Shown: positions 1-60,955, counted from the stretch's first letter. The stretch is DNA of 60,955 bases from a virus (IMGVR_UViG_3300042465_004842:1-60955), one strand, 5' to 3'. Numbers and translations are program-made. The notes: generated by a model not told the origin, from the sequence alone.

Positions 1-127
1 GTCCTAGTGTTGCCGGTTATGGGGGTCGCTTACATGGACATGAACAACGCTACTGCTAGGGCGATGGAAGAAACAAGGAAGATGCGTGAATTACGCGCCA
101 AGATACTACTAGAATTGCAGGGGGAAT
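1..127. repeat. Terminal direct repeat, copy 1 (circular assembly overlap)
   Basis: 1..127 is identical to 60829..60955. The length is typical of an assembler k-mer, and an ORF reads through the junction. Confidence 0.95.
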
Positions 128-128
128 A

Positions 129-644
129 ATGCTTACAGTGCTTTCTACACTTATATCGTTCTTAATGGGCGGTGTGCCAAAAATATTCGACTTCTTGCAA
201 GACCGCTCAGACAAAAAGCATGAGATTCAACTAGCCCAGATGCAGACAGAGCGCGAGCTACAACTAGCCGCCGCAGGGTACGCTGCCCAACAACAGATCG
301 AAGCAATCAAGCTAGATGAGATACGGACGCAAACCGCGTCGGACGAGAAAATATCTCTTGTGGATGCGCAAAAAGCTGAGATGAACGCGATTTACGCCCA
401 CGATATGTCGTTAAACGAGGGTACAAGTCAATGGATGAAAGACCTACGCGCATCGGTTCGCCCTGTAATTACTTACGGTTTCTTCTTCCTGCTGGTGGGC
501 ATTGACGGTGTGTTGGCTTACAAAGGACTTACAAGCGGCACAGACTTTGTTCAGTTAGCCGATCAGTTGTGGGACAACGAGACTCAGGCGCTGTTTGCTG
601 CTATAATAAGCTTCCATTTTGGAGGCAGGGCTTTCGGAAAATGA
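129..644 (+). CDS. Putative holin (3TM/GTA-holin-like)
   Basis: Hydrophobic N-terminus, coiled coil, 'LRASVRPVITY' followed by a TM segment, C-terminal 'FHFGGRAFGK'; lies upstream of the lysozyme. Confidence 0.7.
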   Translation: MLTVLSTLISFLMGGVPKIFDFLQDRSDKKHEIQLAQMQTERELQLAAAGYAAQQQIEAIKLDEIRTQTASDEKISLVDAQKAEMNAIYAHDMSLNEGTSQWMKDLRASVRPVITYGFFFLLVGIDGVLAYKGLTSGTDFVQLADQLWDNETQALFAAIISFHFGGRAFGK

Positions 645-1123
645 CTATCGGGTTATATGCAGTGGTTAATAAGCGCACGGGCCAAACTTATGTTGGTAGC
701 AGCAAACACGTTGAGCTGCGGCTTATACACCAAAAATCTTTTTTGAAAACAGGGCATCCGTGCATGATTGCGGCGCTTAAAGGCAAGCCTGTGGACATAG
801 AAGATTTTGAATTTCGTATTTTGGCTAAAACAGCCACCATAGAAGAAGCGCGCGAACTTGAAACCGCTTTCCTTGAAACTTTTTGGGGGGATTGGCTATA
901 CAACAAAGCCCCCCACGCTAACGGTTCTTCTGGGGTTAAGCGCGATCATGCTGTGTATTCGGAAGGCGCTAAAAAGCAGTGGGCTGACCCAGAACAAAGA
1001 ACTAAAAAAATGCAAGCTATGCGGGGGAAAAGGCAGTTAGTAACGTGCCCGCACTGCGGCAAGGAAGGCGGTGGAGGGAATATGCGCAGATACCACTTTG
1101 ATAGGTGTCGCCATGCCAGTTAG
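641..1123 (+). CDS. GIY-YIG family homing endonuclease
   Basis: GLY..(TGQT)YVG motif, conserved Arg and Glu, 'LYN', C-terminal CPHC..H...C zinc finger. ATG at 641 overlaps the holin stop (ATGA). Confidence 0.8.
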   Translation: MTIGLYAVVNKRTGQTYVGSSKHVELRLIHQKSFLKTGHPCMIAALKGKPVDIEDFEFRILAKTATIEEARELETAFLETFWGDWLYNKAPHANGSSGVKRDHAVYSEGAKKQWADPEQRTKKMQAMRGKRQLVTCPHCGKEGGGGNMRRYHFDRCRHAS

Positions 1124-1595
1124 CAAAAAAACTCTTGAATGCATAAAACACCACGAAGGGGTAAGGACTAAACCTTACCGTTGTCCTGCTAAGTTGTGGA
1201 CGATTGGCGTGGGGCATGTGATCGACCCAAACCACGGTAGGTTAAAGATCGAAGACAGGGTAGGATTACCTTGTCCAGAAGGTTGGAACCGCACATTTAC
1301 ATTGGAAGAAGTCAATGCCATACTTGCAAAAGACCTTGAAAGGTTCGAGCGCGGAGTTCTTAAATATTGTCCTAACGCTGGCGCTCGTCAAAGCTGGTTG
1401 GACGCTCTGGTTAGCTTCTCATTTAATGTAGGCTTAGGAACTTTGCAACGCAGCACACTGCGACAGAAACACAACCGGGGCGACTACCAAGGCGCAGCCG
1501 ACGAATTTTTAAAGTATTGCAAAGCGGGGGGTAAGGTCTTAAAAGGCTTAGAGAACCGCCGCAAAGACGAACGCGCCTTATATCTAGGAGCATGA
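1113..1595 (+). CDS. Endolysin, GH24 phage lysozyme
   Basis: HEG..KPYRCPA..WTIGVGH (E-C-T catalytic triad), DALVSFSFNVG, GLENRRKDE; start placed at 1113. Confidence 0.93.
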   Translation: MPVSKKTLECIKHHEGVRTKPYRCPAKLWTIGVGHVIDPNHGRLKIEDRVGLPCPEGWNRTFTLEEVNAILAKDLERFERGVLKYCPNAGARQSWLDALVSFSFNVGLGTLQRSTLRQKHNRGDYQGAADEFLKYCKAGGKVLKGLENRRKDERALYLGA

Positions 1596-1596
1596 G

Positions 1597-1767
1597 ATGA
1601 AGAAAAAGCAAGTGTGGGACAAACCCCGGCCCGCGGGCCTCGGACCATCAAAGAAGTTGAGCTCGAATCAGAAAAAGGCAGCTAAGGCATTTGCTAAAAA
1701 AACGGGTACAGTTTATCCTTCTCTGGTAGCAAATATGCAAGGTGCAAAAGCAAAAAAGGGTAAGTAA
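1597..1767 (+). CDS. Small Lys-rich protein (56 aa, below the ORF-track cutoff)
   Basis: AGGAG upstream; MKKKQVWDKPRP...YPSLVANMQGAKAKKGK; stop codon abuts the next ATG. Confidence 0.7.
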   Translation: MKKKQVWDKPRPAGLGPSKKLSSNQKKAAKAFAKKTGTVYPSLVANMQGAKAKKGK

Positions 1768-3909
1768 ATGCCGCTCAAATCATTGCGTTTTAAGCCGGGT
1801 ATTGTCAAAGAGGTTACCTCGCTATCCAATGAAAATGGGTGGTTTAATGGTGACAAGATACGCTTTCGCTTTGGTTTTCCGGAGAAGATTGGTGGTTGGA
1901 TTCGCCTGTCTGACGTTACGTTTCTTGGCACGTGCCGTTCCTTGTGGAACTGGACTACACTCAATGGTAATAACTTACTAAGTGTTGGCACAAATATTAA
2001 ATTCTATATTGAAGAAGGTGGCGCGTTTTACGATATCACGCCACTTCGCGCCACAGTTAGTCCTATGCTTGGCGCGCAGCCTCCTGCTAGTGGTAATCCT
2101 TTCACTACTAATACGACTAGTGGTACGGCAAATAGGGTACTGGTAACAGACAATAATCATGGTGCGTCTACGGGCGACTATGTGACATTCTCTGGCGCTA
2201 CTGCGGTTGGTGGCTTGAATTTAAACAACCAGTATCAAATAACCTACGTCAATACAAACCAATACACCATTATTGCGTCATCTAATGCTACGTCGGTAGC
2301 TACTGGCGGTGGTGTGGCGGTTGTTGCGAAGTATCAAATAAGTATTGGTCTTCCCATATACGAGCAGATTACCGGCTGGAATGCGGGTGCGTGGGGCGGG
2401 ACCGTGGACAACGAACCTATTACGTTGTTGGATGGCGCGATTGATGCGGTGGTTACTACCATCACAGTAGACAGCACTACGGCATATGCAGCAACGGGAA
2501 CCCTGTTAATTGATAGCGAATTAATTACTTACACTGGCAAGACCTCTACTTCGTTTACAGGATGTGTGCGTGGCGCGTTAGGTACGACTGCTGCCTCTCA
2601 TATAGATAATACGATTGTTTACGATGCCACTGAATATGGCGCGTGGGGTGAATCGTACTCTGTAGGCCAAGGTCAACAGTTACGACTGTGGAGTCAAAGT
2701 AACTACGGTGAAGATCTGGTATTTAGCCCACGCGGTGGTGCTTTGTATTACTGGCAACCAAGTGGCAATGTGGTAGCAGCTGCGGATACTGTTGGTACGC
2801 TGATCTCTGGTACGGATGTCCCCTCTGTTCTAAATCAAGTGATGGTGTCTGACGCAACGCGAATTACGATTGCGTTTGGATGCAATGATTATGGCGCGTA
2901 CGATTCAACGATCCAAGATCCGATGTTGATTCGTTGGTCTGATCAAGAGAATGTAAATCAATGGACTCCTGCTGCGACAAACCAAGCAGGTAGTTATCGT
3001 TTGAGTCGTGGCTCTGAGATCGTTGAAGCGATACAGACACGTCAAGAGATTTTGGTTTGGACGGATGCTGCGTTGTACGCGATGCAGTACCTAGGACCTC
3101 CGTTTGTGTGGGGCTTTACGATTGTGGCGGACAATATTTCTATTGTTTCTCCTAATGCTGCAGCAACGGCTAACAATATTACGTACTGGATGGGTACGGA
3201 TAAATTCTATTTCTATTCAGGTAGAACAGAAACCCTTCCTTGTGCTTTGCGTCGCTATGTATTTGAAGATATCAATATGTCTCAGTCGTACCAGTTCTTC
3301 TCTGGTACAAACGAAGGCTTTAACGAGGTATGGTGGTTCTACTGCTCGGAAGACTCTACGTTAATTGATAGGTATGTTGTATTCAACTACCTAGAGAATT
3401 CGTGGTACTACGGTAACTTATCGCGGACCGCGTGGCTTGATAGCTCACTACGTAAGTCACCGATTGCGGCAACGATTACTCCTGATAGTTTTATTCTGCA
3501 GCATGAGACGGGTGTGGATGATGGTGCAACCTCTCCACCTACACCGATTGAGGCGTACATTGAGTCCGCTTACTTTGATATTGATGATGGCGATTCGTTT
3601 GCGTTTGTGCGCAGACTGTTGCCTGATGTGACGTTTGAGGGATCGGATGTTACTTCTCCTGAGGTGACGTTTGAATTGAATGCCTTGCAAAACAGCGGAT
3701 CAGGATATAACTCTCCTGCGTCGCTAGGTGGTAGTAATTCTGCTGATGTAGTGAGGACATCCAGTGTGCCTGTAGAGAAATTCACAGGGCAGGTATTTAT
3801 TCGTGTGCGTGGTCGTGAGATGGCAATTAAAGTGTCATCCAATGGATTAGGTACGCAATGGCAGCTAGGTACTCCGCGCATTGATATTCGTCCGGATGGT
3901 CGTAGATGA
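1768..3909 (+). CDS. Virion tail hub / DNA-stabilisation (P22 gp10-like) protein
   Basis: 713 aa, beta-rich, 'LIRWSDQEN..W', C-terminal 'WQLG..RIDIRPDGRR'; sits before the ejection proteins. Confidence 0.7.
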   Translation: MPLKSLRFKPGIVKEVTSLSNENGWFNGDKIRFRFGFPEKIGGWIRLSDVTFLGTCRSLWNWTTLNGNNLLSVGTNIKFYIEEGGAFYDITPLRATVSPMLGAQPPASGNPFTTNTTSGTANRVLVTDNNHGASTGDYVTFSGATAVGGLNLNNQYQITYVNTNQYTIIASSNATSVATGGGVAVVAKYQISIGLPIYEQITGWNAGAWGGTVDNEPITLLDGAIDAVVTTITVDSTTAYAATGTLLIDSELITYTGKTSTSFTGCVRGALGTTAASHIDNTIVYDATEYGAWGESYSVGQGQQLRLWSQSNYGEDLVFSPRGGALYYWQPSGNVVAAADTVGTLISGTDVPSVLNQVMVSDATRITIAFGCNDYGAYDSTIQDPMLIRWSDQENVNQWTPAATNQAGSYRLSRGSEIVEAIQTRQEILVWTDAALYAMQYLGPPFVWGFTIVADNISIVSPNAAATANNITYWMGTDKFYFYSGRTETLPCALRRYVFEDINMSQSYQFFSGTNEGFNEVWWFYCSEDSTLIDRYVVFNYLENSWYYGNLSRTAWLDSSLRKSPIAATITPDSFILQHETGVDDGATSPPTPIEAYIESAYFDIDDGDSFAFVRRLLPDVTFEGSDVTSPEVTFELNALQNSGSGYNSPASLGGSNSADVVRTSSVPVEKFTGQVFIRVRGREMAIKVSSNGLGTQWQLGTPRIDIRPDGRR

Positions 3910-5303
3910 CAACATCTATTATCACGATTGAAGGGGATGTACTAACACAAACCACCCCTCCTGCGTTACCTCACGCTCCTGATCAATATAACCGTCAATA
4001 TCAGGATCAATTAAATAACGTGTTGAGGCTGTACTTCAACACATTAAACAACCTATTGAGTCAACTTATGGCTAACACTTCGACACTGCCTATATCAATA
4101 GGTGGCACTAATACAGATGCCTTTGGTAGGTTGCGTGTAAGTCAGCCATACACATTGTTTGATAGCCAAAGTCGGTACGCTGCGGATATTCAGTTTGATA
4201 CAGCGCTAACTGGCACAGGTTCATCTACTTTTAACACAAACCAGAGTAGCGTTAGTTTGGCGGTAACAGGTGGTGGTGTAGGGTCGGTGGTGCGCCAAAC
4301 GTATCGCGTGTTTCCGTATCAGCCCGGTAAAAGCTTGTTGGTATTAGCTACGTTTGTCATGGACAACGGAACATCCGCTAATTTAAACCAAAAGGTTGGA
4401 TACTTTAATACGGATAATGGTGTATTTTTTCGACGCACCGCTGGGGTTAATTCTTTTGTTGTGCGCACTAACACGACAGGTACTCCCTCCGATGCTAGAT
4501 CAGTAAATCAGTCTGCGTGGAACGGGGACAAGTTAGATGGCACTGGAGCTAGTGGTCTTACCTTAGATCTAACAAAACCACAGATCCTATGGATGGATTT
4601 TGAATGGCTAGGTGTTGGCTCTGTACGCTGTGGTTTTATTATTAACGGTGCGTATATAGTTTGCCACACGTTTGAGACATCTAATGTGTATGGAACTACT
4701 GTTTACATGACCACAGCTATCCTGCCAGTGCGCTACGAAATTACTACGACTACAGCGGCAGTTGCGGCAACACTTACACAGGTTTGTAGTTCCGTTATGT
4801 CTGAGGGTGGGTTTGAGCAAACCTCTCTTGACCATGTGGCGCGACGCACCACAGTATTTACTAACATAGATACCACAGCAACTTTCTTCCCTATCGTATC
4901 TATACGCCTAGCCTCTGGAAGAACAGGTGCTGTGGTACTGCCTAATCGTATTCAGTTTTTACCGTTGACGAATCAAAATTACGAAATAGTGTTGTTAAAG
5001 AATCCAACGCTAACAGGAGCTACTTGGGCAGCTACGGTTCCCTCTGACAGTAATGTAGAGTTTGATGTGGCAGCTACGGCTATTTCCGCTACGGGGACAA
5101 TCGCTCAAACAGACTATATAACTGCTAGTGGAAGTGCGGGTGTTAGTGAAACTAGTGCGCCAACGGGATATAACTGGGATTTGCAATTAGGGGTATCTCT
5201 AGCTGGTGTCAGCGATATATATACATTAGCAGTTCGTACTGTGGATGGAGCTACAAAAGGTAGTGGTGTTGGGTCGCTTTCTTTCTATGATTTAACCCAA
5301 TAG
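3906..5303 (+). CDS. Virion structural protein
   Basis: N-terminal 'PALP.AP..Y....QDQLNNVLRLYFN' segment joined to a beta-rich domain starting 'DAFGRLRVSQPYTLFDS'. Confidence 0.6.
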   Translation: MTTSIITIEGDVLTQTTPPALPHAPDQYNRQYQDQLNNVLRLYFNTLNNLLSQLMANTSTLPISIGGTNTDAFGRLRVSQPYTLFDSQSRYAADIQFDTALTGTGSSTFNTNQSSVSLAVTGGGVGSVVRQTYRVFPYQPGKSLLVLATFVMDNGTSANLNQKVGYFNTDNGVFFRRTAGVNSFVVRTNTTGTPSDARSVNQSAWNGDKLDGTGASGLTLDLTKPQILWMDFEWLGVGSVRCGFIINGAYIVCHTFETSNVYGTTVYMTTAILPVRYEITTTTAAVAATLTQVCSSVMSEGGFEQTSLDHVARRTTVFTNIDTTATFFPIVSIRLASGRTGAVVLPNRIQFLPLTNQNYEIVLLKNPTLTGATWAATVPSDSNVEFDVAATAISATGTIAQTDYITASGSAGVSETSAPTGYNWDLQLGVSLAGVSDIYTLAVRTVDGATKGSGVGSLSFYDLTQ

Positions 5304-5376
5304 ACTAGAAAAAAAGACACTAAACTGGTACGATTTGTCAACTTTATTATGGCGTAAATAGGCCAAAGGAACGGAA

Positions 5377-7809
5377 ATGGCGGACAATCAAGCAGGCATC
5401 ATGACATTACCAGAAAACCAAGATATGCAGAAACTGAGCATATATGATTCTTATGATGCTACTAATGAGGCATTGACTGCTGCCCGTCCTGATGTTGCGC
5501 AGGATATTGATGCAGAAATGGCTCCTTTGCAGGGTATTGCCGATGATCTTACTGACGAACAGTTAGATCTAATAATCGAGCTAGTTCAATACCTTTACGA
5601 GAATAAAGAAGAATACGCAAAGAACATTGCCGAACTTTCAACAGATAGCGGTTTAGAAGGTGTATTTCCTCCGGAATATGACCCTGAGTTTCTGACTACG
5701 TTCGGTTCTATTTTACTAAGAGAACGTAAATCACGCGGCGCGGACCAGCCTCCATTTCCCGAGAAATTTGCGCTTGGCGGCATTGCTGATGCAGCGCGGA
5801 TCGTGGCTAACCAAGGTCGCTATGGCGATACGATGCTGGCGCATATCACACCTGAAGAAGCTCGTATGCTTCGCAGACAAGGTGGATCTGGCACGATTAA
5901 CCCAGTTACAGGACTACCTGAGTACTGGAACCCTATTAAAGCGGTTAAGAGTGCATTTAAAAGTGTAGCTAAGGGTGTCAGTAGTGCTTGGAAAGCGACT
6001 GTTGGAAAAGTACTAAGTACCGTAGCAAGTGCGACTAAGAAAGTACTGGCTAGTCCAATAGGTCGAATGGCGGCAACTATTGCCCTGACCGCGGCTCTTG
6101 GTCCTAGCGGATATGCGATTATGAGCAGCACATGGGCTGCATCCGCCGCTGCTTCTGCGACAGTTACGTTAGCTTCTGGCGGAAGTGCTAAAGATGCGCT
6201 TAAAGCTGCAGCGTTTTCTGCAATAGCCGCTCCTGACGGTATAGTTGGAAGCTATATAGGACCTACTACCCAAGCGTGGGCAGGAACAAATGAATTTGCT
6301 AAAGCAGCTATGCAGTTTGGTACGAGTGCGGCTGCAACTACTACGGCGGGATTACTTACTGGTCAGAATTTGGAAGAATCAGTTAAACAAGGTTTAACCT
6401 CCGCAGCAATAGCTACTGGGGTGGATCTCGCACAAAAAGGGGTATCAAGTTTTAAATCGGCTAGTGATGAAATAACAGCTGAAGCCGCAAAAAACCAAAG
6501 CTATGCAAAAGTAGCGCAGGACACTGCTTTAAGAAATGCACAAGAAACAGGAAATGCTTTTCTTTCCCCAAGCCAAAGCGTACTTGCTAGTGCAGATGAT
6601 GTATTAATGGGTGGTCGTGCTGGTACTCCATCAACAAGTACCATGCAAGCAGATGCGATTAATGCCGCGACTAATTTTGGAAATCCTCCAGTTAATGCAG
6701 AATTTGCGGCCCCTTCTTATGGTCTTAGTGGTAAGGCTCCCGGATTTGTTCCTCCTTCTGGGACAACATCTGTCGGATTAGCTACACCGCCTAGATTGTC
6801 CGATACCGTAGGTAATTTGGATCTTGGGGGATTTAGCTCCTCTGGTGCTACTCCTGTTGCAGCAGGCACTCCTACTACCACAGGTGGAGTTCCAGAGATA
6901 GGGGCCTCCATTAAGAAAATTGGTGGAGGTATTGCGGATTTTGCTCAAGGTAACTTCAAGCAGGGATTTAACGATGTTGTACAAGGCGGAGAGGATTTGT
7001 TCTTCCCTTCGGGCCCCTCTCCAGAACAAGTTGCAGCAATTGAGGCTAGACTCCCTAACTCACCTAAAGCAGCACAGGCAGCTATTGATAAAATTACTCC
7101 GGGCACGTTCCGTACTTATGGCCCGGGGACAGCGGCTGCTTTAGGTATCGCTGGTCTTAGTGGTGCGTTTGACGCTCCAGAGCCTCCTCCCTCTGAGCAA
7201 AGAACATTGCTTTCTGGTACTCCCGGTGAGGATAGAATTACCGCAAATCCTGCTGATTATGTTGTGCAAGGCATGCCGGGGATAAATTACGGGGAAAAAG
7301 GCGAGATTCTTGCTCCTTCGCCACAAGCTCCTAGGGTTGCCACTATAGAAGATATTCGTGTAGCCCCATCCGGCGACGCACTTACAATGCAGGATATAGC
7401 TAGGCCGACTACGCCTTATGGCATGGACTCTATGCAAGCGCAGAATCAAGAGGTATTTGTAAACCCATTCCAGCAATACTATGAGCAACAATATTTGCCC
7501 TCCCAGTATCGTCCTAGGTATTATGCTATGGGCGGTATTACTAGTTTGTCTGCTCCTATGCAAGCGCCTCCTCCTGCAGGAATCGCTTCACTAAGAGATG
7601 GTGGCAATAGTAACTACCCGCGGCGCACGGGCCAAATAGCTGGGCCCGGCACAGAGAAATCTGATTCAATCCCAGCTATGTTATCTGATGGTGAGTTTGT
7701 AATGACTGCAGCAGCGGTTCGTGGTCTTGGAAAAGGTAGCCGTAGAGAGGGCGCAAAGCGCATGTATGCTTTAATGCATCAACTTGAAAGAAACGCTGCA
7801 CGAGGATAA
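5377..7809 (+). CDS. Internal virion / DNA-ejection protein
   Basis: Ala/Gly-rich with hydrophobic segments, 'GDTMLAHITPEEA..L...GGSGTINP.TGLPEY', C-terminal 'GPGTEKSDSIPAMLSDGEFV'. Confidence 0.65.
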   Translation: MADNQAGIMTLPENQDMQKLSIYDSYDATNEALTAARPDVAQDIDAEMAPLQGIADDLTDEQLDLIIELVQYLYENKEEYAKNIAELSTDSGLEGVFPPEYDPEFLTTFGSILLRERKSRGADQPPFPEKFALGGIADAARIVANQGRYGDTMLAHITPEEARMLRRQGGSGTINPVTGLPEYWNPIKAVKSAFKSVAKGVSSAWKATVGKVLSTVASATKKVLASPIGRMAATIALTAALGPSGYAIMSSTWAASAAASATVTLASGGSAKDALKAAAFSAIAAPDGIVGSYIGPTTQAWAGTNEFAKAAMQFGTSAAATTTAGLLTGQNLEESVKQGLTSAAIATGVDLAQKGVSSFKSASDEITAEAAKNQSYAKVAQDTALRNAQETGNAFLSPSQSVLASADDVLMGGRAGTPSTSTMQADAINAATNFGNPPVNAEFAAPSYGLSGKAPGFVPPSGTTSVGLATPPRLSDTVGNLDLGGFSSSGATPVAAGTPTTTGGVPEIGASIKKIGGGIADFAQGNFKQGFNDVVQGGEDLFFPSGPSPEQVAAIEARLPNSPKAAQAAIDKITPGTFRTYGPGTAAALGIAGLSGAFDAPEPPPSEQRTLLSGTPGEDRITANPADYVVQGMPGINYGEKGEILAPSPQAPRVATIEDIRVAPSGDALTMQDIARPTTPYGMDSMQAQNQEVFVNPFQQYYEQQYLPSQYRPRYYAMGGITSLSAPMQAPPPAGIASLRDGGNSNYPRRTGQIAGPGTEKSDSIPAMLSDGEFVMTAAAVRGLGKGSRREGAKRMYALMHQLERNAARG

Positions 7810-7812
7810 GAC

Positions 7813-8652
7813 ATGGCAGAAGAAACCCAGATCGTCCGGGAAGCCCCGGAAATTGAGGCCTATAAACTAGGCCTTTTAAAGTCAGCTAAAGGACTTGTTG
7901 AGACTAATGCGCAGCAACCTGCTTATCAAGTTGCAGGGATGTCTCAAGCGCAACAGCAAGCACTGACTCAAGGTCAACAAGGTATCGGCGCGTATATGCC
8001 GTATCTGACCGGAGCTGCAGGTATGCTTGGCGGGGCTACGCAACAGTTTAATCAAGCTGATGCGCAGCGGTTCATGAACCCGTATCAGCAGCAGGTTATT
8101 GACCAATCATTACAACAGATTAATCGCCAAGGTGACATTGCTAGACAAAACCTACAAGCCCAAGCAGTACGTGCTGGTGCATTTGGTGGTAGCCGTGAGG
8201 GCATTCAACGTGCTGAATTAGAGCGTGGTTTAGCTGATCAGCGTAATCAGACAATTATGGGTGGACTACAGCAAGGCTACACTCAGTCACTAGCTGCATC
8301 AGAGGCTGAAAAAAACAGATTATTGCAGGGCACTCAAGCGGGGGCAGGTATTGCTTCGTTACAGCAACAGTTAGGTCAAGGTGATGTCAACTTCTTGTAC
8401 AACTTGGGACAATCACAGCAACGTCAGAGCCAAGCAGAATTGGACGCGCTCCGCGCAACAAACTTACAACAGACTATGCAGCCGTTCCAGAATCTTGCAT
8501 TCTTGTCGGATATCTACAAAGGCGCACCGTCCACGCAAATGACAGCAGGCACAGTAACTCAGCCTGCTCCAAGCCCATTTCAGCAATTTACAGGCTTGGC
8601 AACGGGTCTGGTAGCAGGGGCAGGAGCAGCTAAAATGGCAGGCGTACTCTAA
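7813..8652 (+). CDS. Internal virion / DNA-transfer (pilot) protein
   Basis: Gln-rich, 'FMNPYQQQVI', 'AGAFGGSR', hydrophobic Gly/Ala C-terminus. Confidence 0.7.
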   Translation: MAEETQIVREAPEIEAYKLGLLKSAKGLVETNAQQPAYQVAGMSQAQQQALTQGQQGIGAYMPYLTGAAGMLGGATQQFNQADAQRFMNPYQQQVIDQSLQQINRQGDIARQNLQAQAVRAGAFGGSREGIQRAELERGLADQRNQTIMGGLQQGYTQSLAASEAEKNRLLQGTQAGAGIASLQQQLGQGDVNFLYNLGQSQQRQSQAELDALRATNLQQTMQPFQNLAFLSDIYKGAPSTQMTAGTVTQPAPSPFQQFTGLATGLVAGAGAAKMAGVL

Positions 8653-8661
8653 GGAATTAAA

Positions 8662-11088
8662 ATGAAAGAAGAAATTCTAAAGCGCGACATGTTCGCAATG
8701 CCTTTGTCCAGTAAATCAAAGAACACTGGGATAATGCAGGGCTTTGAGGATATGGAAGATACTTCCGTAGAAGAGATGCCGCCTATGGCGCGTGTGCCAC
8801 AGAATCCAGAGATTCTGATGAATAACCTTCGTGGTGACATCCGCTCTGTCGATGCGCGGTACATGGAACTTGCCCAGATGGTTGGTGAGCAGGCAGCGAT
8901 GGATACGCCGCCTGAGGTGCTGGCAATGTTGCAAATGCAGATGGCACAGCCTCCTTCACCTCCTGCAGGAGTTCCTCCTGAGCAGCCTCCTCAAATGGGT
9001 ATGCCTCCTGATATGGGTATGCAAGGAGGTATTGGTGCATTACCACAAGCTGCAGGTATGATGCCGCCCGGCATGGAGGGTGCTCCCCCTTTTCCGGTCG
9101 GGGCTAACGGAGCCCCGCCAACCCCAGATGGTCTACCCCCAGAACGTGCTGCATTAGGTAAGTTTATTTCTGGCGCGGCTCGTTATGGTAGTGACATAGC
9201 TGAAGGCGCACGGACCATGGGCAGGAGTGCCTATGAAGCAGGCTCTGATGCTGTTAGAGCAGCAGACCGTTTCTTAGGTGATACCTTTGCTCGTCCATAC
9301 ATGGACCTTGGCCCGATGACACAAGATGGTCGTCGTTTGGTTGGTCAAGGCAGAGACGACATTGTGATGCAGCAGCCTAATATGTTTACTCCTGTCACTC
9401 CAGTGCCGGGAGAAGGTAGTCGCTTGCGTGGTTTAAATACTATGGATCTTCGTAATCCTACGTTTAGCGAAGCTATTGGCGCTGGTATGCGCATGAATCC
9501 TAAGGGCTTTATAGGTGGCACAGCATTGGCTACGGCCCCTTATACAGCAGAGCTTGCGGGTGATATTGCAAATCGTCTTTCAAAGACAGCAGACAAACGC
9601 TCTGGGGCTGAGTCTCAAGTAGATCTAATCCCGGGCCAAGGTCCGGTGCTCACGGACCCAATGGGCAGACCTATTCGTCAGGGTGAAGCGTTCATGCCTG
9701 CGAATGAAACAATTAATAAGGTAATGCGTGAGCCTTCTGCTATTTCTACGGCTCCTGTCATGCCTGCGATGGAAGAGAAGAAGCCAGAAGAGACGGTTAT
9801 TCAACCGCCTGCGGAAGAACTTACCAATAAATTTATCAAAGAAAAATTAGCAGAGCCCGTAAAGACAAAAGCACAACGTATCAAAGAAGAATACGCTGGC
9901 TTAGAACCAATGTTCACAGAAATCCTTGGCAGTGATAAGGATAGTATGCGCATGAACGCATTGCTTTTGTTGTCTGATGCAGGCTTTAAATTAGCTTCTA
10001 CATACAAACCTACGGCAGCGATGGCGGTAGGTGAGGCATTGTCTGGATTACCTAAGGGTATGGCAGCACTGGCAGCACAAGCTCGTCAAAATGGCATTCA
10101 GCTTAAATCGGCTGCGTTACAACAAGCTGTCAACAATATCAATCTGCAAGACAAGTTTGCGCTTGATCTGCAGTTGGCTAATACTAAGGGCGCATGGAAG
10201 TTGAAAGACACCATGCTCAATAAAGACTTTGAGTTGCAGAAGACTATTGCACTAGAAGGTGGCTCTGTTTTAGAAGACGGTGGCATGGGCCTTCGTGTTC
10301 AAAAAACAAAGAAGGGCTCGTTCCTCGGTACTAGTATCGATCCGAATGACCCAGCATATACCTCTGCCGTTAAGAGTAACTTTACCTTACGTCCAACAGA
10401 TAATCCGTTTGTTGAATGGCGTGGTCAAGCACCTACTACTGTTGAAACAGACAAAGCAGAGCGCGTTAAATTAGGTAACACAATGCGCTCACTAGATAAT
10501 AGTCTGCAGACATTGCAGAACCTGAAGGGATCGTATGCAGGAGCCTATAGCCCCGGCACGTGGTTCACGGACAAGGTTAATAACATATTTGTTCCTATTT
10601 CTGGTGGCTTGATTCGTCCTGATGTAAATCAACAAGACGTAAGCACTCGTATTAGCACTGGCATGAATCAAATCATGAAGAGTATTGCTTCAGCTAATGA
10701 TAGCGGTCGTGTAGCGGTACAAGAGCAAGAATGGGCACGTGAGACAGCAAAAGGCATCAACGATCCTACGGCGTTTTTTGCCAATAAAGAGTTGGCTGCA
10801 AAGCAGTTCAACAGCATGGAAGCTATGCTGCGTAATGCTCGTCAAAATGTATTGACTCAACTGGGTTACATTGATCAAGATTACGTAATGAATACGCCAA
10901 GCACTGGCACACAAAGTGATCCGTTCGTCATCTCTGCTGACCCAGCTGAACAAAAACGTATGTTTACCTATTTGGGCTCGACCATTGGCATGGTTCAAGA
11001 TCCAAATGCTACTGTGTATATTCGTATGCCTAATGGTCGTGTTGATGCCTTTAACCCAACTCAATTGAGAAGCCTAGTCCAAAAATGA
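8662..11088 (+). CDS. Internal virion / ejection protein
   Basis: 808 aa, Pro/Met-rich N-terminus and helical C-terminus; position within the ejection cluster. Confidence 0.55.
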   Translation: MKEEILKRDMFAMPLSSKSKNTGIMQGFEDMEDTSVEEMPPMARVPQNPEILMNNLRGDIRSVDARYMELAQMVGEQAAMDTPPEVLAMLQMQMAQPPSPPAGVPPEQPPQMGMPPDMGMQGGIGALPQAAGMMPPGMEGAPPFPVGANGAPPTPDGLPPERAALGKFISGAARYGSDIAEGARTMGRSAYEAGSDAVRAADRFLGDTFARPYMDLGPMTQDGRRLVGQGRDDIVMQQPNMFTPVTPVPGEGSRLRGLNTMDLRNPTFSEAIGAGMRMNPKGFIGGTALATAPYTAELAGDIANRLSKTADKRSGAESQVDLIPGQGPVLTDPMGRPIRQGEAFMPANETINKVMREPSAISTAPVMPAMEEKKPEETVIQPPAEELTNKFIKEKLAEPVKTKAQRIKEEYAGLEPMFTEILGSDKDSMRMNALLLLSDAGFKLASTYKPTAAMAVGEALSGLPKGMAALAAQARQNGIQLKSAALQQAVNNINLQDKFALDLQLANTKGAWKLKDTMLNKDFELQKTIALEGGSVLEDGGMGLRVQKTKKGSFLGTSIDPNDPAYTSAVKSNFTLRPTDNPFVEWRGQAPTTVETDKAERVKLGNTMRSLDNSLQTLQNLKGSYAGAYSPGTWFTDKVNNIFVPISGGLIRPDVNQQDVSTRISTGMNQIMKSIASANDSGRVAVQEQEWARETAKGINDPTAFFANKELAAKQFNSMEAMLRNARQNVLTQLGYIDQDYVMNTPSTGTQSDPFVISADPAEQKRMFTYLGSTIGMVQDPNATVYIRMPNGRVDAFNPTQLRSLVQK

Positions 11089-14000
11089 CAACTCTGACGA
11101 ATGCGCGTGGGGAAGTAGTTGATATAACCACTGGAGAAGTAGTAGGTCGCACGGAAGGTGCGCCTACGGCTGTTGCTCCTCGCTCCGCCACTGCACCAGA
11201 TATTCAGACTGAAGGCACAGATCGATTAACGGGAGCGTTAAAGAATCTCTCGTGGGGTTTTAACTCTGCTTTGTTTGCATTACCAGATGTGGCTACTCGC
11301 GGCATTGGTAAAGCATTGGGCATGAATGAGAAAGAAGTCTTTACCCTTGGTAACTACTTCAACAAAGGTCAAGCTGCTCCACGTAACGTAGAAGAGCGTT
11401 ACTCTCGTGCTATTGGTGAAGGCATTGGCGGTACGATGCCTTTCACAGGTACGCTTGCTTACATTGCACGAACAAAGCCAATGGTTAGTGCTGTGCAAAG
11501 TGGAAAAATGATAGGTAAAGAATTTACTCCACAAAGCATACTCAAGGGTGTAGCTAACGACGCTATCAAGTTTGTTCAACAAAGCCCAAGACTTGCTGCA
11601 GCAATGGATGTTGCGTTTGGTGCAGGCTTTGAGACGATGCGTCAAGCAGTGAAAGAAAACGTAAGCGACGACAATCCAAACAAACAGTTGTATGAGCAGT
11701 TGTTGCCTACTGCGGCATTTGTTGGATTACCTATGGCTACAACAGTAATGCCTAGTGCGATACTCGGTAAGTTTGTAACTAACAAAGTCAGTGGTCTTAC
11801 ATCTGGATTAAAGCAGCTAGATGAAGAAGTAATGCAGGGGATACCAAAGTATTGGAATATCCCGGGCGTAAAACTTATTCCAAAAGTCCTACTAGCTAAC
11901 GCAGAAAGAAAACTCACTTCTGTGTTCGGTGACATACAAGCTAGTCCAGAAGCCCAAGCCGCGTTAAAAGAACTTGAGCGCGTAATGCAAGACCCACGTT
12001 TTGCAGAGGCAGGATTTACTCTTGACTTCACGCAGAAAACAATGAACCCAGCATTACTGCAAAAGCAGAATGCCGTTCTTGAACAACTTGGCCCTGCAGA
12101 GTTAAAGCTATACCGACAGCGTCAGAATGAAAACCAAGCTAAGTTTGATAAGCTGCTAGGTGGCATCGCGCCTGAAGCTAGACAACCTGTCATCGAAGCA
12201 TTCCAAGCAGCGCAAGCAGAACGTCAAAGCTTCTTTGATTCATTGCTGCAAGGTCAAAAGGATCTTACAGAGCAGGAACTTCTATCTATATCCGAGCGCC
12301 TCGGCCCTCAGAACATGGACATGATCAATAACGAACTACGTGGCGCGTTACAAGGCGCTATGGAGTTTGACTACAACATGCGTAAGAATGTTTTAAATCG
12401 CATGGGCCTGCGTCAAGGAACTACTCCTGAAGGACTTCCTGCAGCTACTCGCCAAGACGGTAAATCATTGTTCCCTGCACAAGACATGGAGACAATGGCA
12501 ACAGCGTTGATCAAAAAGTACACACCAGAACGCCCATCTATGCGCTCCAGTGTCCCTGAGCCTATTGCTTTGCTACAGCGCTTTGTTGAGACACAACAAG
12601 CTGCCCGAGCAAGGATGGAAAAGCAGATGGTCAAGCAACTCACTGACCAAGCTATTGAAGAACAAATCCTAGCCGCTGGATTACCAAAAGATATTGAAGA
12701 TGCGGTGCGCTCTTCCGTTACAGCTTTAATGCAGGGTAAGGGTGGCAAAGGAACTAAGCGCCGCGCAACTATTGCTGAGACAGCTAAGATGGATACAAAA
12801 GGCAATGTTACGTTGCCTACAGGTATCCCCGGCAAAAGCATTTCGTTTAACCCAACACAGATACAAGATGATGCTGCCCGTATAGCTAATGAAAACACAG
12901 GCATTAACATCAATCTTCCTGAAGCTTTGGATTATCTGTCTGCTGCTGCGCGTTATCGCAACGATACATTAAGTAGCTACAACGCTGCTATGTCCAAAGG
13001 CGCTACTCGCCTAACAGATGCACAGCGCCTGTTAGATAAGGGCTCTACGGTATACACCGACATAGAAAAACTGATCTTGGACCACGTGCCTAAGATCCGT
13101 ACCGAATACCAAGGCATGAAGAATGTCTTGTCTGATTACCGTGCAGGGTTTGAGCAGAACTTACCGCTGATCATGGCCCAACGAACAGGACGTGGTGATA
13201 CGTTCTTGTTAGGTAATGAACAGCTACTTCAAAAAGCATTTGCCAATGCAAACAATCTGCGCCAACTCCAAGTTAGCCTTGGTGGTACACCACAGTTTGA
13301 TGAGCTGCTTCTTAAAGGCACTGTTGATTGGCTCCGTAGCAAGAATGTTCTTGCGGCTGATGGAACAGTTGATCCTAAAAGAATACGTGCAGCATTAGAC
13401 AAGAATAAGAATATTGTCGAAGCATTGCCTGATGCTATTCAAGCCAAACTGCAAAACGAAGTTGCGCTTGCTGATGACTACGTCAAACGCATGGGCGAAC
13501 TAAATGATCGTCGCATGTTGGCAAAGAATGATGAGTTAGATCAGCTACTAAAAAAAGTAAGTAGACCTGATGCTGACCCAAGAAGCACGTTAGTCAAAGC
13601 AGTGGATGATCCAGCAACAATGCGTGTGTTGGTAAATGAGCTAGGAAAAGATCCTGAGAAGCTTGCTGCTCTGCGTCGCTCTGTGTTTGATCTGGCTGGA
13701 GAAGGTGCGCTGCAAGGCGGTGCGCTATCCAACTTCCTTACAAAGAATGAGAAGTCGTTATCTGTCTTGTTTAAAGACACCAAGCATCTGGAAGACTTAA
13801 AGAAGCTTGCTGATATACAGCGTCGCATTAATGCGTTCAAAGCAATTGGTGATGTTCCAAGCTTTGAATCTATGGATCAGTCTCTCAAACGCTTGTTTGG
13901 TATCGGTATTGGAGCAGCGAGTACTACGTATCGCGCTACAGCAGAGGGCCGACTTTCTCCTACTACGGCGCTTATTTCATTCTTGGTCCGCGCTACAGGA

Positions 14001-14504
14001 AACGTAGAAAACACGCTGTACAACAATATCTTCCGCCGTGCGATGGAAGATCCTAAGTTTGCTGCTGATCTCACTAGCATGAGCACTGCCCAACAGGCAC
14101 AAAAAGTCATGGCTGGGCTGGAGAAAATCGGTATCTATCGATCAATGCTGTTCAAGAGTCTTGGACGTGCTGGAGCGTTGGAGACTGGTCAGGCTGCGAT
14201 GAGCGGTCAAACAGCACCTATTGAAGGTATGCAGGAAAAACCTGTCGTGCCCCGCGGGACTTCTGCACGGGATATGCTGAGAAGCTTGCCTCCTGCGCCG
14301 CCTACCGTGGGCACTAGCATGGGTCCCGCCGCGGGACCTCGCCTACCTACGCAGCCTGCGCGTCCTATTGGGAATACTAATCTGTCCAACATGCAGATGA
14401 TGTACCCAGCGATGTTCCCAAATGATCCAATTAGCGGGATACTGGAGCAACGCCGTAGGCAATTAGAGCAGATGCAACAACCTCCACAACAAGTTCCTCA
14501 ATAA
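11085..14504 (+). CDS. Large internal virion / ejection protein
   Basis: 1139 aa, helical, C-terminal 'YPAMFPNDPIS'; last gene of the ejection cluster. Confidence 0.6.
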   Translation: MTTLTNARGEVVDITTGEVVGRTEGAPTAVAPRSATAPDIQTEGTDRLTGALKNLSWGFNSALFALPDVATRGIGKALGMNEKEVFTLGNYFNKGQAAPRNVEERYSRAIGEGIGGTMPFTGTLAYIARTKPMVSAVQSGKMIGKEFTPQSILKGVANDAIKFVQQSPRLAAAMDVAFGAGFETMRQAVKENVSDDNPNKQLYEQLLPTAAFVGLPMATTVMPSAILGKFVTNKVSGLTSGLKQLDEEVMQGIPKYWNIPGVKLIPKVLLANAERKLTSVFGDIQASPEAQAALKELERVMQDPRFAEAGFTLDFTQKTMNPALLQKQNAVLEQLGPAELKLYRQRQNENQAKFDKLLGGIAPEARQPVIEAFQAAQAERQSFFDSLLQGQKDLTEQELLSISERLGPQNMDMINNELRGALQGAMEFDYNMRKNVLNRMGLRQGTTPEGLPAATRQDGKSLFPAQDMETMATALIKKYTPERPSMRSSVPEPIALLQRFVETQQAARARMEKQMVKQLTDQAIEEQILAAGLPKDIEDAVRSSVTALMQGKGGKGTKRRATIAETAKMDTKGNVTLPTGIPGKSISFNPTQIQDDAARIANENTGININLPEALDYLSAAARYRNDTLSSYNAAMSKGATRLTDAQRLLDKGSTVYTDIEKLILDHVPKIRTEYQGMKNVLSDYRAGFEQNLPLIMAQRTGRGDTFLLGNEQLLQKAFANANNLRQLQVSLGGTPQFDELLLKGTVDWLRSKNVLAADGTVDPKRIRAALDKNKNIVEALPDAIQAKLQNEVALADDYVKRMGELNDRRMLAKNDELDQLLKKVSRPDADPRSTLVKAVDDPATMRVLVNELGKDPEKLAALRRSVFDLAGEGALQGGALSNFLTKNEKSLSVLFKDTKHLEDLKKLADIQRRINAFKAIGDVPSFESMDQSLKRLFGIGIGAASTTYRATAEGRLSPTTALISFLVRATGNVENTLYNNIFRRAMEDPKFAADLTSMSTAQQAQKVMAGLEKIGIYRSMLFKSLGRAGALETGQAAMSGQTAPIEGMQEKPVVPRGTSARDMLRSLPPAPPTVGTSMGPAAGPRLPTQPARPIGNTNLSNMQMMYPAMFPNDPISGILEQRRRQLEQMQQPPQQVPQ

Positions 14505-14507
14505 ATT

Positions 14508-14762
14508 ATGGCTAAGACTCCTGCATGGACTCGCAAAGAAGGGAAAAGCCCCAAGGGTGGATTAAACGCCAAAGGACGGGCATCCTACAACGCAGCCAAT
14601 CCGGGGAAACCCGGATTGAAGCCCCCTCAACCAGAAGGCGGAGCGCGGAAGAAGTCTTTTTGCGCGAGGATGACGGGGTTGAAAAAGAAATTGACCAGCG
14701 AAAAAACAGCTAACGATCCCAATAGCCGCGTAAATAAAGCTTTGAAGAAATGGAAATGTTGA
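14508..14762 (+). CDS. Small basic phage protein (DUF6321-like)
   Basis: MAKTPAWTRKEGKSPKGGLNAKGRASYN...SFCARM...KKWKC. Confidence 0.75.
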   Translation: MAKTPAWTRKEGKSPKGGLNAKGRASYNAANPGKPGLKPPQPEGGARKKSFCARMTGLKKKLTSEKTANDPNSRVNKALKKWKC

Positions 14763-14801
14763 TACGATAGAGTTTCTCGCACGTCGTCTTCCTCCGGCGA
14801 C

Positions 14802-15503
14802 TTACAGGGCTGGCATGATGTCAGCCCTCTTTTTTTCAAACTCCTCCACACGCTGCATCCACATGTCTTGGTAGTTTAAAAACTCCCTGCCACAGGTTAT
14901 GAACTCCTGCACTTCCCCGTTTTGAGCAACCATCATGATCACGCCATGCTCTATCTTCGTTTTATGCACCTCGTTGTGAGCGGTGGCGTAAGCTGCTAAC
15001 TGGATGAAATAGTCCTCGATCCAATCCCTACGCTTCATCTTATTGGTCTGTTTGAAGTCCAAAATGCTTGGACTATCCTTGTAGACTGCCACGCAATCGG
15101 TAGTTCCTGCATAACGGCCCGGGTAGTACAAAGGAACTTCCGCGCCCCATACCTCTTGCACATGCGGGAAGAAGTGCTCGATCAAGGCATAGCCCATGCG
15201 GTAGCCCTTGACTTGCAGCCATGTACGGGGTGGATCCAATGGGCGGTTCAAAAGTAATCGTTCGACTACACCGTGCATGTGCGTACCCACTGTCGCAGCG
15301 TCATTTCTGATGCGCTCTGCCTCTTCTTCCCCGACACGCCTCACCCATTCATCCAAATGCGTTTTGTCCTTGGTTGCGGACAGAATGGTGGTAACGCTAG
15401 GCATATGCCCAATTTCATCGCTTTTGTATACACGTCCGTCAGATGTGTCGATTCTTTCGAGTTTTTGGTACTTGTACTTCTTTCTGATGGGTATTAATTG
15501 CAT
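14802..15503 (-). CDS. PD-(D/E)XK exonuclease
   Basis: MPSVTTIL, GTHMH, E..LY....YAGTTD, ILDFKQT, QLAAYA. Confidence 0.88.
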   Translation of the reverse strand: MQLIPIRKKYKYQKLERIDTSDGRVYKSDEIGHMPSVTTILSATKDKTHLDEWVRRVGEEEAERIRNDAATVGTHMHGVVERLLLNRPLDPPRTWLQVKGYRMGYALIEHFFPHVQEVWGAEVPLYYPGRYAGTTDCVAVYKDSPSILDFKQTNKMKRRDWIEDYFIQLAAYATAHNEVHKTKIEHGVIMMVAQNGEVQEFITCGREFLNYQDMWMQRVEEFEKKRADIMPAL

Positions 15504-15533
15504 TATTTTTTCTTTCTGTTAGCTACAGGCTCA

Positions 15534-16991
15534 CTATATGAGCCAGTCTTTAAGTTTTTCTCCGAGTACTTGTCCAGCAATATTGATCTTGTTCCTTAGT
15601 GCTTTGACAATATGCTCGTCTACGGTTTTGGGTGTAATCAGGTCTATATATGTTACTTTTTCAGTCTGCCCGATACGATGAGCGCGGTCCTCGGACTGCA
15701 GGCGTTTCTCTAGGTCAAAGCTGTTGCTGTAGTAGATGACGGTGTGTGATGAAACTAGGGTCAGGCCATAGCCGCCAGTGGTTGGATTTCCTACAAAGAA
15801 GCGTAAATTACTGGAAGGGTCAGAAAACTTATCTACAATTTCTTGCCTATCCTCCGCAGCGGTATCCCCGAAATACGTTGCTACGCTTTCCATTCCGTAC
15901 TCTTTCTGAATGGCAAGTTTAATATCCTGAATATTTTTTCTGTAATTGGCCCAAATAATAACTTTACCGCTGGCCTCCGCCAGTAGCGACATTAGTTCAT
16001 TTACGCGGTTGTTTGGCAGGTCAATTTCCTGCCCATCGTCCAATTTAACGTAGCCACAGGTTATCTGATGCAGCCGCATTAGCTGGGTTAGTGCGTTGTT
16101 TGTGGACACAATCCCCTGATCTAGGACAGATAACGCCATCAGTTTCATCTGGTCGTAGGCCTTTTTCTGCTCGTCAGTGAGCTCTACATCGCGCCTTAAA
16201 TAGATCTTATCGGGCAAATCAAGACATTCCTCTTTGGTAACACGGAAGGAAAAGTCATCCAACTTTGCCTTCAGTTCGTCCAAGTGCCGATAACCGACAA
16301 CCTGCTTAAACGTATGGGTAGCCATTTTCCGCTCTACGAGGATCCCGTACCGCGACTGAAACGTATAAAAACTGTTAAATCCAAGGCAATCTGGGCCCAA
16401 AAACTCGCACTGGGAGTACAAATCCAATGGGCTTTTAGTCACAGGAGAACCAGTAGCTATGCGCTTGTAGTGCGCATCCTTGCCTACTTTGATAATGCTC
16501 TTGGTCCGCTTTGCCGTGTGGTTTTTGATGGTAGTAGACTCATCCACCGCCATCATGGCATTGGTTATACGCAAAAATACCTTGGCAAACTGCTGCCCCT
16601 TGTCTGTGCTAAACGCCTCGATATTCATGATCAAAATCCTGAGATCATCTACCGCATTTAGCATCGCATCCATCTCTACTTTCTCTGCTTTCTTTGGGTT
16701 CGGATTCCAACACGCCATCTGATACTTTACGTGATCAGGCATGTGCTTGGGTATCTCCGACTTATACCAGTTACGATATACGCCCTTCGGGGCCACAATA
16801 AGCAAAGCATCTATGCGTCCCTTGTCATAGAGCATAGCTGCGTTGTTGATGAGCATGAAGCTCTTACCTGTTCCCATCTCAGCGAGAACAGCTACGTTTT
16901 TATCTTCCCAGAACCGCTGTAGGTACGCACCTTGGTGTACAAACGGTTTGTTCTTAAACGGATATCTATCAATAAAATAATTATTTTCCAT
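15534..16991 (-). CDS. SNF2-family (SF2) helicase
   Basis: EMGTGKS, VDES, ATGSP, GGYGLTL, QSEDRAHRIGQ; start placed at 16991, after AGAAAGGAAG. Confidence 0.92.
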   Translation of the reverse strand: MENNYFIDRYPFKNKPFVHQGAYLQRFWEDKNVAVLAEMGTGKSFMLINNAAMLYDKGRIDALLIVAPKGVYRNWYKSEIPKHMPDHVKYQMACWNPNPKKAEKVEMDAMLNAVDDLRILIMNIEAFSTDKGQQFAKVFLRITNAMMAVDESTTIKNHTAKRTKSIIKVGKDAHYKRIATGSPVTKSPLDLYSQCEFLGPDCLGFNSFYTFQSRYGILVERKMATHTFKQVVGYRHLDELKAKLDDFSFRVTKEECLDLPDKIYLRRDVELTDEQKKAYDQMKLMALSVLDQGIVSTNNALTQLMRLHQITCGYVKLDDGQEIDLPNNRVNELMSLLAEASGKVIIWANYRKNIQDIKLAIQKEYGMESVATYFGDTAAEDRQEIVDKFSDPSSNLRFFVGNPTTGGYGLTLVSSHTVIYYSNSFDLEKRLQSEDRAHRIGQTEKVTYIDLITPKTVDEHIVKALRNKINIAGQVLGEKLKDWLI

Positions 16992-17011
16992 CTTTCTTCC
17001 TTTCTTTAAAA

Positions 17012-17045
17012 CAGGTGTTGACAACCTGAATTTTTATTGTACACT
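17012..17045 (+). promoter_or_regulatory. Sigma70-like promoter for the replication operon, with an inverted repeat over the -35
   Basis: TTGACA 17018-23, 16-bp spacer, TACACT 17040-45; CAGGT/ACCTG flank the -35. Confidence 0.6.
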
Positions 17046-17076
17046 CTGTTCTCACATTTAGAAAGGAGAAATAAAG

Positions 17077-17406
17077 ATGTCCGTAGTTTATGTTGTTCAG
17101 GAAATGCCTAACCACGATATTTCTGGTGCTATGCGCTATGGCAAGATTGAGGTTTTGCTCCCAGCAAATACTCAGATTGCTTTTTCAACAGCCCCAGCTA
17201 TCCGCAGGTTACGCCGTAAACTGATGAATTTCAGTGATACTGATTTTCTTTTGTTAACCGGAGATCCTGTGGCTATCGGTTTGGTCTGTTCGATAGCATC
17301 TTTCAATAACGGAGGTCGTTTTACTACGTTAAAATGGGACCGTCGGGAAAAGCTGTACATCCCGATTAAATTAGACGCAACCGAGAATGGAGAAAGTGAT
17401 GACTGA
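17077..17406 (+). CDS. Hypothetical phage protein
   Basis: AGAAAGGAG RBS; 'DFLLLTGDPVAIG' motif. Confidence 0.75.
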   Translation: MSVVYVVQEMPNHDISGAMRYGKIEVLLPANTQIAFSTAPAIRRLRRKLMNFSDTDFLLLTGDPVAIGLVCSIASFNNGGRFTTLKWDRREKLYIPIKLDATENGESDD

Positions 17407-17956
17407 TATTCAATCCCTCTTTGAAGAGGACGCAGGTGCTTTGCAGGTCAAGAACGAAGACCTGACTGATGTAGGTTCTTTGGCTAAACGCGCAAAAGAA
17501 CTAGAGAAAGAAATACTTGATCTGGAAGATACGTTGAGTGAGCGCAAGCAACAACAGCGCAAACTCTTAGAGGAAACTATTCCTGCGATGCTGCAAGAGC
17601 TTGGTATGCGTAAGTTCACCATGGCTGATGGCAGCACCATCGAGGTCAAGCCTTTTTACTCTGCAAGCATTAAAGAAGAAAATCGTGCTGTTGCTTACGA
17701 GTGGCTTCGTAGCAATGGTTATGACGACATCATCAAGAACACAGTGTCAGTCCGCTTTGGTCGTAACGAGGACACGCTCTGTGCTAAATTGATCGATGGT
17801 TTGCGTGAGCAAAACTACCCTGTTGAGCAATCGCAAAAGATAGAACCCCAGACATTAAAAGCTTGGGTGAAAGATATGATCGAACGTGGCGTTGAGTTTC
17901 CTAGCGAAACCTTTGGCGTGTACGCAGGTCATAAAGCAACAATCAAGTCCACTTAA
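17399..17956 (+). CDS. Hypothetical replication-module protein (coiled coil plus beta domain)
   Basis: 'IPAMLQELG', 'WLRSNGYDDIIKN', 'IEPQTLKAWVK'; start 17399 after GGAGA. Confidence 0.7.
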   Translation: MTDIQSLFEEDAGALQVKNEDLTDVGSLAKRAKELEKEILDLEDTLSERKQQQRKLLEETIPAMLQELGMRKFTMADGSTIEVKPFYSASIKEENRAVAYEWLRSNGYDDIIKNTVSVRFGRNEDTLCAKLIDGLREQNYPVEQSQKIEPQTLKAWVKDMIERGVEFPSETFGVYAGHKATIKST

Positions 17957-17972
17957 TCAAGGAGAAAGAACC

Positions 17973-18746
17973 ATGGCAAAAACAGACGTAGCAGTTAAAG
18001 GCACTACCGCAGTAGCTCTTGCAACTAGCTTTGAACAAGACGTTGCGATGGGCGGCTTTGACAACATGAATCAGGAAGACTTTGCACTTCCGTTTCTACG
18101 TTTACTTACGAACACCAGCCCAGAAATCGGTGAGATCGAAGGTGCTATACCGGGCATGATTTACAACACAGTTACAGGACAGCTTTACGATGGTAAAAAA
18201 GGCATCACCGTTATCCCCTGCGCCTACGTACGACAGTACATTGAATGGGCTCCCCGGGGCAGTGGTACAGGAGCACCCGTTACTATTTATCCCGCAACGA
18301 GTGACATCCTGTCGCGAACCCATCGTGAGCCGGGCGATAACAAAGATTATCTGGACAACGGTAACTACATTGAAAACACAGCCAATCATTACGTGATGGT
18401 TGTTAGTGACGATGAGATTCCAGAGCCAGCATTGGTTACCATGAAGTCAACGCAATTGAAGAAGTCACGCAAGTGGAATTCAATGATGCAATCAGCGCGG
18501 CTCATGGGCCAGAATGGTCCATACACGCCACCTATGTTCTCGCATACGTATCGTTTGACTACTCAGGCAGAATCGAATGACAAGGGCAAGTGGTTTGGCT
18601 GGGAAATCGAGCGCATCGGCCCTATCGACAACATGTCTTTGTACTCTGCTGCTAAGAGCTTTGCCACTAGCATTAACTCTGGTGATGTGACTGTAAAGCA
18701 CACTACTGAAGATGCAATGGATCAAGGTAAAGGCGTTCCCTTTTAA
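17973..18746 (+). CDS. Putative single-stranded DNA-binding protein
   Basis: 'QEDFALPFL', 'YIEW', 'MKSTQLKKSRKWNSMM', acidic tail ending in PF; AAGGAG RBS. Confidence 0.6.
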   Translation: MAKTDVAVKGTTAVALATSFEQDVAMGGFDNMNQEDFALPFLRLLTNTSPEIGEIEGAIPGMIYNTVTGQLYDGKKGITVIPCAYVRQYIEWAPRGSGTGAPVTIYPATSDILSRTHREPGDNKDYLDNGNYIENTANHYVMVVSDDEIPEPALVTMKSTQLKKSRKWNSMMQSARLMGQNGPYTPPMFSHTYRLTTQAESNDKGKWFGWEIERIGPIDNMSLYSAAKSFATSINSGDVTVKHTTEDAMDQGKGVPF

Positions 18747-18752
18747 GTTGAC

Positions 18753-18972
18753 GGGGAAAAGCGGATGCTGGTTACAAGTGAAGATACAGATCGGTTCGCT
18801 GATTGATTTTTTGCGCCAGACGCAGCGAGTACCCCACCAGAATCGGCATGGGCTAATAAACGAGCATCAACACATGCGCTGGATAATCGTAACCAGCACT
18901 AAGACGTAAGGGCAGGCCAGAGGGTGATAGTGGCATATTGCACACAGCCAATCGCGAATGCAACCTGCCCTT
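18753..18972 (+). ncRNA. Candidate structured RNA cluster (three consecutive stem-loop domains)
   Basis: GGGG..CTGG/CCAG..GAGTACCCC-ACCA; GCATG/CATGC plus GCTGG/CCAGC; AAGGGCAGG/CCTGCCCTT; all within a 268-bp intergenic gap. Confidence 0.5.
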
Positions 18973-19014
18973 TCGTGTTTGTTAATGCGTACAACTTTTT
19001 TCGAGACATAGAGA

Positions 19015-20547
19015 ATGCCCGATATAACAAAATTTAAAGCTATATTCAGTGGGCTGGATATAGCATATGGGACATACATAGTAAAAGGGGAAAGAGGCGA
19101 TGGAAAACAAAATGGGCAAGCCACCGTTGTTAGACAGCCTCCTACCGACGAACTTTGGGAAAGGCATCTATCTGGTATTGAGCCTTCTTTGGGGATCATT
19201 CCTATTAGGGCTGATAACAGTTGTATATGGGGGTGCATTGATATTGATCAGTACCCTCTTGATCACCGAAAGCTCGTTGAAAAAATTGCATCACTATCTT
19301 TACCACTAGTCGTATGCCGCAGTAAATCTGGCGGCGCTCATTGTTTTTTATTTGTAAGAGAACCTATTCCTGCACGTGATATGCAGGCGTACCTAAAAGC
19401 CTGCGCGGCATTATTAGGAGAAGCTGGACGTGAGATATTTCCTAAACAGTCGGAGATACTTGTTGATCGCGGAGACACAGGTAACTTCCTTAACCTACCC
19501 TATTTCTCAGGGGATGCGGGAACACGCTATGCAATTAACTCAGAAGGTGCTGCTGCTACGCTCGATGAGTTCTTTGCGCTTTACGAAGCAGCGGTGCAGA
19601 CCGCGCCGCTCCAATTCCCAGAGGCCCCGAAAGTTGCAGAAGCTGCCGTCAAGGACGGACCACCGTGCTTACAAGCTCTTTGTTCACAAGGATTTCCGGA
19701 AGGTACTCGGAACAACGGCCTATTCAATATCGGGATATATCTCAAACAGGCTAATCCTTCTGTATGGGAAGACAAGCTCATAGAGCACAACTTAAAGTAT
19801 TTTTCTCCGCCTCTGCCAAACAACGAGGCGCAGATCGTCATCAAACAATTAAACAAAAAAGATTATCGCTACAAATGCAAAGATGCACCGCTAAATAGTT
19901 TTTGCAATAGCGGCTTGTGCCGCACTCGTAAGTACGGTATCGGCGGACATGGGCCAGATTCTCCTACGTTATCGTCACTATCAAAGTACGCATCAGAGCC
20001 ACCACTGTGGTTCCTTGATGTAGACGGACGGCGCGTGGAACTCGAAACAGATAGCTTGTTCAACCAAGCTGCGTTTCAAAAAGCTTGCTTAGAAAAATTA
20101 AACACACTACCACCAACACTGAAGAAAACGGATTGGGAGCAACTGCTCAATGGTCTTCTTAAAGAGATGGTAGAGACAGAACAAATCTCCGAGGCCAGCG
20201 AAGATACCTCCGTCACTGGTCGCTTCATGGACTTGCTTGAAGAATTCACCACGCACATGCAGCAAGCGATGGATCGTGATGAACTCCTTATGGGCAGGCC
20301 ATGGATTGATCCAGAGGATGGTAAGTGCTACTTCAGGATAAAAGATCTTGAGAACCACTTAAAGCGAAACAATTTTGTCGGTATGACTTCGCCTAAGATG
20401 GCTCAGCGACTGCGTGACATGGGCGGTGAACCTATCCCACTGTTTCTAAAAGGCAGGACAGTGCGTTGCTGGAAAATAGCCGCATTTAAAAAGCAGGATG
20501 CGCCATTTAATACGCAGACTGTCAGGGAAACAGGAAGTCCCTTCTAA
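19015..20547 (+). CDS. Primase (AEP-like N-terminus, PriCT-1-like domain)
   Basis: 'WGCIDID', 'RSKSGGAHCFLF', 'GNFLNLPY', 'PPCL...FPEGTRNNGLF'. Confidence 0.8.
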   Translation: MPDITKFKAIFSGLDIAYGTYIVKGERGDGKQNGQATVVRQPPTDELWERHLSGIEPSLGIIPIRADNSCIWGCIDIDQYPLDHRKLVEKIASLSLPLVVCRSKSGGAHCFLFVREPIPARDMQAYLKACAALLGEAGREIFPKQSEILVDRGDTGNFLNLPYFSGDAGTRYAINSEGAAATLDEFFALYEAAVQTAPLQFPEAPKVAEAAVKDGPPCLQALCSQGFPEGTRNNGLFNIGIYLKQANPSVWEDKLIEHNLKYFSPPLPNNEAQIVIKQLNKKDYRYKCKDAPLNSFCNSGLCRTRKYGIGGHGPDSPTLSSLSKYASEPPLWFLDVDGRRVELETDSLFNQAAFQKACLEKLNTLPPTLKKTDWEQLLNGLLKEMVETEQISEASEDTSVTGRFMDLLEEFTTHMQQAMDRDELLMGRPWIDPEDGKCYFRIKDLENHLKRNNFVGMTSPKMAQRLRDMGGEPIPLFLKGRTVRCWKIAAFKKQDAPFNTQTVRETGSPF

Positions 20548-22046
20548 TGGCTATCCAAAAGATATTTGGCCCACCCGGCAGCGGCAAGACAACGTATCTG
20601 CTGAACGTCGCGGATAGGGAGATGGAAAATGGCGTTTCTCCAGAAAGAATTGGGTACTTTTCTTTCACCAGAAAGGCCTCCAACGAAGCACGTGACAGAG
20701 CAATCAAGAAGTTTCCGCACTTAAACGAGAAGATTGATTTTCCATACTTCAGGACGTTACACAGTCTTGCCTTTCGATGCCTATCCACAAAAGTGGATGA
20801 TATGATGCAGGGGGAGCACTATGCAGAGTTTGCTAAAGAAACTGGTATATCCCTTGAGATATCTACGGACAGTGAGGAAGGTTATGCGAAAGCGGAAAAT
20901 CCAATCCTTAATGAAATCAACATCGCAAGAATCTGCGGTGTGGACCTCCGGACCCACTATAACAACTCTGTTATCGACATCGAATGGCATCATTTTGAGT
21001 TCGTCGAACGATCCTATCGTCACTACAAAGCCTCGCGTAACCTCCTCGATTTCACCGATCTACTCGAGCTCATCGTCCTTGAAAAACAACGGCTCCCACG
21101 ATTAGAAGTTTTAATCATCGACGAAGCACAAGACTTATCCCGCCTACAGTGGGAGATAGTCCATGCCTTAGTGGAACGCGCATCACGGATCTACATCGCA
21201 GGCGATGATGACCAAGCCGTATTTACATGGGCGGGTGCAGACGTAAAATCCTTCCTAGAATTCAAAGGTGATATACGTGTGCTTGAGCAAAGCTACAGAG
21301 TGCCCTCCTCTGTTCATAAGCTAGCTTCTCATATCGTAAACAGAATACAAGAGCGCCAACCAAAAGATTGGAAGCCCCGCGACTTTGAAGGCAAAATCAA
21401 ACAGTACCAACGCTTTGAAGATGTACCCATGGGGGATGGTGAATGGCTCATCCTGTCATCGACCAACTACATGCTCAACCCAGTACATGAATGGCTAAAA
21501 GCCAATGGCGTTCTGTTTGAGCGCAACAACGTACCCAGCCTATCCCCCACCATGCTAAAGGCTGTTGTGGATTGGGAGCGGCTACGTAAAGGGATGTCAC
21601 TAGGTATCATAGATATACAAGCGATATACAAGTACCTAGGGCCAAAAGACGTGGCCCGTGGCTTTAAGACGTTCAAGGGCGATGTGGATGTGCTTGAGTA
21701 TGATTTACCCACCCTACGTAGGCACTACGGTCTTTTGACTGATGCCCCTTGGTACGAAGCATTGTCACGCATCAGCGAAGACAAGATTGAATACCTACGC
21801 GCCATACTGCGTCGCGGCACTAAGTTATCCAGTTCTGACAAAATTAAACTCTCCACCATCCACGGAGCAAAGGGCGGGGAAGCCGACAATGTCCTTTTGT
21901 TCCTTGATCTCTCCCCTAAGTTTTCTAAAGAGTACGCAAGGAACTCTGACAGTGTGAATCGGTTGTTTTATGTAGGTGTAACAAGAACAAAAGAAACTCT
22001 GCACCTAGTGCTGCCAAGACAATACGACAAAGGATTTAGACTGTGA
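20547..22046 (+). CDS. UvrD/SF1 DNA helicase
   Basis: GPPGSGKTT, IIDEAQD, AGDDDQA, QSYR, STIHGAKGGE, YVGVTR. Confidence 0.93.
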   Translation: MAIQKIFGPPGSGKTTYLLNVADREMENGVSPERIGYFSFTRKASNEARDRAIKKFPHLNEKIDFPYFRTLHSLAFRCLSTKVDDMMQGEHYAEFAKETGISLEISTDSEEGYAKAENPILNEINIARICGVDLRTHYNNSVIDIEWHHFEFVERSYRHYKASRNLLDFTDLLELIVLEKQRLPRLEVLIIDEAQDLSRLQWEIVHALVERASRIYIAGDDDQAVFTWAGADVKSFLEFKGDIRVLEQSYRVPSSVHKLASHIVNRIQERQPKDWKPRDFEGKIKQYQRFEDVPMGDGEWLILSSTNYMLNPVHEWLKANGVLFERNNVPSLSPTMLKAVVDWERLRKGMSLGIIDIQAIYKYLGPKDVARGFKTFKGDVDVLEYDLPTLRRHYGLLTDAPWYEALSRISEDKIEYLRAILRRGTKLSSSDKIKLSTIHGAKGGEADNVLLFLDLSPKFSKEYARNSDSVNRLFYVGVTRTKETLHLVLPRQYDKGFRL

Positions 22047-23908
22047 GCACCCTACCTATGTTCCCGCCCAACTCATCGTGGGCCGCGCCTGATTCATTCC
22101 CTAACCTATCCACCGCTAAGGAGATTGCAATTGACCTCGAAACCTGTGACCCAAACATGGAAAGCATGGGGCCCGGCTGGCCTCGTAACGATGGGTTTAT
22201 TGTTGGCTACGCTATTGCTGTGGAAGGTTGGGCCGGATATTTTCCTATCGCTCATGCTGGCGGGGGCAATCTTGATAAGCGTCTTGTTGAGCGTTGGATT
22301 ACTGACATCCTCAAGCTACCCGCAGATAAGATCATGCATAACGCCGCATATGACCTTGGATGGCTTAGAGCTAACGGGTTCACTGTCAACGGACGAATTA
22401 TTGACACAATGTTGGCAGCGCCCATCCTCGACGAAAACCGTTTCTCGTACAGCCTCAATGCGCTTGGCTTCGACTACCTTAAAGAGACTAAATCAGAGCA
22501 AGGACTTAAAGAGGCTGCAAAAGACTTCGGGGTACATCCGAAGAAAGAACTCTGGAAGCTCCCCTCCATCTACGTGGGTGCATATGCCGAGCAGGACGCT
22601 GCCCTTACGCTAAAGCTTTGGCAACAGTTCAAAATCCTTTTGCGCCGAGAAGAAGTTGAATCCATCTTCGATCTCGAAACGCGGCTCTTCCCTGCGTTAT
22701 TTGAGATGACGCTAAAAGGCATTCGCTTTGACCGCTCACGCTGTGAGCAAACGATTGAAACCTTGATACAAAATGAGAAAGTACTTCTTGCCAATATTAA
22801 GAAATCCTCTGGGCATCACGTCGATATCTGGGCAGCAGCATCGATTGCTAAAGCCTTTGATGGCTTAGGTATTGCCTACCCACGCAGCGAGACAAACCTA
22901 CCCAGCTTTACAAAAACCTTCTTAGAGGAATGTCCGCACGAAATAGGCAACATGATCCTCCAAGCAAGAGAAACCAATAAGACGCACAGCACGTTCCTGC
23001 GCCCTTACCTTGACTTCTCTGCCAAGACAGGACGTATACACCCCCACGTCAATCAAATGCGCTCCGACGACGGCGGAACCGTCACTGGACGGCTATCCAT
23101 GGCTAACCCTAATCTTCAGCAAGTGCCCGCTAGGCACGAAATCATCGGTCCGATGGTACGAAGCCTCTTCCTACCGGAAGAAGGGCAGCTATGGGCCTCT
23201 AATGACTTCTCCTCACAGGAGCCACGACTCCTAGTCCACTATGCAAGCCTCTTGGATCTACCGGGGGCTGACACCATGGTCGAAGCCTACCGAGCAAATC
23301 CCGACACCGACTTCCACCAAATGGTCGCGGACATGGCAAAAATTAAACGAAAACAGGCAAAAACCATCGGTTTAGGCCTAATGTACGGCATGGGAAAGGC
23401 AAAACTAGCCAACCAACTGGACCTAACCGCCGAAGAAGCTGGTGCATTGATCGAACAATTCCACAAAAACGTGCCGTTTTTGAAAGGAACCGTCAACGCG
23501 GTCATGCGCCGTATCGAAAAACCTATATCCCAAGGCTCTATACGCACTATCCTAGGTCGCAGATGCCGCTTCCCACTGTGGGAACCAATGGAGTGGGGAG
23601 TCAACAAAGCCCTGCCTTATGAGCAAGCGGTCGCGGACTACGGCCCGAGGATCAAGCGCGCAGGGACCTACAAGGGATTAAATCGTCTGATACAAGGATC
23701 AGCCGCAGATCAAACCAAGATGGCTATGGTGGCCCTCCACGAGGCTGGAGAGAGGCTTCTACTGCAGGTGCACGATGAGCTTGTACTCTCCGTAGACACA
23801 AAAGAGCAAGCCCAACGCGCCGCAGAGATCATGGCAGAGGCTGTAAAGCTTGAAATACCCAGCCGTGTGGATGTAGAGATAGGGAACAGTTGGGGGGAGG
23901 CTAAATGA
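22043..23908 (+). CDS. polA: Family A DNA polymerase with 3'-5' exonuclease domain
   Basis: DLET, HNAAYD, YAEQDA, TGRLS..PNLQQ, DFSSQEPR, KTIGLGLMYG, QGSAAD, QVHDE. Confidence 0.96.
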   Translation: MSTLPMFPPNSSWAAPDSFPNLSTAKEIAIDLETCDPNMESMGPGWPRNDGFIVGYAIAVEGWAGYFPIAHAGGGNLDKRLVERWITDILKLPADKIMHNAAYDLGWLRANGFTVNGRIIDTMLAAPILDENRFSYSLNALGFDYLKETKSEQGLKEAAKDFGVHPKKELWKLPSIYVGAYAEQDAALTLKLWQQFKILLRREEVESIFDLETRLFPALFEMTLKGIRFDRSRCEQTIETLIQNEKVLLANIKKSSGHHVDIWAAASIAKAFDGLGIAYPRSETNLPSFTKTFLEECPHEIGNMILQARETNKTHSTFLRPYLDFSAKTGRIHPHVNQMRSDDGGTVTGRLSMANPNLQQVPARHEIIGPMVRSLFLPEEGQLWASNDFSSQEPRLLVHYASLLDLPGADTMVEAYRANPDTDFHQMVADMAKIKRKQAKTIGLGLMYGMGKAKLANQLDLTAEEAGALIEQFHKNVPFLKGTVNAVMRRIEKPISQGSIRTILGRRCRFPLWEPMEWGVNKALPYEQAVADYGPRIKRAGTYKGLNRLIQGSAADQTKMAMVALHEAGERLLLQVHDELVLSVDTKEQAQRAAEIMAEAVKLEIPSRVDVEIGNSWGEAK

Positions 23909-23940
23909 CTGTAAAGTTATTTACGCCCCACTGTAAACTT

Positions 23941-24040
23941 ATTCGGTGTTGGTGGCTACTAACCGATTTCTTCAAGCGAGGGAAGACCACTCGTCGGTAC
24001 TCATAGCGGAGTAAGGTTTACTTTCACCAACAAACGGAAT
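23941..24040 (-). ncRNA. Candidate multibranch structured RNA or bidirectional terminator at a convergent junction
   Basis: TGTTGGTG (23947-54) pairs with CACCAACA (24025-32); inner AACC/GGTT, CGAG/CTCG and TACTC/GAGTA stems. Confidence 0.45.
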
Positions 24041-24043
24041 ATA

Positions 24044-24148
24044 TCATTCCCGATCAAAGAAGTAAATGCAAGCCCCTACTAACCCAAGAAGAAGACCTGC
24101 CCCTACCATCGCACCCGCAATCAAAATAATAAAAGCAAAGGTTTCCAT
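24044..24148 (-). CDS. 34-aa membrane peptide (not in ORF track)
   Basis: METFAFIILIAGAMVGAGLLLGLVGACIYFFDRE; start overlaps the upstream stop. Confidence 0.5.
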   Translation of the reverse strand: METFAFIILIAGAMVGAGLLLGLVGACIYFFDRE

Positions 24149-24423
24149 TACTTCTTCCCCTTCACTACAAAATTATCAATCGGGTACACCCGTCTCTCCC
24201 CATCCTCATACTTCACATGTATCTTTTCGTTTATATACGCCCAGCAACCGTGGTACACGGTCCCATTAGGCAGCATTGAATACATCGCTTTCAAGCCATC
24301 ACAACTCGCTGTCAGGTATGTCGTTAAAACAATCTCGCCACCCCCTTCGTTCTTGGCAGACAAGTACGGCTCTGCGCGGACCGCGGAAGCAACAAAAAGT
24401 AATGCCAGTGCTAATTTTTTCAT
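24148..24423 (-). CDS. Small exported protein
   Basis: Signal peptide MKKLALALLFVASAVRA; 'GGGEIVLT...C...GCW'. Confidence 0.7.
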   Translation of the reverse strand: MKKLALALLFVASAVRAEPYLSAKNEGGGEIVLTTYLTASCDGLKAMYSMLPNGTVYHGCWAYINEKIHVKYEDGERRVYPIDNFVVKGKK

Positions 24424-24659
24424 ACGTCCTCCCTTGCAAATTGTCGTATCTCTTCAATGGACAGCCCTGTTTTGTCGTAGATCCGAAGAATGTTTGTAGG
24501 TGACAGATAAAAATGATCGTTTCTGATCTGACTGATTATCGATGTGCTTATGTACAAGTAGTCCGCCAGCTCTTGGTCATTAACAAATTTGTTCTTCTCC
24601 ATCAAAAGTTTAAATAGTTTTTTTTCTTTCTTCACGTGCCTGCTTTTATTGTTTGACAC
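24420..24659 (-). CDS. Cro/XRE-like HTH protein
   Basis: DQELADYLYISTSIISQIR; probable GTG start after AGAAAGGAG; paralog of 29638..29883. Confidence 0.65.
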   Translation of the reverse strand: MSNNKSRHVKKEKKLFKLLMEKNKFVNDQELADYLYISTSIISQIRNDHFYLSPTNILRIYDKTGLSIEEIRQFAREDV

Positions 24660-24846
24660 CAATTTCTCCTTTCTCATTTTCTATGTGCGTCATCACGGAA
24701 CTCGAATCAATGAACTCCATATCTTTATATTTAAACGTGCCATCCAGCCCTTTAATAGCCCTTGCTAGTATCTGACCATTGGATGTATCTATCAAACAGA
24801 TATGCCCGTTAGTCAGCTCTGCCCATCTTCTGCCTTTAGCCTTCAT
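24646..24846 (-). CDS. Hypothetical protein
   Basis: ORF in a tightly coupled leftward operon. Confidence 0.55.
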   Translation of the reverse strand: MKAKGRRWAELTNGHICLIDTSNGQILARAIKGLDGTFKYKDMEFIDSSSVMTHIENEKGEIGVKQ

Positions 24847-25100
24847 CTCTTCTCCTTATATATTTTTCTTATCCATGTCTTTGTCTCACTCACCCCCTCT
24901 TGCTGGGGATCATACAAGGAGCCTGTGACGATGTCCGCTAACCAGATCTTTCCAAATACGTCTAGCTCCACCATTTTTCTATCCATTGGCACACCCATTA
25001 CGTCTAGTTTTACCTTGATCTTTTTAAGCTCTCTAAGTTTAATAAGATCATGCTCATTGATATATCCCTTGTGGTATCGAATACCCATGGCGCTAGTCAC
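24843..25100 (-). CDS. Hypothetical protein
   Basis: Coupled ORF, 'WLADIVTGSLYD'. Confidence 0.6.
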   Translation of the reverse strand: MTSAMGIRYHKGYINEHDLIKLRELKKIKVKLDVMGVPMDRKMVELDVFGKIWLADIVTGSLYDPQQEGVSETKTWIRKIYKEKR

Positions 25101-25290
25101 TGTTCTTCTCCTTTAATGATTTAGGTATCTTTGGCTTCGGACACCAGCCAATACAACTGTCTTCCCATACACCGATGATGCACACCCCGCCCGGGTTTAA
25201 CAACAACATGCTCGTGCCCCGCGGCGGCGGATCAACAGCAGGATCACGGAAGTACAGTTGATCTGTTGTGGCTTGTTGAAACTTATCCAC
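25093..25290 (-). CDS. Hypothetical protein
   Basis: 'PPPRG..MLLLNPGGVCIIG.W.....GWCPKPK'; ends LKEKNSD. Confidence 0.65.
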   Translation of the reverse strand: MDKFQQATTDQLYFRDPAVDPPPRGTSMLLLNPGGVCIIGVWEDSCIGWCPKPKIPKSLKEKNSD

Positions 25291-25693
25291 CGTTCTTCTC
25301 CTGTAAGGCTACTGCTGCCATTCTGATTGCATCGCTTCTATCCAATGTCATGCCTTCGATATAATCCATTTCTTCCTTGGTCAGTTTGATCCATTCGCGC
25401 TTTGTGTCATGCGATGTTTGATCCATCATCACTGTACGTGCAAGTGCTTCACAGGTTTGGCATGGTGTTGGGTCTTTATACAGAGCAGTCCATCTATCAG
25501 GGTAGCGGTCTAAATCGTTGGGTCGTGATTTAGTAAAACCACCATCAATAAAATTGTGTATCCACGCCACAGGCTCTTGTTCTTCCCGCCATTCTTTTTC
25601 AAACTGCTCCACTGCTTTACATGCCCCTACACATCCGTATTTGTCTGTGCATTTCTCCATTGAACTTCGCGGACAGTCTTTAATTATTCCCAA
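25283..25693 (-). CDS. Hypothetical motif-mosaic protein
   Basis: EPVAW, KREWIKLTKEE and QEKN motifs. Confidence 0.65.
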   Translation of the reverse strand: MGIIKDCPRSSMEKCTDKYGCVGACKAVEQFEKEWREEQEPVAWIHNFIDGGFTKSRPNDLDRYPDRWTALYKDPTPCQTCEALARTVMMDQTSHDTKREWIKLTKEEMDYIEGMTLDRSDAIRMAAVALQEKNGG

Positions 25694-26027
25694 AGTTCTT
25701 CTCCTTTAGCTTGGCTTGTAAGGTTTGTAGCAGCTCTAAATCGTTTAGATAAGCCATATCTGCTAAGTCCAGTAATTCCTCGTCCGTCAGCCCAACCCAT
25801 TCACGCTCTGGAACCATTCTTTTCCCATCAGACACGCGCCGCACTTTGCCTGCTTCCCAATCACGATAAAACGCACGTTCTAAATCATCGCCTTTCAACT
25901 CCTTTGATGGCTCAACCTGCTCAACGACTTTAGGATTTATTGCCCCTTGTGGATTTAAACGATCAAATATCTTTTTGCCTAAATCATAAAAATCTTTATT
26001 TTTACCCGTGACGTTGTCTTTAGTCAT
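25680..26027 (-). CDS. Hypothetical motif-mosaic protein
   Basis: REWVGLTDEE...AKLKEKN; start placed at 26027. Confidence 0.65.
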   Translation of the reverse strand: MTKDNVTGKNKDFYDLGKKIFDRLNPQGAINPKVVEQVEPSKELKGDDLERAFYRDWEAGKVRRVSDGKRMVPEREWVGLTDEELLDLADMAYLNDLELLQTLQAKLKEKNFGNN

Positions 26028-26794
26028 GTGTTCTTCTCCTTCAGCTTGGCTTCGATGGCGCGGAAATATTTGTAGGTATCTGTCGTGTTGCATGACTTCA
26101 CGGTTGCATCAATCTCTTCATCACTCAGCCCAACCCATTCTTTCTTCGGTGGTGCTGTGTAGAGCGCGACTACTTTTGCGTGTGTGCCTTTTAACTCTGC
26201 CATGTGATCTGCATCTTCTTTCACAAAGTACAAATCGTGCAAGCTAATGCACCTACCTTCGCCTTCGTCTACGCCCCACGCTACTGGCTCAGTTCCTGCC
26301 AATTCAGCCTTCGCACTGTTGTACCCGTCTTGCCATGCTGATTGCGTTTGCATTCTTGCGTTAGCAAGGGGATTGCACATGGTGTTTTCCCATGAAACCC
26401 AAGAACCTGACGGACTGCGTCGAGGATCGTACTGCGCGCCAAGTACCTGCGCACTTTGCGCAAAACTTTTATAGTTTTCCTCACGTTCGTCTTGAACTTT
26501 TATTGGCATGTCAGGTATTCCATCCATCACCCTCTTCCTCAACGCTTCGTTCATAGCTTTTTGTTCAGCAATAAACTCAGGCTTTGATGTTAGAGAATCG
26601 CTCCAATGAGCTATCGTTTCGTCAGGCTGCGTATAGTTCGGCTTGCCACCTGAATACGTCTTTACCCACGGCTCCTCATGGATTTCTTTTATCTCGTTAA
26701 TTTGATCTTCCGTTAAGCGGCACACATACTCATCACCTTCTCGTATCCAACGTAGTATCCCCGAGGGGAAGCAAACTTCTTCGTAGGGTTTCAT
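26024..26794 (-). CDS. Hypothetical motif-mosaic protein
   Basis: EPVAW, LYTAPPKKEWVGLSDEE...EAKLKEKNT; start placed at 26794. Confidence 0.7.
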   Translation of the reverse strand: MKPYEEVCFPSGILRWIREGDEYVCRLTEDQINEIKEIHEEPWVKTYSGGKPNYTQPDETIAHWSDSLTSKPEFIAEQKAMNEALRKRVMDGIPDMPIKVQDEREENYKSFAQSAQVLGAQYDPRRSPSGSWVSWENTMCNPLANARMQTQSAWQDGYNSAKAELAGTEPVAWGVDEGEGRCISLHDLYFVKEDADHMAELKGTHAKVVALYTAPPKKEWVGLSDEEIDATVKSCNTTDTYKYFRAIEAKLKEKNT

Positions 26795-26922
26795 AAGGCG
26801 CTCCATAACCATTTAATGTACTTCCCTATCAAAACCCCCGCAGTACTAGCCATAAATACAAATGCGACTATTACCACTAGGCCGTAAATATGCTGCAACA
26901 ATGCTTTTCCCATTTCGTTCAT
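26791..26922 (-). CDS. 43-aa membrane peptide (not in ORF track)
   Basis: ATGA-coupled at both ends; one TM helix. Confidence 0.5.
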   Translation of the reverse strand: MNEMGKALLQHIYGLVVIVAFVFMASTAGVLIGKYIKWLWSAL

Positions 26923-27107
26923 GGCTTCTCCTTTATCCACGCAGCAACCTTGTAGTAACCATCATAAGTAATAAAATCTTCCGCTAATCGAGCGCGAATA
27001 GCATCAACGCATTCTTGATCAGCTATAGACCAACCATGTCCTGAAGATTCTTTCTCCCATGCTAATAAACAATTCAAAGCCATCTTAAATATTTCGCGGT
27101 CAGTCAT
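26919..27107 (-). CDS. Hypothetical protein
   Basis: Coupled ORF with GGAGG RBS. Confidence 0.6.
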   Translation of the reverse strand: MTDREIFKMALNCLLAWEKESSGHGWSIADQECVDAIRARLAEDFITYDGYYKVAAWIKEKP

Positions 27108-27267
27108 CTTTTACCTCCCAAATTACTGTTGTATTCGGTGGCATAAGCGCATTAGGGTTGCACTTGCACGGCATACCAGCACCCTCACAAAAGATACATT
27201 CATGCGCTTCTTTGTTTGGGTGGTTCTCACATACCCACAATGTTCCATTGCAGTTAGGACAAGTCAT
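27100..27267 (-). CDS. 55-aa Cys-rich (zinc-finger-like) protein (not in ORF track)
   Basis: CPNC..WVCENHP..CIFC.GAGMPC.CN; GGAGG RBS. Confidence 0.6.
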   Translation of the reverse strand: MTCPNCNGTLWVCENHPNKEAHECIFCEGAGMPCKCNPNALMPPNTTVIWEVKDD

Positions 27268-27416
27268 TCTTCCTCCATGCCTTCTAAAAGTATCTTGCGC
27301 GTAATGCTTTCTAAAGCTTCTTGATCACTATCCTGTATTGCCTTTGTGTACTTCACTGCCTTTTCTAAATACTCTGGATCGTCATCAATCAATAGTTTTT
27401 GTGTGGGCTTTACCAT
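27264..27416 (-). CDS. 50-aa acidic protein (not in ORF track)
   Basis: MVKPTQKLLIDDDPEY...EGMEEE; GGAG RBS; coupled to neighbours. Confidence 0.5.
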   Translation of the reverse strand: MVKPTQKLLIDDDPEYLEKAVKYTKAIQDSDQEALESITRKILLEGMEEE

Positions 27417-27700
27417 TGCTCCCCCCAAGTCCTATGCTCCTCAGCAATCCACTCCAAGCCATCATATTCTTTGATCTGCCATTTCACACCATCAGGTATT
27501 TCAATAATAAACAAGCTTGCAAAAATACCGTCGGCTGCTTCTCCCATCTCTTCAACTACTTGAATTAGTGCTGGATCATCACGGTCCACGTTACGACAAC
27601 CCCAGTTATTAACCGTAGTGCCTGTAAGCTCCGCGTATCGAGCTGCTGCCTTTTCCGATAAACTAAACCCGCCATAAGCTCTGTTGATGACTAGTTTCAT
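27410..27700 (-). CDS. Hypothetical phage protein
   Basis: MKLVINRAYGGFSLS...RDDPALIQVVEE...EYDGLEWIAE.HRTW. Confidence 0.75.
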   Translation of the reverse strand: MKLVINRAYGGFSLSEKAAARYAELTGTTVNNWGCRNVDRDDPALIQVVEEMGEAADGIFASLFIIEIPDGVKWQIKEYDGLEWIAEEHRTWGEQW

Positions 27701-27897
27701 AACTCTTCTCCATTCTTTTCTAACTCCCACAATGGAATTCTTGCAGCACACTCATCAACCATTACTTCTAGCAGTTTTAATAAATGATGTTCGCTATTCA
27801 TATCAGGGCGAGTAGTTTCAGTAGCATGATCAGCAACATAGCCACGGATAATTTCTACTATCCTTTTTTCAGGGACAAGCGGTATAAATTGTTTCAT
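27697..27897 (-). CDS. Hypothetical protein
   Basis: Coupled ORF. Confidence 0.55.
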   Translation of the reverse strand: MKQFIPLVPEKRIVEIIRGYVADHATETTRPDMNSEHHLLKLLEVMVDECAARIPLWELEKNGEEL

Positions 27898-28274
27898 TCT
27901 TGCCCCCTCTTTCGGATAGCTTCTCTAAACGCTATTGCCGCATCCATTAAAGCAGCCTCGTAAGCATCAAGCGGAGACATAGTCGTGTAATCGCGGTCAG
28001 GCGTAGTCAAGTGAACTTCAATACTTGCACAAGCCTCGCGCTCCATTTCTACTTCTACTTTGACCATCCTATCGACAACACTAAGGATAGAACTGCTCAG
28101 TGCTTTACAAATCAGTGAAAGCGTGTCGTTAATCATTTCATCGTAAACACCCGGATCAGTTTTTTTAATGACTTCCAACGTCATCTTTGCCTCTTCTAGT
28201 GCCTCACTGTCCGCTATCACCGCCGAATATATGTAATCTATATTTGGCATTACTTCTGCTTTATCCTCTGTCAT
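27894..28274 (-). CDS. Hypothetical EREACA-motif protein
   Basis: EREACA...AIRKRGQE. Confidence 0.65.
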   Translation of the reverse strand: MTEDKAEVMPNIDYIYSAVIADSEALEEAKMTLEVIKKTDPGVYDEMINDTLSLICKALSSSILSVVDRMVKVEVEMEREACASIEVHLTTPDRDYTTMSPLDAYEAALMDAAIAFREAIRKRGQE

Positions 28275-28361
28275 AATTTACCCCGTAAAGAAATCCCATA
28301 AAGAAAGACCAGCAAGCAAGTCCGATTACAAACAGCACCATGTCAAGCGGGTAGTCAGTCA

Positions 28362-28604
28362 TTACTGCCCCCTTGCGCGGATATCTGCGGCAGCTTCCAA
28401 ATAAGTGTTTGCGTTAAAAGCAATCTGAGCACACGCCTCGCGCTCATCTTTGACTGCGGTTTCTACTTCTAATTTCAATCTCTCAATTTCGTCAGACATG
28501 TCCTGTTTGTTCATCGACATAACCTTCATAGTGTCAATCAGGCTTTGAATGTGATGGTTGAGGGTGCGAATCTCATTTTCCAAAAACTCTTCCCTTGTAC
28601 TCAT
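28362..28604 (-). CDS. Hypothetical EREACA-motif protein
   Basis: EREACA...IRARGQ. Confidence 0.65.
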   Translation of the reverse strand: MSTREEFLENEIRTLNHHIQSLIDTMKVMSMNKQDMSDEIERLKLEVETAVKDEREACAQIAFNANTYLEAAADIRARGQ

Positions 28605-28810
28605 TCTCTGCCCCTTAGTCTGATGTTTTCAGCGCAATGGTCACATCCAACTGCGTCCAATCTTTTTGCACATGCATCGCGCTCATCTGCACGAACTAGT
28701 TCAGCAAATTTCTGTGCGTATGCAAGAGCAATAATTGGCATCCAATCATGATCGGTTGCTATATGCAATCCAGCCTCATGCGCCATGCGGATAATGTCTT
28801 CGTTAGTCAT
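28601..28810 (-). CDS. Hypothetical EREACA-motif protein
   Basis: DIIRMAHEAG...FAELVRADERDACA...IRLRG. Confidence 0.65.
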   Translation of the reverse strand: MTNEDIIRMAHEAGLHIATDHDWMPIIALAYAQKFAELVRADERDACAKRLDAVGCDHCAENIRLRGRE

Positions 28811-28988
28811 CCTTCTTCTCCCTCGCCTTCATCATTGCGTCGGCAAACTTGTATGCCTGTTCCGCATGAATCTCATAATGACCTTCCCAAGGTTTTGAAT
28901 CTGCATGCATTAAAACGGGCAGCGCCGTAGCCGCAAAGTAATCCCTTAGCTCCATGCCTTCGCTTCTATGATTTGGAAATGCTTTCAT
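28803..28988 (-). CDS. Hypothetical LRDYFAA-motif protein
   Basis: AFP...GMELRDYFAA...AYKFADAMMKAR. Confidence 0.7.
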   Translation of the reverse strand: MKAFPNHRSEGMELRDYFAATALPVLMHADSKPWEGHYEIHAEQAYKFADAMMKAREKKDD

Positions 28989-29278
28989 AACATGTCCCCC
29001 AAATAGTTCGCTGCTACGTGGTAATAGTTATGTCTGCCACCTGCCTCCATGTGCATCTGCATTAACTTATAATGGTAACGCTTTAACCCATGCGCCTCAC
29101 CCGCATCAAACCCCGCCTCATACGCCGAGACAACCGCTATAGCTGGAAGAGTATTGCGATACATCTGCGAATGCTTGCCCTCACCCTTGGTTATAAATGC
29201 GTGGCACGGGGAACACAGCAAACCAAAAAATATTCCCTGACCATGCTCGTTCTGGCAATCTTTAACGATGCATTTCAT
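28985..29278 (-). CDS. Hypothetical Cys-containing protein
   Basis: KCIVKDCQN...LCSPCH. Confidence 0.6.
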   Translation of the reverse strand: MKCIVKDCQNEHGQGIFFGLLCSPCHAFITKGEGKHSQMYRNTLPAIAVVSAYEAGFDAGEAHGLKRYHYKLMQMHMEAGGRHNYYHVAANYLGDML

Positions 29279-29441
29279 TTTTCTCCATCCTTTCTTTTCT
29301 CTCTTTCATCATTGCATCAGCAATCGCGTAACTTCTTTTGGCTACCCACTCTCCTGTTATAAGAGGGGAATCTAACTTTCCAGCATTAACAGTCCCCAAC
29401 ATCGCTAACCCAGCAAAGAAATCTATTAGCTCATCATTCAT
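29262..29441 (-). CDS. Hypothetical LRDYFAA-like protein
   Basis: LIDFFAGLAM...SYAIADAMMKER; paralog of 28803..28988. Confidence 0.65.
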   Translation of the reverse strand: MNDELIDFFAGLAMLGTVNAGKLDSPLITGEWVAKRSYAIADAMMKERKERMEKNEMHR

Positions 29442-29641
29442 CAAATCCTCCGCTGACACATGAACGCCTGCTGCTCTACGCGGAACGCGCCTGCATACTT
29501 GCAGTCCCCAATGACACGGCTTTCAGTCTGCACCTGACCAATAGCCATACCAATAAAGAACATCAACACCGCTGCGAGGGACTTGGCCCATACGTTATTG
29601 ATCCACGTAAGTACCTTCCTGTAATCAAACGTATCTATCAT
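29441..29641 (-). CDS. Hypothetical membrane protein
   Basis: One TM helix, DCKYAGAFRV. Confidence 0.6.
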   Translation of the reverse strand: MIDTFDYRKVLTWINNVWAKSLAAVLMFFIGMAIGQVQTESRVIGDCKYAGAFRVEQQAFMCQRRI

Positions 29642-29883
29642 TTCTTGCCTCCCGCACAAAGGAACTCAATACGGGCTATAGGCCAGTTCGTCGCCTTGTG
29701 GATAGCGATAATCCACTCGGCTGGCACACTACTGCCACCTTTCTTACGTAGCTTAGAAATGCCGCTGGGCAATACCCCAAGGATCTTCGACAACTCCCTG
29801 TCCGAATCCACCTTGAAATAGCTTTTGACCGTATCCAACACCACATGTGGGGCCACGCCCCGCTTACCCTGTCCTTTTTTCAT
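29638..29883 (-). CDS. Cro/XRE-like HTH protein
   Basis: SDRELSKILGVLPSGISKLR. Confidence 0.65.
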   Translation of the reverse strand: MKKGQGKRGVAPHVVLDTVKSYFKVDSDRELSKILGVLPSGISKLRKKGGSSVPAEWIIAIHKATNWPIARIEFLCAGGKK

Positions 29884-30077
29884 CTCTCCTCCTTCTTAAA
29901 TAACAATAAGAACTTCGCTACCAAGTCAGTAGCCCTAAATTGGCCTACATCCTCCCAGCCCGTTACCAAATTCTGAGCAAACTCCTCCTCAGGAGTAATC
30001 TCACCAGCACGACTAGGCACGTAAAACGCCCCAATCTGCGGCGGCTCTTCCTTTACATATCTCCCGTTTACTAACAT
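29880..30077 (-). CDS. Hypothetical protein
   Basis: AGAAAGGAG RBS. Confidence 0.6.
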   Translation of the reverse strand: MLVNGRYVKEEPPQIGAFYVPSRAGEITPEEEFAQNLVTGWEDVGQFRATDLVAKFLLLFKKEER

Positions 30078-30093
30078 ACCGACTCCTTTCTAT

Positions 30094-30345
30094 TTAATGG
30101 ACCTCATCATCCGGCCCAGCTAATTGATATGCCTTCTCCATCATCCCGTACTTCATTTCTATTGCCAGTAACAATACGTTTACGGGCATCCCTTTGTAAA
30201 AGGCCATCTCCACCAAAAGATTAGTCAAAAAGGCTAACGCCTCCTCAGGGCACATTTCCGACCCAATCTCATCCAGCCCTTCCAGCTCTTCAACCATCTT
30301 CGCGCTCCGAATAGTGCTCATAGATCTGCTCCTCCCACCGCTCAC
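30094..30345 (-). CDS. Hypothetical acidic protein (start uncertain, possibly 30297)
   Basis: ORF in the leftward operon. Confidence 0.5.
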   Translation of the reverse strand: MSGGRSRSMSTIRSAKMVEELEGLDEIGSEMCPEEALAFLTNLLVEMAFYKGMPVNVLLLAIEMKYGMMEKAYQLAGPDDEVH

Positions 30346-30586
30346 GGTCCCATCTAGTCGCCTTGGCTAAAATCTCAGGGGCAGGAGTCTTGTCCATGTG
30401 CAACACGTCAAACTCCAGCTCCCTGAACCCATAATAATCAACATCACTATCCCTGCAGGAATAATCAGGGCTCTTTACTATAATGTGCGTGACCCCCAAT
30501 AGGCAATCCAGCTCCACCTCGCCATCCTCCCCGCCGATGTAAAGGTAAGACGGGATGTAGTCCCAATATAGCTTTTCCTTGCTCAT
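30290..30586 (-). CDS. Hypothetical acidic protein
   Basis: 'DSDVDYYGFRELEFDVL'. Confidence 0.65.
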   Translation of the reverse strand: MSKEKLYWDYIPSYLYIGGEDGEVELDCLLGVTHIIVKSPDYSCRDSDVDYYGFRELEFDVLHMDKTPAPEILAKATRWDRERWEEQIYEHYSEREDG

Positions 30587-30795
30587 AGCGGCCTCTCTAT
30601 CAACGCAGCATAGACCTCATCAGGGACCTCAATCACCGACATATTGTCTGCCTCAAGGCATTCGCCGCAGTACATAATCGGACCATTGTCCGCGCACCAC
30701 GGGTCGTTAGCACGGCGTACCTCGTCTTCAATCTCTAACCAACCACACTCGCTGCAGCGGTAAACAAGACTTTTTTCCTCTGGTTTTGGTTCCAT
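30583..30795 (-). CDS. Small zinc-ribbon protein, first gene of the leftward operon
   Basis: CSEC...CGEC; AGAAAGGATAG RBS. Confidence 0.65.
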   Translation of the reverse strand: MEPKPEEKSLVYRCSECGWLEIEDEVRRANDPWCADNGPIMYCGECLEADNMSVIEVPDEVYAALIERPL

Positions 30796-30868
30796 TTCGC
30801 TATCCTTTCTGTTAATTTGTTACGTCAAATGTGGCACAATTAAGGCCTGTTTGGGTAGTGCTGAGTGT

Positions 30869-30898
30869 ATTTTAGTTTAGGTAAAGGGGATTGTGCAA
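30869..30898 (-). promoter_or_regulatory. Sigma70-like promoter for the leftward operon
   Basis: Minus strand TTGCAC-N18-TAAAAT. Confidence 0.5.
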
Positions 30899-30973
30899 GG
30901 GGAATAATGGACCGCGGACCGCGAGAGTTTAGATATAAAAGTAATAGAAATTGATTTTTCTATGCTTTTTGAG

Positions 30974-31218
30974 GGTTTCCTATAGAAGTTTTTGAGGTCA
31001 TAGTAGAAAAAATATTTTTTTTTGTGAAAATAGACGTAATAGACGTAATGCCGTAATAAGCTAGTGTTCATGCGGGTTTTGAGCATTACGGTAGCATTAC
31101 GTATCTATTTTGGAAATGTAATAAATATGGTGTAACAGGGAAATAATCAGGGGGGATCCGCGATATAACTTTTTTTGAAAAAAAACTTGCTATGACCCCA
31201 AAAAACTCTATAGGAACC
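30974..31218. repeat. Nested inverted repeats with CGTAAT iterons; candidate replication origin
   Basis: Imperfect ~31-bp arms at 30974-31004 and 31188-31218; CGTAAT x3 facing ATTACG x2; poly-A/T tracts. Confidence 0.55.
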
Positions 31219-31247
31219 TTTTTGTTAGGATTTGCACAGTTGTTATA

Positions 31248-31276
31248 TTGACATAGCTGGTTTTGGTATGTAGTCT
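31248..31276 (+). promoter_or_regulatory. Sigma70-like promoter
   Basis: TTGACA-N17-TAGTCT. Confidence 0.6.
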
Positions 31277-31302
31277 GTGGTTTTTCAGGTTAGGCTATTA
31301 CT

Positions 31303-31518
31303 ATGATTAAAATTGATAGAAATGTACAAATACCCGAGGCTCGGTGTAATTATCCTTTTGAGGATATGGGCTGTGGGGATAGTATTTTGTTCTTAGAGGA
31401 GCGCCGCGCTGCTTCTGCTCGTGTGGCGGCGGTACGGTACGCCAAGAGGCATCGCCCTGCTTGGGTGTTCACACTGAGAAGGGTAGACGATGGCTGGCGC
31501 TTGTGGAGGATCGAGTAA
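31303..31518 (+). CDS. Small putative DNA-binding protein
   Basis: IKIDRNVQIP..R..YPFEDM..GDS......RLWRIE. Confidence 0.7.
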   Translation: MIKIDRNVQIPEARCNYPFEDMGCGDSILFLEERRAASARVAAVRYAKRHRPAWVFTLRRVDDGWRLWRIE

Positions 31519-32183
31519 TGGCGAAGAAGGATGTCTGGAACGTCCCTCCGGTTATTCAGCAAAAGTCTGCCAATCGGATGGCGGCAAAAGTGGGCCCGTT
31601 GGCGAAGCAGAAAATCCTGACTCCCAAGCATTGGAAGTTTGTGCAGGAGTATGTATCTGGCGATGGAAGAGTAACACTGAAAGAAGCTGCTATTCGTGCA
31701 GGCTACAAGCCGTCCAGCGCTTCTGTCATCGCATGGCAGCTGACAAACCCTGACATCAATCCGCACATTGTCGCGGCGATTCAGGCGTATCGGGCGGAGT
31801 TGGCCTCAAAGTACAACACCAGTTATGAACGCCATATGAAGGACCTGCAGACGATTCGAGACAAGGCGCTAGAGGCTGGAGCTTATGCGGCTGCAGTGCA
31901 GGCAGAATACCGCCGCGGGCAGGCTTTGGGCACGATTTACGTCGAAAGAAAAGAAATCAGGCATGGCACTATCGATTCAATGAGCAAGGAAGAGGTCCAG
32001 CGCAAGCTAGACGAGCTTAAAAAGCTTTATGGGGGCCCACCCCCTACCGCGTTAATTGATGCGCATACAGGGGCTGTAATCGCGAGTGTGGACAGGGAAA
32101 AGGATCCAGCCTTTGTATCGCCAGTGGAAGAGCCACCGTTAGACGTGTTTGAGATGGATAGGGACGATGGCAAGAAAACCTGA
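31518..32183 (+). CDS. terS: Terminase small subunit
   Basis: LTPKHWKFVQEY...EAAIRAGY..SA......L.NP.I HTH signature, followed by helical oligomerisation segments. Confidence 0.8.
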   Translation: MAKKDVWNVPPVIQQKSANRMAAKVGPLAKQKILTPKHWKFVQEYVSGDGRVTLKEAAIRAGYKPSSASVIAWQLTNPDINPHIVAAIQAYRAELASKYNTSYERHMKDLQTIRDKALEAGAYAAAVQAEYRRGQALGTIYVERKEIRHGTIDSMSKEEVQRKLDELKKLYGGPPPTALIDAHTGAVIASVDREKDPAFVSPVEEPPLDVFEMDRDDGKKT

Positions 32184-32592
32184 ATCGGTCTTTTCTGACT
32201 TTATCCGCGACAACCTGCAAGGCGTTGATATATCCCGCGTGGAATCTGTAGCGAATTTGGGTTTTCCGGATATGGTCATTGCTGATCGTATGGGAACCGG
32301 AAAAATTGGCTTTCTTGAGAATAAAGTAGTTCAGCGCGGCCTTAAAGTACACCTACGCCCGCATCAGATGTCATTTTTGTATCGCCATTGGTTATACGGA
32401 TGCCCTGCCTATATTTTGGTAAAGCATTTGCCTATTGGAAAGAAAAATTCAATAGTTTTTCTCTACCATGGGGGACAGTGCGATGATTTGCTTGCGCAAG
32501 GCCTGCGCGTACAGCCTGTTATCAAATGGGAAAGTAATGCGATTGATTGGAAGTTATTAAAAAACCTACTATTGGGAATAGAAAAACCATAG
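32167..32592 (+). CDS. VRR-NUC / Holliday-junction-resolvase-like nuclease
   Basis: PE..F, 'RVE....GFPD', 'FLENK', 'LRPHQ'. Confidence 0.75.
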   Translation: MARKPESVFSDFIRDNLQGVDISRVESVANLGFPDMVIADRMGTGKIGFLENKVVQRGLKVHLRPHQMSFLYRHWLYGCPAYILVKHLPIGKKNSIVFLYHGGQCDDLLAQGLRVQPVIKWESNAIDWKLLKNLLLGIEKP

Positions 32593-32675
32593 AAAAAACC
32601 AATTGGAATTCCTAGCTGGAAACTATAGAATTGTGGTGCTGGATGTGAACAGCAAAACCTAGAAAGGATAGAGAG

Positions 32676-33407
32676 ATGAAAAAACCTAGCGGATACATTA
32701 TTTATCGGGGCGCGTCATTACTTGACGATAAGCCGATTATTGTCGTGGCAATTACTGGCAAATCATCAAACAGCAAAACGGGCGATATGGTGCAAACATA
32801 CATTCTCGCCGATAACGGCAAGAGCCCAATAGAAAGCGCAAAAGCGCTTGACGACGTTTCAATTTGCGGTGATTGCAAACATCGCCGCGGCCTAGGCGGT
32901 TCTTGCTATGTTAATCTCGGGCAGGGCCCGCGGGCAGTGATGGACGGCGTGATTCGTGGCATTTATCCGGACAATATAATTAACGCGGCCTTTGCGTCAC
33001 ATAAGCGCAAAATAAGATTAGGCACTTATGGGGATCCGGCGGCGGTTCCTGCTTATGTCTGGGAAACACTACTTGCGGGCGCTGATTCGCATACTGGTTA
33101 CACTCACCAGTGGCAAAACGGAAAAGCCGACCACGTTAAACAGTGGTGCATGGCTTCAGTAGATACACCGAAGGAGGCGGCACTTGCTAAGATGGACGGC
33201 TGGCGCACTTTTAGGGTTAGAGACGCGGACGGAAGTCTAGAATTCAGTCATGAGATGAAATGCCCCGCCAGTGCTGAAATGAATAAGCGTTTAACCTGCG
33301 ACACATGCATGGCCTGCAGTGGCGGCACTGATAGCAAAAAAGCAAGTGTAACTATAATTGTGCATGGTTCCCTAAAAAACCGTTTTGCTTTATCAGTGGG
33401 GGCGTAA
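32676..33407 (+). CDS. Cys-rich phage protein (possible Fe-S/Zn-binding enzyme)
   Basis: NSKTGDMVQTYI, ICGDCKHR..CYV, IRLGTYGDPAA, HTGYTHQW, CPA...CDTCMAC, IIVHG. Confidence 0.65.
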   Translation: MKKPSGYIIYRGASLLDDKPIIVVAITGKSSNSKTGDMVQTYILADNGKSPIESAKALDDVSICGDCKHRRGLGGSCYVNLGQGPRAVMDGVIRGIYPDNIINAAFASHKRKIRLGTYGDPAAVPAYVWETLLAGADSHTGYTHQWQNGKADHVKQWCMASVDTPKEAALAKMDGWRTFRVRDADGSLEFSHEMKCPASAEMNKRLTCDTCMACSGGTDSKKASVTIIVHGSLKNRFALSVGA

Positions 33408-33478
33408 TGTTCATTGTGCTTGCGGTGATAATCGTTTTAATTGTAATTATTGATTTAGTTGATTATAAATAGTTTCCT

Positions 33479-33545
33479 AATAGAAAAAATCAATTGTACG
33501 GACTAACGACAATAAACTATTATTAGTCATCGATTCGCCGAATCG
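33479..33545 (+). repeat. 67-bp promoter/hairpin repeat, copy 1
   Basis: AATAGAAAAAATCAATT-N11-CGACAATARACTATTATTAGTCATCGATTCGCCGAATCG; near-identical to 34144..34210. Confidence 0.85.
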
Positions 33546-33567
33546 ATAAAATAGAAAGGATAGATTT

Positions 33568-33744
33568 ATGTGGCAGAAAATTAAACTTGAGCAGGTTGAT
33601 CCTGAAGCCCTTGGAAGGGAAATTTCTCACACATGCAAGTGGGATGGGCAGGCGATAACGGAAGCTTTTATCGCTGCGTTAACTGACGCTAATTTTCACA
33701 CTTTCGCGGAGAAAGTGACCGCATTATGGGAGGCCGAAAAATGA
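33568..33744 (+). CDS. 58-aa hypothetical protein (not in ORF track)
   Basis: AGAAAGGATAG RBS; MWQKIKLEQ...AALTDANFH...WEAEK. Confidence 0.7.
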   Translation: MWQKIKLEQVDPEALGREISHTCKWDGQAITEAFIAALTDANFHTFAEKVTALWEAEK

Positions 33745-33950
33745 ACACATACAAAGTGCGGCACGTGGTGCTCTGTGAAGTTCAGGCATGGTCAATAGTG
33801 AAGGCCGATAATTTTGAAGCGGCGCTTTTGGAAGTGGCTAAAATTACAATCCCGACCAGTAGCGGCAATGGGTACTATTACGACCACGAAGTAATAAGCG
33901 ACCAAGAAATTATCTCCGTTGACGTTGAATTATCTAAGGATAGAAAATGA
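33741..33950 (+). CDS. Hypothetical protein
   Basis: ATGA-coupled; GGAGG upstream. Confidence 0.65.
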   Translation: MNTYKVRHVVLCEVQAWSIVKADNFEAALLEVAKITIPTSSGNGYYYDHEVISDQEIISVDVELSKDRK

Positions 33951-34138
33951 AAATTGAACTCGACACATTAGACACTGGCGCGACCGTCGTTAATTTTGAG
34001 CATGGCGGTTATTTCATGCTGGAACCAGTAAACGAAGGCACTGGAATTTTTTTAACTGTTATTGACAGTGAGGGGGATGTCTTATTAGAACAGCGCTTTA
34101 ATCTAACGGTTATGCCGTATGACACTATTGAGGATTGA
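33947..34138 (+). CDS. Small acidic hypothetical protein
   Basis: AAGGATAG RBS. Confidence 0.65.
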   Translation: MKIELDTLDTGATVVNFEHGGYFMLEPVNEGTGIFLTVIDSEGDVLLEQRFNLTVMPYDTIED

Positions 34139-34143
34139 TTCTC

Positions 34144-34210
34144 AATAGAAAAAATCAATTACACAATTTATCGACAATAGACTATTATTAGTCATCGATT
34201 CGCCGAATCG
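34144..34210 (+). repeat. 67-bp promoter/hairpin repeat, copy 2
   Basis: Near-identical to 33479..33545. Confidence 0.85.
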
Positions 34211-34241
34211 GTAATTTTATAAACCTAGAAAGGATAGAAAA

Positions 34242-35234
34242 ATGGCTCACATGATAGATGAAACAACCGGACGCGCCGCGATTGCCTACACTGGCACAAC
34301 CCCATGGCATGGCCTCGGACAAGTGTTGACACCTGATTCAACTATTGAGCAGTGGACGCAGGAAGCGGGCCTAGGTTATACAGTGCTTGAAAGCGCCGTT
34401 GAATATTCAACGCCTGCGGTAACAGGGCATCAGGTTTGGCCCGATAGAAAAGTATTGCACCGCTCCGACACCGGCGCTCCGCTTGCTGTAGTTTCAAAGG
34501 ACTATAAAACGGTGCAGCCCGCCGAAGTAATGGGTTTTTTTCAAAAGCTTTTAGATCTCGGCGGTTTTCAGATGGAAACAGCGGGCGCACTGTCGCATGG
34601 TCGACGCGTGTGGGCGCTTGCCAGTGTAGGCGAGGGCGCGGAAGTAGTGGACGGTGACGTAGTGAAGCCTTATTTATTGCTCGGCACTAGTTACGACGGA
34701 ACCATGGCAACCATTGCAAAATTCACAGCGATTCGCGTTGTCTGTAACAATACAATCACGCCTGCAGTCAATAACACTAGCGACGAAATAAACAAGGGTT
34801 ATATAAAATCGGCGGTTCGCGTATTGCATAGCGAGCGGTTCGATGCGGACGCGGTGCGCATGCAATTAGGTATCGTTGCGAATCAATTCGAGCGTTTCAT
34901 GATCGAATCACGCAAGCTTGCACATGTGAATATGTCCTTTAGTGATGCTGACTTATTCGTAAAGGAATTGCTCAAGCCGTACCACACAGGCAAGCTTGAC
35001 ATTGTCGATACGCGGGCATACAAGCGGGTTATTGAATTGTGGCAAGGCCGCTCTATTGGTTCGGATATCCTACGCGCTGCGCATGTGGACGGTTCCCGTT
35101 GGGAAATGCTGAACGCTGTCACGCAACTAGTTGATCATGAGCGCGGGCGCTCGGATAATACCCGCCTCGAGAGCGCGTGGTTTGGCACTGGATCCGCTAT
35201 TAAAAACCGCGCTTTAGAGTTACTGACCGCTTAG
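34242..35234 (+). CDS. DUF932-like phage/plasmid protein
   Basis: MAH....AY....PWHGLG, ETAGAL..GRRVWALA, TSYDG, IRVVCNNT, NAVTQLVDH. Confidence 0.85.
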   Translation: MAHMIDETTGRAAIAYTGTTPWHGLGQVLTPDSTIEQWTQEAGLGYTVLESAVEYSTPAVTGHQVWPDRKVLHRSDTGAPLAVVSKDYKTVQPAEVMGFFQKLLDLGGFQMETAGALSHGRRVWALASVGEGAEVVDGDVVKPYLLLGTSYDGTMATIAKFTAIRVVCNNTITPAVNNTSDEINKGYIKSAVRVLHSERFDADAVRMQLGIVANQFERFMIESRKLAHVNMSFSDADLFVKELLKPYHTGKLDIVDTRAYKRVIELWQGRSIGSDILRAAHVDGSRWEMLNAVTQLVDHERGRSDNTRLESAWFGTGSAIKNRALELLTA

Positions 35235-35257
35235 TCAGTTAAGTTATGGTCACAAGT

Positions 35258-35289
35258 GCGGGTTTTCCCTCTGGGATTACCCGCTTTTT
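35258..35289 (+). terminator. Rho-independent terminator
   Basis: GCGGGT..TCCC/GGGA..ACCCGC followed by TTTTT. Confidence 0.6.
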
Positions 35290-35442
35290 AGTCAATAATC
35301 GAAATTAATTTTGCATGTGTAAACCTGCCCCGCGGCCCTTGGTGCTCGACGCTTGAAACGTGCGGCGGGCTCGGCGGTGCTCGGCGCGCTGCCCGCGGCG
35401 CTTGCGCCGCGGGGATTATTAACCTAAAAAGGATAAAGAAAC

Positions 35443-35619
35443 ATGAAAACAGAGATACGAAAATATGCAGAATGCGCGGCATGGGAGCACTTTTATTCAG
35501 ATGAAGACACCCCTTGGGAACCCTTCGAGCACTACGACGAGGGATGGATTGACGAGCAATGCGACAAGCTTGCCGATTCAATTGAAGCGGCGATGCTCTG
35601 GGCACGAAGCCAGAAATAA
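35443..35619 (+). CDS. 58-aa acidic, aromatic-rich protein (not in ORF track)
   Basis: ACCTAAAAAGGATA RBS; MKTEIRKYAECAAWEHFYSDEDTPWEPFEHYDEGWIDEQ...; flanked by identical 20-bp hairpins. Confidence 0.7.
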   Translation: MKTEIRKYAECAAWEHFYSDEDTPWEPFEHYDEGWIDEQCDKLADSIEAAMLWARSQK

Positions 35620-35689
35620 GTTAACCGCGGCGCTTGCGCCGCGGTGCTCGGAACTTGAACCGCGAACCGCGGTTCGCGGTGAAATAGTG

Positions 35690-35760
35690 CTTGCAATAGT
35701 TTCCAGAAAGCGATAATATTGAATCGTTGGCAGTAGCCAACGATCAACCTAGAAAGGATA
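35690..35760 (+). promoter_or_regulatory. Promoter, 5' hairpin and RBS module
   Basis: TTGCAA..GATAAT, ATCGTTGGC/GCCAACGAT hairpin, ACCTAGAAAGGATA. Confidence 0.7.
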
Positions 35761-35765
35761 ATGTG

Positions 35766-36227
35766 ATGATTGACTTGACATCAAAAGCAATGCTTGCGGC
35801 ATCGATCCGCCATGGTATGTTCGCGAGCCGCGATACAGTTGAAGAGGCGCTCGAGTATGCGAGCGCGACAATTGAGCGCTTATACAATGACGATAAGGCG
35901 GCAATGTATACCGCGCTGCACGTGGTGCTGAATACCATCGCGAATAAGATTACCGCGCTGCCCGATTCGGGCAACCAGTTGCCCGAGCCGCCGCCCGAGG
36001 TTCGGATCGATCATGCTGACTTGCCTGCCACTGGCAATCAACTATTGAACGATAAGATTGCCGATATCGTTGAACAGCTTATCAAATCGCAACTAAATGC
36101 GATTGACCATAAAATCAGAGCGGTTGACGACAGACTAGAAAACTGGTTCGGTAATAATCTAGATATCATTGACGAGCGAATCACTGAGGTGGTTCGCAAT
36201 ATAAGTTTCACTGTCGAAGTTGATTAA
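35766..36227 (+). CDS. Hypothetical protein
   Basis: Start placed after the RBS; helical, ends 'ISFTVEVD'. Confidence 0.7.
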   Translation: MIDLTSKAMLAASIRHGMFASRDTVEEALEYASATIERLYNDDKAAMYTALHVVLNTIANKITALPDSGNQLPEPPPEVRIDHADLPATGNQLLNDKIADIVEQLIKSQLNAIDHKIRAVDDRLENWFGNNLDIIDERITEVVRNISFTVEVD

Positions 36228-36232
36228 AATAG

Positions 36233-36305
36233 TTGACAGGGAGCTTGCTCCCTGAGATAATTCCCTTGCTGCATTAATCAATGCAGCATAACCCAGAAAG
36301 GATAG
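36233..36305 (+). promoter_or_regulatory. Promoter with palindromic spacer, 5' hairpin and RBS
   Basis: TTGACA-N17-GATAAT with CAGGGAG-CTTG-CTCCCTG in the spacer; TGCTGCATT/AATGCAGCA hairpin; ACCCAGAAAGGATAG. Confidence 0.75.
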
Positions 36306-36308
36306 AAA

Positions 36309-36596
36309 ATGTCTAAGACCAAATCAGTTCGCACAGTGACTCTCGGATGGGAAGAGTTCGTCATCCCAACTGGCATGACCGAGGCGCAGGTTATCCTGTT
36401 AGTGGGACAGCTTGCCATGTTGGATAGAATCTCCAGCACTGGCACGAAGGACTATAAGCACAGCTTCTACTATTACAACGATAAGCAAACTGTGAGAGTA
36501 ACGCAGCGCGAAGTGTATGCAGATCAGGCTGCAGCGGCTGCAGCCAAAGAAGCTTACGACGCAGCGCTGCCCGAGCCAGAGACAGCGACCAATTAA
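36309..36596 (+). CDS. Hypothetical protein
   Basis: Has its own promoter and RBS. Confidence 0.7.
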   Translation: MSKTKSVRTVTLGWEEFVIPTGMTEAQVILLVGQLAMLDRISSTGTKDYKHSFYYYNDKQTVRVTQREVYADQAAAAAAKEAYDAALPEPETATN

Positions 36597-36602
36597 CCTA
36601 GA

Positions 36603-36897
36603 CTATCGGGCCTCGCGGCCCGATAGATATTCTTTACTTGACATTAGCTAGGCCTAGGCCTAGCTATACCCGCTCCCCGCCGCCGCCCACTGACACTGTT
36701 GTTAATTTACCACTTGACAAGGCTCAGGGCGCGCCCTGAGCCTTAGATCCCTTATAGGGGGAGGGCCATAACTGCACCCGTTCTGCTCAGGTCTGCCCTT
36801 CGCTCTGTTTTTGCCAAACAAATACATCTTGGATACTTGGCCCCTCCCCCATAAACAGCCCCCTTCATTTGTAAAACCTGTACGGGGGGTGTATATT
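36603..36897. other. Palindrome-rich non-coding region upstream of terL (candidate packaging/terminus region)
   Basis: Hairpin 36603-26, perfect palindromes 36645-66 and 36719-44, G/C runs, and promoter TTGTAA-N17-TATATT at 36869-97. Confidence 0.5.
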
Positions 36898-36905
36898 AAT
36901 AAATT

Positions 36906-38366
36906 ATGAAACCTGAAGACATTGAAGCGGAAAGATTACGCCTCGAGCTGCGGCTCTCGCTCCTCGAAGCGCGAGACAAGGCCACCACTGAGTTCTTAGA
37001 CTTTTGCAAATACGTGTGGCCTGAGATCATTATCGGGGAACACCATCGTCGCATTGCCGCGGCGTTGGATCGTGTTGTCGCGGGCAAATGCAAACGCCTG
37101 ATGATCGCGATGCCCCCGCGCCACGGAAAAAGCCAAATGGGCAGTTATTTATTTCCTGCCTATTTAATGGGGAAGTTGCCACAAAGTAAACTCATTGTTG
37201 GCTCCCACACGGCTGAGTTAGCGCAGCGTTTCGGTAGGATGATTAGGAACCTTGTTGAGGATGAGCGGTACATCGAGTTGTTTCCTGATACCAAGTTGTC
37301 TGTTGACAGCAAGGCTGCCGGACGGTGGAACACGAACCAAGGCGGTGAGGCGTTCTTTATTGGTAAGGGCGGCGCGATGACGGGCCGTGGCGGTGATATT
37401 ATTATTTTGGATGACATCTTGGATGAGCAGGATGCCATATCTGATACCGCTATGGAGAACACGTGGGAATGGTACACATCTGGTCCACGTCAGCGATTGC
37501 AGCCAAACGGTACAATAATTGTTATCAACACTCGGTGGAAGACCGACGATTTATCCGGGCGATTACTTCGCCAGCAGGGACAATTAAAGAGCGACCAGTG
37601 GGAGGTTTTAGAGTTTCCTGCGATCCTCCCGAGCGGCAACCCTTTGTGGCCCGAATATTGGGCGCTTGAGGAGCTTGAAAAAGTCAAGATGTCCATTGGC
37701 TTAAAGAAGTGGAACGCGCAGTGGCAGCAACAGCCTACTAACGATGACGGTGCGATATTAAAGCGCGATTGGTGGCGCAGGTGGCAAAAGGAAGAACCGC
37801 CTAGCTGCAGCTATATCATTCAAACCTACGATACGGCGTACTCCAAAAAGGAGACGGCTGACTTCTCGGTCATCGCAACGTGGGGCGTGTTCCGTCCATC
37901 TGCCGACTCGGGCCCTAATTTAATTTTGTTAGCGGTAAGGAAAGGCCGTTGGGATTTTCCGGAGTTAAAGCGGATTGCCAAGGATGAGTACAGGTATTGG
38001 CAACCGGATAACGTATTGATTGAGGCCAAAGCTACGGGTACTCCGTTGCAGCATGAGATGAGGAAGATGGGTATTCCTGTGACGATGTACTCCCCCGGTG
38101 GTAGGAGGACGGGGCAGGATAAGGTAAGTCGTGCCAATGCGGTCGCTCCCATGCTGGAGTCAGGGATGGTGTGGTATCCGGAGGATGAGGAGTTTGCTCA
38201 GGACTTGGTGGAGGAGTGCGCCGCGTTCCCTAATGGCAGTCACGATGACCAAGTGGATGCAACCATTATGGCTTTAATGCGTTTTAGGCAAGGTAACTTC
38301 ATATCGTTAGAAGATGACGATGATGAGGAGAAAGAGGTTGTGGATACGAGGGTTGAGTATTATTGA
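36906..38366 (+). CDS. terL: Terminase large subunit
   Basis: MPPRHGKS Walker A, IIILDD Walker B, QTYDTA nuclease Asp, IEAKATG, HDDQVDA. Confidence 0.96.
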   Translation: MKPEDIEAERLRLELRLSLLEARDKATTEFLDFCKYVWPEIIIGEHHRRIAAALDRVVAGKCKRLMIAMPPRHGKSQMGSYLFPAYLMGKLPQSKLIVGSHTAELAQRFGRMIRNLVEDERYIELFPDTKLSVDSKAAGRWNTNQGGEAFFIGKGGAMTGRGGDIIILDDILDEQDAISDTAMENTWEWYTSGPRQRLQPNGTIIVINTRWKTDDLSGRLLRQQGQLKSDQWEVLEFPAILPSGNPLWPEYWALEELEKVKMSIGLKKWNAQWQQQPTNDDGAILKRDWWRRWQKEEPPSCSYIIQTYDTAYSKKETADFSVIATWGVFRPSADSGPNLILLAVRKGRWDFPELKRIAKDEYRYWQPDNVLIEAKATGTPLQHEMRKMGIPVTMYSPGGRRTGQDKVSRANAVAPMLESGMVWYPEDEEFAQDLVEECAAFPNGSHDDQVDATIMALMRFRQGNFISLEDDDDEEKEVVDTRVEYY

Positions 38367-38430
38367 TAAAAAGGGTGGGGTATGGTAGCGTAACGGCATT
38401 CTTTTCACGGGCCGCGAGCAATCCTACACC

Positions 38431-41400
38431 ATGGACCAAACCATTCAATCCCTCCAAGACAAGATTCGTGCAGCGGCTGCAGATCGGGGTATTGATCCTG
38501 ACGTTGCGTTACGTATTGCCAATGCGGAGAGTACGCTTAGCAATGCAGCCAAGAATACCCGCTCCTCGGCCCGCGGTCTATTCCAAATTATTGATAGCAC
38601 GTGGAAGAACTTTGGTGGGGATCCTGCCAAGCGCAATGATGTCGATGAGAACATCCGTGTTGGGTTGAATGTTATCTCTGGCAACAGGGATTCGTTTTTA
38701 AAGCGGTTTGGTAAGGAACCCAGTAAGGAGCAGATATACAGCATGCACGTCCTCGGAACAGGGGACGCGTTCAAGGTATTTAATGCCGCTGACGATGCGG
38801 CTATAAAAAATATAGTTCCCAAAAAGGTAATAAAATCTAATCCGTATATGGAGAAGATGAGTGTAGCGGACTTTTTGGATTTCACTCAAGCCAAGATGGC
38901 GAAAAAGGGGACGGTGACACCGAGTGCTACCGTTGTGGCAAAAACGGAAACAGCTCCTGTGCCCATGCCGCAAACTCCTAAGGAGACGATGCGTCAGGCT
39001 CCAAGCAAGATGCCTTCTTCGCGGACCGTGGATCTCCCAACTGCAGCCAATCCAACCGCTCCTCCAATGAATAAGGATTTATTGGCAAGTCTTGGCCCCA
39101 ATTATCAGGCGGCGTTAGCAGCGATGACGCTGTCGGATTCGTCGGAAGATGATGACGATGAGGCGTTGGCAGAGAGGTATGCAGAGCGGTTCGCGGATCA
39201 GGGTAATGAGGTAGTGCCATCTACGCTGGGAGATATCCAGTTATCTTACGCGTCACCGTTTGAGGAGCCAGCCCCTGTGCAAATGGCTACAGGCGGGGAA
39301 GTGGGTGTGCAGAAAATGGCGTTTGGCGGATTGCCATACAAGCCTTCTGCGCTTATTCCTTCTAGGGTAAAGAATCAAGTAGGTCAAGCGCAGGCGGATT
39401 TGGATGCATACAACCAGCAGGTGGGTTCGTACAATGCGCAGATGGAAGATTATAAGCGTCGTGTAGAGGACTACAACAACCAGATCAATGCGTATAACGA
39501 GCAACGAAATCAGTACCTATCATCGTACATAGGTGGAGAAAATCCTACTGTTTATATTAGTTCGCGAGGCAAGTACAGTCCGGCTATTGGTAAGGGGTCC
39601 GTGATACCTGTTGGGGCAAAAGATATAAGTGTTACCCCATACGGCACAGTGCCCGGTCTTAAACTCCCCGGCTATCTCATTCGTCAAGGTGAGTACAGAA
39701 GTCTGTCGGAACCGAGGGCCCCGGGCAACGCTCCGGGCGGCGAGCCTACCGCTCCTGTCCAGCCTAATATCGGTGCAACGCAAGCATCTGTGGAAGCGGC
39801 TAAGGCAAAACAGCGTCGCTTGCAGTTGACGTACGATGTGATGGAAGATCCTGAGAGATTTAATCTGTCTATGCCAGCCATGTTTGCCGAAGGCGGGGAA
39901 GCGTCTGCGTCGGATATGTTGAAACAGTTAAAGCAAGCGGTTGTCCCTGCACAGATTCGCACGTTCATTGAAACAGTAATGATGAATAAAGAGGACAGAG
40001 CAGGTCGTCCCATTACTGAAAAAGATTTCAGTGAGTCGGAGCTGCGTCAGATATTGGATACCATTGGGTTGGCACGTAAGAATAGAACAGCAGAGAATCG
40101 GTACAACGACAACTACAAACCTTCTGCAAAAGAGCAGAAGGAAACTGATGAGTTGTTTAAGAAAGCCTTTGGCACAAATGATGCTGCGCTACAGCTTCAA
40201 CGCGAGAAACGCCAAGCGGAAAAGGATTACTTCCAATCTGGCAAGGGTACAGTGAACTACATGGACTATCCCGGATTTACGTCGGGCTTACGTGACACCA
40301 CTGTCTCAGGTAAAGGCGCTATTCGTAATACGCTAGGTCGCTTTGTCTATGAGACATTACCGGATGGTCGAATACGGGTGAAGGATACGTACGATTTTAA
40401 AGATGATTTGGTAACGGAGTTGGGTCAGCGCCCAAGTGCTGCGTACAAAGATATGGGAACAATGGGTAAGCTAGGAACAATCCTAGTAGATACATTGAAT
40501 AACCCAATGGATTTGCAATCAGAAGAAGGTGGAACGAAAGTGGGTAGGGCCACTTTGCCTAGCCGCGTTGGCAGCGCCTTCATTGGTCAAAATGGCAGAC
40601 CCGTGGATATCACATTGGATCCTCGTGAGTTGATGCCCGGTTATGCTGGCTATGCACATGGGGGTCCCGTGCATCGTGCCAATGGCTCACCTGTTTATGG
40701 CGAGATCCCCGATTCTGGTCCCATTACTGCTGACACACGTGCAGCGATGTCCAACTTCCAAGTGCCTAATGCGCGTGAAGCGTTGGCAGCGTTGAAGAAG
40801 ATTTATGGTGAGGGTGTATCTAACGCGGAGTCGTTAGTGCGTGGCTCACTCGCCGCGGTCCCCGGAACATTCGGCGATATCGGTCAAGAGTTTGATATAC
40901 GTGGCTTGCGTAATTTGCCTACCACTGAGCAGTTGTTGAAAAAGTATCCACAGCGTTTAACGCAGCCAACGGCAGAGACATCTAAGTTTGAAAATGTAGG
41001 CACATACATGCCGCCGCCTATCCCTCCTACGGCTGTCAGTGGTACAGCTAAAGCAATGATGAAGGGATTGAAGGAGTCGGGTCCGCAGGTGGAGAGCATC
41101 ATGCGTAAGATTGCTCCTGCGGCTGAACCGTTTAGTATTCTCCGTCCAACGGGCGGTGAGTTTGCAACGGTCAAGTCAATGAGTGAAGCGCCTATCTCTA
41201 GGTTTGATAGCACTCTTGCAAAGTTGTTTGAATCACGGGCCGAGCCTCAATATGCGTCAGTAAATAAATTCTTTGATACAAAATTTAGAGATTACTTTAA
41301 AAAGCAAGCAGGTAGTGTGTCTGATCCAGTGCGTGAAGGATTGATTAGCGGCAAGATAAAGATACCTAAGGATTCTCCATTAGAGGAAATGTTCCCAGAG

Positions 41401-42516
41401 GCGTTGATTAAAGCAGCGCGTGATGGCGACATCACTGCTATGAAGCTAATTGAAAAACAATTAGATGAAGGCATACAAATTAAATCGTACAAGAAATCGG
41501 ATGTGCGTGAATATGATTCTGATATATTGGCTTCGGATGAAATGCGTTCATCTATTTTGCAGCAGATGAAACGTAATCCAGATATTATTCCTGATGCTAT
41601 GTTGCTACGTTTGGCTAAAAAGAATGCATCTAACTTGTCACCAGAAAAAGCAGCCCAAACAGTAGCCGATATTCGTGCCAAGTTAAAAGCTAATCCAGAA
41701 TTATTCTCTACGGTGTACGAAGAGAAGATTATGCGAATGATGCCGGAAAGACTAACGGAAGTAGTTACTCCAGAGTACATGGAGAAATACCCATCGCTAT
41801 ACGGTAATGTTAAAAATATCTTTGACTCACGCCAAGGCATTATGGCGCTAAAAGGAGCGGCTCCTGTTATTGATGTGGAGAGCCCACCTAGGTTGTTTGG
41901 TATGACATTGAATCGAATGCATGAGCTAATGCAGCGTCTGCCTGAAAAAGAGTTGGAGCGCATGGATGTACCTACTGTGTTGAATAAGGTTATTCAACTA
42001 GACAAAGTAAGTAATGAAGTAGCTGGCTATGCTAACCGAGCAGAGAAGTTGATTTCTGCAGGCAAAGTTGTTCCAGAAAAACTAACTACGTATGGTACAA
42101 AACCATTTACTACTGCAGATGAGCAAGGCTTTATGTGGCGTGAGATAACAGAGCCCGATGCTGCAACTATCCAAGGTAAGTTACTGGGTAACTCTATTGG
42201 TGGGTATGCAAGACCCGGATCGTATGGCAGCTTGTCAAAGGGTCGCACTGCTATAGATAACGGCGAAGTTAGGTTGTTTGGCTTGTACGATAAAAATAAT
42301 CAGTTGATGACTAACGTAGAATACGTTACTAACAAAGCAGAGACGCTGAAAAATAGTATTCCACAGTTTTATGGCAATGGCCCTGCAACAGGCAATGTGT
42401 CGCCAGATAATTTTGTTCCGCAAGTTGTAGAACTAATTAACAAATTAAATCCAGATAACATTCCCCCCTCAATCAAACAATTGTTGAGAGACAGTGGAAT
42501 ATCCATTACAAAGTAA
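38431..42516 (+). CDS. Multi-module virion protein: N-terminal lytic transglycosylase (SLT), C-terminal PcfJ-like domain
   Basis: IANAES...ARGLFQIIDSTW (SLT); C-terminal WREI....QG..LGNSIGGY...GEVRLFGLYD...TNVE. Confidence 0.7.
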   Translation: MDQTIQSLQDKIRAAAADRGIDPDVALRIANAESTLSNAAKNTRSSARGLFQIIDSTWKNFGGDPAKRNDVDENIRVGLNVISGNRDSFLKRFGKEPSKEQIYSMHVLGTGDAFKVFNAADDAAIKNIVPKKVIKSNPYMEKMSVADFLDFTQAKMAKKGTVTPSATVVAKTETAPVPMPQTPKETMRQAPSKMPSSRTVDLPTAANPTAPPMNKDLLASLGPNYQAALAAMTLSDSSEDDDDEALAERYAERFADQGNEVVPSTLGDIQLSYASPFEEPAPVQMATGGEVGVQKMAFGGLPYKPSALIPSRVKNQVGQAQADLDAYNQQVGSYNAQMEDYKRRVEDYNNQINAYNEQRNQYLSSYIGGENPTVYISSRGKYSPAIGKGSVIPVGAKDISVTPYGTVPGLKLPGYLIRQGEYRSLSEPRAPGNAPGGEPTAPVQPNIGATQASVEAAKAKQRRLQLTYDVMEDPERFNLSMPAMFAEGGEASASDMLKQLKQAVVPAQIRTFIETVMMNKEDRAGRPITEKDFSESELRQILDTIGLARKNRTAENRYNDNYKPSAKEQKETDELFKKAFGTNDAALQLQREKRQAEKDYFQSGKGTVNYMDYPGFTSGLRDTTVSGKGAIRNTLGRFVYETLPDGRIRVKDTYDFKDDLVTELGQRPSAAYKDMGTMGKLGTILVDTLNNPMDLQSEEGGTKVGRATLPSRVGSAFIGQNGRPVDITLDPRELMPGYAGYAHGGPVHRANGSPVYGEIPDSGPITADTRAAMSNFQVPNAREALAALKKIYGEGVSNAESLVRGSLAAVPGTFGDIGQEFDIRGLRNLPTTEQLLKKYPQRLTQPTAETSKFENVGTYMPPPIPPTAVSGTAKAMMKGLKESGPQVESIMRKIAPAAEPFSILRPTGGEFATVKSMSEAPISRFDSTLAKLFESRAEPQYASVNKFFDTKFRDYFKKQAGSVSDPVREGLISGKIKIPKDSPLEEMFPEALIKAARDGDITAMKLIEKQLDEGIQIKSYKKSDVREYDSDILASDEMRSSILQQMKRNPDIIPDAMLLRLAKKNASNLSPEKAAQTVADIRAKLKANPELFSTVYEEKIMRMMPERLTEVVTPEYMEKYPSLYGNVKNIFDSRQGIMALKGAAPVIDVESPPRLFGMTLNRMHELMQRLPEKELERMDVPTVLNKVIQLDKVSNEVAGYANRAEKLISAGKVVPEKLTTYGTKPFTTADEQGFMWREITEPDAATIQGKLLGNSIGGYARPGSYGSLSKGRTAIDNGEVRLFGLYDKNNQLMTNVEYVTNKAETLKNSIPQFYGNGPATGNVSPDNFVPQVVELINKLNPDNIPPSIKQLLRDSGISITK

Positions 42517-42525
42517 GGAAGTACT

Positions 42526-44877
42526 ATGCCGATAGATCGTAATGAGAGCCTGCCATCAGGCAACATTGATATTGAAGTGTCTGCACTAGAGGACATGCCT
42601 GACGTTGAGATTGAACTTGACGAGGAAGGTGGCGTTACTGTCAATATTGGCGAAGAAGACGACAAAGAGCTTGGGTACGAGGCTAATCTAGCAGAAATAC
42701 TTCCTGAAGAGGTGTTATCCAAAATATCTGATGATTTGGTGTCGCTGTTTGAGGCAGATAAGTCTTCGCGTGAGCAGTGGGAAAAGATGTACAGCGATGG
42801 CTTAGAGCTTCTTGGTACGACTATGGAAGAGCGCACTAAGCCATTTAAAGGCTCGTCCGGTGTATTCCACCCTATGTTGCAAGAATCCGTGGTGCAGTTC
42901 CAAGCACAAGCATTGAAAGAATTGATGCCGTCAGACGGCCCTGTGCGTACACAGGTGCTGGGCAAAGAGACGCGTGAAAAGGTTATGCAAGCGGTCCGCG
43001 TCAAGGATTTCATGAACTATGAGATCACAACAGAGATGCAAGAGTACACGCCTGACTTTGATCAGCTGTTGTACTACGTAGGCTACGGCGGATCCGCTTT
43101 TAAAAAGGTTTACTACGATCCAAGTCTAGGACGTATGGTCAGCCCTCTGGTATTGCCAGACAATCTGTATATCCCGTACCACGGTTCTAGTGTGATGAGC
43201 CGTTGTGAGCGAATCACTCACCGTATTCCTATGTCTACGAATGCGTATCGCAAGGCGGTAGTAGCGGGTCAGTACCTTGATATAGCAGAAGCGGAAGTTG
43301 ATCAAGAAGCAACGCAAATACAGGAGTCGTTAGATAAGGTAACTGGCGTGTCTCCCGCAGGCGAAGAGGAAGAGATGTCGTTGCTGGAGTTCCAGATTGA
43401 CTATGACTTGCCGGGGTTTGAAGACCTAGGTGAAGACGATGAGCCAACAGGAATAAAGCTGCCATACATCATAACTTTGGATGAGGTATCGGGTCAGGTT
43501 GTTGGCGTTCGTAGGAATTGGAACGAAGATGATGATAAACGGATTCGTAAGGAATATTTCATACACTACTTGTTAGTCCAAGGTCCGGGTTCCTACGGTT
43601 TGGGCTTCTTGCATCTGATGGGGGGCTTGACCAAGTCGGCTACGTCGTCGCTACGTCAATTGATTGATGCGGGTACGTTCTCTAACCTTCCTGCAGGATT
43701 TAAAGCTAAGGGTGCGCGTATTGAGAACGATGATGTGCCTATTCAGCCGGGTGAGTGGCGAGATATGGATGCGGGTGGTATGGAACTTACCTCGTCTATG
43801 CTGCCATTGCCGTACAAAGAGCCTAGCCAGACGTTGTTTGCGCTATTGGGCTTCTGTGTTGACGCGGGTCGTCGCATTGCATCGATCACTGATTTGCAGG
43901 TAGGCGACAGTAACCAGAATGCCGCGGTAGGTACAACCATTGCGCTGTTGGAAAAAGGCTCGATGGTAATGTCGGCGGTGCATAAGCGTTTGCATTACAG
44001 CCAGAAGATGGAATTCCAATTGCTGGCAAAAGGCTTTGCAGAATACTTGCCAGATGAGTATCCGTACGATGTACCGGGCGAGAGCCGCAAGATTAAGCGT
44101 TCTGATTTTGATGACCGCATTGATATATTGCCGGTATCTGACCCTAATATCTTCTCTGTGGCCCAGCGTATTACGATGGCACAGACTCAATTGCAGTTAG
44201 CCCAGAGTGCTCCGCAAATGCACAATATGTACGAGGCTTATCGCCGTATGTATGAGGCAATTGGAGTGCGAGATATTGATGGATTGCTAAATAGTCAACA
44301 AATTGACAAGCCAAAAGACCCGATGAGTGAAAACTCACAGGCGTTGGATGGTTCCCCATTGAAGGTATTTGCTGGTCAGCAGCACGATGCGCACATTTTG
44401 TCGCATTTGCTGTTTGGGCTATCTCCTTCGGTGGCTTCAATGCCAAATGTTGTGATAAATCTGCAAAAACACCTGTTAGAGCACGTCAAAACTAAGGCGG
44501 AAGAGTTTGTTGAGGCCCAGTTGTTCAGGGAATATGGCGTGGATCCGGACAAATTGGTGTCAGCCTTGCAACGTGAAGCAATGATTGCATTGAAAGCAGC
44601 TGAGTTTTATCAAGAAGCTAAGGCTTTGCAAGAACAATTGTCTGGCGCTAACCAGCCGCCTAATGATCCATTGATCGAACTGAAGAAACAAGAGCTTGCG
44701 CAGTCCGCGCAACGTGATCAGGCCAAGATTGCTATGGATCAGGCGCGTATGACCCTTGATCAGCAGAAGGAAAACAATGACATGGCTGTTGATCAGGCTC
44801 GATTACAGCAGGCAGCACAGACAGCCAAGGAAAGAAACGCCGTAACGCTAGTCAAGGGGAATAATAATGTCCAATAG
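42526..44877 (+). CDS. Portal protein (P22-like)
   Basis: 783 aa; HPMLQES..FQAQA, GSAFKKVYYD, LRQLIDAGT..NLP, Gln-rich C-terminal barrel. Confidence 0.9.
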   Translation: MPIDRNESLPSGNIDIEVSALEDMPDVEIELDEEGGVTVNIGEEDDKELGYEANLAEILPEEVLSKISDDLVSLFEADKSSREQWEKMYSDGLELLGTTMEERTKPFKGSSGVFHPMLQESVVQFQAQALKELMPSDGPVRTQVLGKETREKVMQAVRVKDFMNYEITTEMQEYTPDFDQLLYYVGYGGSAFKKVYYDPSLGRMVSPLVLPDNLYIPYHGSSVMSRCERITHRIPMSTNAYRKAVVAGQYLDIAEAEVDQEATQIQESLDKVTGVSPAGEEEEMSLLEFQIDYDLPGFEDLGEDDEPTGIKLPYIITLDEVSGQVVGVRRNWNEDDDKRIRKEYFIHYLLVQGPGSYGLGFLHLMGGLTKSATSSLRQLIDAGTFSNLPAGFKAKGARIENDDVPIQPGEWRDMDAGGMELTSSMLPLPYKEPSQTLFALLGFCVDAGRRIASITDLQVGDSNQNAAVGTTIALLEKGSMVMSAVHKRLHYSQKMEFQLLAKGFAEYLPDEYPYDVPGESRKIKRSDFDDRIDILPVSDPNIFSVAQRITMAQTQLQLAQSAPQMHNMYEAYRRMYEAIGVRDIDGLLNSQQIDKPKDPMSENSQALDGSPLKVFAGQQHDAHILSHLLFGLSPSVASMPNVVINLQKHLLEHVKTKAEEFVEAQLFREYGVDPDKLVSALQREAMIALKAAEFYQEAKALQEQLSGANQPPNDPLIELKKQELAQSAQRDQAKIAMDQARMTLDQQKENNDMAVDQARLQQAAQTAKERNAVTLVKGNNNVQ

Positions 44878-45010
44878 AAAGCCAAATTTGGTAAAAATGT
44901 CCCAACAACGGACTGTGAAACCTAAAAAGGTTCCACGTGAAACAATTGGAGAGCCTCGTCCTGCCTTTGTTTACAGGAAAGACGCATTTAAAAAAGTAAA
45001 AATTACATAA
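44867..45010 (+). CDS. 47-aa basic protein (not in ORF track)
   Basis: AAGGGG RBS; MSNRKPNLVK...VYRKDAFKKVKIT. Confidence 0.55.
   Translation: MSNRKPNLVKMSQQRTVKPKKVPRETIGEPRPAFVYRKDAFKKVKIT
44929..44944. promoter_or_regulatory. parS-like site
   Basis: GGTTCCACGTGAAACA matches TGTTNCACGTGAAACA at 15 of 16 positions. Confidence 0.55.
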
Positions 45011-45098
45011 TTTTAGTGTCTTTGTACAAATAAACATGCATAATATGCATGTAGCCTTCGGATAGGGCCTGTACTATCTGCGTTCTTGGAGTAATTCC

Positions 45099-45284
45099 AT
45101 GCTTGAGTTCACAGAAAAAGTGTTACACGAACTTCGTTCGCTTAAAAAGCAAACGGAGGACATCATCTTGGGTGGTGGTGTTCGTGACATGGAACAATAT
45201 AAGTTCCTACAGGGTCGTCTAGAGGGGTACAAGTTTGTCGAAGAGAAGATTGCGAGTCTTCTTAAAAACACCTTCATAGATTAA
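45099..45284 (+). CDS. Small head-module protein
   Basis: 'GGVRDMEQYKFLQGRLEG'; precedes GroES. Confidence 0.75.
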   Translation: MLEFTEKVLHELRSLKKQTEDIILGGGVRDMEQYKFLQGRLEGYKFVEEKIASLLKNTFID

Positions 45285-45293
45285 AGGACCCTT

Positions 45294-45746
45294 ATGACAG
45301 CAAATGCATTAGAAGAGAAGTGGGCGAAGGAAAAGGAAGAAACAGGTCCTACCCTAGATGATGCCTATACCCATGACGGCAGTCTTGTCGTAGAAAACAT
45401 TGACGAGTCTGTTGTTGATCGCATTCCACAGCCTACGGGTTGGCGGATCGTTGTCCTCCCTTATCGTGGTGCAGAAAAATCCAAAGGCGGTATTGTTTTG
45501 GCGGATCAGACACGTGAACGCCAGCAATTGACTACGGTTTGTGGCTATGTACTAGCTGTGGGTAACCTAGCATATCGAGATGAGGTTAAATTTCCTAATG
45601 GCGCATGGTGTAAAAAGGGCGATTGGGTAATTTTTGGTCGCTACGCGGGTGCGCGTATTGGCTTGGATGGTGGCGAGATTCGTATTCTTAACGATGACGA
45701 AATCTTAGCCAATATAAACAACCCAGAAGACATTCTGCATATGTGA
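45294..45746 (+). CDS. groES: Co-chaperonin GroES-like protein
   Basis: PTGWRIVV...EKSKGGIVL...VLAVG...GDWVIFGRYAG...RILNDDEILA. Confidence 0.9.
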   Translation: MTANALEEKWAKEKEETGPTLDDAYTHDGSLVVENIDESVVDRIPQPTGWRIVVLPYRGAEKSKGGIVLADQTRERQQLTTVCGYVLAVGNLAYRDEVKFPNGAWCKKGDWVIFGRYAGARIGLDGGEIRILNDDEILANINNPEDILHM

Positions 45747-45754
45747 GGTAAGTT

Positions 45755-46711
45755 ATGGCTAATTCAGTACCTGATTCACAGTTGGAATTTAATTTAGGGG
45801 ATGACGAAGTAGAGACTTCGGTATCCGTAGCAGAAGACAAAGAGGAAGACCAAGGCTCTGTTATTGAAGCAGAGGAACAGTCTTCTCCTATAATAGAAGA
45901 ACCACCTCAGGAACCTGTTCAAAAATCAGAACTTGATACGGTTAGTGACGCGGTTCAAAAGCGTATTTCCAAATTAACCGCAAAAATGCGGGAGGCGGAA
46001 CGCCGTGAACAAGCAGCCCTTGAATATGCCAGAGGCATTCAAGCACAGGCTAATGATCTGCAAACCAGATTAGTCCAGACTGATCAAAGTAGGCTGTCCG
46101 AGACTAAGACTAGGATGGATACCCAACAAGCTACCCTTCGTGCCATCATCAAAAGAGCGCGGGAAGAGGGGGATATTGATACCGAGACAGAAGCGCAGGA
46201 AAAACTGTCGGACTTATCGTATGAGCAACGACGTATTTCTGAGTGGATGGCTCAACAGCAGTATCAGCAAGAACAGCAGCAACAGCCACAACCACAACAA
46301 CAATACCAACAACCACAACAGCAACCTAGGCAAGCCCCACAGGCTGCACCTCCTAGCCCAAAAGCGGAAGAATGGGCTGCTAGAAATGAGTGGTTTGGTA
46401 AAGATCGTGTTCTAACGTATGCTGCGTGGGGAATTCATCAGTCTTTGACTGAGGAAGAAGGAATTGACGCAGATACAGACGAGTACTATACTGAATTAGA
46501 TAACAGGTTACGTTTGGAGTTTCCTCAGAAACTTCAGCCTTCTGTTCAAACTAACAGACAACGGAATACCGTGCCATCCGTTGCCCCTGCTACCCGTAGT
46601 TCTGGGATAAATAGTGCACGTCGGACGGTGAGATTATCACCAAGTCAAGTTGCTATCGCAAAAAAACTCGGCGTTCCTCTTGAGGAATATGCCAAATATG
46701 TGAAGGATTAA
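45755..46711 (+). CDS. Putative capsid scaffolding protein
   Basis: Acidic N-terminus, coiled coil, poly-Q/P linker, 'WAARNEWFG', C-terminal 'IAKKLGVPLEEYAK'. Confidence 0.75.
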   Translation: MANSVPDSQLEFNLGDDEVETSVSVAEDKEEDQGSVIEAEEQSSPIIEEPPQEPVQKSELDTVSDAVQKRISKLTAKMREAERREQAALEYARGIQAQANDLQTRLVQTDQSRLSETKTRMDTQQATLRAIIKRAREEGDIDTETEAQEKLSDLSYEQRRISEWMAQQQYQQEQQQQPQPQQQYQQPQQQPRQAPQAAPPSPKAEEWAARNEWFGKDRVLTYAAWGIHQSLTEEEGIDADTDEYYTELDNRLRLEFPQKLQPSVQTNRQRNTVPSVAPATRSSGINSARRTVRLSPSQVAIAKKLGVPLEEYAKYVKD

Positions 46712-46714
46712 ATC

Positions 46715-47185
46715 ATGGCTGACCAGAAACTTACTATCGACCGCGCTCCTCGCACTACACGTGAGAAGGAAGCACGTCGCAAACCTTGGGCTCCTCCTTC
46801 ACGTTTGGACGCGCCACCTGCCCCTCCCGGGTACAAGCATCGTTGGATTCGCGCTGAAATCAACGGATTTGACGACAAGCAACACGTCTACGGTCGTCTT
46901 CGCGAAGGGTATGAACTCGTTCGCAATGAAGAACTACCAGAAGAGTATCGCGACACCATGCCAACAATTGAAGATGGCAAACATGCTGGCGTGATTTCTG
47001 TAGGCGGTTTATTGCTTGCTCGAATTCCTGAAGAAACAGTTGCAGAACGTAACGAGCATTATGGACGGAAGGCACAGGATCAGATTAAATCGGTAGACAA
47101 CGAATTGATGCGTGAAAACGCGCATTCGACAATGCGAATACAGAATCCCGAAAGGAATTCTCGCACTACTTTTGGAAACCGTTAA
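46715..47185 (+). CDS. Head-module protein
   Basis: 'WAPPSRLDAP..PPGYKHRWIR', 'LREGYELV', 'VGGLLLARIP'. Confidence 0.7.
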   Translation: MADQKLTIDRAPRTTREKEARRKPWAPPSRLDAPPAPPGYKHRWIRAEINGFDDKQHVYGRLREGYELVRNEELPEEYRDTMPTIEDGKHAGVISVGGLLLARIPEETVAERNEHYGRKAQDQIKSVDNELMRENAHSTMRIQNPERNSRTTFGNR

Positions 47186-47214
47186 TTCGGTATTTATCTT
47201 TTTAGGAGCTACAA

Positions 47215-47793
47215 ATGGCAAACGTAAATAAGCCTTTTGGTCTGCGCCCGATGGGTAACCTTTCTGCTACTGGTGCTCAGAAGCAGTATGGCTATCTAAT
47301 TGCGGACAACCAAGCTGGCGCAATCTTCCAAGGTGACTTGGTTGTTGTATATGATGGTTACATCATTAAATATGATGCATCCACACATGCTGCACCTACT
47401 GGTGTATTCAACGGTTGTAACTACGTTGATCCAACTTCGGGTAAGCCCACATGGTCTAACTACTACCCCGGTTCAGTAAACATCACTTCTGGTGTTATTA
47501 CTGCTGATGTATTAGATGATCCAAATCAGTTATTCTCAATCCAAGCAGCTGGTACTTTGACACAAGCTGACATTGGTAAAAATGCTGATCCTACTGCATC
47601 AACCACTGGTAGCACAGTAAATGGTGTCTCTAACGGCACTCTTGGTACTCCTGCAAAAACTGCGGCATTGACGATGAAGATTGTTGGCTTGTACAGCACT
47701 CCTAGTAATGAAATGGGCCAGTATGCAGTAGTTATTGTTAAACTCAATCAACACCAGTACGGTAGTGTCGGTGTTGCTGCTGACGGAGCGTAA
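47215..47793 (+). CDS. Capsid decoration / minor capsid protein
   Basis: MANVNKPFGLRP, IFQGDLV, GVFNGC.Y; immediately upstream of the major capsid gene. Confidence 0.7.
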   Translation: MANVNKPFGLRPMGNLSATGAQKQYGYLIADNQAGAIFQGDLVVVYDGYIIKYDASTHAAPTGVFNGCNYVDPTSGKPTWSNYYPGSVNITSGVITADVLDDPNQLFSIQAAGTLTQADIGKNADPTASTTGSTVNGVSNGTLGTPAKTAALTMKIVGLYSTPSNEMGQYAVVIVKLNQHQYGSVGVAADGA

Positions 47794-47795
47794 TC

Positions 47796-48713
47796 ATGGC
47801 TATTTCTCGTTCACAACTAGTTAAAGAACTAGAGCCCGGCCTGAACGCTTTGTTCGGCATGGAATATCGTCGCTACGAAAACGAACACACCCAGATCTTC
47901 TCAGTTGAGACTTCTGATCGTGCGTTTGAAGAAGAAGTGATGTTGACGGGCTTTAATGAAGCCCCAACCAAAAATGAAGGTGCTGGCGTTCAGTACGATA
48001 CCGCTTTGGAATCGTTCACCGCTCGTTACACTCATGAAACTATCGCTTTGGCGTTTGCTCTGACCGAAGAAGCTATCGAAGATAACCTCTACGATAGTCT
48101 GTCTAAGCGTTACACACGCGCCCTTGCTCGTTCGATTCAGTACACCAAGCAAGTTAAAGCAGCTTCGGTATTGAACAATGCGTTTAATACTGGTGGTTCT
48201 TACAACGGTGGTGACGGCGTGTCTCTGTGCAACAGCGCACACCCAACCGCACTTGGTCCTAACTTCAGCAATACTCCTGCTGTAGCTGCCGACTTGAATG
48301 AAACCTCGCTTGAGCAAGGTATTATTGATGTCGCTGGTTACACTGACGAACGTGGCTTGAAGGTAGCTGTATCCGTTGTGAAAATGATTATTCCTTCACA
48401 ACTGCAGTTTACGGCAGAGCGTTTGATGAAATCTACTCTACGTACTGCAACTGCGGATAATGACATCAACGCAATCCGTTCGATGGGCATGGTTCCACAG
48501 GGTTATTCGGTTAATCACTTCCTGACAGATCCAGATGCTTGGTTCTTGATGACTGATGCACCTAACGGCTTGAAGATGTTCCAGCGTTCGCCACTCAAGA
48601 CTGCCTTTGAAGGTGATTTTGATACTGGCAACGTGCGCTACAAGGCACGTGAGCGTTACAGCTTCGGCTGGTCTGATCCTCGTGGAATTTACGGTTCAAC
48701 AGGCGCAGCGTAA
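47796..48713 (+). CDS. Major capsid protein
   Basis: MAISRSQLVKELEPGLNALFG...SDRAFEEEV...DFDTGNVRYKARERYSFGWSDPRG; strongly biased codons. Confidence 0.92.
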   Translation: MAISRSQLVKELEPGLNALFGMEYRRYENEHTQIFSVETSDRAFEEEVMLTGFNEAPTKNEGAGVQYDTALESFTARYTHETIALAFALTEEAIEDNLYDSLSKRYTRALARSIQYTKQVKAASVLNNAFNTGGSYNGGDGVSLCNSAHPTALGPNFSNTPAVAADLNETSLEQGIIDVAGYTDERGLKVAVSVVKMIIPSQLQFTAERLMKSTLRTATADNDINAIRSMGMVPQGYSVNHFLTDPDAWFLMTDAPNGLKMFQRSPLKTAFEGDFDTGNVRYKARERYSFGWSDPRGIYGSTGAA

Positions 48714-48719
48714 TGTAAG

Positions 48720-48745
48720 AAAAGGGAGCTTCGGCTCCCTTTTTT
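48720..48745 (+). terminator. Rho-independent terminator
   Basis: AAAAGGGAGC-TTCG-GCTCCCTTTTTT. Confidence 0.9.
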
Positions 48746-48797
48746 ATTTGGTCAAAATGTTTGCTTTTTGTTCTTTTTATGCTATAAACATATTATT

Positions 48798-48867
48798 CCG
48801 GGAACCCCGGTATGTCGAACAGTCCCGGCTGACTTCATGCAGATCGACATACTTACAAGCATGAGGA
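48798..48867 (+). ncRNA. Candidate doubly pseudoknotted cis-regulatory leader RNA
   Basis: Four interleaved complementary pairs between an extended -10 (TGcTATAAA 48780-88) and the RBS. Confidence 0.6.
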
Positions 48868-48874
48868 AAATGAC

Positions 48875-49297
48875 ATGGCACGTTCTACCTTTTCGGGCCC
48901 AGTAGTCTCGAACAACGGCTTTATCGCTGGGCATCAAATTACCACAACAGACAACGCAATTCCCGCTACAGCTGTAGCTACAGCGGCGCAAGTTGCTACT
49001 GGCTACATCACTACTACTTCAGCAGCAACTACCACTATTACCCTGCCAACAGGTACTCTTTTAGGTGGCCTTATTGGTGCAACTCGTGGTACTTCATTTG
49101 ATTTATATGTTGATAACACGGCTGGTGCTAGTGTCGTAACTATTGCGGTAGCTACAAATGGCATTTTGTCCAGCGCAGCGGCTGATACGCCCGGTAGCTT
49201 TGGTGATTTGACCATTGCAGCGGGTGCTACGGGTCTTGCTCGTTTCACCATTATGTTCTCTAGTCCAACGGCATACGTATTTACTCGTACAGCCTAA
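48875..49297 (+). CDS. Virion structural protein
   Basis: MARSTFSGPVVS.NGF; Thr/Ala-rich. Confidence 0.7.
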   Translation: MARSTFSGPVVSNNGFIAGHQITTTDNAIPATAVATAAQVATGYITTTSAATTTITLPTGTLLGGLIGATRGTSFDLYVDNTAGASVVTIAVATNGILSSAAADTPGSFGDLTIAAGATGLARFTIMFSSPTAYVFTRTA

Positions 49298-49309
49298 TAG
49301 GAGGCTGTT

Positions 49310-49588
49310 ATGGGATTTGCAAGTGATGTCAAGAGCACTAGATTAGCGGCTAGTGGCGCTATTTTTGCTGGTCGCTCCCGTGTAAGAGGTATTTACATAG
49401 TTCCCGGCGTAGCGGCAGGCTCCGTTGTTGTCAACAATGGCAACGGCGGAACTGCGGTATGCACTATTGATACGGCTGCGTCAGGCACGACTACTTATAT
49501 TCATCTTCCCGAAGACGGTATTTTATGTGAGAACGGCTCTTACGCTGTGCTTACAGGCGTTACTGCAGCCACCTTCTTCTATGCGTAA
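49310..49588 (+). CDS. Small virion structural protein
   Basis: SDVKS...RVRGI...PEDGIL...TFFYA. Confidence 0.7.
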   Translation: MGFASDVKSTRLAASGAIFAGRSRVRGIYIVPGVAAGSVVVNNGNGGTAVCTIDTAASGTTTYIHLPEDGILCENGSYAVLTGVTAATFFYA

Positions 49589-49598
49589 GGATACGAAA

Positions 49599-49793
49599 AT
49601 GAAAAATATGCATAAAATGCCTAATGGCAAAATGATGAAGGATTCGGACATGGAGTATGGTGGCGAATCAGAAAAGATGGAAAAAATGGAATATAAGATG
49701 GGCGGCGGCTATATGAAAAAAATGGCTAAAGGCGGCTCAGTAACTCCTCGTGGTTGCGGGCAAGCTAAGAACAAGCCCTGCAAGATATGCTGA
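49599..49793 (+). CDS. Small Met/Lys-rich protein with AxGG tags
   Basis: MHKMPNGKMMKDSDM...YKMGG...MAKGGSV..RGCG.A....CKIC; AAGGA RBS. Confidence 0.65.
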   Translation: MKNMHKMPNGKMMKDSDMEYGGESEKMEKMEYKMGGGYMKKMAKGGSVTPRGCGQAKNKPCKIC

Positions 49794-49794
49794 C

Positions 49795-50037
49795 ATGGAG
49801 TTAATGCTTTGGAACATTCTACTTTCTGTTCTCATGACCATTTTTGGGTGGGTATTAAAAGAGAAATCTGATGAGTTGAATCGTATTCAAATTCTCTTGA
49901 ATAGAACAAGAGAAGAAGTAGCAAAAGAATACGTGACAAAAACTGAGGTCCATGCCGATATTAATCGTGTGCTGGATAGATTAGATCGTCTGGATGAAAA
50001 ATTAGATAGGTTAATGGGAGTTAGACATGCCAGCTAA
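49795..50037 (+). CDS. Membrane-anchored coiled-coil protein
   Basis: N-terminal TM, 'ILLNRTREEVAKEYVTK', LDRLDEKLDRL. Confidence 0.7.
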   Translation: MELMLWNILLSVLMTIFGWVLKEKSDELNRIQILLNRTREEVAKEYVTKTEVHADINRVLDRLDRLDEKLDRLMGVRHAS

Positions 50038-50344
50038 AAGTGCCAAGCAAAAAAAGCTAATGGATGCGGCTGCGCATAGTCCAGCTTTTGCTAAGAAAGT
50101 GGGTATTCCTTCTAAGGTAGCTAAGAAATTTAGCCGCACAAGTAAGGGCATGGAGTTTAAAAATGGCGGTATTTCTCGTGTAGGTAGAGCCGTTACTCCT
50201 AGTCGCCGTGACCCAGATATTGGAAAGATGATCAAAGAAGTAAAAGTTGAGAAAGATTCAACGATTATGGAATACGCTAGTGGTGGCGAGGTTGTCGTAA
50301 GGGGCACAGGCGCTGCACGTACTCAAAAAGCACGTATTTGTTAA
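50027..50344 (+). CDS. Small basic protein with AxGG tags
   Basis: MPAKSAKQKKLM.AAAH.P.FAKKVGIP; FKNGG, YASGG, RGTGAA. Confidence 0.75.
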   Translation: MPAKSAKQKKLMDAAAHSPAFAKKVGIPSKVAKKFSRTSKGMEFKNGGISRVGRAVTPSRRDPDIGKMIKEVKVEKDSTIMEYASGGEVVVRGTGAARTQKARIC

Positions 50345-50354
50345 AGGAAAAATC

Positions 50355-50801
50355 ATGGCCTTTCTAAAAAAAGTAGCAAGAGCGGTTGCGTCAGGTAGCC
50401 CAGTAGCGGCTGGAAAATCGTCTGGAATGTTTGGCGGAGCACTTAAAAAAGCTATGCCAAAAATTAAAGAAGCAATAGCTAGTGGTGCAGCAGCACCAGC
50501 GGCAGCAGCGAAAGGCCGTGGTCGTTCGGGTTTAGGTGGGATGCTGTCTGGCTCCTACACTGCAACGGCTAAAGCAGGAGCAGCTAATCCTAGAGGCGCA
50601 GGGAGTGGCTTGATGGGTGGTGCAATTAAACAAGCTATGGCGAAACGTGGCATGGGCCTTAAAAACGGCGGCATGGCAGAAGATAAAGCTGGTCGCGCCT
50701 TAGGTAAAAAGACAGCAGACTCAATGGGCCGTGCTATGGCTAAAGCCCCGATGAAGAAAAATATGGGTGGTATGGCTAAAAAATCGTCTAAGAAATGCTA
50801 A
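50355..50801 (+). CDS. Lys/Ala/Gly-rich basic protein with AxGG tags
   Basis: Low complexity; LKNGG, KNMGG. Confidence 0.65.
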   Translation: MAFLKKVARAVASGSPVAAGKSSGMFGGALKKAMPKIKEAIASGAAAPAAAAKGRGRSGLGGMLSGSYTATAKAGAANPRGAGSGLMGGAIKQAMAKRGMGLKNGGMAEDKAGRALGKKTADSMGRAMAKAPMKKNMGGMAKKSSKKC

Positions 50802-50807
50802 TAAGAC

Positions 50808-51482
50808 ATGACCACATCCGGTACAGCAACATTCAATCTTGATATTGATGATCTCATTGCCGAGGCGTTTGAACGCTGCGGCCTTGAGACGCGTACCGGG
50901 TATGATCTTCTGACAGCAAGACGTTCGTTAAATCTTTTGTTTGCTGATTGGGCAAACAGGGGTTTAAATCTGTGGACCATTGAGCAACGTCAGACAACAA
51001 TGGTGCTAGGGCAATTTGAATACACATTGCCAGCAGATACAGTAAATGTATTGTCTGCTGTTATACGTACCAATTCAGGAACCACTAATCAACAGGATAT
51101 AAGTATTGACCGTATTAGTCGTGCGGAATACTTGAATTTACCTGACAAATATACGCAGTCGCGTCCTGCGCAGTATTACGTCGAACGTACAATATCCCCT
51201 AAGCTGTATGTGTATCCTGCGCCTGATTCGTCGCAGCCGTATATCTTCCGCTACTATGCGATTCGTCGTATTGAGGATGTAGGGGCGTATACGAACACAA
51301 CAGATATTGTTTTTAGATTTTATCCATGCATGGCAGCGGGATTAGCTTATTACATCGCACTTAAAAAAGCTCCTGATCGCGTGGTTATGTTAAAGCAGTT
51401 TTATGAAGAAGAATTTCAACGTGCTGCACAGGAAGATAGAGATATTGCGAGTGTGTATTTGGTTCCAGACATGGGTAACTAG
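50808..51482 (+). CDS. Head-tail adaptor-like protein
   Basis: TTSGTATFNLD..EAFERCG..TARRSLNL..WANRGLNLW. Confidence 0.75.
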   Translation: MTTSGTATFNLDIDDLIAEAFERCGLETRTGYDLLTARRSLNLLFADWANRGLNLWTIEQRQTTMVLGQFEYTLPADTVNVLSAVIRTNSGTTNQQDISIDRISRAEYLNLPDKYTQSRPAQYYVERTISPKLYVYPAPDSSQPYIFRYYAIRRIEDVGAYTNTTDIVFRFYPCMAAGLAYYIALKKAPDRVVMLKQFYEEEFQRAAQEDRDIASVYLVPDMGN

Positions 51483-51490
51483 GAACTATT

Positions 51491-51823
51491 ATGGGTGGTT
51501 ATGCGTCAGGCAAGTATTCCATAGCCATATGTGACAGATGTGGTCAGCAATATAAGTATTTGGAATTAAAAAAGGAATGGACAGGGTTTAAGGTTTGTCC
51601 GGAGTGCTACGAACCAAAGCACCCACAACTTTTACCTAAGAGGACATTGAATGAGCCGCAGGCAATATATCAGCCGCGCCCTCAAGGTCCTACAGAAGTA
51701 AACGTATTCGTTGGAGGCCCGGGGCCATCTACATTTGAAAGTGTTGGTATGCAACCCACAGCGTTAACTCCGCCATTAGTTGGACTTTTTGCACTAGGAA
51801 CCGTTACGGTAGTGATTACATGA
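51491..51823 (+). CDS. Zinc-ribbon protein in the neck module
   Basis: CDRCG....VCPECYEPKHPQL. Confidence 0.7.
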   Translation: MGGYASGKYSIAICDRCGQQYKYLELKKEWTGFKVCPECYEPKHPQLLPKRTLNEPQAIYQPRPQGPTEVNVFVGGPGPSTFESVGMQPTALTPPLVGLFALGTVTVVIT

Positions 51824-52479
51824 ACTATGCCGAACTAACTGCTGCGATTGAGGACTACACTGAAAATAGTTTTACTTCGGTGGAATTAGCTACTTTTGTG
51901 GATCAAGCAGAACAGCGTATTTACAATACGGTTCAACTAGCTGCTCTTCGCAAAAACGTAGAAGGTCTGCTTACTTCTGGTAATAAGTACCTTAGTTGCC
52001 CATCTGATTTCCTCTCCGTATTTTCTATTGCTGTAGTCAATAGCAGTGGGGAGTATGTGTATCTGCTGGATAAAGATGTCAACTACATTAGGGCGATGTA
52101 CCCATCACCTACAGCTACTGGTCTTCCAAAGTACTATGCAATTTTTGGCCCGACTACGTCTAATGGATCTATAACTAATGAGCTGTCATTGATTTTGGGC
52201 CCAATGCCTGATTCAAACTATACGACAGAACTTCATTATTATTACTACCCTCAATCTATTGTTACCGCAGGTACTTCATGGCTAGGTGATAACTACGATC
52301 CAGCATTGCTATATGGCTCATTAGTTGAAGCTTATATCTTCATGAAGGGCGAACAAGATATGATGGCGTATTACGAAAAGAAATTCCAAGATGCGCTTAT
52401 GCAGCTTAAACGTCTGGGCGATGGCCTTGAGCGTGGTGATGCATACCGTGATGGTCAAGTTAAATATAAGGTTTCGTAA
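51820..52479 (+). CDS. Neck / tail tubular protein
   Basis: MNYAEL..AI.DYTEN, AEQRI, G.PKYYA, LLYGSLVEAY.FMKG. Confidence 0.75.
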   Translation: MNYAELTAAIEDYTENSFTSVELATFVDQAEQRIYNTVQLAALRKNVEGLLTSGNKYLSCPSDFLSVFSIAVVNSSGEYVYLLDKDVNYIRAMYPSPTATGLPKYYAIFGPTTSNGSITNELSLILGPMPDSNYTTELHYYYYPQSIVTAGTSWLGDNYDPALLYGSLVEAYIFMKGEQDMMAYYEKKFQDALMQLKRLGDGLERGDAYRDGQVKYKVS

Positions 52480-52901
52480 TGGCAATTACGCAAGCATTTG
52501 CTAATAGTTTTAAATCTCAGGTCTTGCAGGGAGATCAGGATTTAACAGCAGATACGCTTAAAATGGCGCTGTACACAAGCTCCGCTTCATTAGGGGCAAG
52601 CACTACTGCTTACGCTACTACGAATGAGGTAACGGGCACTGGGTATACAGCGGGTGGAAATACGATTAGTGGTGTGACAATAGCTACATCGGCTTCTGGG
52701 GTAGTTTATTTAAGCTTTAATACGGTGTCTTGGCCCGGATCGACGTTTACAGCTAGGGGTGCACTTATTTATAACAGCACTAGAAGTAATTCGGCTGTGG
52801 CAGTATTGGACTTTGGGATGGATCAGACTTGCAGTAACCAGATCTTTGCGGTTACGCTTCCACCAAATAATTTTAGTTCTGCGATATTTCGTTTTTCATA
52901 A
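52479..52901 (+). CDS. Tail structural protein, paralog A
   Basis: MAITQA..SFK...KMALYT...GYTAGG...ARGALIYN...VLDFG. Confidence 0.75.
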   Translation: MAITQAFANSFKSQVLQGDQDLTADTLKMALYTSSASLGASTTAYATTNEVTGTGYTAGGNTISGVTIATSASGVVYLSFNTVSWPGSTFTARGALIYNSTRSNSAVAVLDFGMDQTCSNQIFAVTLPPNNFSSAIFRFS

Positions 52902-52909
52902 GGTTAGTT

Positions 52910-53194
52910 ATGTTTACTAGTGGAGGCGCACTCTTAGGACAGATTACTGCAATATCGGTATCTGGACGTGGATTTACGCCTGAAGAAGTAGCAGAAATGG
53001 CCTTGGATAAGATTATTTATATCGGAGAAAGCTCCCATCCAGCCCTTCGCGATCAAGCAGAGGCTTTTAGGGATCAGATTCGTACAGTATTGGTGAAATA
53101 CATGAGACAAGCAGTTGTTTCTCACAATACTACGCTTGCAAACAAGCTTCGCGATGCTGGGCATCCTGAGCTAATTAAACTTTTGGAGAATTAA
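52910..53194 (+). CDS. Tail-module protein
   Basis: RGFTPEE.AE.ALDKII...RDQAEAF. Confidence 0.7.
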   Translation: MFTSGGALLGQITAISVSGRGFTPEEVAEMALDKIIYIGESSHPALRDQAEAFRDQIRTVLVKYMRQAVVSHNTTLANKLRDAGHPELIKLLEN

Positions 53195-53195
53195 A

Positions 53196-53660
53196 ATGGC
53201 TATTAGCGTAACCACAGCAATGCCTACGTCCTTTAAAGTAGAGATACTTAAAGCCGTACACAATTTCACAGCTTCTACTGGCAATACTTTTAAGATTGCT
53301 TTGATGAAAGCAACTGCGGCTGGTTCAGGCACGTATGGTGCAGCAACTACTAGCTATACAGACTTGACAGGTAACTCTGATGAGGTTGCTAGTGGTAGTG
53401 GCTATACCACAGGCGGTAATACACTTGTTTCAGTTACTCCTGTGGCGAGTAGCACCACAGCCGTATGTGACTTTGATAATACAACATGGTCTGCAGCTAC
53501 GTTTACTAGCTGTGGCGCTATTATTTATAACGATACAGCAGCAGGTGATCCAGCTTGTGCTGTGTTGAGCTTTGGTGGTGATCAGCAAGTAAGCTCGGGA
53601 GATTTTCAGATTCAATTCCCCGCTCCTGTTGCAGCTACTGCAATCATCCGTATTGCTTAA
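53196..53660 (+). CDS. Tail structural protein, paralog B
   Basis: Homologous to 52479..52901 (SFK, GYTTGG, GAIIYN, VLSFGGD). Confidence 0.75.
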   Translation: MAISVTTAMPTSFKVEILKAVHNFTASTGNTFKIALMKATAAGSGTYGAATTSYTDLTGNSDEVASGSGYTTGGNTLVSVTPVASSTTAVCDFDNTTWSAATFTSCGAIIYNDTAAGDPACAVLSFGGDQQVSSGDFQIQFPAPVAATAIIRIA

Positions 53661-53672
53661 TAGGAAGAGAAT

Positions 53673-54431
53673 GTGCCGAACCTCGTTAAATCGTGGGGTG
53701 AAGGAGCGTGGAGTGACGCTACATGGGGCGGTATCCCTGCTTCCAACACGGTTGGCTGGGGTTCAGGCACATGGGGACAAAATGCGTGGGGCGGTATTGT
53801 TGAAGCCGTTATCCCTACGGGTGTCGAAGGAACAGGTAGTGTAGGAAGTATTTATCCGGTTGTTTCTGCTAATCCTGTAGGGGTTGTAGGAACCGGATCA
53901 ATTGGAACAGTAGTTATACCGCAGCAGGTTGTTTTAACGCCTACTGGGGTACAAGGAACAGGCGCAATCGGTTCCCCTACGTTCTTCTTTGGGGTAGTGT
54001 TTACGCCAAATGGCGTTTCAGGCACAGGCGCAGTAAATGATGCGACAGTAAGTACATCGCCAACGGTTTCGGTTACTGGCGTACAGGGCACGGGTTCAAT
54101 AGGAACTGTATTTGTACCGATTAACGCGGTTGGTGTGCAGGGAACAGGTTCAGTTGGGACTGTTACTACAGTATACGAAGAAATAGTTGTAGTAACTGGA
54201 GTAGAAGGTGTTTCTGCAGTTGGTGGAGTTGGCGTGTCAACTGGAGAAACAGTTCTTCCAGTTGGCATAGCAGCAATTGGCAGCATTGGTACACCTTCGG
54301 TAAGTTATAATCATATTGAAAATGTAATTGGTGTTGCTGGGACGGGAGCGGTAGGAACAGTCCTCATTCGTAAGTGGTCCGTGGTCAACGATTATCAAGA
54401 TCCTAACTGGGTCCTGATCCAAGTAGCATAA
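53673..54431 (+). CDS. Repetitive tail fibre/shaft protein
   Basis: N-terminal WG repeats, then repeated (T)GVxGTGxxGTV units. Confidence 0.7.
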   Translation: MPNLVKSWGEGAWSDATWGGIPASNTVGWGSGTWGQNAWGGIVEAVIPTGVEGTGSVGSIYPVVSANPVGVVGTGSIGTVVIPQQVVLTPTGVQGTGAIGSPTFFFGVVFTPNGVSGTGAVNDATVSTSPTVSVTGVQGTGSIGTVFVPINAVGVQGTGSVGTVTTVYEEIVVVTGVEGVSAVGGVGVSTGETVLPVGIAAIGSIGTPSVSYNHIENVIGVAGTGAVGTVLIRKWSVVNDYQDPNWVLIQVA

Positions 54432-54440
54432 GGAACTAAT

Positions 54441-55271
54441 ATGGCAAGTACATACAGCAATCTAAAAATCGAACTGATCACTACGGGTGAGCAGGCGGGT
54501 ACGTGGGGAGCCACTACAAACACTAATCTGGGGACGGCGCTTGAAGAAGCGATCACAGGTACTGTGGATGTATCGTTTTCCAGTGCCGATGTCACACTAA
54601 CGCTTACCGATACTAACGCGACACAAACTGCCCGTAATCTGCGTTTAAACCTAACAGGTACGTCTGGCGGTGCAAGGAACTTAATCGTTCCAGCAATCGA
54701 AAAGTTATACATTGTAAATAACGGTTTGGCAGATGCGGTAACTGTTAAGAACTCGACAGGCACAGGCATAGCGGTTCCGGCAGGCAAAACAATGCTTGTC
54801 TTTAATAACGCAACAAACGTCGTCGATGTAACAACCTATTTATCCTCTTTAACCCTAGGTACTGCCCTGCCTGTAGCTTCTGGTGGTAGCGGTGCAGCGA
54901 CACTAACAGGGGTGTTAAAGGGCAACGGCACATCAGCCTTTACCGCAGCTACTGCTGGTACTGACTTTGTTGCTCCCGGTGGTGCGTTAGGCACTCCAAG
55001 CTCAGGCACATTAACCAATACAACTGGCTTACCACTTACTACTGGCGTAACGGGTACGTTGCCAATAGCTAATGGCGGCACGAACGCAACAGCGGCTCCT
55101 ACGGCGGGTGGTGTGCCTTATGGAACTGGTACTGCATATGCGTTTACTGCTGCTGGTACTGCGGGTTATGTATTAACAAGTAACGGTGCAAGCGCACCCA
55201 CATGGGCTGCGGCATCAGGCGGCATCACCACAGGTAAATCCATCGCTATGGCGATGATCTTCGGATTCTAA
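54441..55271 (+). CDS. Tail fibre protein
   Basis: MASTYS.LKIEL..TGEQAGTWG.TTNTNL; LPVASGG/LPIANGGT repeats; ends AMAMIFGF. Confidence 0.75.
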   Translation: MASTYSNLKIELITTGEQAGTWGATTNTNLGTALEEAITGTVDVSFSSADVTLTLTDTNATQTARNLRLNLTGTSGGARNLIVPAIEKLYIVNNGLADAVTVKNSTGTGIAVPAGKTMLVFNNATNVVDVTTYLSSLTLGTALPVASGGSGAATLTGVLKGNGTSAFTAATAGTDFVAPGGALGTPSSGTLTNTTGLPLTTGVTGTLPIANGGTNATAAPTAGGVPYGTGTAYAFTAAGTAGYVLTSNGASAPTWAAASGGITTGKSIAMAMIFGF

Positions 55272-55283
55272 GGAGTTATTTAA

Positions 55284-55682
55284 ATGGCAAACCCAAATAT
55301 TGTTAACGTAACTACCATTTATGGTAAGACTACGTACCTCACCCCATCCGGTACTTCTGCGGTGGTTCTGTTACCTAACGCTGCTTCGTCTGGCAAGGTC
55401 TTAAAGATCAATCAGATTGTTGCGGCTAACGTGAACGGTTCCGCTGCTGTAGATACTACGGTGTCTATTTACTCAAACGGCGCGGTTGCTCAAGGCTCTG
55501 CACCATCGGGCGGTACTGCGTATCCAATCGTAAGTACAGTCTCTGTACCTGCGGATGCTTCGTTAATCGTTACGGATAAAACCACTGCGATTTACTTAGA
55601 AGAAGGCAACAGCATTTCTGTAACTTCTGGTACAGCTAGTGGGATTACCTACTCAATAAGCTACGAAGACATATCGTCTTAA
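55284..55682 (+). CDS. Tail fibre-associated protein
   Basis: MANPNIVNVTTIYGKT...YLEEG...SYEDIS. Confidence 0.7.
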   Translation: MANPNIVNVTTIYGKTTYLTPSGTSAVVLLPNAASSGKVLKINQIVAANVNGSAAVDTTVSIYSNGAVAQGSAPSGGTAYPIVSTVSVPADASLIVTDKTTAIYLEEGNSISVTSGTASGITYSISYEDISS

Positions 55683-55694
55683 TAAGGGGTTGCT

Positions 55695-57338
55695 ATGGCA
55701 ATTCATGGTTATCCCGGTCAGATAATAAGTGCCAACGCGCCTATACCGTTTGGCTCAGGCATCTGGACGCTTTCAACGCTTAGAGGCTACTCCACTGTAG
55801 TTCAGATATTTAATGCGACATCTACGTGGGTATGTCCACAAGGTGTTACGTCTGTAGAGTATCTGGTTGTTGCTGGTGGTGGAGGTGCTAGTCTTGGTGG
55901 TGGCGGTGCAGGTGGATTTCGCACAGGTACAGGTTTATCCGTTATACCCGGAACTTCATATACGATTACGATTGGTAATGGTGGTGCAGGAGGAACATGT
56001 AGTGATACAGCTACCCCTGCCTCAGTTTCTGGAGGAAATTCTTCAATTGGCGCACCCGCTTCTATTACATCGGCTGGTGGTGGTAATGGTGAATCAGTTA
56101 ACAGACGTTTCTTAGCAGGTAGTGGTGGTTCTGGAGGTGGGGGAGGTGCAGAATATGTATTTCTCAACCTTGGGGGCGCAGGAAATACTCCAGCAACCAC
56201 ACCAAGTCAAGGAAATAATGGCGGCAGCAACGGAGGGCCAAGTTTTCAAAATACTCCCGGCCCATATCCATCTGGAGGTGGCGGGGGTGCCGGAGCAAAA
56301 GGTTCAGATGTTACAGTGCTAGCCGTTTCCGGTAGTGGTGGCGTTGGATTAGCATCGGCACTTAGTGGTGTTGGTTCGTATTACGCTGGTGGTGGCGGTG
56401 GCGCTGGGTTTTTTGGCGGTACGGCTGGAAGCGGTGGTTTAGGTGGTGGGGGTAATGGTCAGCAAAGTGCAAATGGTACGGCTGGCACAGCCAACACAGG
56501 CGGTGGCGGAGGTGGTAGTTCTGACACTCGAACTGGCGGCAATGGCGGTTCAGGCATAGTCATCCTTAGATACAAACAGCCCGGAGTTACTGTAGTTACG
56601 TTTAACAGTACGACTACCTACACAATGCCGACTAATGTTGCTTATGCTGACTACCTAGTAGTTGCTGGTGGCGGTGGTGGAGCTGCTTATGGTGCTGGTG
56701 GTGCGGGTGGATTTAGGACAGGAACTGGATTTTCTGTAACTGGAGGCGGCTCGTACACCATTACTGTTGGTAGCGGCGGAACTGCTGGCAACGAATCAAC
56801 TCGCGGAACTTCTGGCGGTAACTCAACATTTAGCACTATTACATCCAATGGAGGTGGTGGTGGAGGTTCTAATAGCGGAACAACCGCTGGTATAAATGGT
56901 GGTTCTGGTGGCGGAGGTTCTACTGGTGGAGCTGGTGGGTCAGGTAACACTCCATCAACTCCTGTGTCTCAGGGAAATAATGGTGGTACAGGTGGGCCGG
57001 GGCCAAATAACAGTGGCGCAGGAGGCGGAGGAGCTGGAACTTCTGGCACTAATGGCGGTTCTAATATTGGCGGCGCAGGCGGAATTGGGTCTGCATCTGC
57101 TGTTAGTGGCGTTAGTATTACTTATGCAGGAGGCGGTGGTGGAGGCTGTAGTTCTGGTTCACCATCAATTTTTGGAGCTGGTGGTGCTGGCGGCGGAGGC
57201 AATGGTAGTAATAGTACAGTTGCAGCGCAAAACGGAGTTGCAAACACTGGTGGTGGTGGCGGTGGTGGTGGTTTCCCAAGCAATCAAACCGGCGGTACAG
57301 GCGGTTCCGGTGTTGTTATCCTAAGACTATATTCATAA
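55695..57338 (+). CDS. Glycine-rich fibre / receptor-binding protein 1 (two tandem Gly-rich domains)
   Basis: Two YLVVAGGG...GGSG(I/V)VILR units. Confidence 0.75.
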   Translation: MAIHGYPGQIISANAPIPFGSGIWTLSTLRGYSTVVQIFNATSTWVCPQGVTSVEYLVVAGGGGASLGGGGAGGFRTGTGLSVIPGTSYTITIGNGGAGGTCSDTATPASVSGGNSSIGAPASITSAGGGNGESVNRRFLAGSGGSGGGGGAEYVFLNLGGAGNTPATTPSQGNNGGSNGGPSFQNTPGPYPSGGGGGAGAKGSDVTVLAVSGSGGVGLASALSGVGSYYAGGGGGAGFFGGTAGSGGLGGGGNGQQSANGTAGTANTGGGGGGSSDTRTGGNGGSGIVILRYKQPGVTVVTFNSTTTYTMPTNVAYADYLVVAGGGGGAAYGAGGAGGFRTGTGFSVTGGGSYTITVGSGGTAGNESTRGTSGGNSTFSTITSNGGGGGGSNSGTTAGINGGSGGGGSTGGAGGSGNTPSTPVSQGNNGGTGGPGPNNSGAGGGGAGTSGTNGGSNIGGAGGIGSASAVSGVSITYAGGGGGGCSSGSPSIFGAGGAGGGGNGSNSTVAAQNGVANTGGGGGGGGFPSNQTGGTGGSGVVILRLYS

Positions 57339-57346
57339 GGTGAACG

Positions 57347-59008
57347 ATGAGTAATTATCCCGGTCGGATCATCACAAAGAATCCGGTAACAATATCAACC
57401 ACGCAAGCGTCAGGTATCTGGACGCTGCAACAGGCGCTGCAAGCTATTCGTTCAGGCGTGTGGCCCGGTATCGGACAAACTATTGTCCAAAGTTTTACTG
57501 GTTCTACTACGTGGACTGCACCTGCTGGTGTTACGCAGGTGGATTATCTGGTAGTTGCTGGTGGAGGTGGGTCAGGCGGTGATACGGCAGGTGGCGGAGG
57601 TGCTGGTGGTTTTCTTACTGGTACGGCTTTAACTGTTGTTCCGGGTACTACTTATGCTGTAACTGTTGGCGCTGGCGGCGCTGGTGGAACAGCAAGCCCT
57701 TTAATAATTGGTTCTAACGGCGGGATTTCGAATTTTAGTTCCATAGTATCTGCTGGCGGTGGTGGTGGTGGTGGCTTTCAGATTAATGGGGCTAATGGCG
57801 GCTCTGGCGGTGGCGGTGGTGGAACCCCAACAAGCACTACTGGTGGTAGTGGTAACACTCCAGCTACTACTCCAAGTCAAGGTAGTAATGGTGGTACTGG
57901 TACTGCTGGTTCTGGTGGTACTGGCGGTGGCGGTGGTGGAGCTAGTGCAACTGGTGGTAATGCTGACGGCACTGCTGCTGGGAATGGCGGTAATGGAACT
58001 GCTTCTACACTATCTGGTTCCTCTGTACCTTATGCGGGGGGCGGTGGCGGCGGTCAAAGAAATAATGCAACTCCTGCTACTGGTGGCACAGGTGGTGGCG
58101 GCGCTGGTAGTAATAGCGGAAGTACGGGTTCTACGGCTGGCACTGCAAATACTGGTGGTGGGGCTGGCGGCGGCAGCGGTGGGTCAGTAAATGGCGCAGC
58201 GGGCGGCAGCGGTATAGTCATCATCAGATACGTAGCCCCTACTACTGGCATTTTTGTTTTTAATAGCACCTATACTTTTACCATGCCGCCTAATGTAACT
58301 ACCGTAGATTATTTGGTAGTTGCTGGCGGGGGTGGTGGGGCCAAAGGGGGCGGCGGAGGTGGCGCTGGTGGGTTTAGAACCGGTACTAGTTTAGCCGTTA
58401 CCGCAGGAGCTTCGTACACAATTACTGTAGGTGCTGGTGGCGCTGGTGGCACAAGTACGTCCGTAAACGCACCTTCTGGCTCAAATTCAATATTTAGCAC
58501 AATCACTTCTAATGGTGGCGGTGGAGGTATGGGTGACGGTGTATCAAGACCCGCAGGCGGATCATCTGGCGGTTCTGGCGGAGGCGGCGCATGGGGTGGA
58601 ACTGGCGGAGCTGGTAACACACCATCAACATCTCCAAGTCAGGGATCTGATGGTGGCGCTGGCGCTCCTACTAATGCCGGAACGCACGGATCAGGTGGTG
58701 GTGGTGGCGCAGGTGCTGTTGGAAGTGCTGGGACTACAAGTCTTGGCGGTAATGGAGGCAATGGAACGGCTTCATCAATTACAGGATCATCGGTAACATA
58801 CGCTGGCGGAGGTGGTGGTCAGTCTTTTACTGCCCCTGCTGGAACCGGTGGGTCAGGTGGCGGTGGTAATGGCAACATCAATGGTTTGGTTGCCTATGAC
58901 GGAACTACTAACACAGGCGGTGGAGGCGGAGGTGGTGGCGGTGGTAGTGGCTATGGTAACGGCGGTAATGGTGGCTCAGGCATTGTTATTCTTAAACTAA
59001 ACAACTAA
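57347..59008 (+). CDS. Glycine-rich fibre / receptor-binding protein 2 (two tandem Gly-rich domains)
   Basis: Paralog of the preceding gene; shared YPG.II..SGIWTL N-terminus. Confidence 0.75.
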   Translation: MSNYPGRIITKNPVTISTTQASGIWTLQQALQAIRSGVWPGIGQTIVQSFTGSTTWTAPAGVTQVDYLVVAGGGGSGGDTAGGGGAGGFLTGTALTVVPGTTYAVTVGAGGAGGTASPLIIGSNGGISNFSSIVSAGGGGGGGFQINGANGGSGGGGGGTPTSTTGGSGNTPATTPSQGSNGGTGTAGSGGTGGGGGGASATGGNADGTAAGNGGNGTASTLSGSSVPYAGGGGGGQRNNATPATGGTGGGGAGSNSGSTGSTAGTANTGGGAGGGSGGSVNGAAGGSGIVIIRYVAPTTGIFVFNSTYTFTMPPNVTTVDYLVVAGGGGGAKGGGGGGAGGFRTGTSLAVTAGASYTITVGAGGAGGTSTSVNAPSGSNSIFSTITSNGGGGGMGDGVSRPAGGSSGGSGGGGAWGGTGGAGNTPSTSPSQGSDGGAGAPTNAGTHGSGGGGGAGAVGSAGTTSLGGNGGNGTASSITGSSVTYAGGGGGQSFTAPAGTGGSGGGGNGNINGLVAYDGTTNTGGGGGGGGGGSGYGNGGNGGSGIVILKLNN

Positions 59009-59014
59009 AAATTT

Positions 59015-59266
59015 ATGGACAAAATTTATCAACTCTACGGTATCGATACAGCTATGCACCTACTGCGCCCCGGCGCTAAGTGGGAGATCAGCAACACCAT
59101 GTTTACACGCTGGGAAGACCCCCGCCCGTGTCCAACTATGGAAGAAGTGTTAGAGACGATGGAGAAGATAAAAGCTTTTGAGGACAGCATCAACACGATT
59201 TGGACTCAAGAGCAGATAGACAAAATGCGTGGACAGCAAGAGATGTACGACAGGGCGGTTGCATGA
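59015..59266 (+). CDS. Small fibre-associated (XkdW-like) protein
   Basis: AMHLLRPGAKW...W.DPRP.PT.EE. Confidence 0.55.
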   Translation: MDKIYQLYGIDTAMHLLRPGAKWEISNTMFTRWEDPRPCPTMEEVLETMEKIKAFEDSINTIWTQEQIDKMRGQQEMYDRAVA

Positions 59267-59871
59267 ACATAACTAACCTATTCCCCACAGCGGTAGGTTT
59301 TTCCAAGCTCGGGCGTGATCTTACTGCCCGTGAGCTGGAGTTCATCATTGGTCAGGTGCGTTATCCCAATGAAGGCAACACCACCAGCGAAAACAGAAAG
59401 CTGCTGAAGTCTGTTGAGATGACAGAGATTCGTGAGTTTATAGAAGACGCAATGCTGGAGTATTTTAAATCCGTGTATGCGCCTAAGAATGACGTAACAC
59501 CGTACATAACGCAGTCGTGGTCTAACTACACAGAGCCGGGTCAATATCACCACAAACACGCTCACCCTAACAGCATTATCTCTGGTGTGTTCTACCCGCA
59601 GGCGAACAAAGAAACAGACAGAATTTATTTCTACAAAGATGGTTACGAGCGCATCAAGATTCCAACAGAAAACTGGAACCATTGGAATAGTGAGAGCTGG
59701 TGGTTTGATGTTGGTGCAGGGGATTTGATTATCTTTCCATCAAACTTGACGCACATGGTTCAGACCAAGCAGGGCGATGGGACTCGTATCAGTATTTCGT
59801 TTAACACCTTTGTTAAAGGTTACATAGGGTCAGATGAAAGTCTGACTGGCTTACATTTAGGAGAAGAGTAA
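59263..59871 (+). CDS. Putative 2OG-Fe(II) oxygenase (TIGR02466-like)
   Basis: LFPT, QSW.N, HxH (HKHAHPNS..SGVFY), GDLIIFPS.L.H.V, RISISFN; start 59263 (ATGA). Confidence 0.85.
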   Translation: MNITNLFPTAVGFSKLGRDLTARELEFIIGQVRYPNEGNTTSENRKLLKSVEMTEIREFIEDAMLEYFKSVYAPKNDVTPYITQSWSNYTEPGQYHHKHAHPNSIISGVFYPQANKETDRIYFYKDGYERIKIPTENWNHWNSESWWFDVGAGDLIIFPSNLTHMVQTKQGDGTRISISFNTFVKGYIGSDESLTGLHLGEE

Positions 59872-60239
59872 TGGCACATTTTGCCCAGCTTGATTCAAAC
59901 AACGTAGTTATTCAAGTCATCGTAGTCGATAACAAAGACACGGCTGATGCTTACGGTGTTGAGAAAGAACATATCGGTGCTGCGTTCTGCGAGCGCGTAC
60001 TTGGCGGCAATTGGAAACAGACCAGCTACAACGGCAACAAGCGTAAGAACTACGCTGGTATCGGTTACAAGTACCACGCAGATATAGATGCGTTTGCTGC
60101 GCCTCAACCATATCCAAGCTGGACGCTAGACGCTGATGCTAAGTGGCAACCCCCAGTAGCAATGCCAACAGACGGTACAATGGAAAGCCCTTACACATGG
60201 GATGAGGCTACTACATCTTGGATCCGCTCACCCTCCTAG
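59871..60239 (+). CDS. Fibre-associated phage protein
   Basis: MAHFAQLD.NNVV..VIVV...WKQTSYN...RKNYAGIG...PQPYPSW. Confidence 0.75.
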   Translation: MAHFAQLDSNNVVIQVIVVDNKDTADAYGVEKEHIGAAFCERVLGGNWKQTSYNGNKRKNYAGIGYKYHADIDAFAAPQPYPSWTLDADAKWQPPVAMPTDGTMESPYTWDEATTSWIRSPS

Positions 60240-60829
60240 CCGCAGCAAAAACCGCAGCCGCTGCAATACGCAAAGGCTGTGAAATGTATCAGGAGTACAA
60301 AGCGCAAGGGATGGAGCTAGTCGATGCGTACGGACAAGCCAAGGATGTCGTTGCAGATTTATCTGGGCACCTTGGCAATTTCTTTAAGGCGCACGAAACG
60401 CTTGAGAAGCATGTCCACGAAGAAGAGTTAAAGACGAAGAAGGCGCGTGACCCTGAGCTATCTGTAAATCAGGAAGCGTTCAACAGGATACTGGCTCAGA
60501 AAGAAATGATTCGGATGGAAACCGAGTTGCGCGAAATGATGGTGTACCAAGCGCCCAAGGAGTTAGGTGCGATCTGGTCTGAGTTTGAAGTAATGCGCGA
60601 CAGGATTAAAGAGGAACGTGCTGAAGTCCAGCGTCAGGAGTTATATAAGCAGCAGGTGGCTCAATGGCGACGGGCAAGTATAAAAAGAAAAATCGCGGAA
60701 CAGATGACGTCAATACTCGCGGTCGTGTTCATAATATTGTGGTTCCTATGGGTGATGATTCTGATAAGAACGAGCCAAACATACCGTGGAGCTTACTCAT
60801 TACCGTCCTTGTTTTGTGTATTGTGTTAG
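60218..60829 (+). CDS. Coiled-coil protein with C-terminal TM segment
   Basis: MDPLT start (TTG codon); TM 'ILAVVFIILWFLWVMILI'. Confidence 0.7.
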   Translation: MDPLTLLAAAKTAAAAIRKGCEMYQEYKAQGMELVDAYGQAKDVVADLSGHLGNFFKAHETLEKHVHEEELKTKKARDPELSVNQEAFNRILAQKEMIRMETELREMMVYQAPKELGAIWSEFEVMRDRIKEERAEVQRQELYKQQVAQWRRASIKRKIAEQMTSILAVVFIILWFLWVMILIRTSQTYRGAYSLPSLFCVLC

Positions 60830-60955
60830 TCCTAGTGTTGCCGGTTATGGGGGTCGCTTACATGGACATGAACAACGCTACTGCTAGGGCGATGGAAGAA
60901 ACAAGGAAGATGCGTGAATTACGCGCCAAGATACTACTAGAATTGCAGGGGGAAT
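60664..60955 (+). CDS. Membrane protein spanning the circular junction (stop at 127-129); start 60664 or 60748
   Basis: Open frame ...PWSLLITVLVLCIVLVLVLPVMGVAY...LELQGE*, whose stop overlaps the holin ATG. Confidence 0.6.
   Translation, partial: MATGKYKKKNRGTDDVNTRGRVHNIVVPMGDDSDKNEPNIPWSLLITVLVLCIVLVLVLPVMGVAYMDMNNATARAMEETRKMRELRAKILLELQGE
60829..60955. repeat. Terminal direct repeat, copy 2 (circular assembly overlap)
   Basis: Identical to 1..127. Confidence 0.95.

Follow-up and report, generated by a model that had tools for sequence, protein, structure and literature searches.

What is the role of the short region that lies between the major capsid gene of a phage and the structural gene following it? 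This question is raised by a ~61 kb phage genome, of which the whole stretch of 60,955 nucleotides was analysed (called the window in the following). In an initial annotation a leader RNA with two pseudoknots had been placed in this region, and a riboswitch-like element, a protein-binding element of translational control and a virion-associated RNA had been offered as readings.

Genomic setting of the leader

The major capsid gene is located at 47796–48713 on the plus strand. Its product matches the major head protein of PHROG 371 (E 1.3e-22) and the Pfam family Phage_capsid_4 (E 1.7e-12), and its DNA is 65–70 % identical to the capsid genes of the Pelagibacter phages HTVC023P and HTVC027P and of the lake phage DSL-LC04. 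The capsid transcript ends at an intrinsic terminator on the same strand (48720–48749) comprising a 10-bp G+C-rich stem, a TTCG loop and a T run. The strong terminator hairpin (48720–48743) is an inverted repeat with 10 of 10 complementary base pairs, and all of the weak Rfam sRNA matches near the element fall on it.

A promoter-like site follows at 48761–48788 (plus strand), consisting of TTGCTT, a gap of 13 nt and the extended −10 sequence TGcTATAAA (48780–48788). Both this sequence and its site directly 5′ of the element are as annotated before, whereas the site is absent from a consensus promoter scan, which misses it because its last base is an A. The candidate promoter is therefore proposed on the basis of its position and of better −10 boxes (TGTATAAT and TGTATATT) at the equivalent site in relatives. 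A −10-like hexamer ends 4–10 nt 5′ of the first helix (helix A) in 84 of 113 leaders of the long form described below, and none was found in 10 of the 113. Transcription of the leader is predicted to start at about 48795 and would make use of this adjacent promoter. A same-strand run of structural genes starts just 3′ of the promoter-like site and the element. No terminator was found inside the leader and no second copy of the element in the 61-kb window, where it is present once.

Small shares of the sampled words occur in six public RNA runs. The four runs which were examined consist of contigs only. Relatives of the capsid gene are represented in them, the leader merely by a single 40-nt piece (48795–48834, run X17), and neither the starts and ends of transcripts nor their strand can be read from these contigs. 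An open reading frame of 45 codons with a TTG start (48768–48905) was rejected as a coding sequence: the variation there follows the pattern of RNA pairing.

The gene behind the leader (48875–49297, plus strand) is the one that would be regulated. It encodes a protein of 140 aa (MARSTFSGPVVSNNGF...) which is probably a capsid cement, minor capsid or spike protein. No match to Pfam or PHROG was obtained. The 4088 relatives of the protein are 77–245 aa long, and all source names among the 120 listed read 'hypothetical protein'; the gene at the corresponding position was annotated by its depositors as 'cement protein' in DSL-LC04 and as 'minor capsid protein' in Pag-Yong1. In a low-confidence AlphaFold model (mean pLDDT 61) the conserved first 24 residues are predicted to be disordered. 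The best Foldseek match in the PDB is a phage capsid spike (E 7.6e-3, TM 0.36), which is weak and can be taken as a hint only, and a weak fold match to the N-terminal domains of tailspikes exists as well.

Structure of the leader

Four helices interleave in the order A-B-C-A′-C′-D-B′-D′, all on the plus strand. This order and the coordinates of all arms were correct in the initial annotation, and a repeat search of the window returned the arms of helices A, B and D as 100 % complementary. The 5′ arm of helix A (CCGGGA, 48798–48803) pairs with TCCCGG (48823–48828), which is the 6-nt loop of hairpin C (48820–48831; stem CAG 48820–48822 with CTG 48829–48831), and forms the 5′ pseudoknot. Helix B joins GTATGTCGA (48810–48818) and TCGACATAC (48844–48852) over 9 bp, with T48844 pairing to A48818. 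Loop E (48833–48842; TTCATGCA in the window) is closed by the pair C48833–G48842 and carries the 5′ arm of helix D (TCATGC, 48835–48840). Its partner GCATGA (48859–48864) completes the 3′ pseudoknot and overlaps, as had been proposed, the Shine-Dalgarno sequence GAGGA (48863–48867), whose first two nucleotides are located inside helix D. The sequence CCCGG (48806–48810), also placed exactly, is an alternative partner of the A 5′ arm and would give a local hairpin of lineage-specific occurrence.

The centre of the fold is made up of three GAC triplets, nearly invariant in an alignment of 113 long leaders. In the window they read AAC (48818–48820), GAC (48831–48833) and GAT (48842–48844), A48818 standing in for the G of the first triplet. 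Their pairing is cyclic: C1–G2 forms the base of hairpin C, C2–G3 closes loop E and G1–C3 tops helix B. The middle positions stay unpaired and correspond to the nearly invariant alignment columns A23 (A48819) and A36 (A48832) and the invariant column A47 (A48843). The result is a perfect three-way junction to which each strand contributes one unpaired A, so that three A are found at the centre.

Relatives of the leader and the gene to which it belongs

A scan of viral contigs with the capsid protein matched at least 600 stretches, and 80 loci were kept. Among the 79 kept loci that contain the capsid stop codon, 63 possess a gene starting M-A-N-T-T-F-S-G-P-V-like 3′ of the capsid gene. Other genes (341–1242 nt) are inserted between the two in 19 of the 63 loci. 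In 18 of these 19 loci promoter, leader and gene are found together, the leader adjoining the MANTTFSGPV-type gene and not the capsid gene. As the leader stays with this gene despite intervening genes, the element belongs to the downstream gene and is not tied to the capsid gene. No recognisable element is present in locus L010.

Three further scans with codon patterns for the N-terminus resulted in at least 359 unique leaders among the matches listed. These were divided by a parser into 157 short leaders, 154 long leaders with a D helix of at least 5 bp, 15 long leaders without a D 3′ arm (intermediates) and 33 others. On visual inspection the 33 proved to be mostly additional variants of the GAC junction; only L010 and L061 seem unrelated.

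Two models of the long form were built. Model R1 was derived from 10 CCTAG-type seeds and comprises helices A and D. It proved too narrow, as the window was not found with it at E up to 1, and was used only to align relatives. Model R2 describes the junction of the long form. It detected the element in HTVC023P (65.6 bits), which is part of the seed alignment, and in two non-seed phages, namely HTVC027P (58.6 bits; directly before gp62 and after two inserted genes) and DSL-LC04 (46.4 bits; directly before the annotated 'cement protein'). In both of these phages the gene that follows is a homologue. In the Planktothrix phage Pag-Yong1 neither the short nor the long form was found with the Rfam model RF03012 (see below) and R2. 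The function of the element can be tested directly, since several phages that carry it are in culture, namely HTVC023P and HTVC027P (both on SAR11), CRP-902 (on Roseobacter) and DSL-LC04.

Statistical support and covariation

Dinucleotide-preserving shuffles of 48797–48874 gave three interleaved stems of at least 6 bp in 0 of 5000 cases and any 9-bp stem in 23 of 5000. The nested-only minimum free energy fold of 48746–48890 is unremarkable (z = −1.5), a result which is uninformative either way because nested folding cannot see pseudoknots.

Helices B and C and the junction were evaluated in an unfitted MAFFT alignment of 113 long leaders, representing 113 of the 117 non-short ones (L010, L061, L136 and L189 were left out). 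The 13 pairs are paired to 94.3 %, compared with 60.4 % in shuffled controls (0 of 500 reach the observed value) and 22–39 % with slid partners. Their covariation score is 0.853 versus 0.207 in shuffles, and 12 of the 13 pairs show changes on both sides. Helix B contributes nine pairs, which are paired to 94.7 % and changed on both sides in 9 of 9 cases. The first pair of hairpin C is almost constant (CG in 112 of 113), the middle one is variable (UA 48, GC 33, AU 28, CG 4) and the third is GC in 78, AU in 6 and something else in 29 leaders. Neither of the two remaining junction pairs is ever unpaired in the 113 leaders: G1–C3 occurs as GC (104), AU (8) or GU (1), the window being an AU case, and the closing pair of loop E, C2–G3, as CG (111) or UA (2).

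For helices A and D a covariance-model alignment with 91 rows was used, of which L051:5400–5477 and L085:455–557 are probably false. In this model-fitted alignment helix A is paired to 98.2 % and helix D to 96.8 %, and every pair of the two helices (5 of 5 and 6 of 6, respectively) varies on both sides; together they reach 97.5 %, against 9–40 % with slid partners. Fitting favours the structure, and A and D were therefore subjected to a separate, unfitted permutation test. For this test the junction and helix B alone served to delimit the regions, without use of the A 5′ and D 3′ arms, in 145 leaders with 300 permutations. At least 5 Watson-Crick bp were found for helix A in 143 of 145 leaders (mean 27.6 and maximum 46 with swapped partners) and for helix D in 132 of 145 (mean 25.8, maximum 39). 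Among the leaders helix A occurs with 41 different arm pairs, helix D with 48, and helix B with 112 different 5′ arms. Covariation in homologs, with which the annotated fold would stand or fall, is thus abundant in B, C, the junction, A and D. The leader is a real, doubly pseudoknotted RNA which is strongly conserved.

G–U pairs are frequent on the plus strand, e.g. UG 18 and GU 6 at one position of helix B. Because they are common, the structure is one of the plus-strand RNA, and a palindrome at the DNA level is unlikely. A repeated promoter or operator word was rejected as well: GTATGTCGA has 7 matches with at most one mismatch in the window versus 9.6 expected.

On account of the alternative partner of helix A a switch had been suggested. 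The partner is indeed present in lineages with a CGGG arm, but it is not a family-wide feature. It was found in 25 of 25 leaders whose A arm is of the CGGG type (5.04 bp observed versus 3.11 shuffled) and in 0 of 22 leaders with an ACTATAC-type arm. Since it is kept only in lineages with a CCSGG-like A arm, a switch common to the family is not indicated; the alternative hairpin may be a lineage-specific folding competitor or switch.

Relation to the Rfam motif Mu-gpT-DE

At gathering scores Rfam has no match in the whole window, and at the element itself no family was found at E up to 10 either. The short-form relatives, in contrast, correspond to the Mu-gpT-DE motif (RF03012): 8 of 8 short-form loci matched with 47.4–68.4 bits, five of them reaching or exceeding the gathering score of 49 and three falling just short of it, while none of the 12 long-form loci was detected at E up to 1. 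Over 48300–49300 of the window RF03012 was not found at E up to 10. In the Roseobacter phage CRP-902 the motif reaches 72.3 bits directly before gp56; in this phage the head gene is annotated as 'Mu-like prophage major head subunit gpT', and the match ends at the start of the next gene. According to the initial annotation a match to a characterised Rfam family would take away the novelty. The window itself has no match, but its short-form relatives are a catalogued, if uncharacterised, motif. The novelty of the element is therefore reduced, not removed.

Several features are shared between RF03012 and the window. Both are situated between a capsid gene of the Mu-gpT/HK97 type and the next gene, which belongs to the same family in both; in the window the capsid gene ends at 48713 and the element at the ATG at 48875. 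Both consist of a core of outer helix, GAC, hairpin, GAC, loop, GAC and the 3′ strand of the outer helix. The Rfam consensus of CCCUGACAG, hairpin and CUGACAcUAGCCAcGACAGGAGAUuaACAUG describes the same GAC junction and runs through GGAG and AUG. In the window the triplets AAC (48818–20), GAC (48831–33) and GAT (48842–44) follow in the same order, with an A–U pair as compensatory exchange of G1–C3.

The two forms differ in size and in the way their loops are used. The window form exceeds the other by about 30 nt. In RF03012 hairpin C is a plain stem, whereas in the window form it is reduced to 3 bp and its loop is engaged with a new 5′ arm (A). The CAGG of the Shine-Dalgarno sequence supplies the 3′ strand of the outer helix in RF03012; in the window form the outer helix has 7–12 bp and does not include the Shine-Dalgarno sequence, helix B (3′ arm 48844–52) being separate from 48863–67. 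The loop of RF03012 has about 9 nt (AcUAGCCAc), from which loop E of the window differs. Loop E pairs with a dedicated 3′ arm (D) in the window form and with the start codon in RF03012-type forms; the structure given by Rfam has just two nested helices, and loop E is unpaired in it.

The gap between the two forms is bridged by the 15 intermediate leaders, which combine window-type helices A, B and C with an RF03012-type loop (..GCCAAGAC) and have no D 3′ arm. Their loops read ..GCCAA or ..CCCAA, followed by GAC. Model R2 misses short forms (L177 at E 0.12, L094 at E 0.45). As neither covariance model finds the other form, the homology of long and short forms rests on the shared context, the GAC triad and the intermediates. 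By these marks the window contains a larger, expanded form of the orphan motif Mu-gpT-DE.

Mu-gpT-DE was named in Weinberg et al. 2017 (NAR 45:10811). The motif is not mentioned in the main text of that paper (PMC5737381); the supplement, in which it is described, may already hold a pseudoknot or longer forms. In those parts of the searched literature that were accessible, Mu-gpT-DE or RF03012 appears only in the CaCoFold paper, which states no more than that the Rfam and ZWD versions differ (PMC7657543). The literature search returned no paper joining pelagiphage with pseudoknot, and among the listed articles on pelagiphages and riboswitches none deals with this element, as judged by titles and abstract openings. 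On present evidence four points are added here: the long form found in the window, a GAC junction with cyclic pairing, a loop E that pairs with the start codon, and the reassignment of the motif as the leader of a cement-like gene. An orphan 'downstream element' is recast as the 5′ leader of a specific structural gene, and its model gains two pseudoknots together with the cyclic junction. The leader, which is carried by a very abundant group of aquatic phages, ranks among the most frequent structured RNAs of viruses in surface waters.

Contact with the translation start

A Shine-Dalgarno-like string was found in 111 of the 113 long leaders. The 3′ arm of helix D overlaps it in 65 of the 111 (by 1–12 nt), abuts it in 30 and is located 1–6 nt upstream in 16; the first two classes together make up 95 of the 111 long forms. 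The end of the arm is most often located 11 nt before the ATG. Only 0–4 nt of the Shine-Dalgarno sequence are paired in the long forms, none in 16 of 111, and its occlusion may for this reason be weak.

The 157 short forms have the AGG of the Shine-Dalgarno sequence inside the outer helix. Their loop E matches, by complementarity, the U–G of the start codon and the bases after it, and it covaries with codon 2. Loops with a GCC core are accompanied by GCN (46) or GGC (14) as codon 2, and A/U-CCC (WCCC) loops by GGU or GGA (94) or GGC (1). The mean best Watson-Crick helix of the short forms measures 4.71 bp versus 3.87 ± 0.07 bp after permutation (maximum 4.08 in 1000). The association of loop E with codon 2 is inflated by relatedness, yet it is an association of complementarity. 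Among the intermediates GCCA loops occur in 10 of 10 ATGGC starts and CCCA or ACCA loops in 5 ATGGG starts.

In a 'permuted' variant, as read by eye, the AUG is part of helix B and loop E holds the Shine-Dalgarno sequence, which could mean presentation of the latter rather than its sequestration. The leaders form a modular family with short, intermediate, long and permuted forms, and common to all is that the translation start, with its ribosome-binding site (RBS), is always built into the fold.

Function of the leader

The explanation preferred here, with a confidence a little above even, is that the leader is a cis-acting structured translation-initiation region of a capsid-accessory gene. 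Positions 48796–48877 would represent the untranslated 5′ leader of an mRNA whose gene, the first one behind the capsid gene, encodes a small cement- or spike-like virion protein. In helix A the loop of hairpin C would pair with the extreme 5′ end of the transcript; in helix D loop E pairs with a stretch that adjoins the Shine-Dalgarno sequence on its 5′ side and runs into it. The ribosome-binding region would thereby be built into or directly against a rigid double pseudoknot, which would set the ease of 30S initiation. The leader would in this way raise or lower translation, possibly with a protein or another factor acting on the junction. The proposal of a structured 5′ leader with two pseudoknots, placed directly after a promoter-like site and touching the Shine-Dalgarno sequence with its last helix, fits such a translational control element, and the helices covary.

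A different emphasis is laid by the assumption that the buried 5′ terminus, in helix A or in the outer helix of the short form, stabilises the late structural mRNA. The knot would resist 5′-end-dependent decay by RNase E, RppH or RNase J, and its position on the RBS would be secondary. Known parallels are 5′-terminal stabiliser hairpins and viral exonuclease-resistant RNAs (xrRNAs). The first helix follows the −10 box after 4–10 nt in the 84 of 113 long leaders mentioned above, near the expected start, and a three-way junction with pseudoknots to both flanks is reminiscent of flavivirus xrRNAs. For mere protection a simple hairpin would suffice, no Rfam xrRNA family matches, and neither the tracking of codon 2 and the start codon by loop E nor the location of the 3′ helix within 6 nt of the Shine-Dalgarno sequence is explained. 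This assumption is considered unlikely, although it is the strongest of the competing ones.

The preferred translational role can be extended by a more doubtful idea, according to which the GAC junction is a pseudo-threefold protein operator and the encoded cement or spike protein represses its own translation via its N-terminal arm. Unassembled protein would bind its own leader through the predicted-disordered arm (MANTTFSGPVRSENGF) and shut off translation. Autogenous control is known for the P22 scaffolding protein and for T4 gp32. The best-conserved part of the downstream protein is this predicted-disordered arm, and its gene is the only one that always travels with the junction. If this is true, the amount of decoration protein made would be adjusted to capsid assembly by means of an RNA fold without a characterised relative.

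The riboswitch-like option of the initial annotation would imply that the junction A residues and the flanking G–C pairs form a ligand pocket and that binding makes the pseudoknots more stable and hides the RBS. Pseudoknotted aptamers overlapping the Shine-Dalgarno sequence are known from SAM-II and preQ1-II; a fold of this kind over the Shine-Dalgarno sequence would resemble an established design, and the junction is nearly invariant. No specific pointer to a small-molecule riboswitch was found: Rfam gives no riboswitch match, the controlled gene is a virion structural gene without metabolic logic, and the 359 leaders, collected at one structural-gene family, display neither a theme of metabolic or transport genes nor a pocket. 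Conserved unpaired nucleotides amount to the three A and one or two more, and because they are so few no obvious binding pocket is defined. In addition, the junction tolerates G–C to A–U swaps (8 and 2 cases) as expected for structural pairing. The few unpaired bases and this tolerance suggest a self-contained structural junction rather than a metabolite pocket, and a riboswitch appears quite improbable.

Even less probable is an antitermination of the put type, in which a promoter-proximal RNA modifies RNA polymerase and the long structural operon is read through terminators. The put RNAs of phage HK022 are promoter-proximal structured RNAs, and the element is indeed placed directly after the promoter and heads the same-strand structural genes. 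The constant contact with the Shine-Dalgarno sequence and AUG and the covariation with codon 2 would be left unexplained. The least probable reading is a stand-alone small RNA or a virion- or packaging-associated RNA, for which the Rfam type of RF03012 ('Gene; sRNA') and a loose resemblance of the three-way junction with pairing loops to the phi29 pRNA could be cited, but no terminator separates the element from the coding sequence, the Rfam consensus itself spans GGAG and AUG, both loops pair in cis with their own flanks, Rfam gives no pRNA match, and no pointer to the annotated virion-associated RNA was found.

Comparison with known systems

With the HDV-like, pistol, twister and hammerhead ribozymes the element has in common its small size, the interleaved helices and the occurrence in phages. 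No self-cleaving ribozyme family was found in the window at Rfam gathering scores, and among 16 weak Rfam matches at E up to 10 there was none to the HDV-like, hammerhead, pistol, twister or hatchet families. The initial annotation was right in setting the topology apart from HDV, as the element order A-B-A′-D-B′-D′ differs from the HDV order. The same applies to the hammerhead, which had come into consideration through CUGACGA in one lineage: the window has CUGACUU and other lineages CAGACG, and Rfam gives no match. The order of the element resembles that of pistol without P3, and the conserved nucleotides of pistol are missing. A pRNA of the phi29 type was rejected too, as there is no Rfam match and the element is continuous with the coding sequence.

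In flavivirus xrRNAs a three-way junction is combined with loops or junction strands pairing with the 5′ end and a downstream strand, which results in a compact, knot-like fold where the RNA begins. The element differs from them in its bacterial host, in its position on the RBS and in the missing Rfam match.

Leader pseudoknots with a 3′ strand on or near the ribosome-binding site are known from the T4 gene 32 leader, the Escherichia coli rpsO leader, SAM-II and preQ1-II. The likeness to these systems consists in a 5′ leader pseudoknot whose 3′ strand lies on or beside the RBS, without a relation in sequence or family (no Rfam match). The element described here is distinguished from those operators and riboswitches by its core, a three-way junction with two flanking pseudoknots.

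Leader at an apparent module boundary

Contig L001, a viral contig that carries a related leader, was compared with the window (L001 3500-3900 against window 48790-49100). The capsid proteins are 99.7% identical and the promoters are the same in both. The L001 leader departs from that of the window starting at helix A, and the arms of helices B and D are changed but compensated. In the protein encoded downstream, the first half is unrelated to its counterpart in the window, whereas residues 75-140 are 92% identical. The leader appears to lie at a recombination module boundary.

Variant junction forms

In L323, L329, L340, L343, L373, L389, L391 and similar loci, a 'permuted' variant of the junction was recognized by eye, each time some 90 nt ahead of the ATG. 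As read by eye, it consists of a 5' strand (ACCCA or CUCAU) followed by the first GAC, a short hairpin of the GNRA/UUCG type, the second GAC, a loop of about 15 nt that includes AGGAG, the third GAC and finally AUGGG. In this form the closing helix holds the start codon and the loop the Shine-Dalgarno sequence. In three other loci (L207, L216 and L248), likewise inspected by eye, hairpin C gives way to a short run of unpaired nucleotides such as UUAAAAA, and the element retains helix B as well as loop E and helix D.

The leader of the 'minor capsid protein' gene of Planktothrix phage Pag-Yong1 (L444 2484-2592) is G+C-rich and matched neither the short-form Rfam model RF03012 nor the long-form covariance model. 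Because CTGAC, GGAC and GGAGACGGACATG are still present, it may be a diverged form of the element.

Genes downstream of the leader

Three small, basic, Gly/Lys/Met-rich ORFs follow one another at window 49425-50801, all terminating in Cys (..KPCKIC, ..KARIC and ..SKKC). One of them has a 38-residue N-terminus common to PHROGs annotated as virion structural protein. The three possibly encode proteins of the virion interior or ejection proteins. The gene at 50808-51482 matches the Pfam family SU10_adaptor above the cut-off (E 9.5e-12), and so puts the head-tail adaptor some 2 kb beyond the leader on the downstream side.

Environmental distribution

At least half of the words sampled from window 47900-49500 were found in each of 14 DNA runs from six studies, one possibly being the window's own source. 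These runs are lake, river, drinking-water and marine-plankton metagenomes, so the phage lineage of the window seems to be mostly a freshwater one, whereas the pelagiphages with the same RNA are marine.
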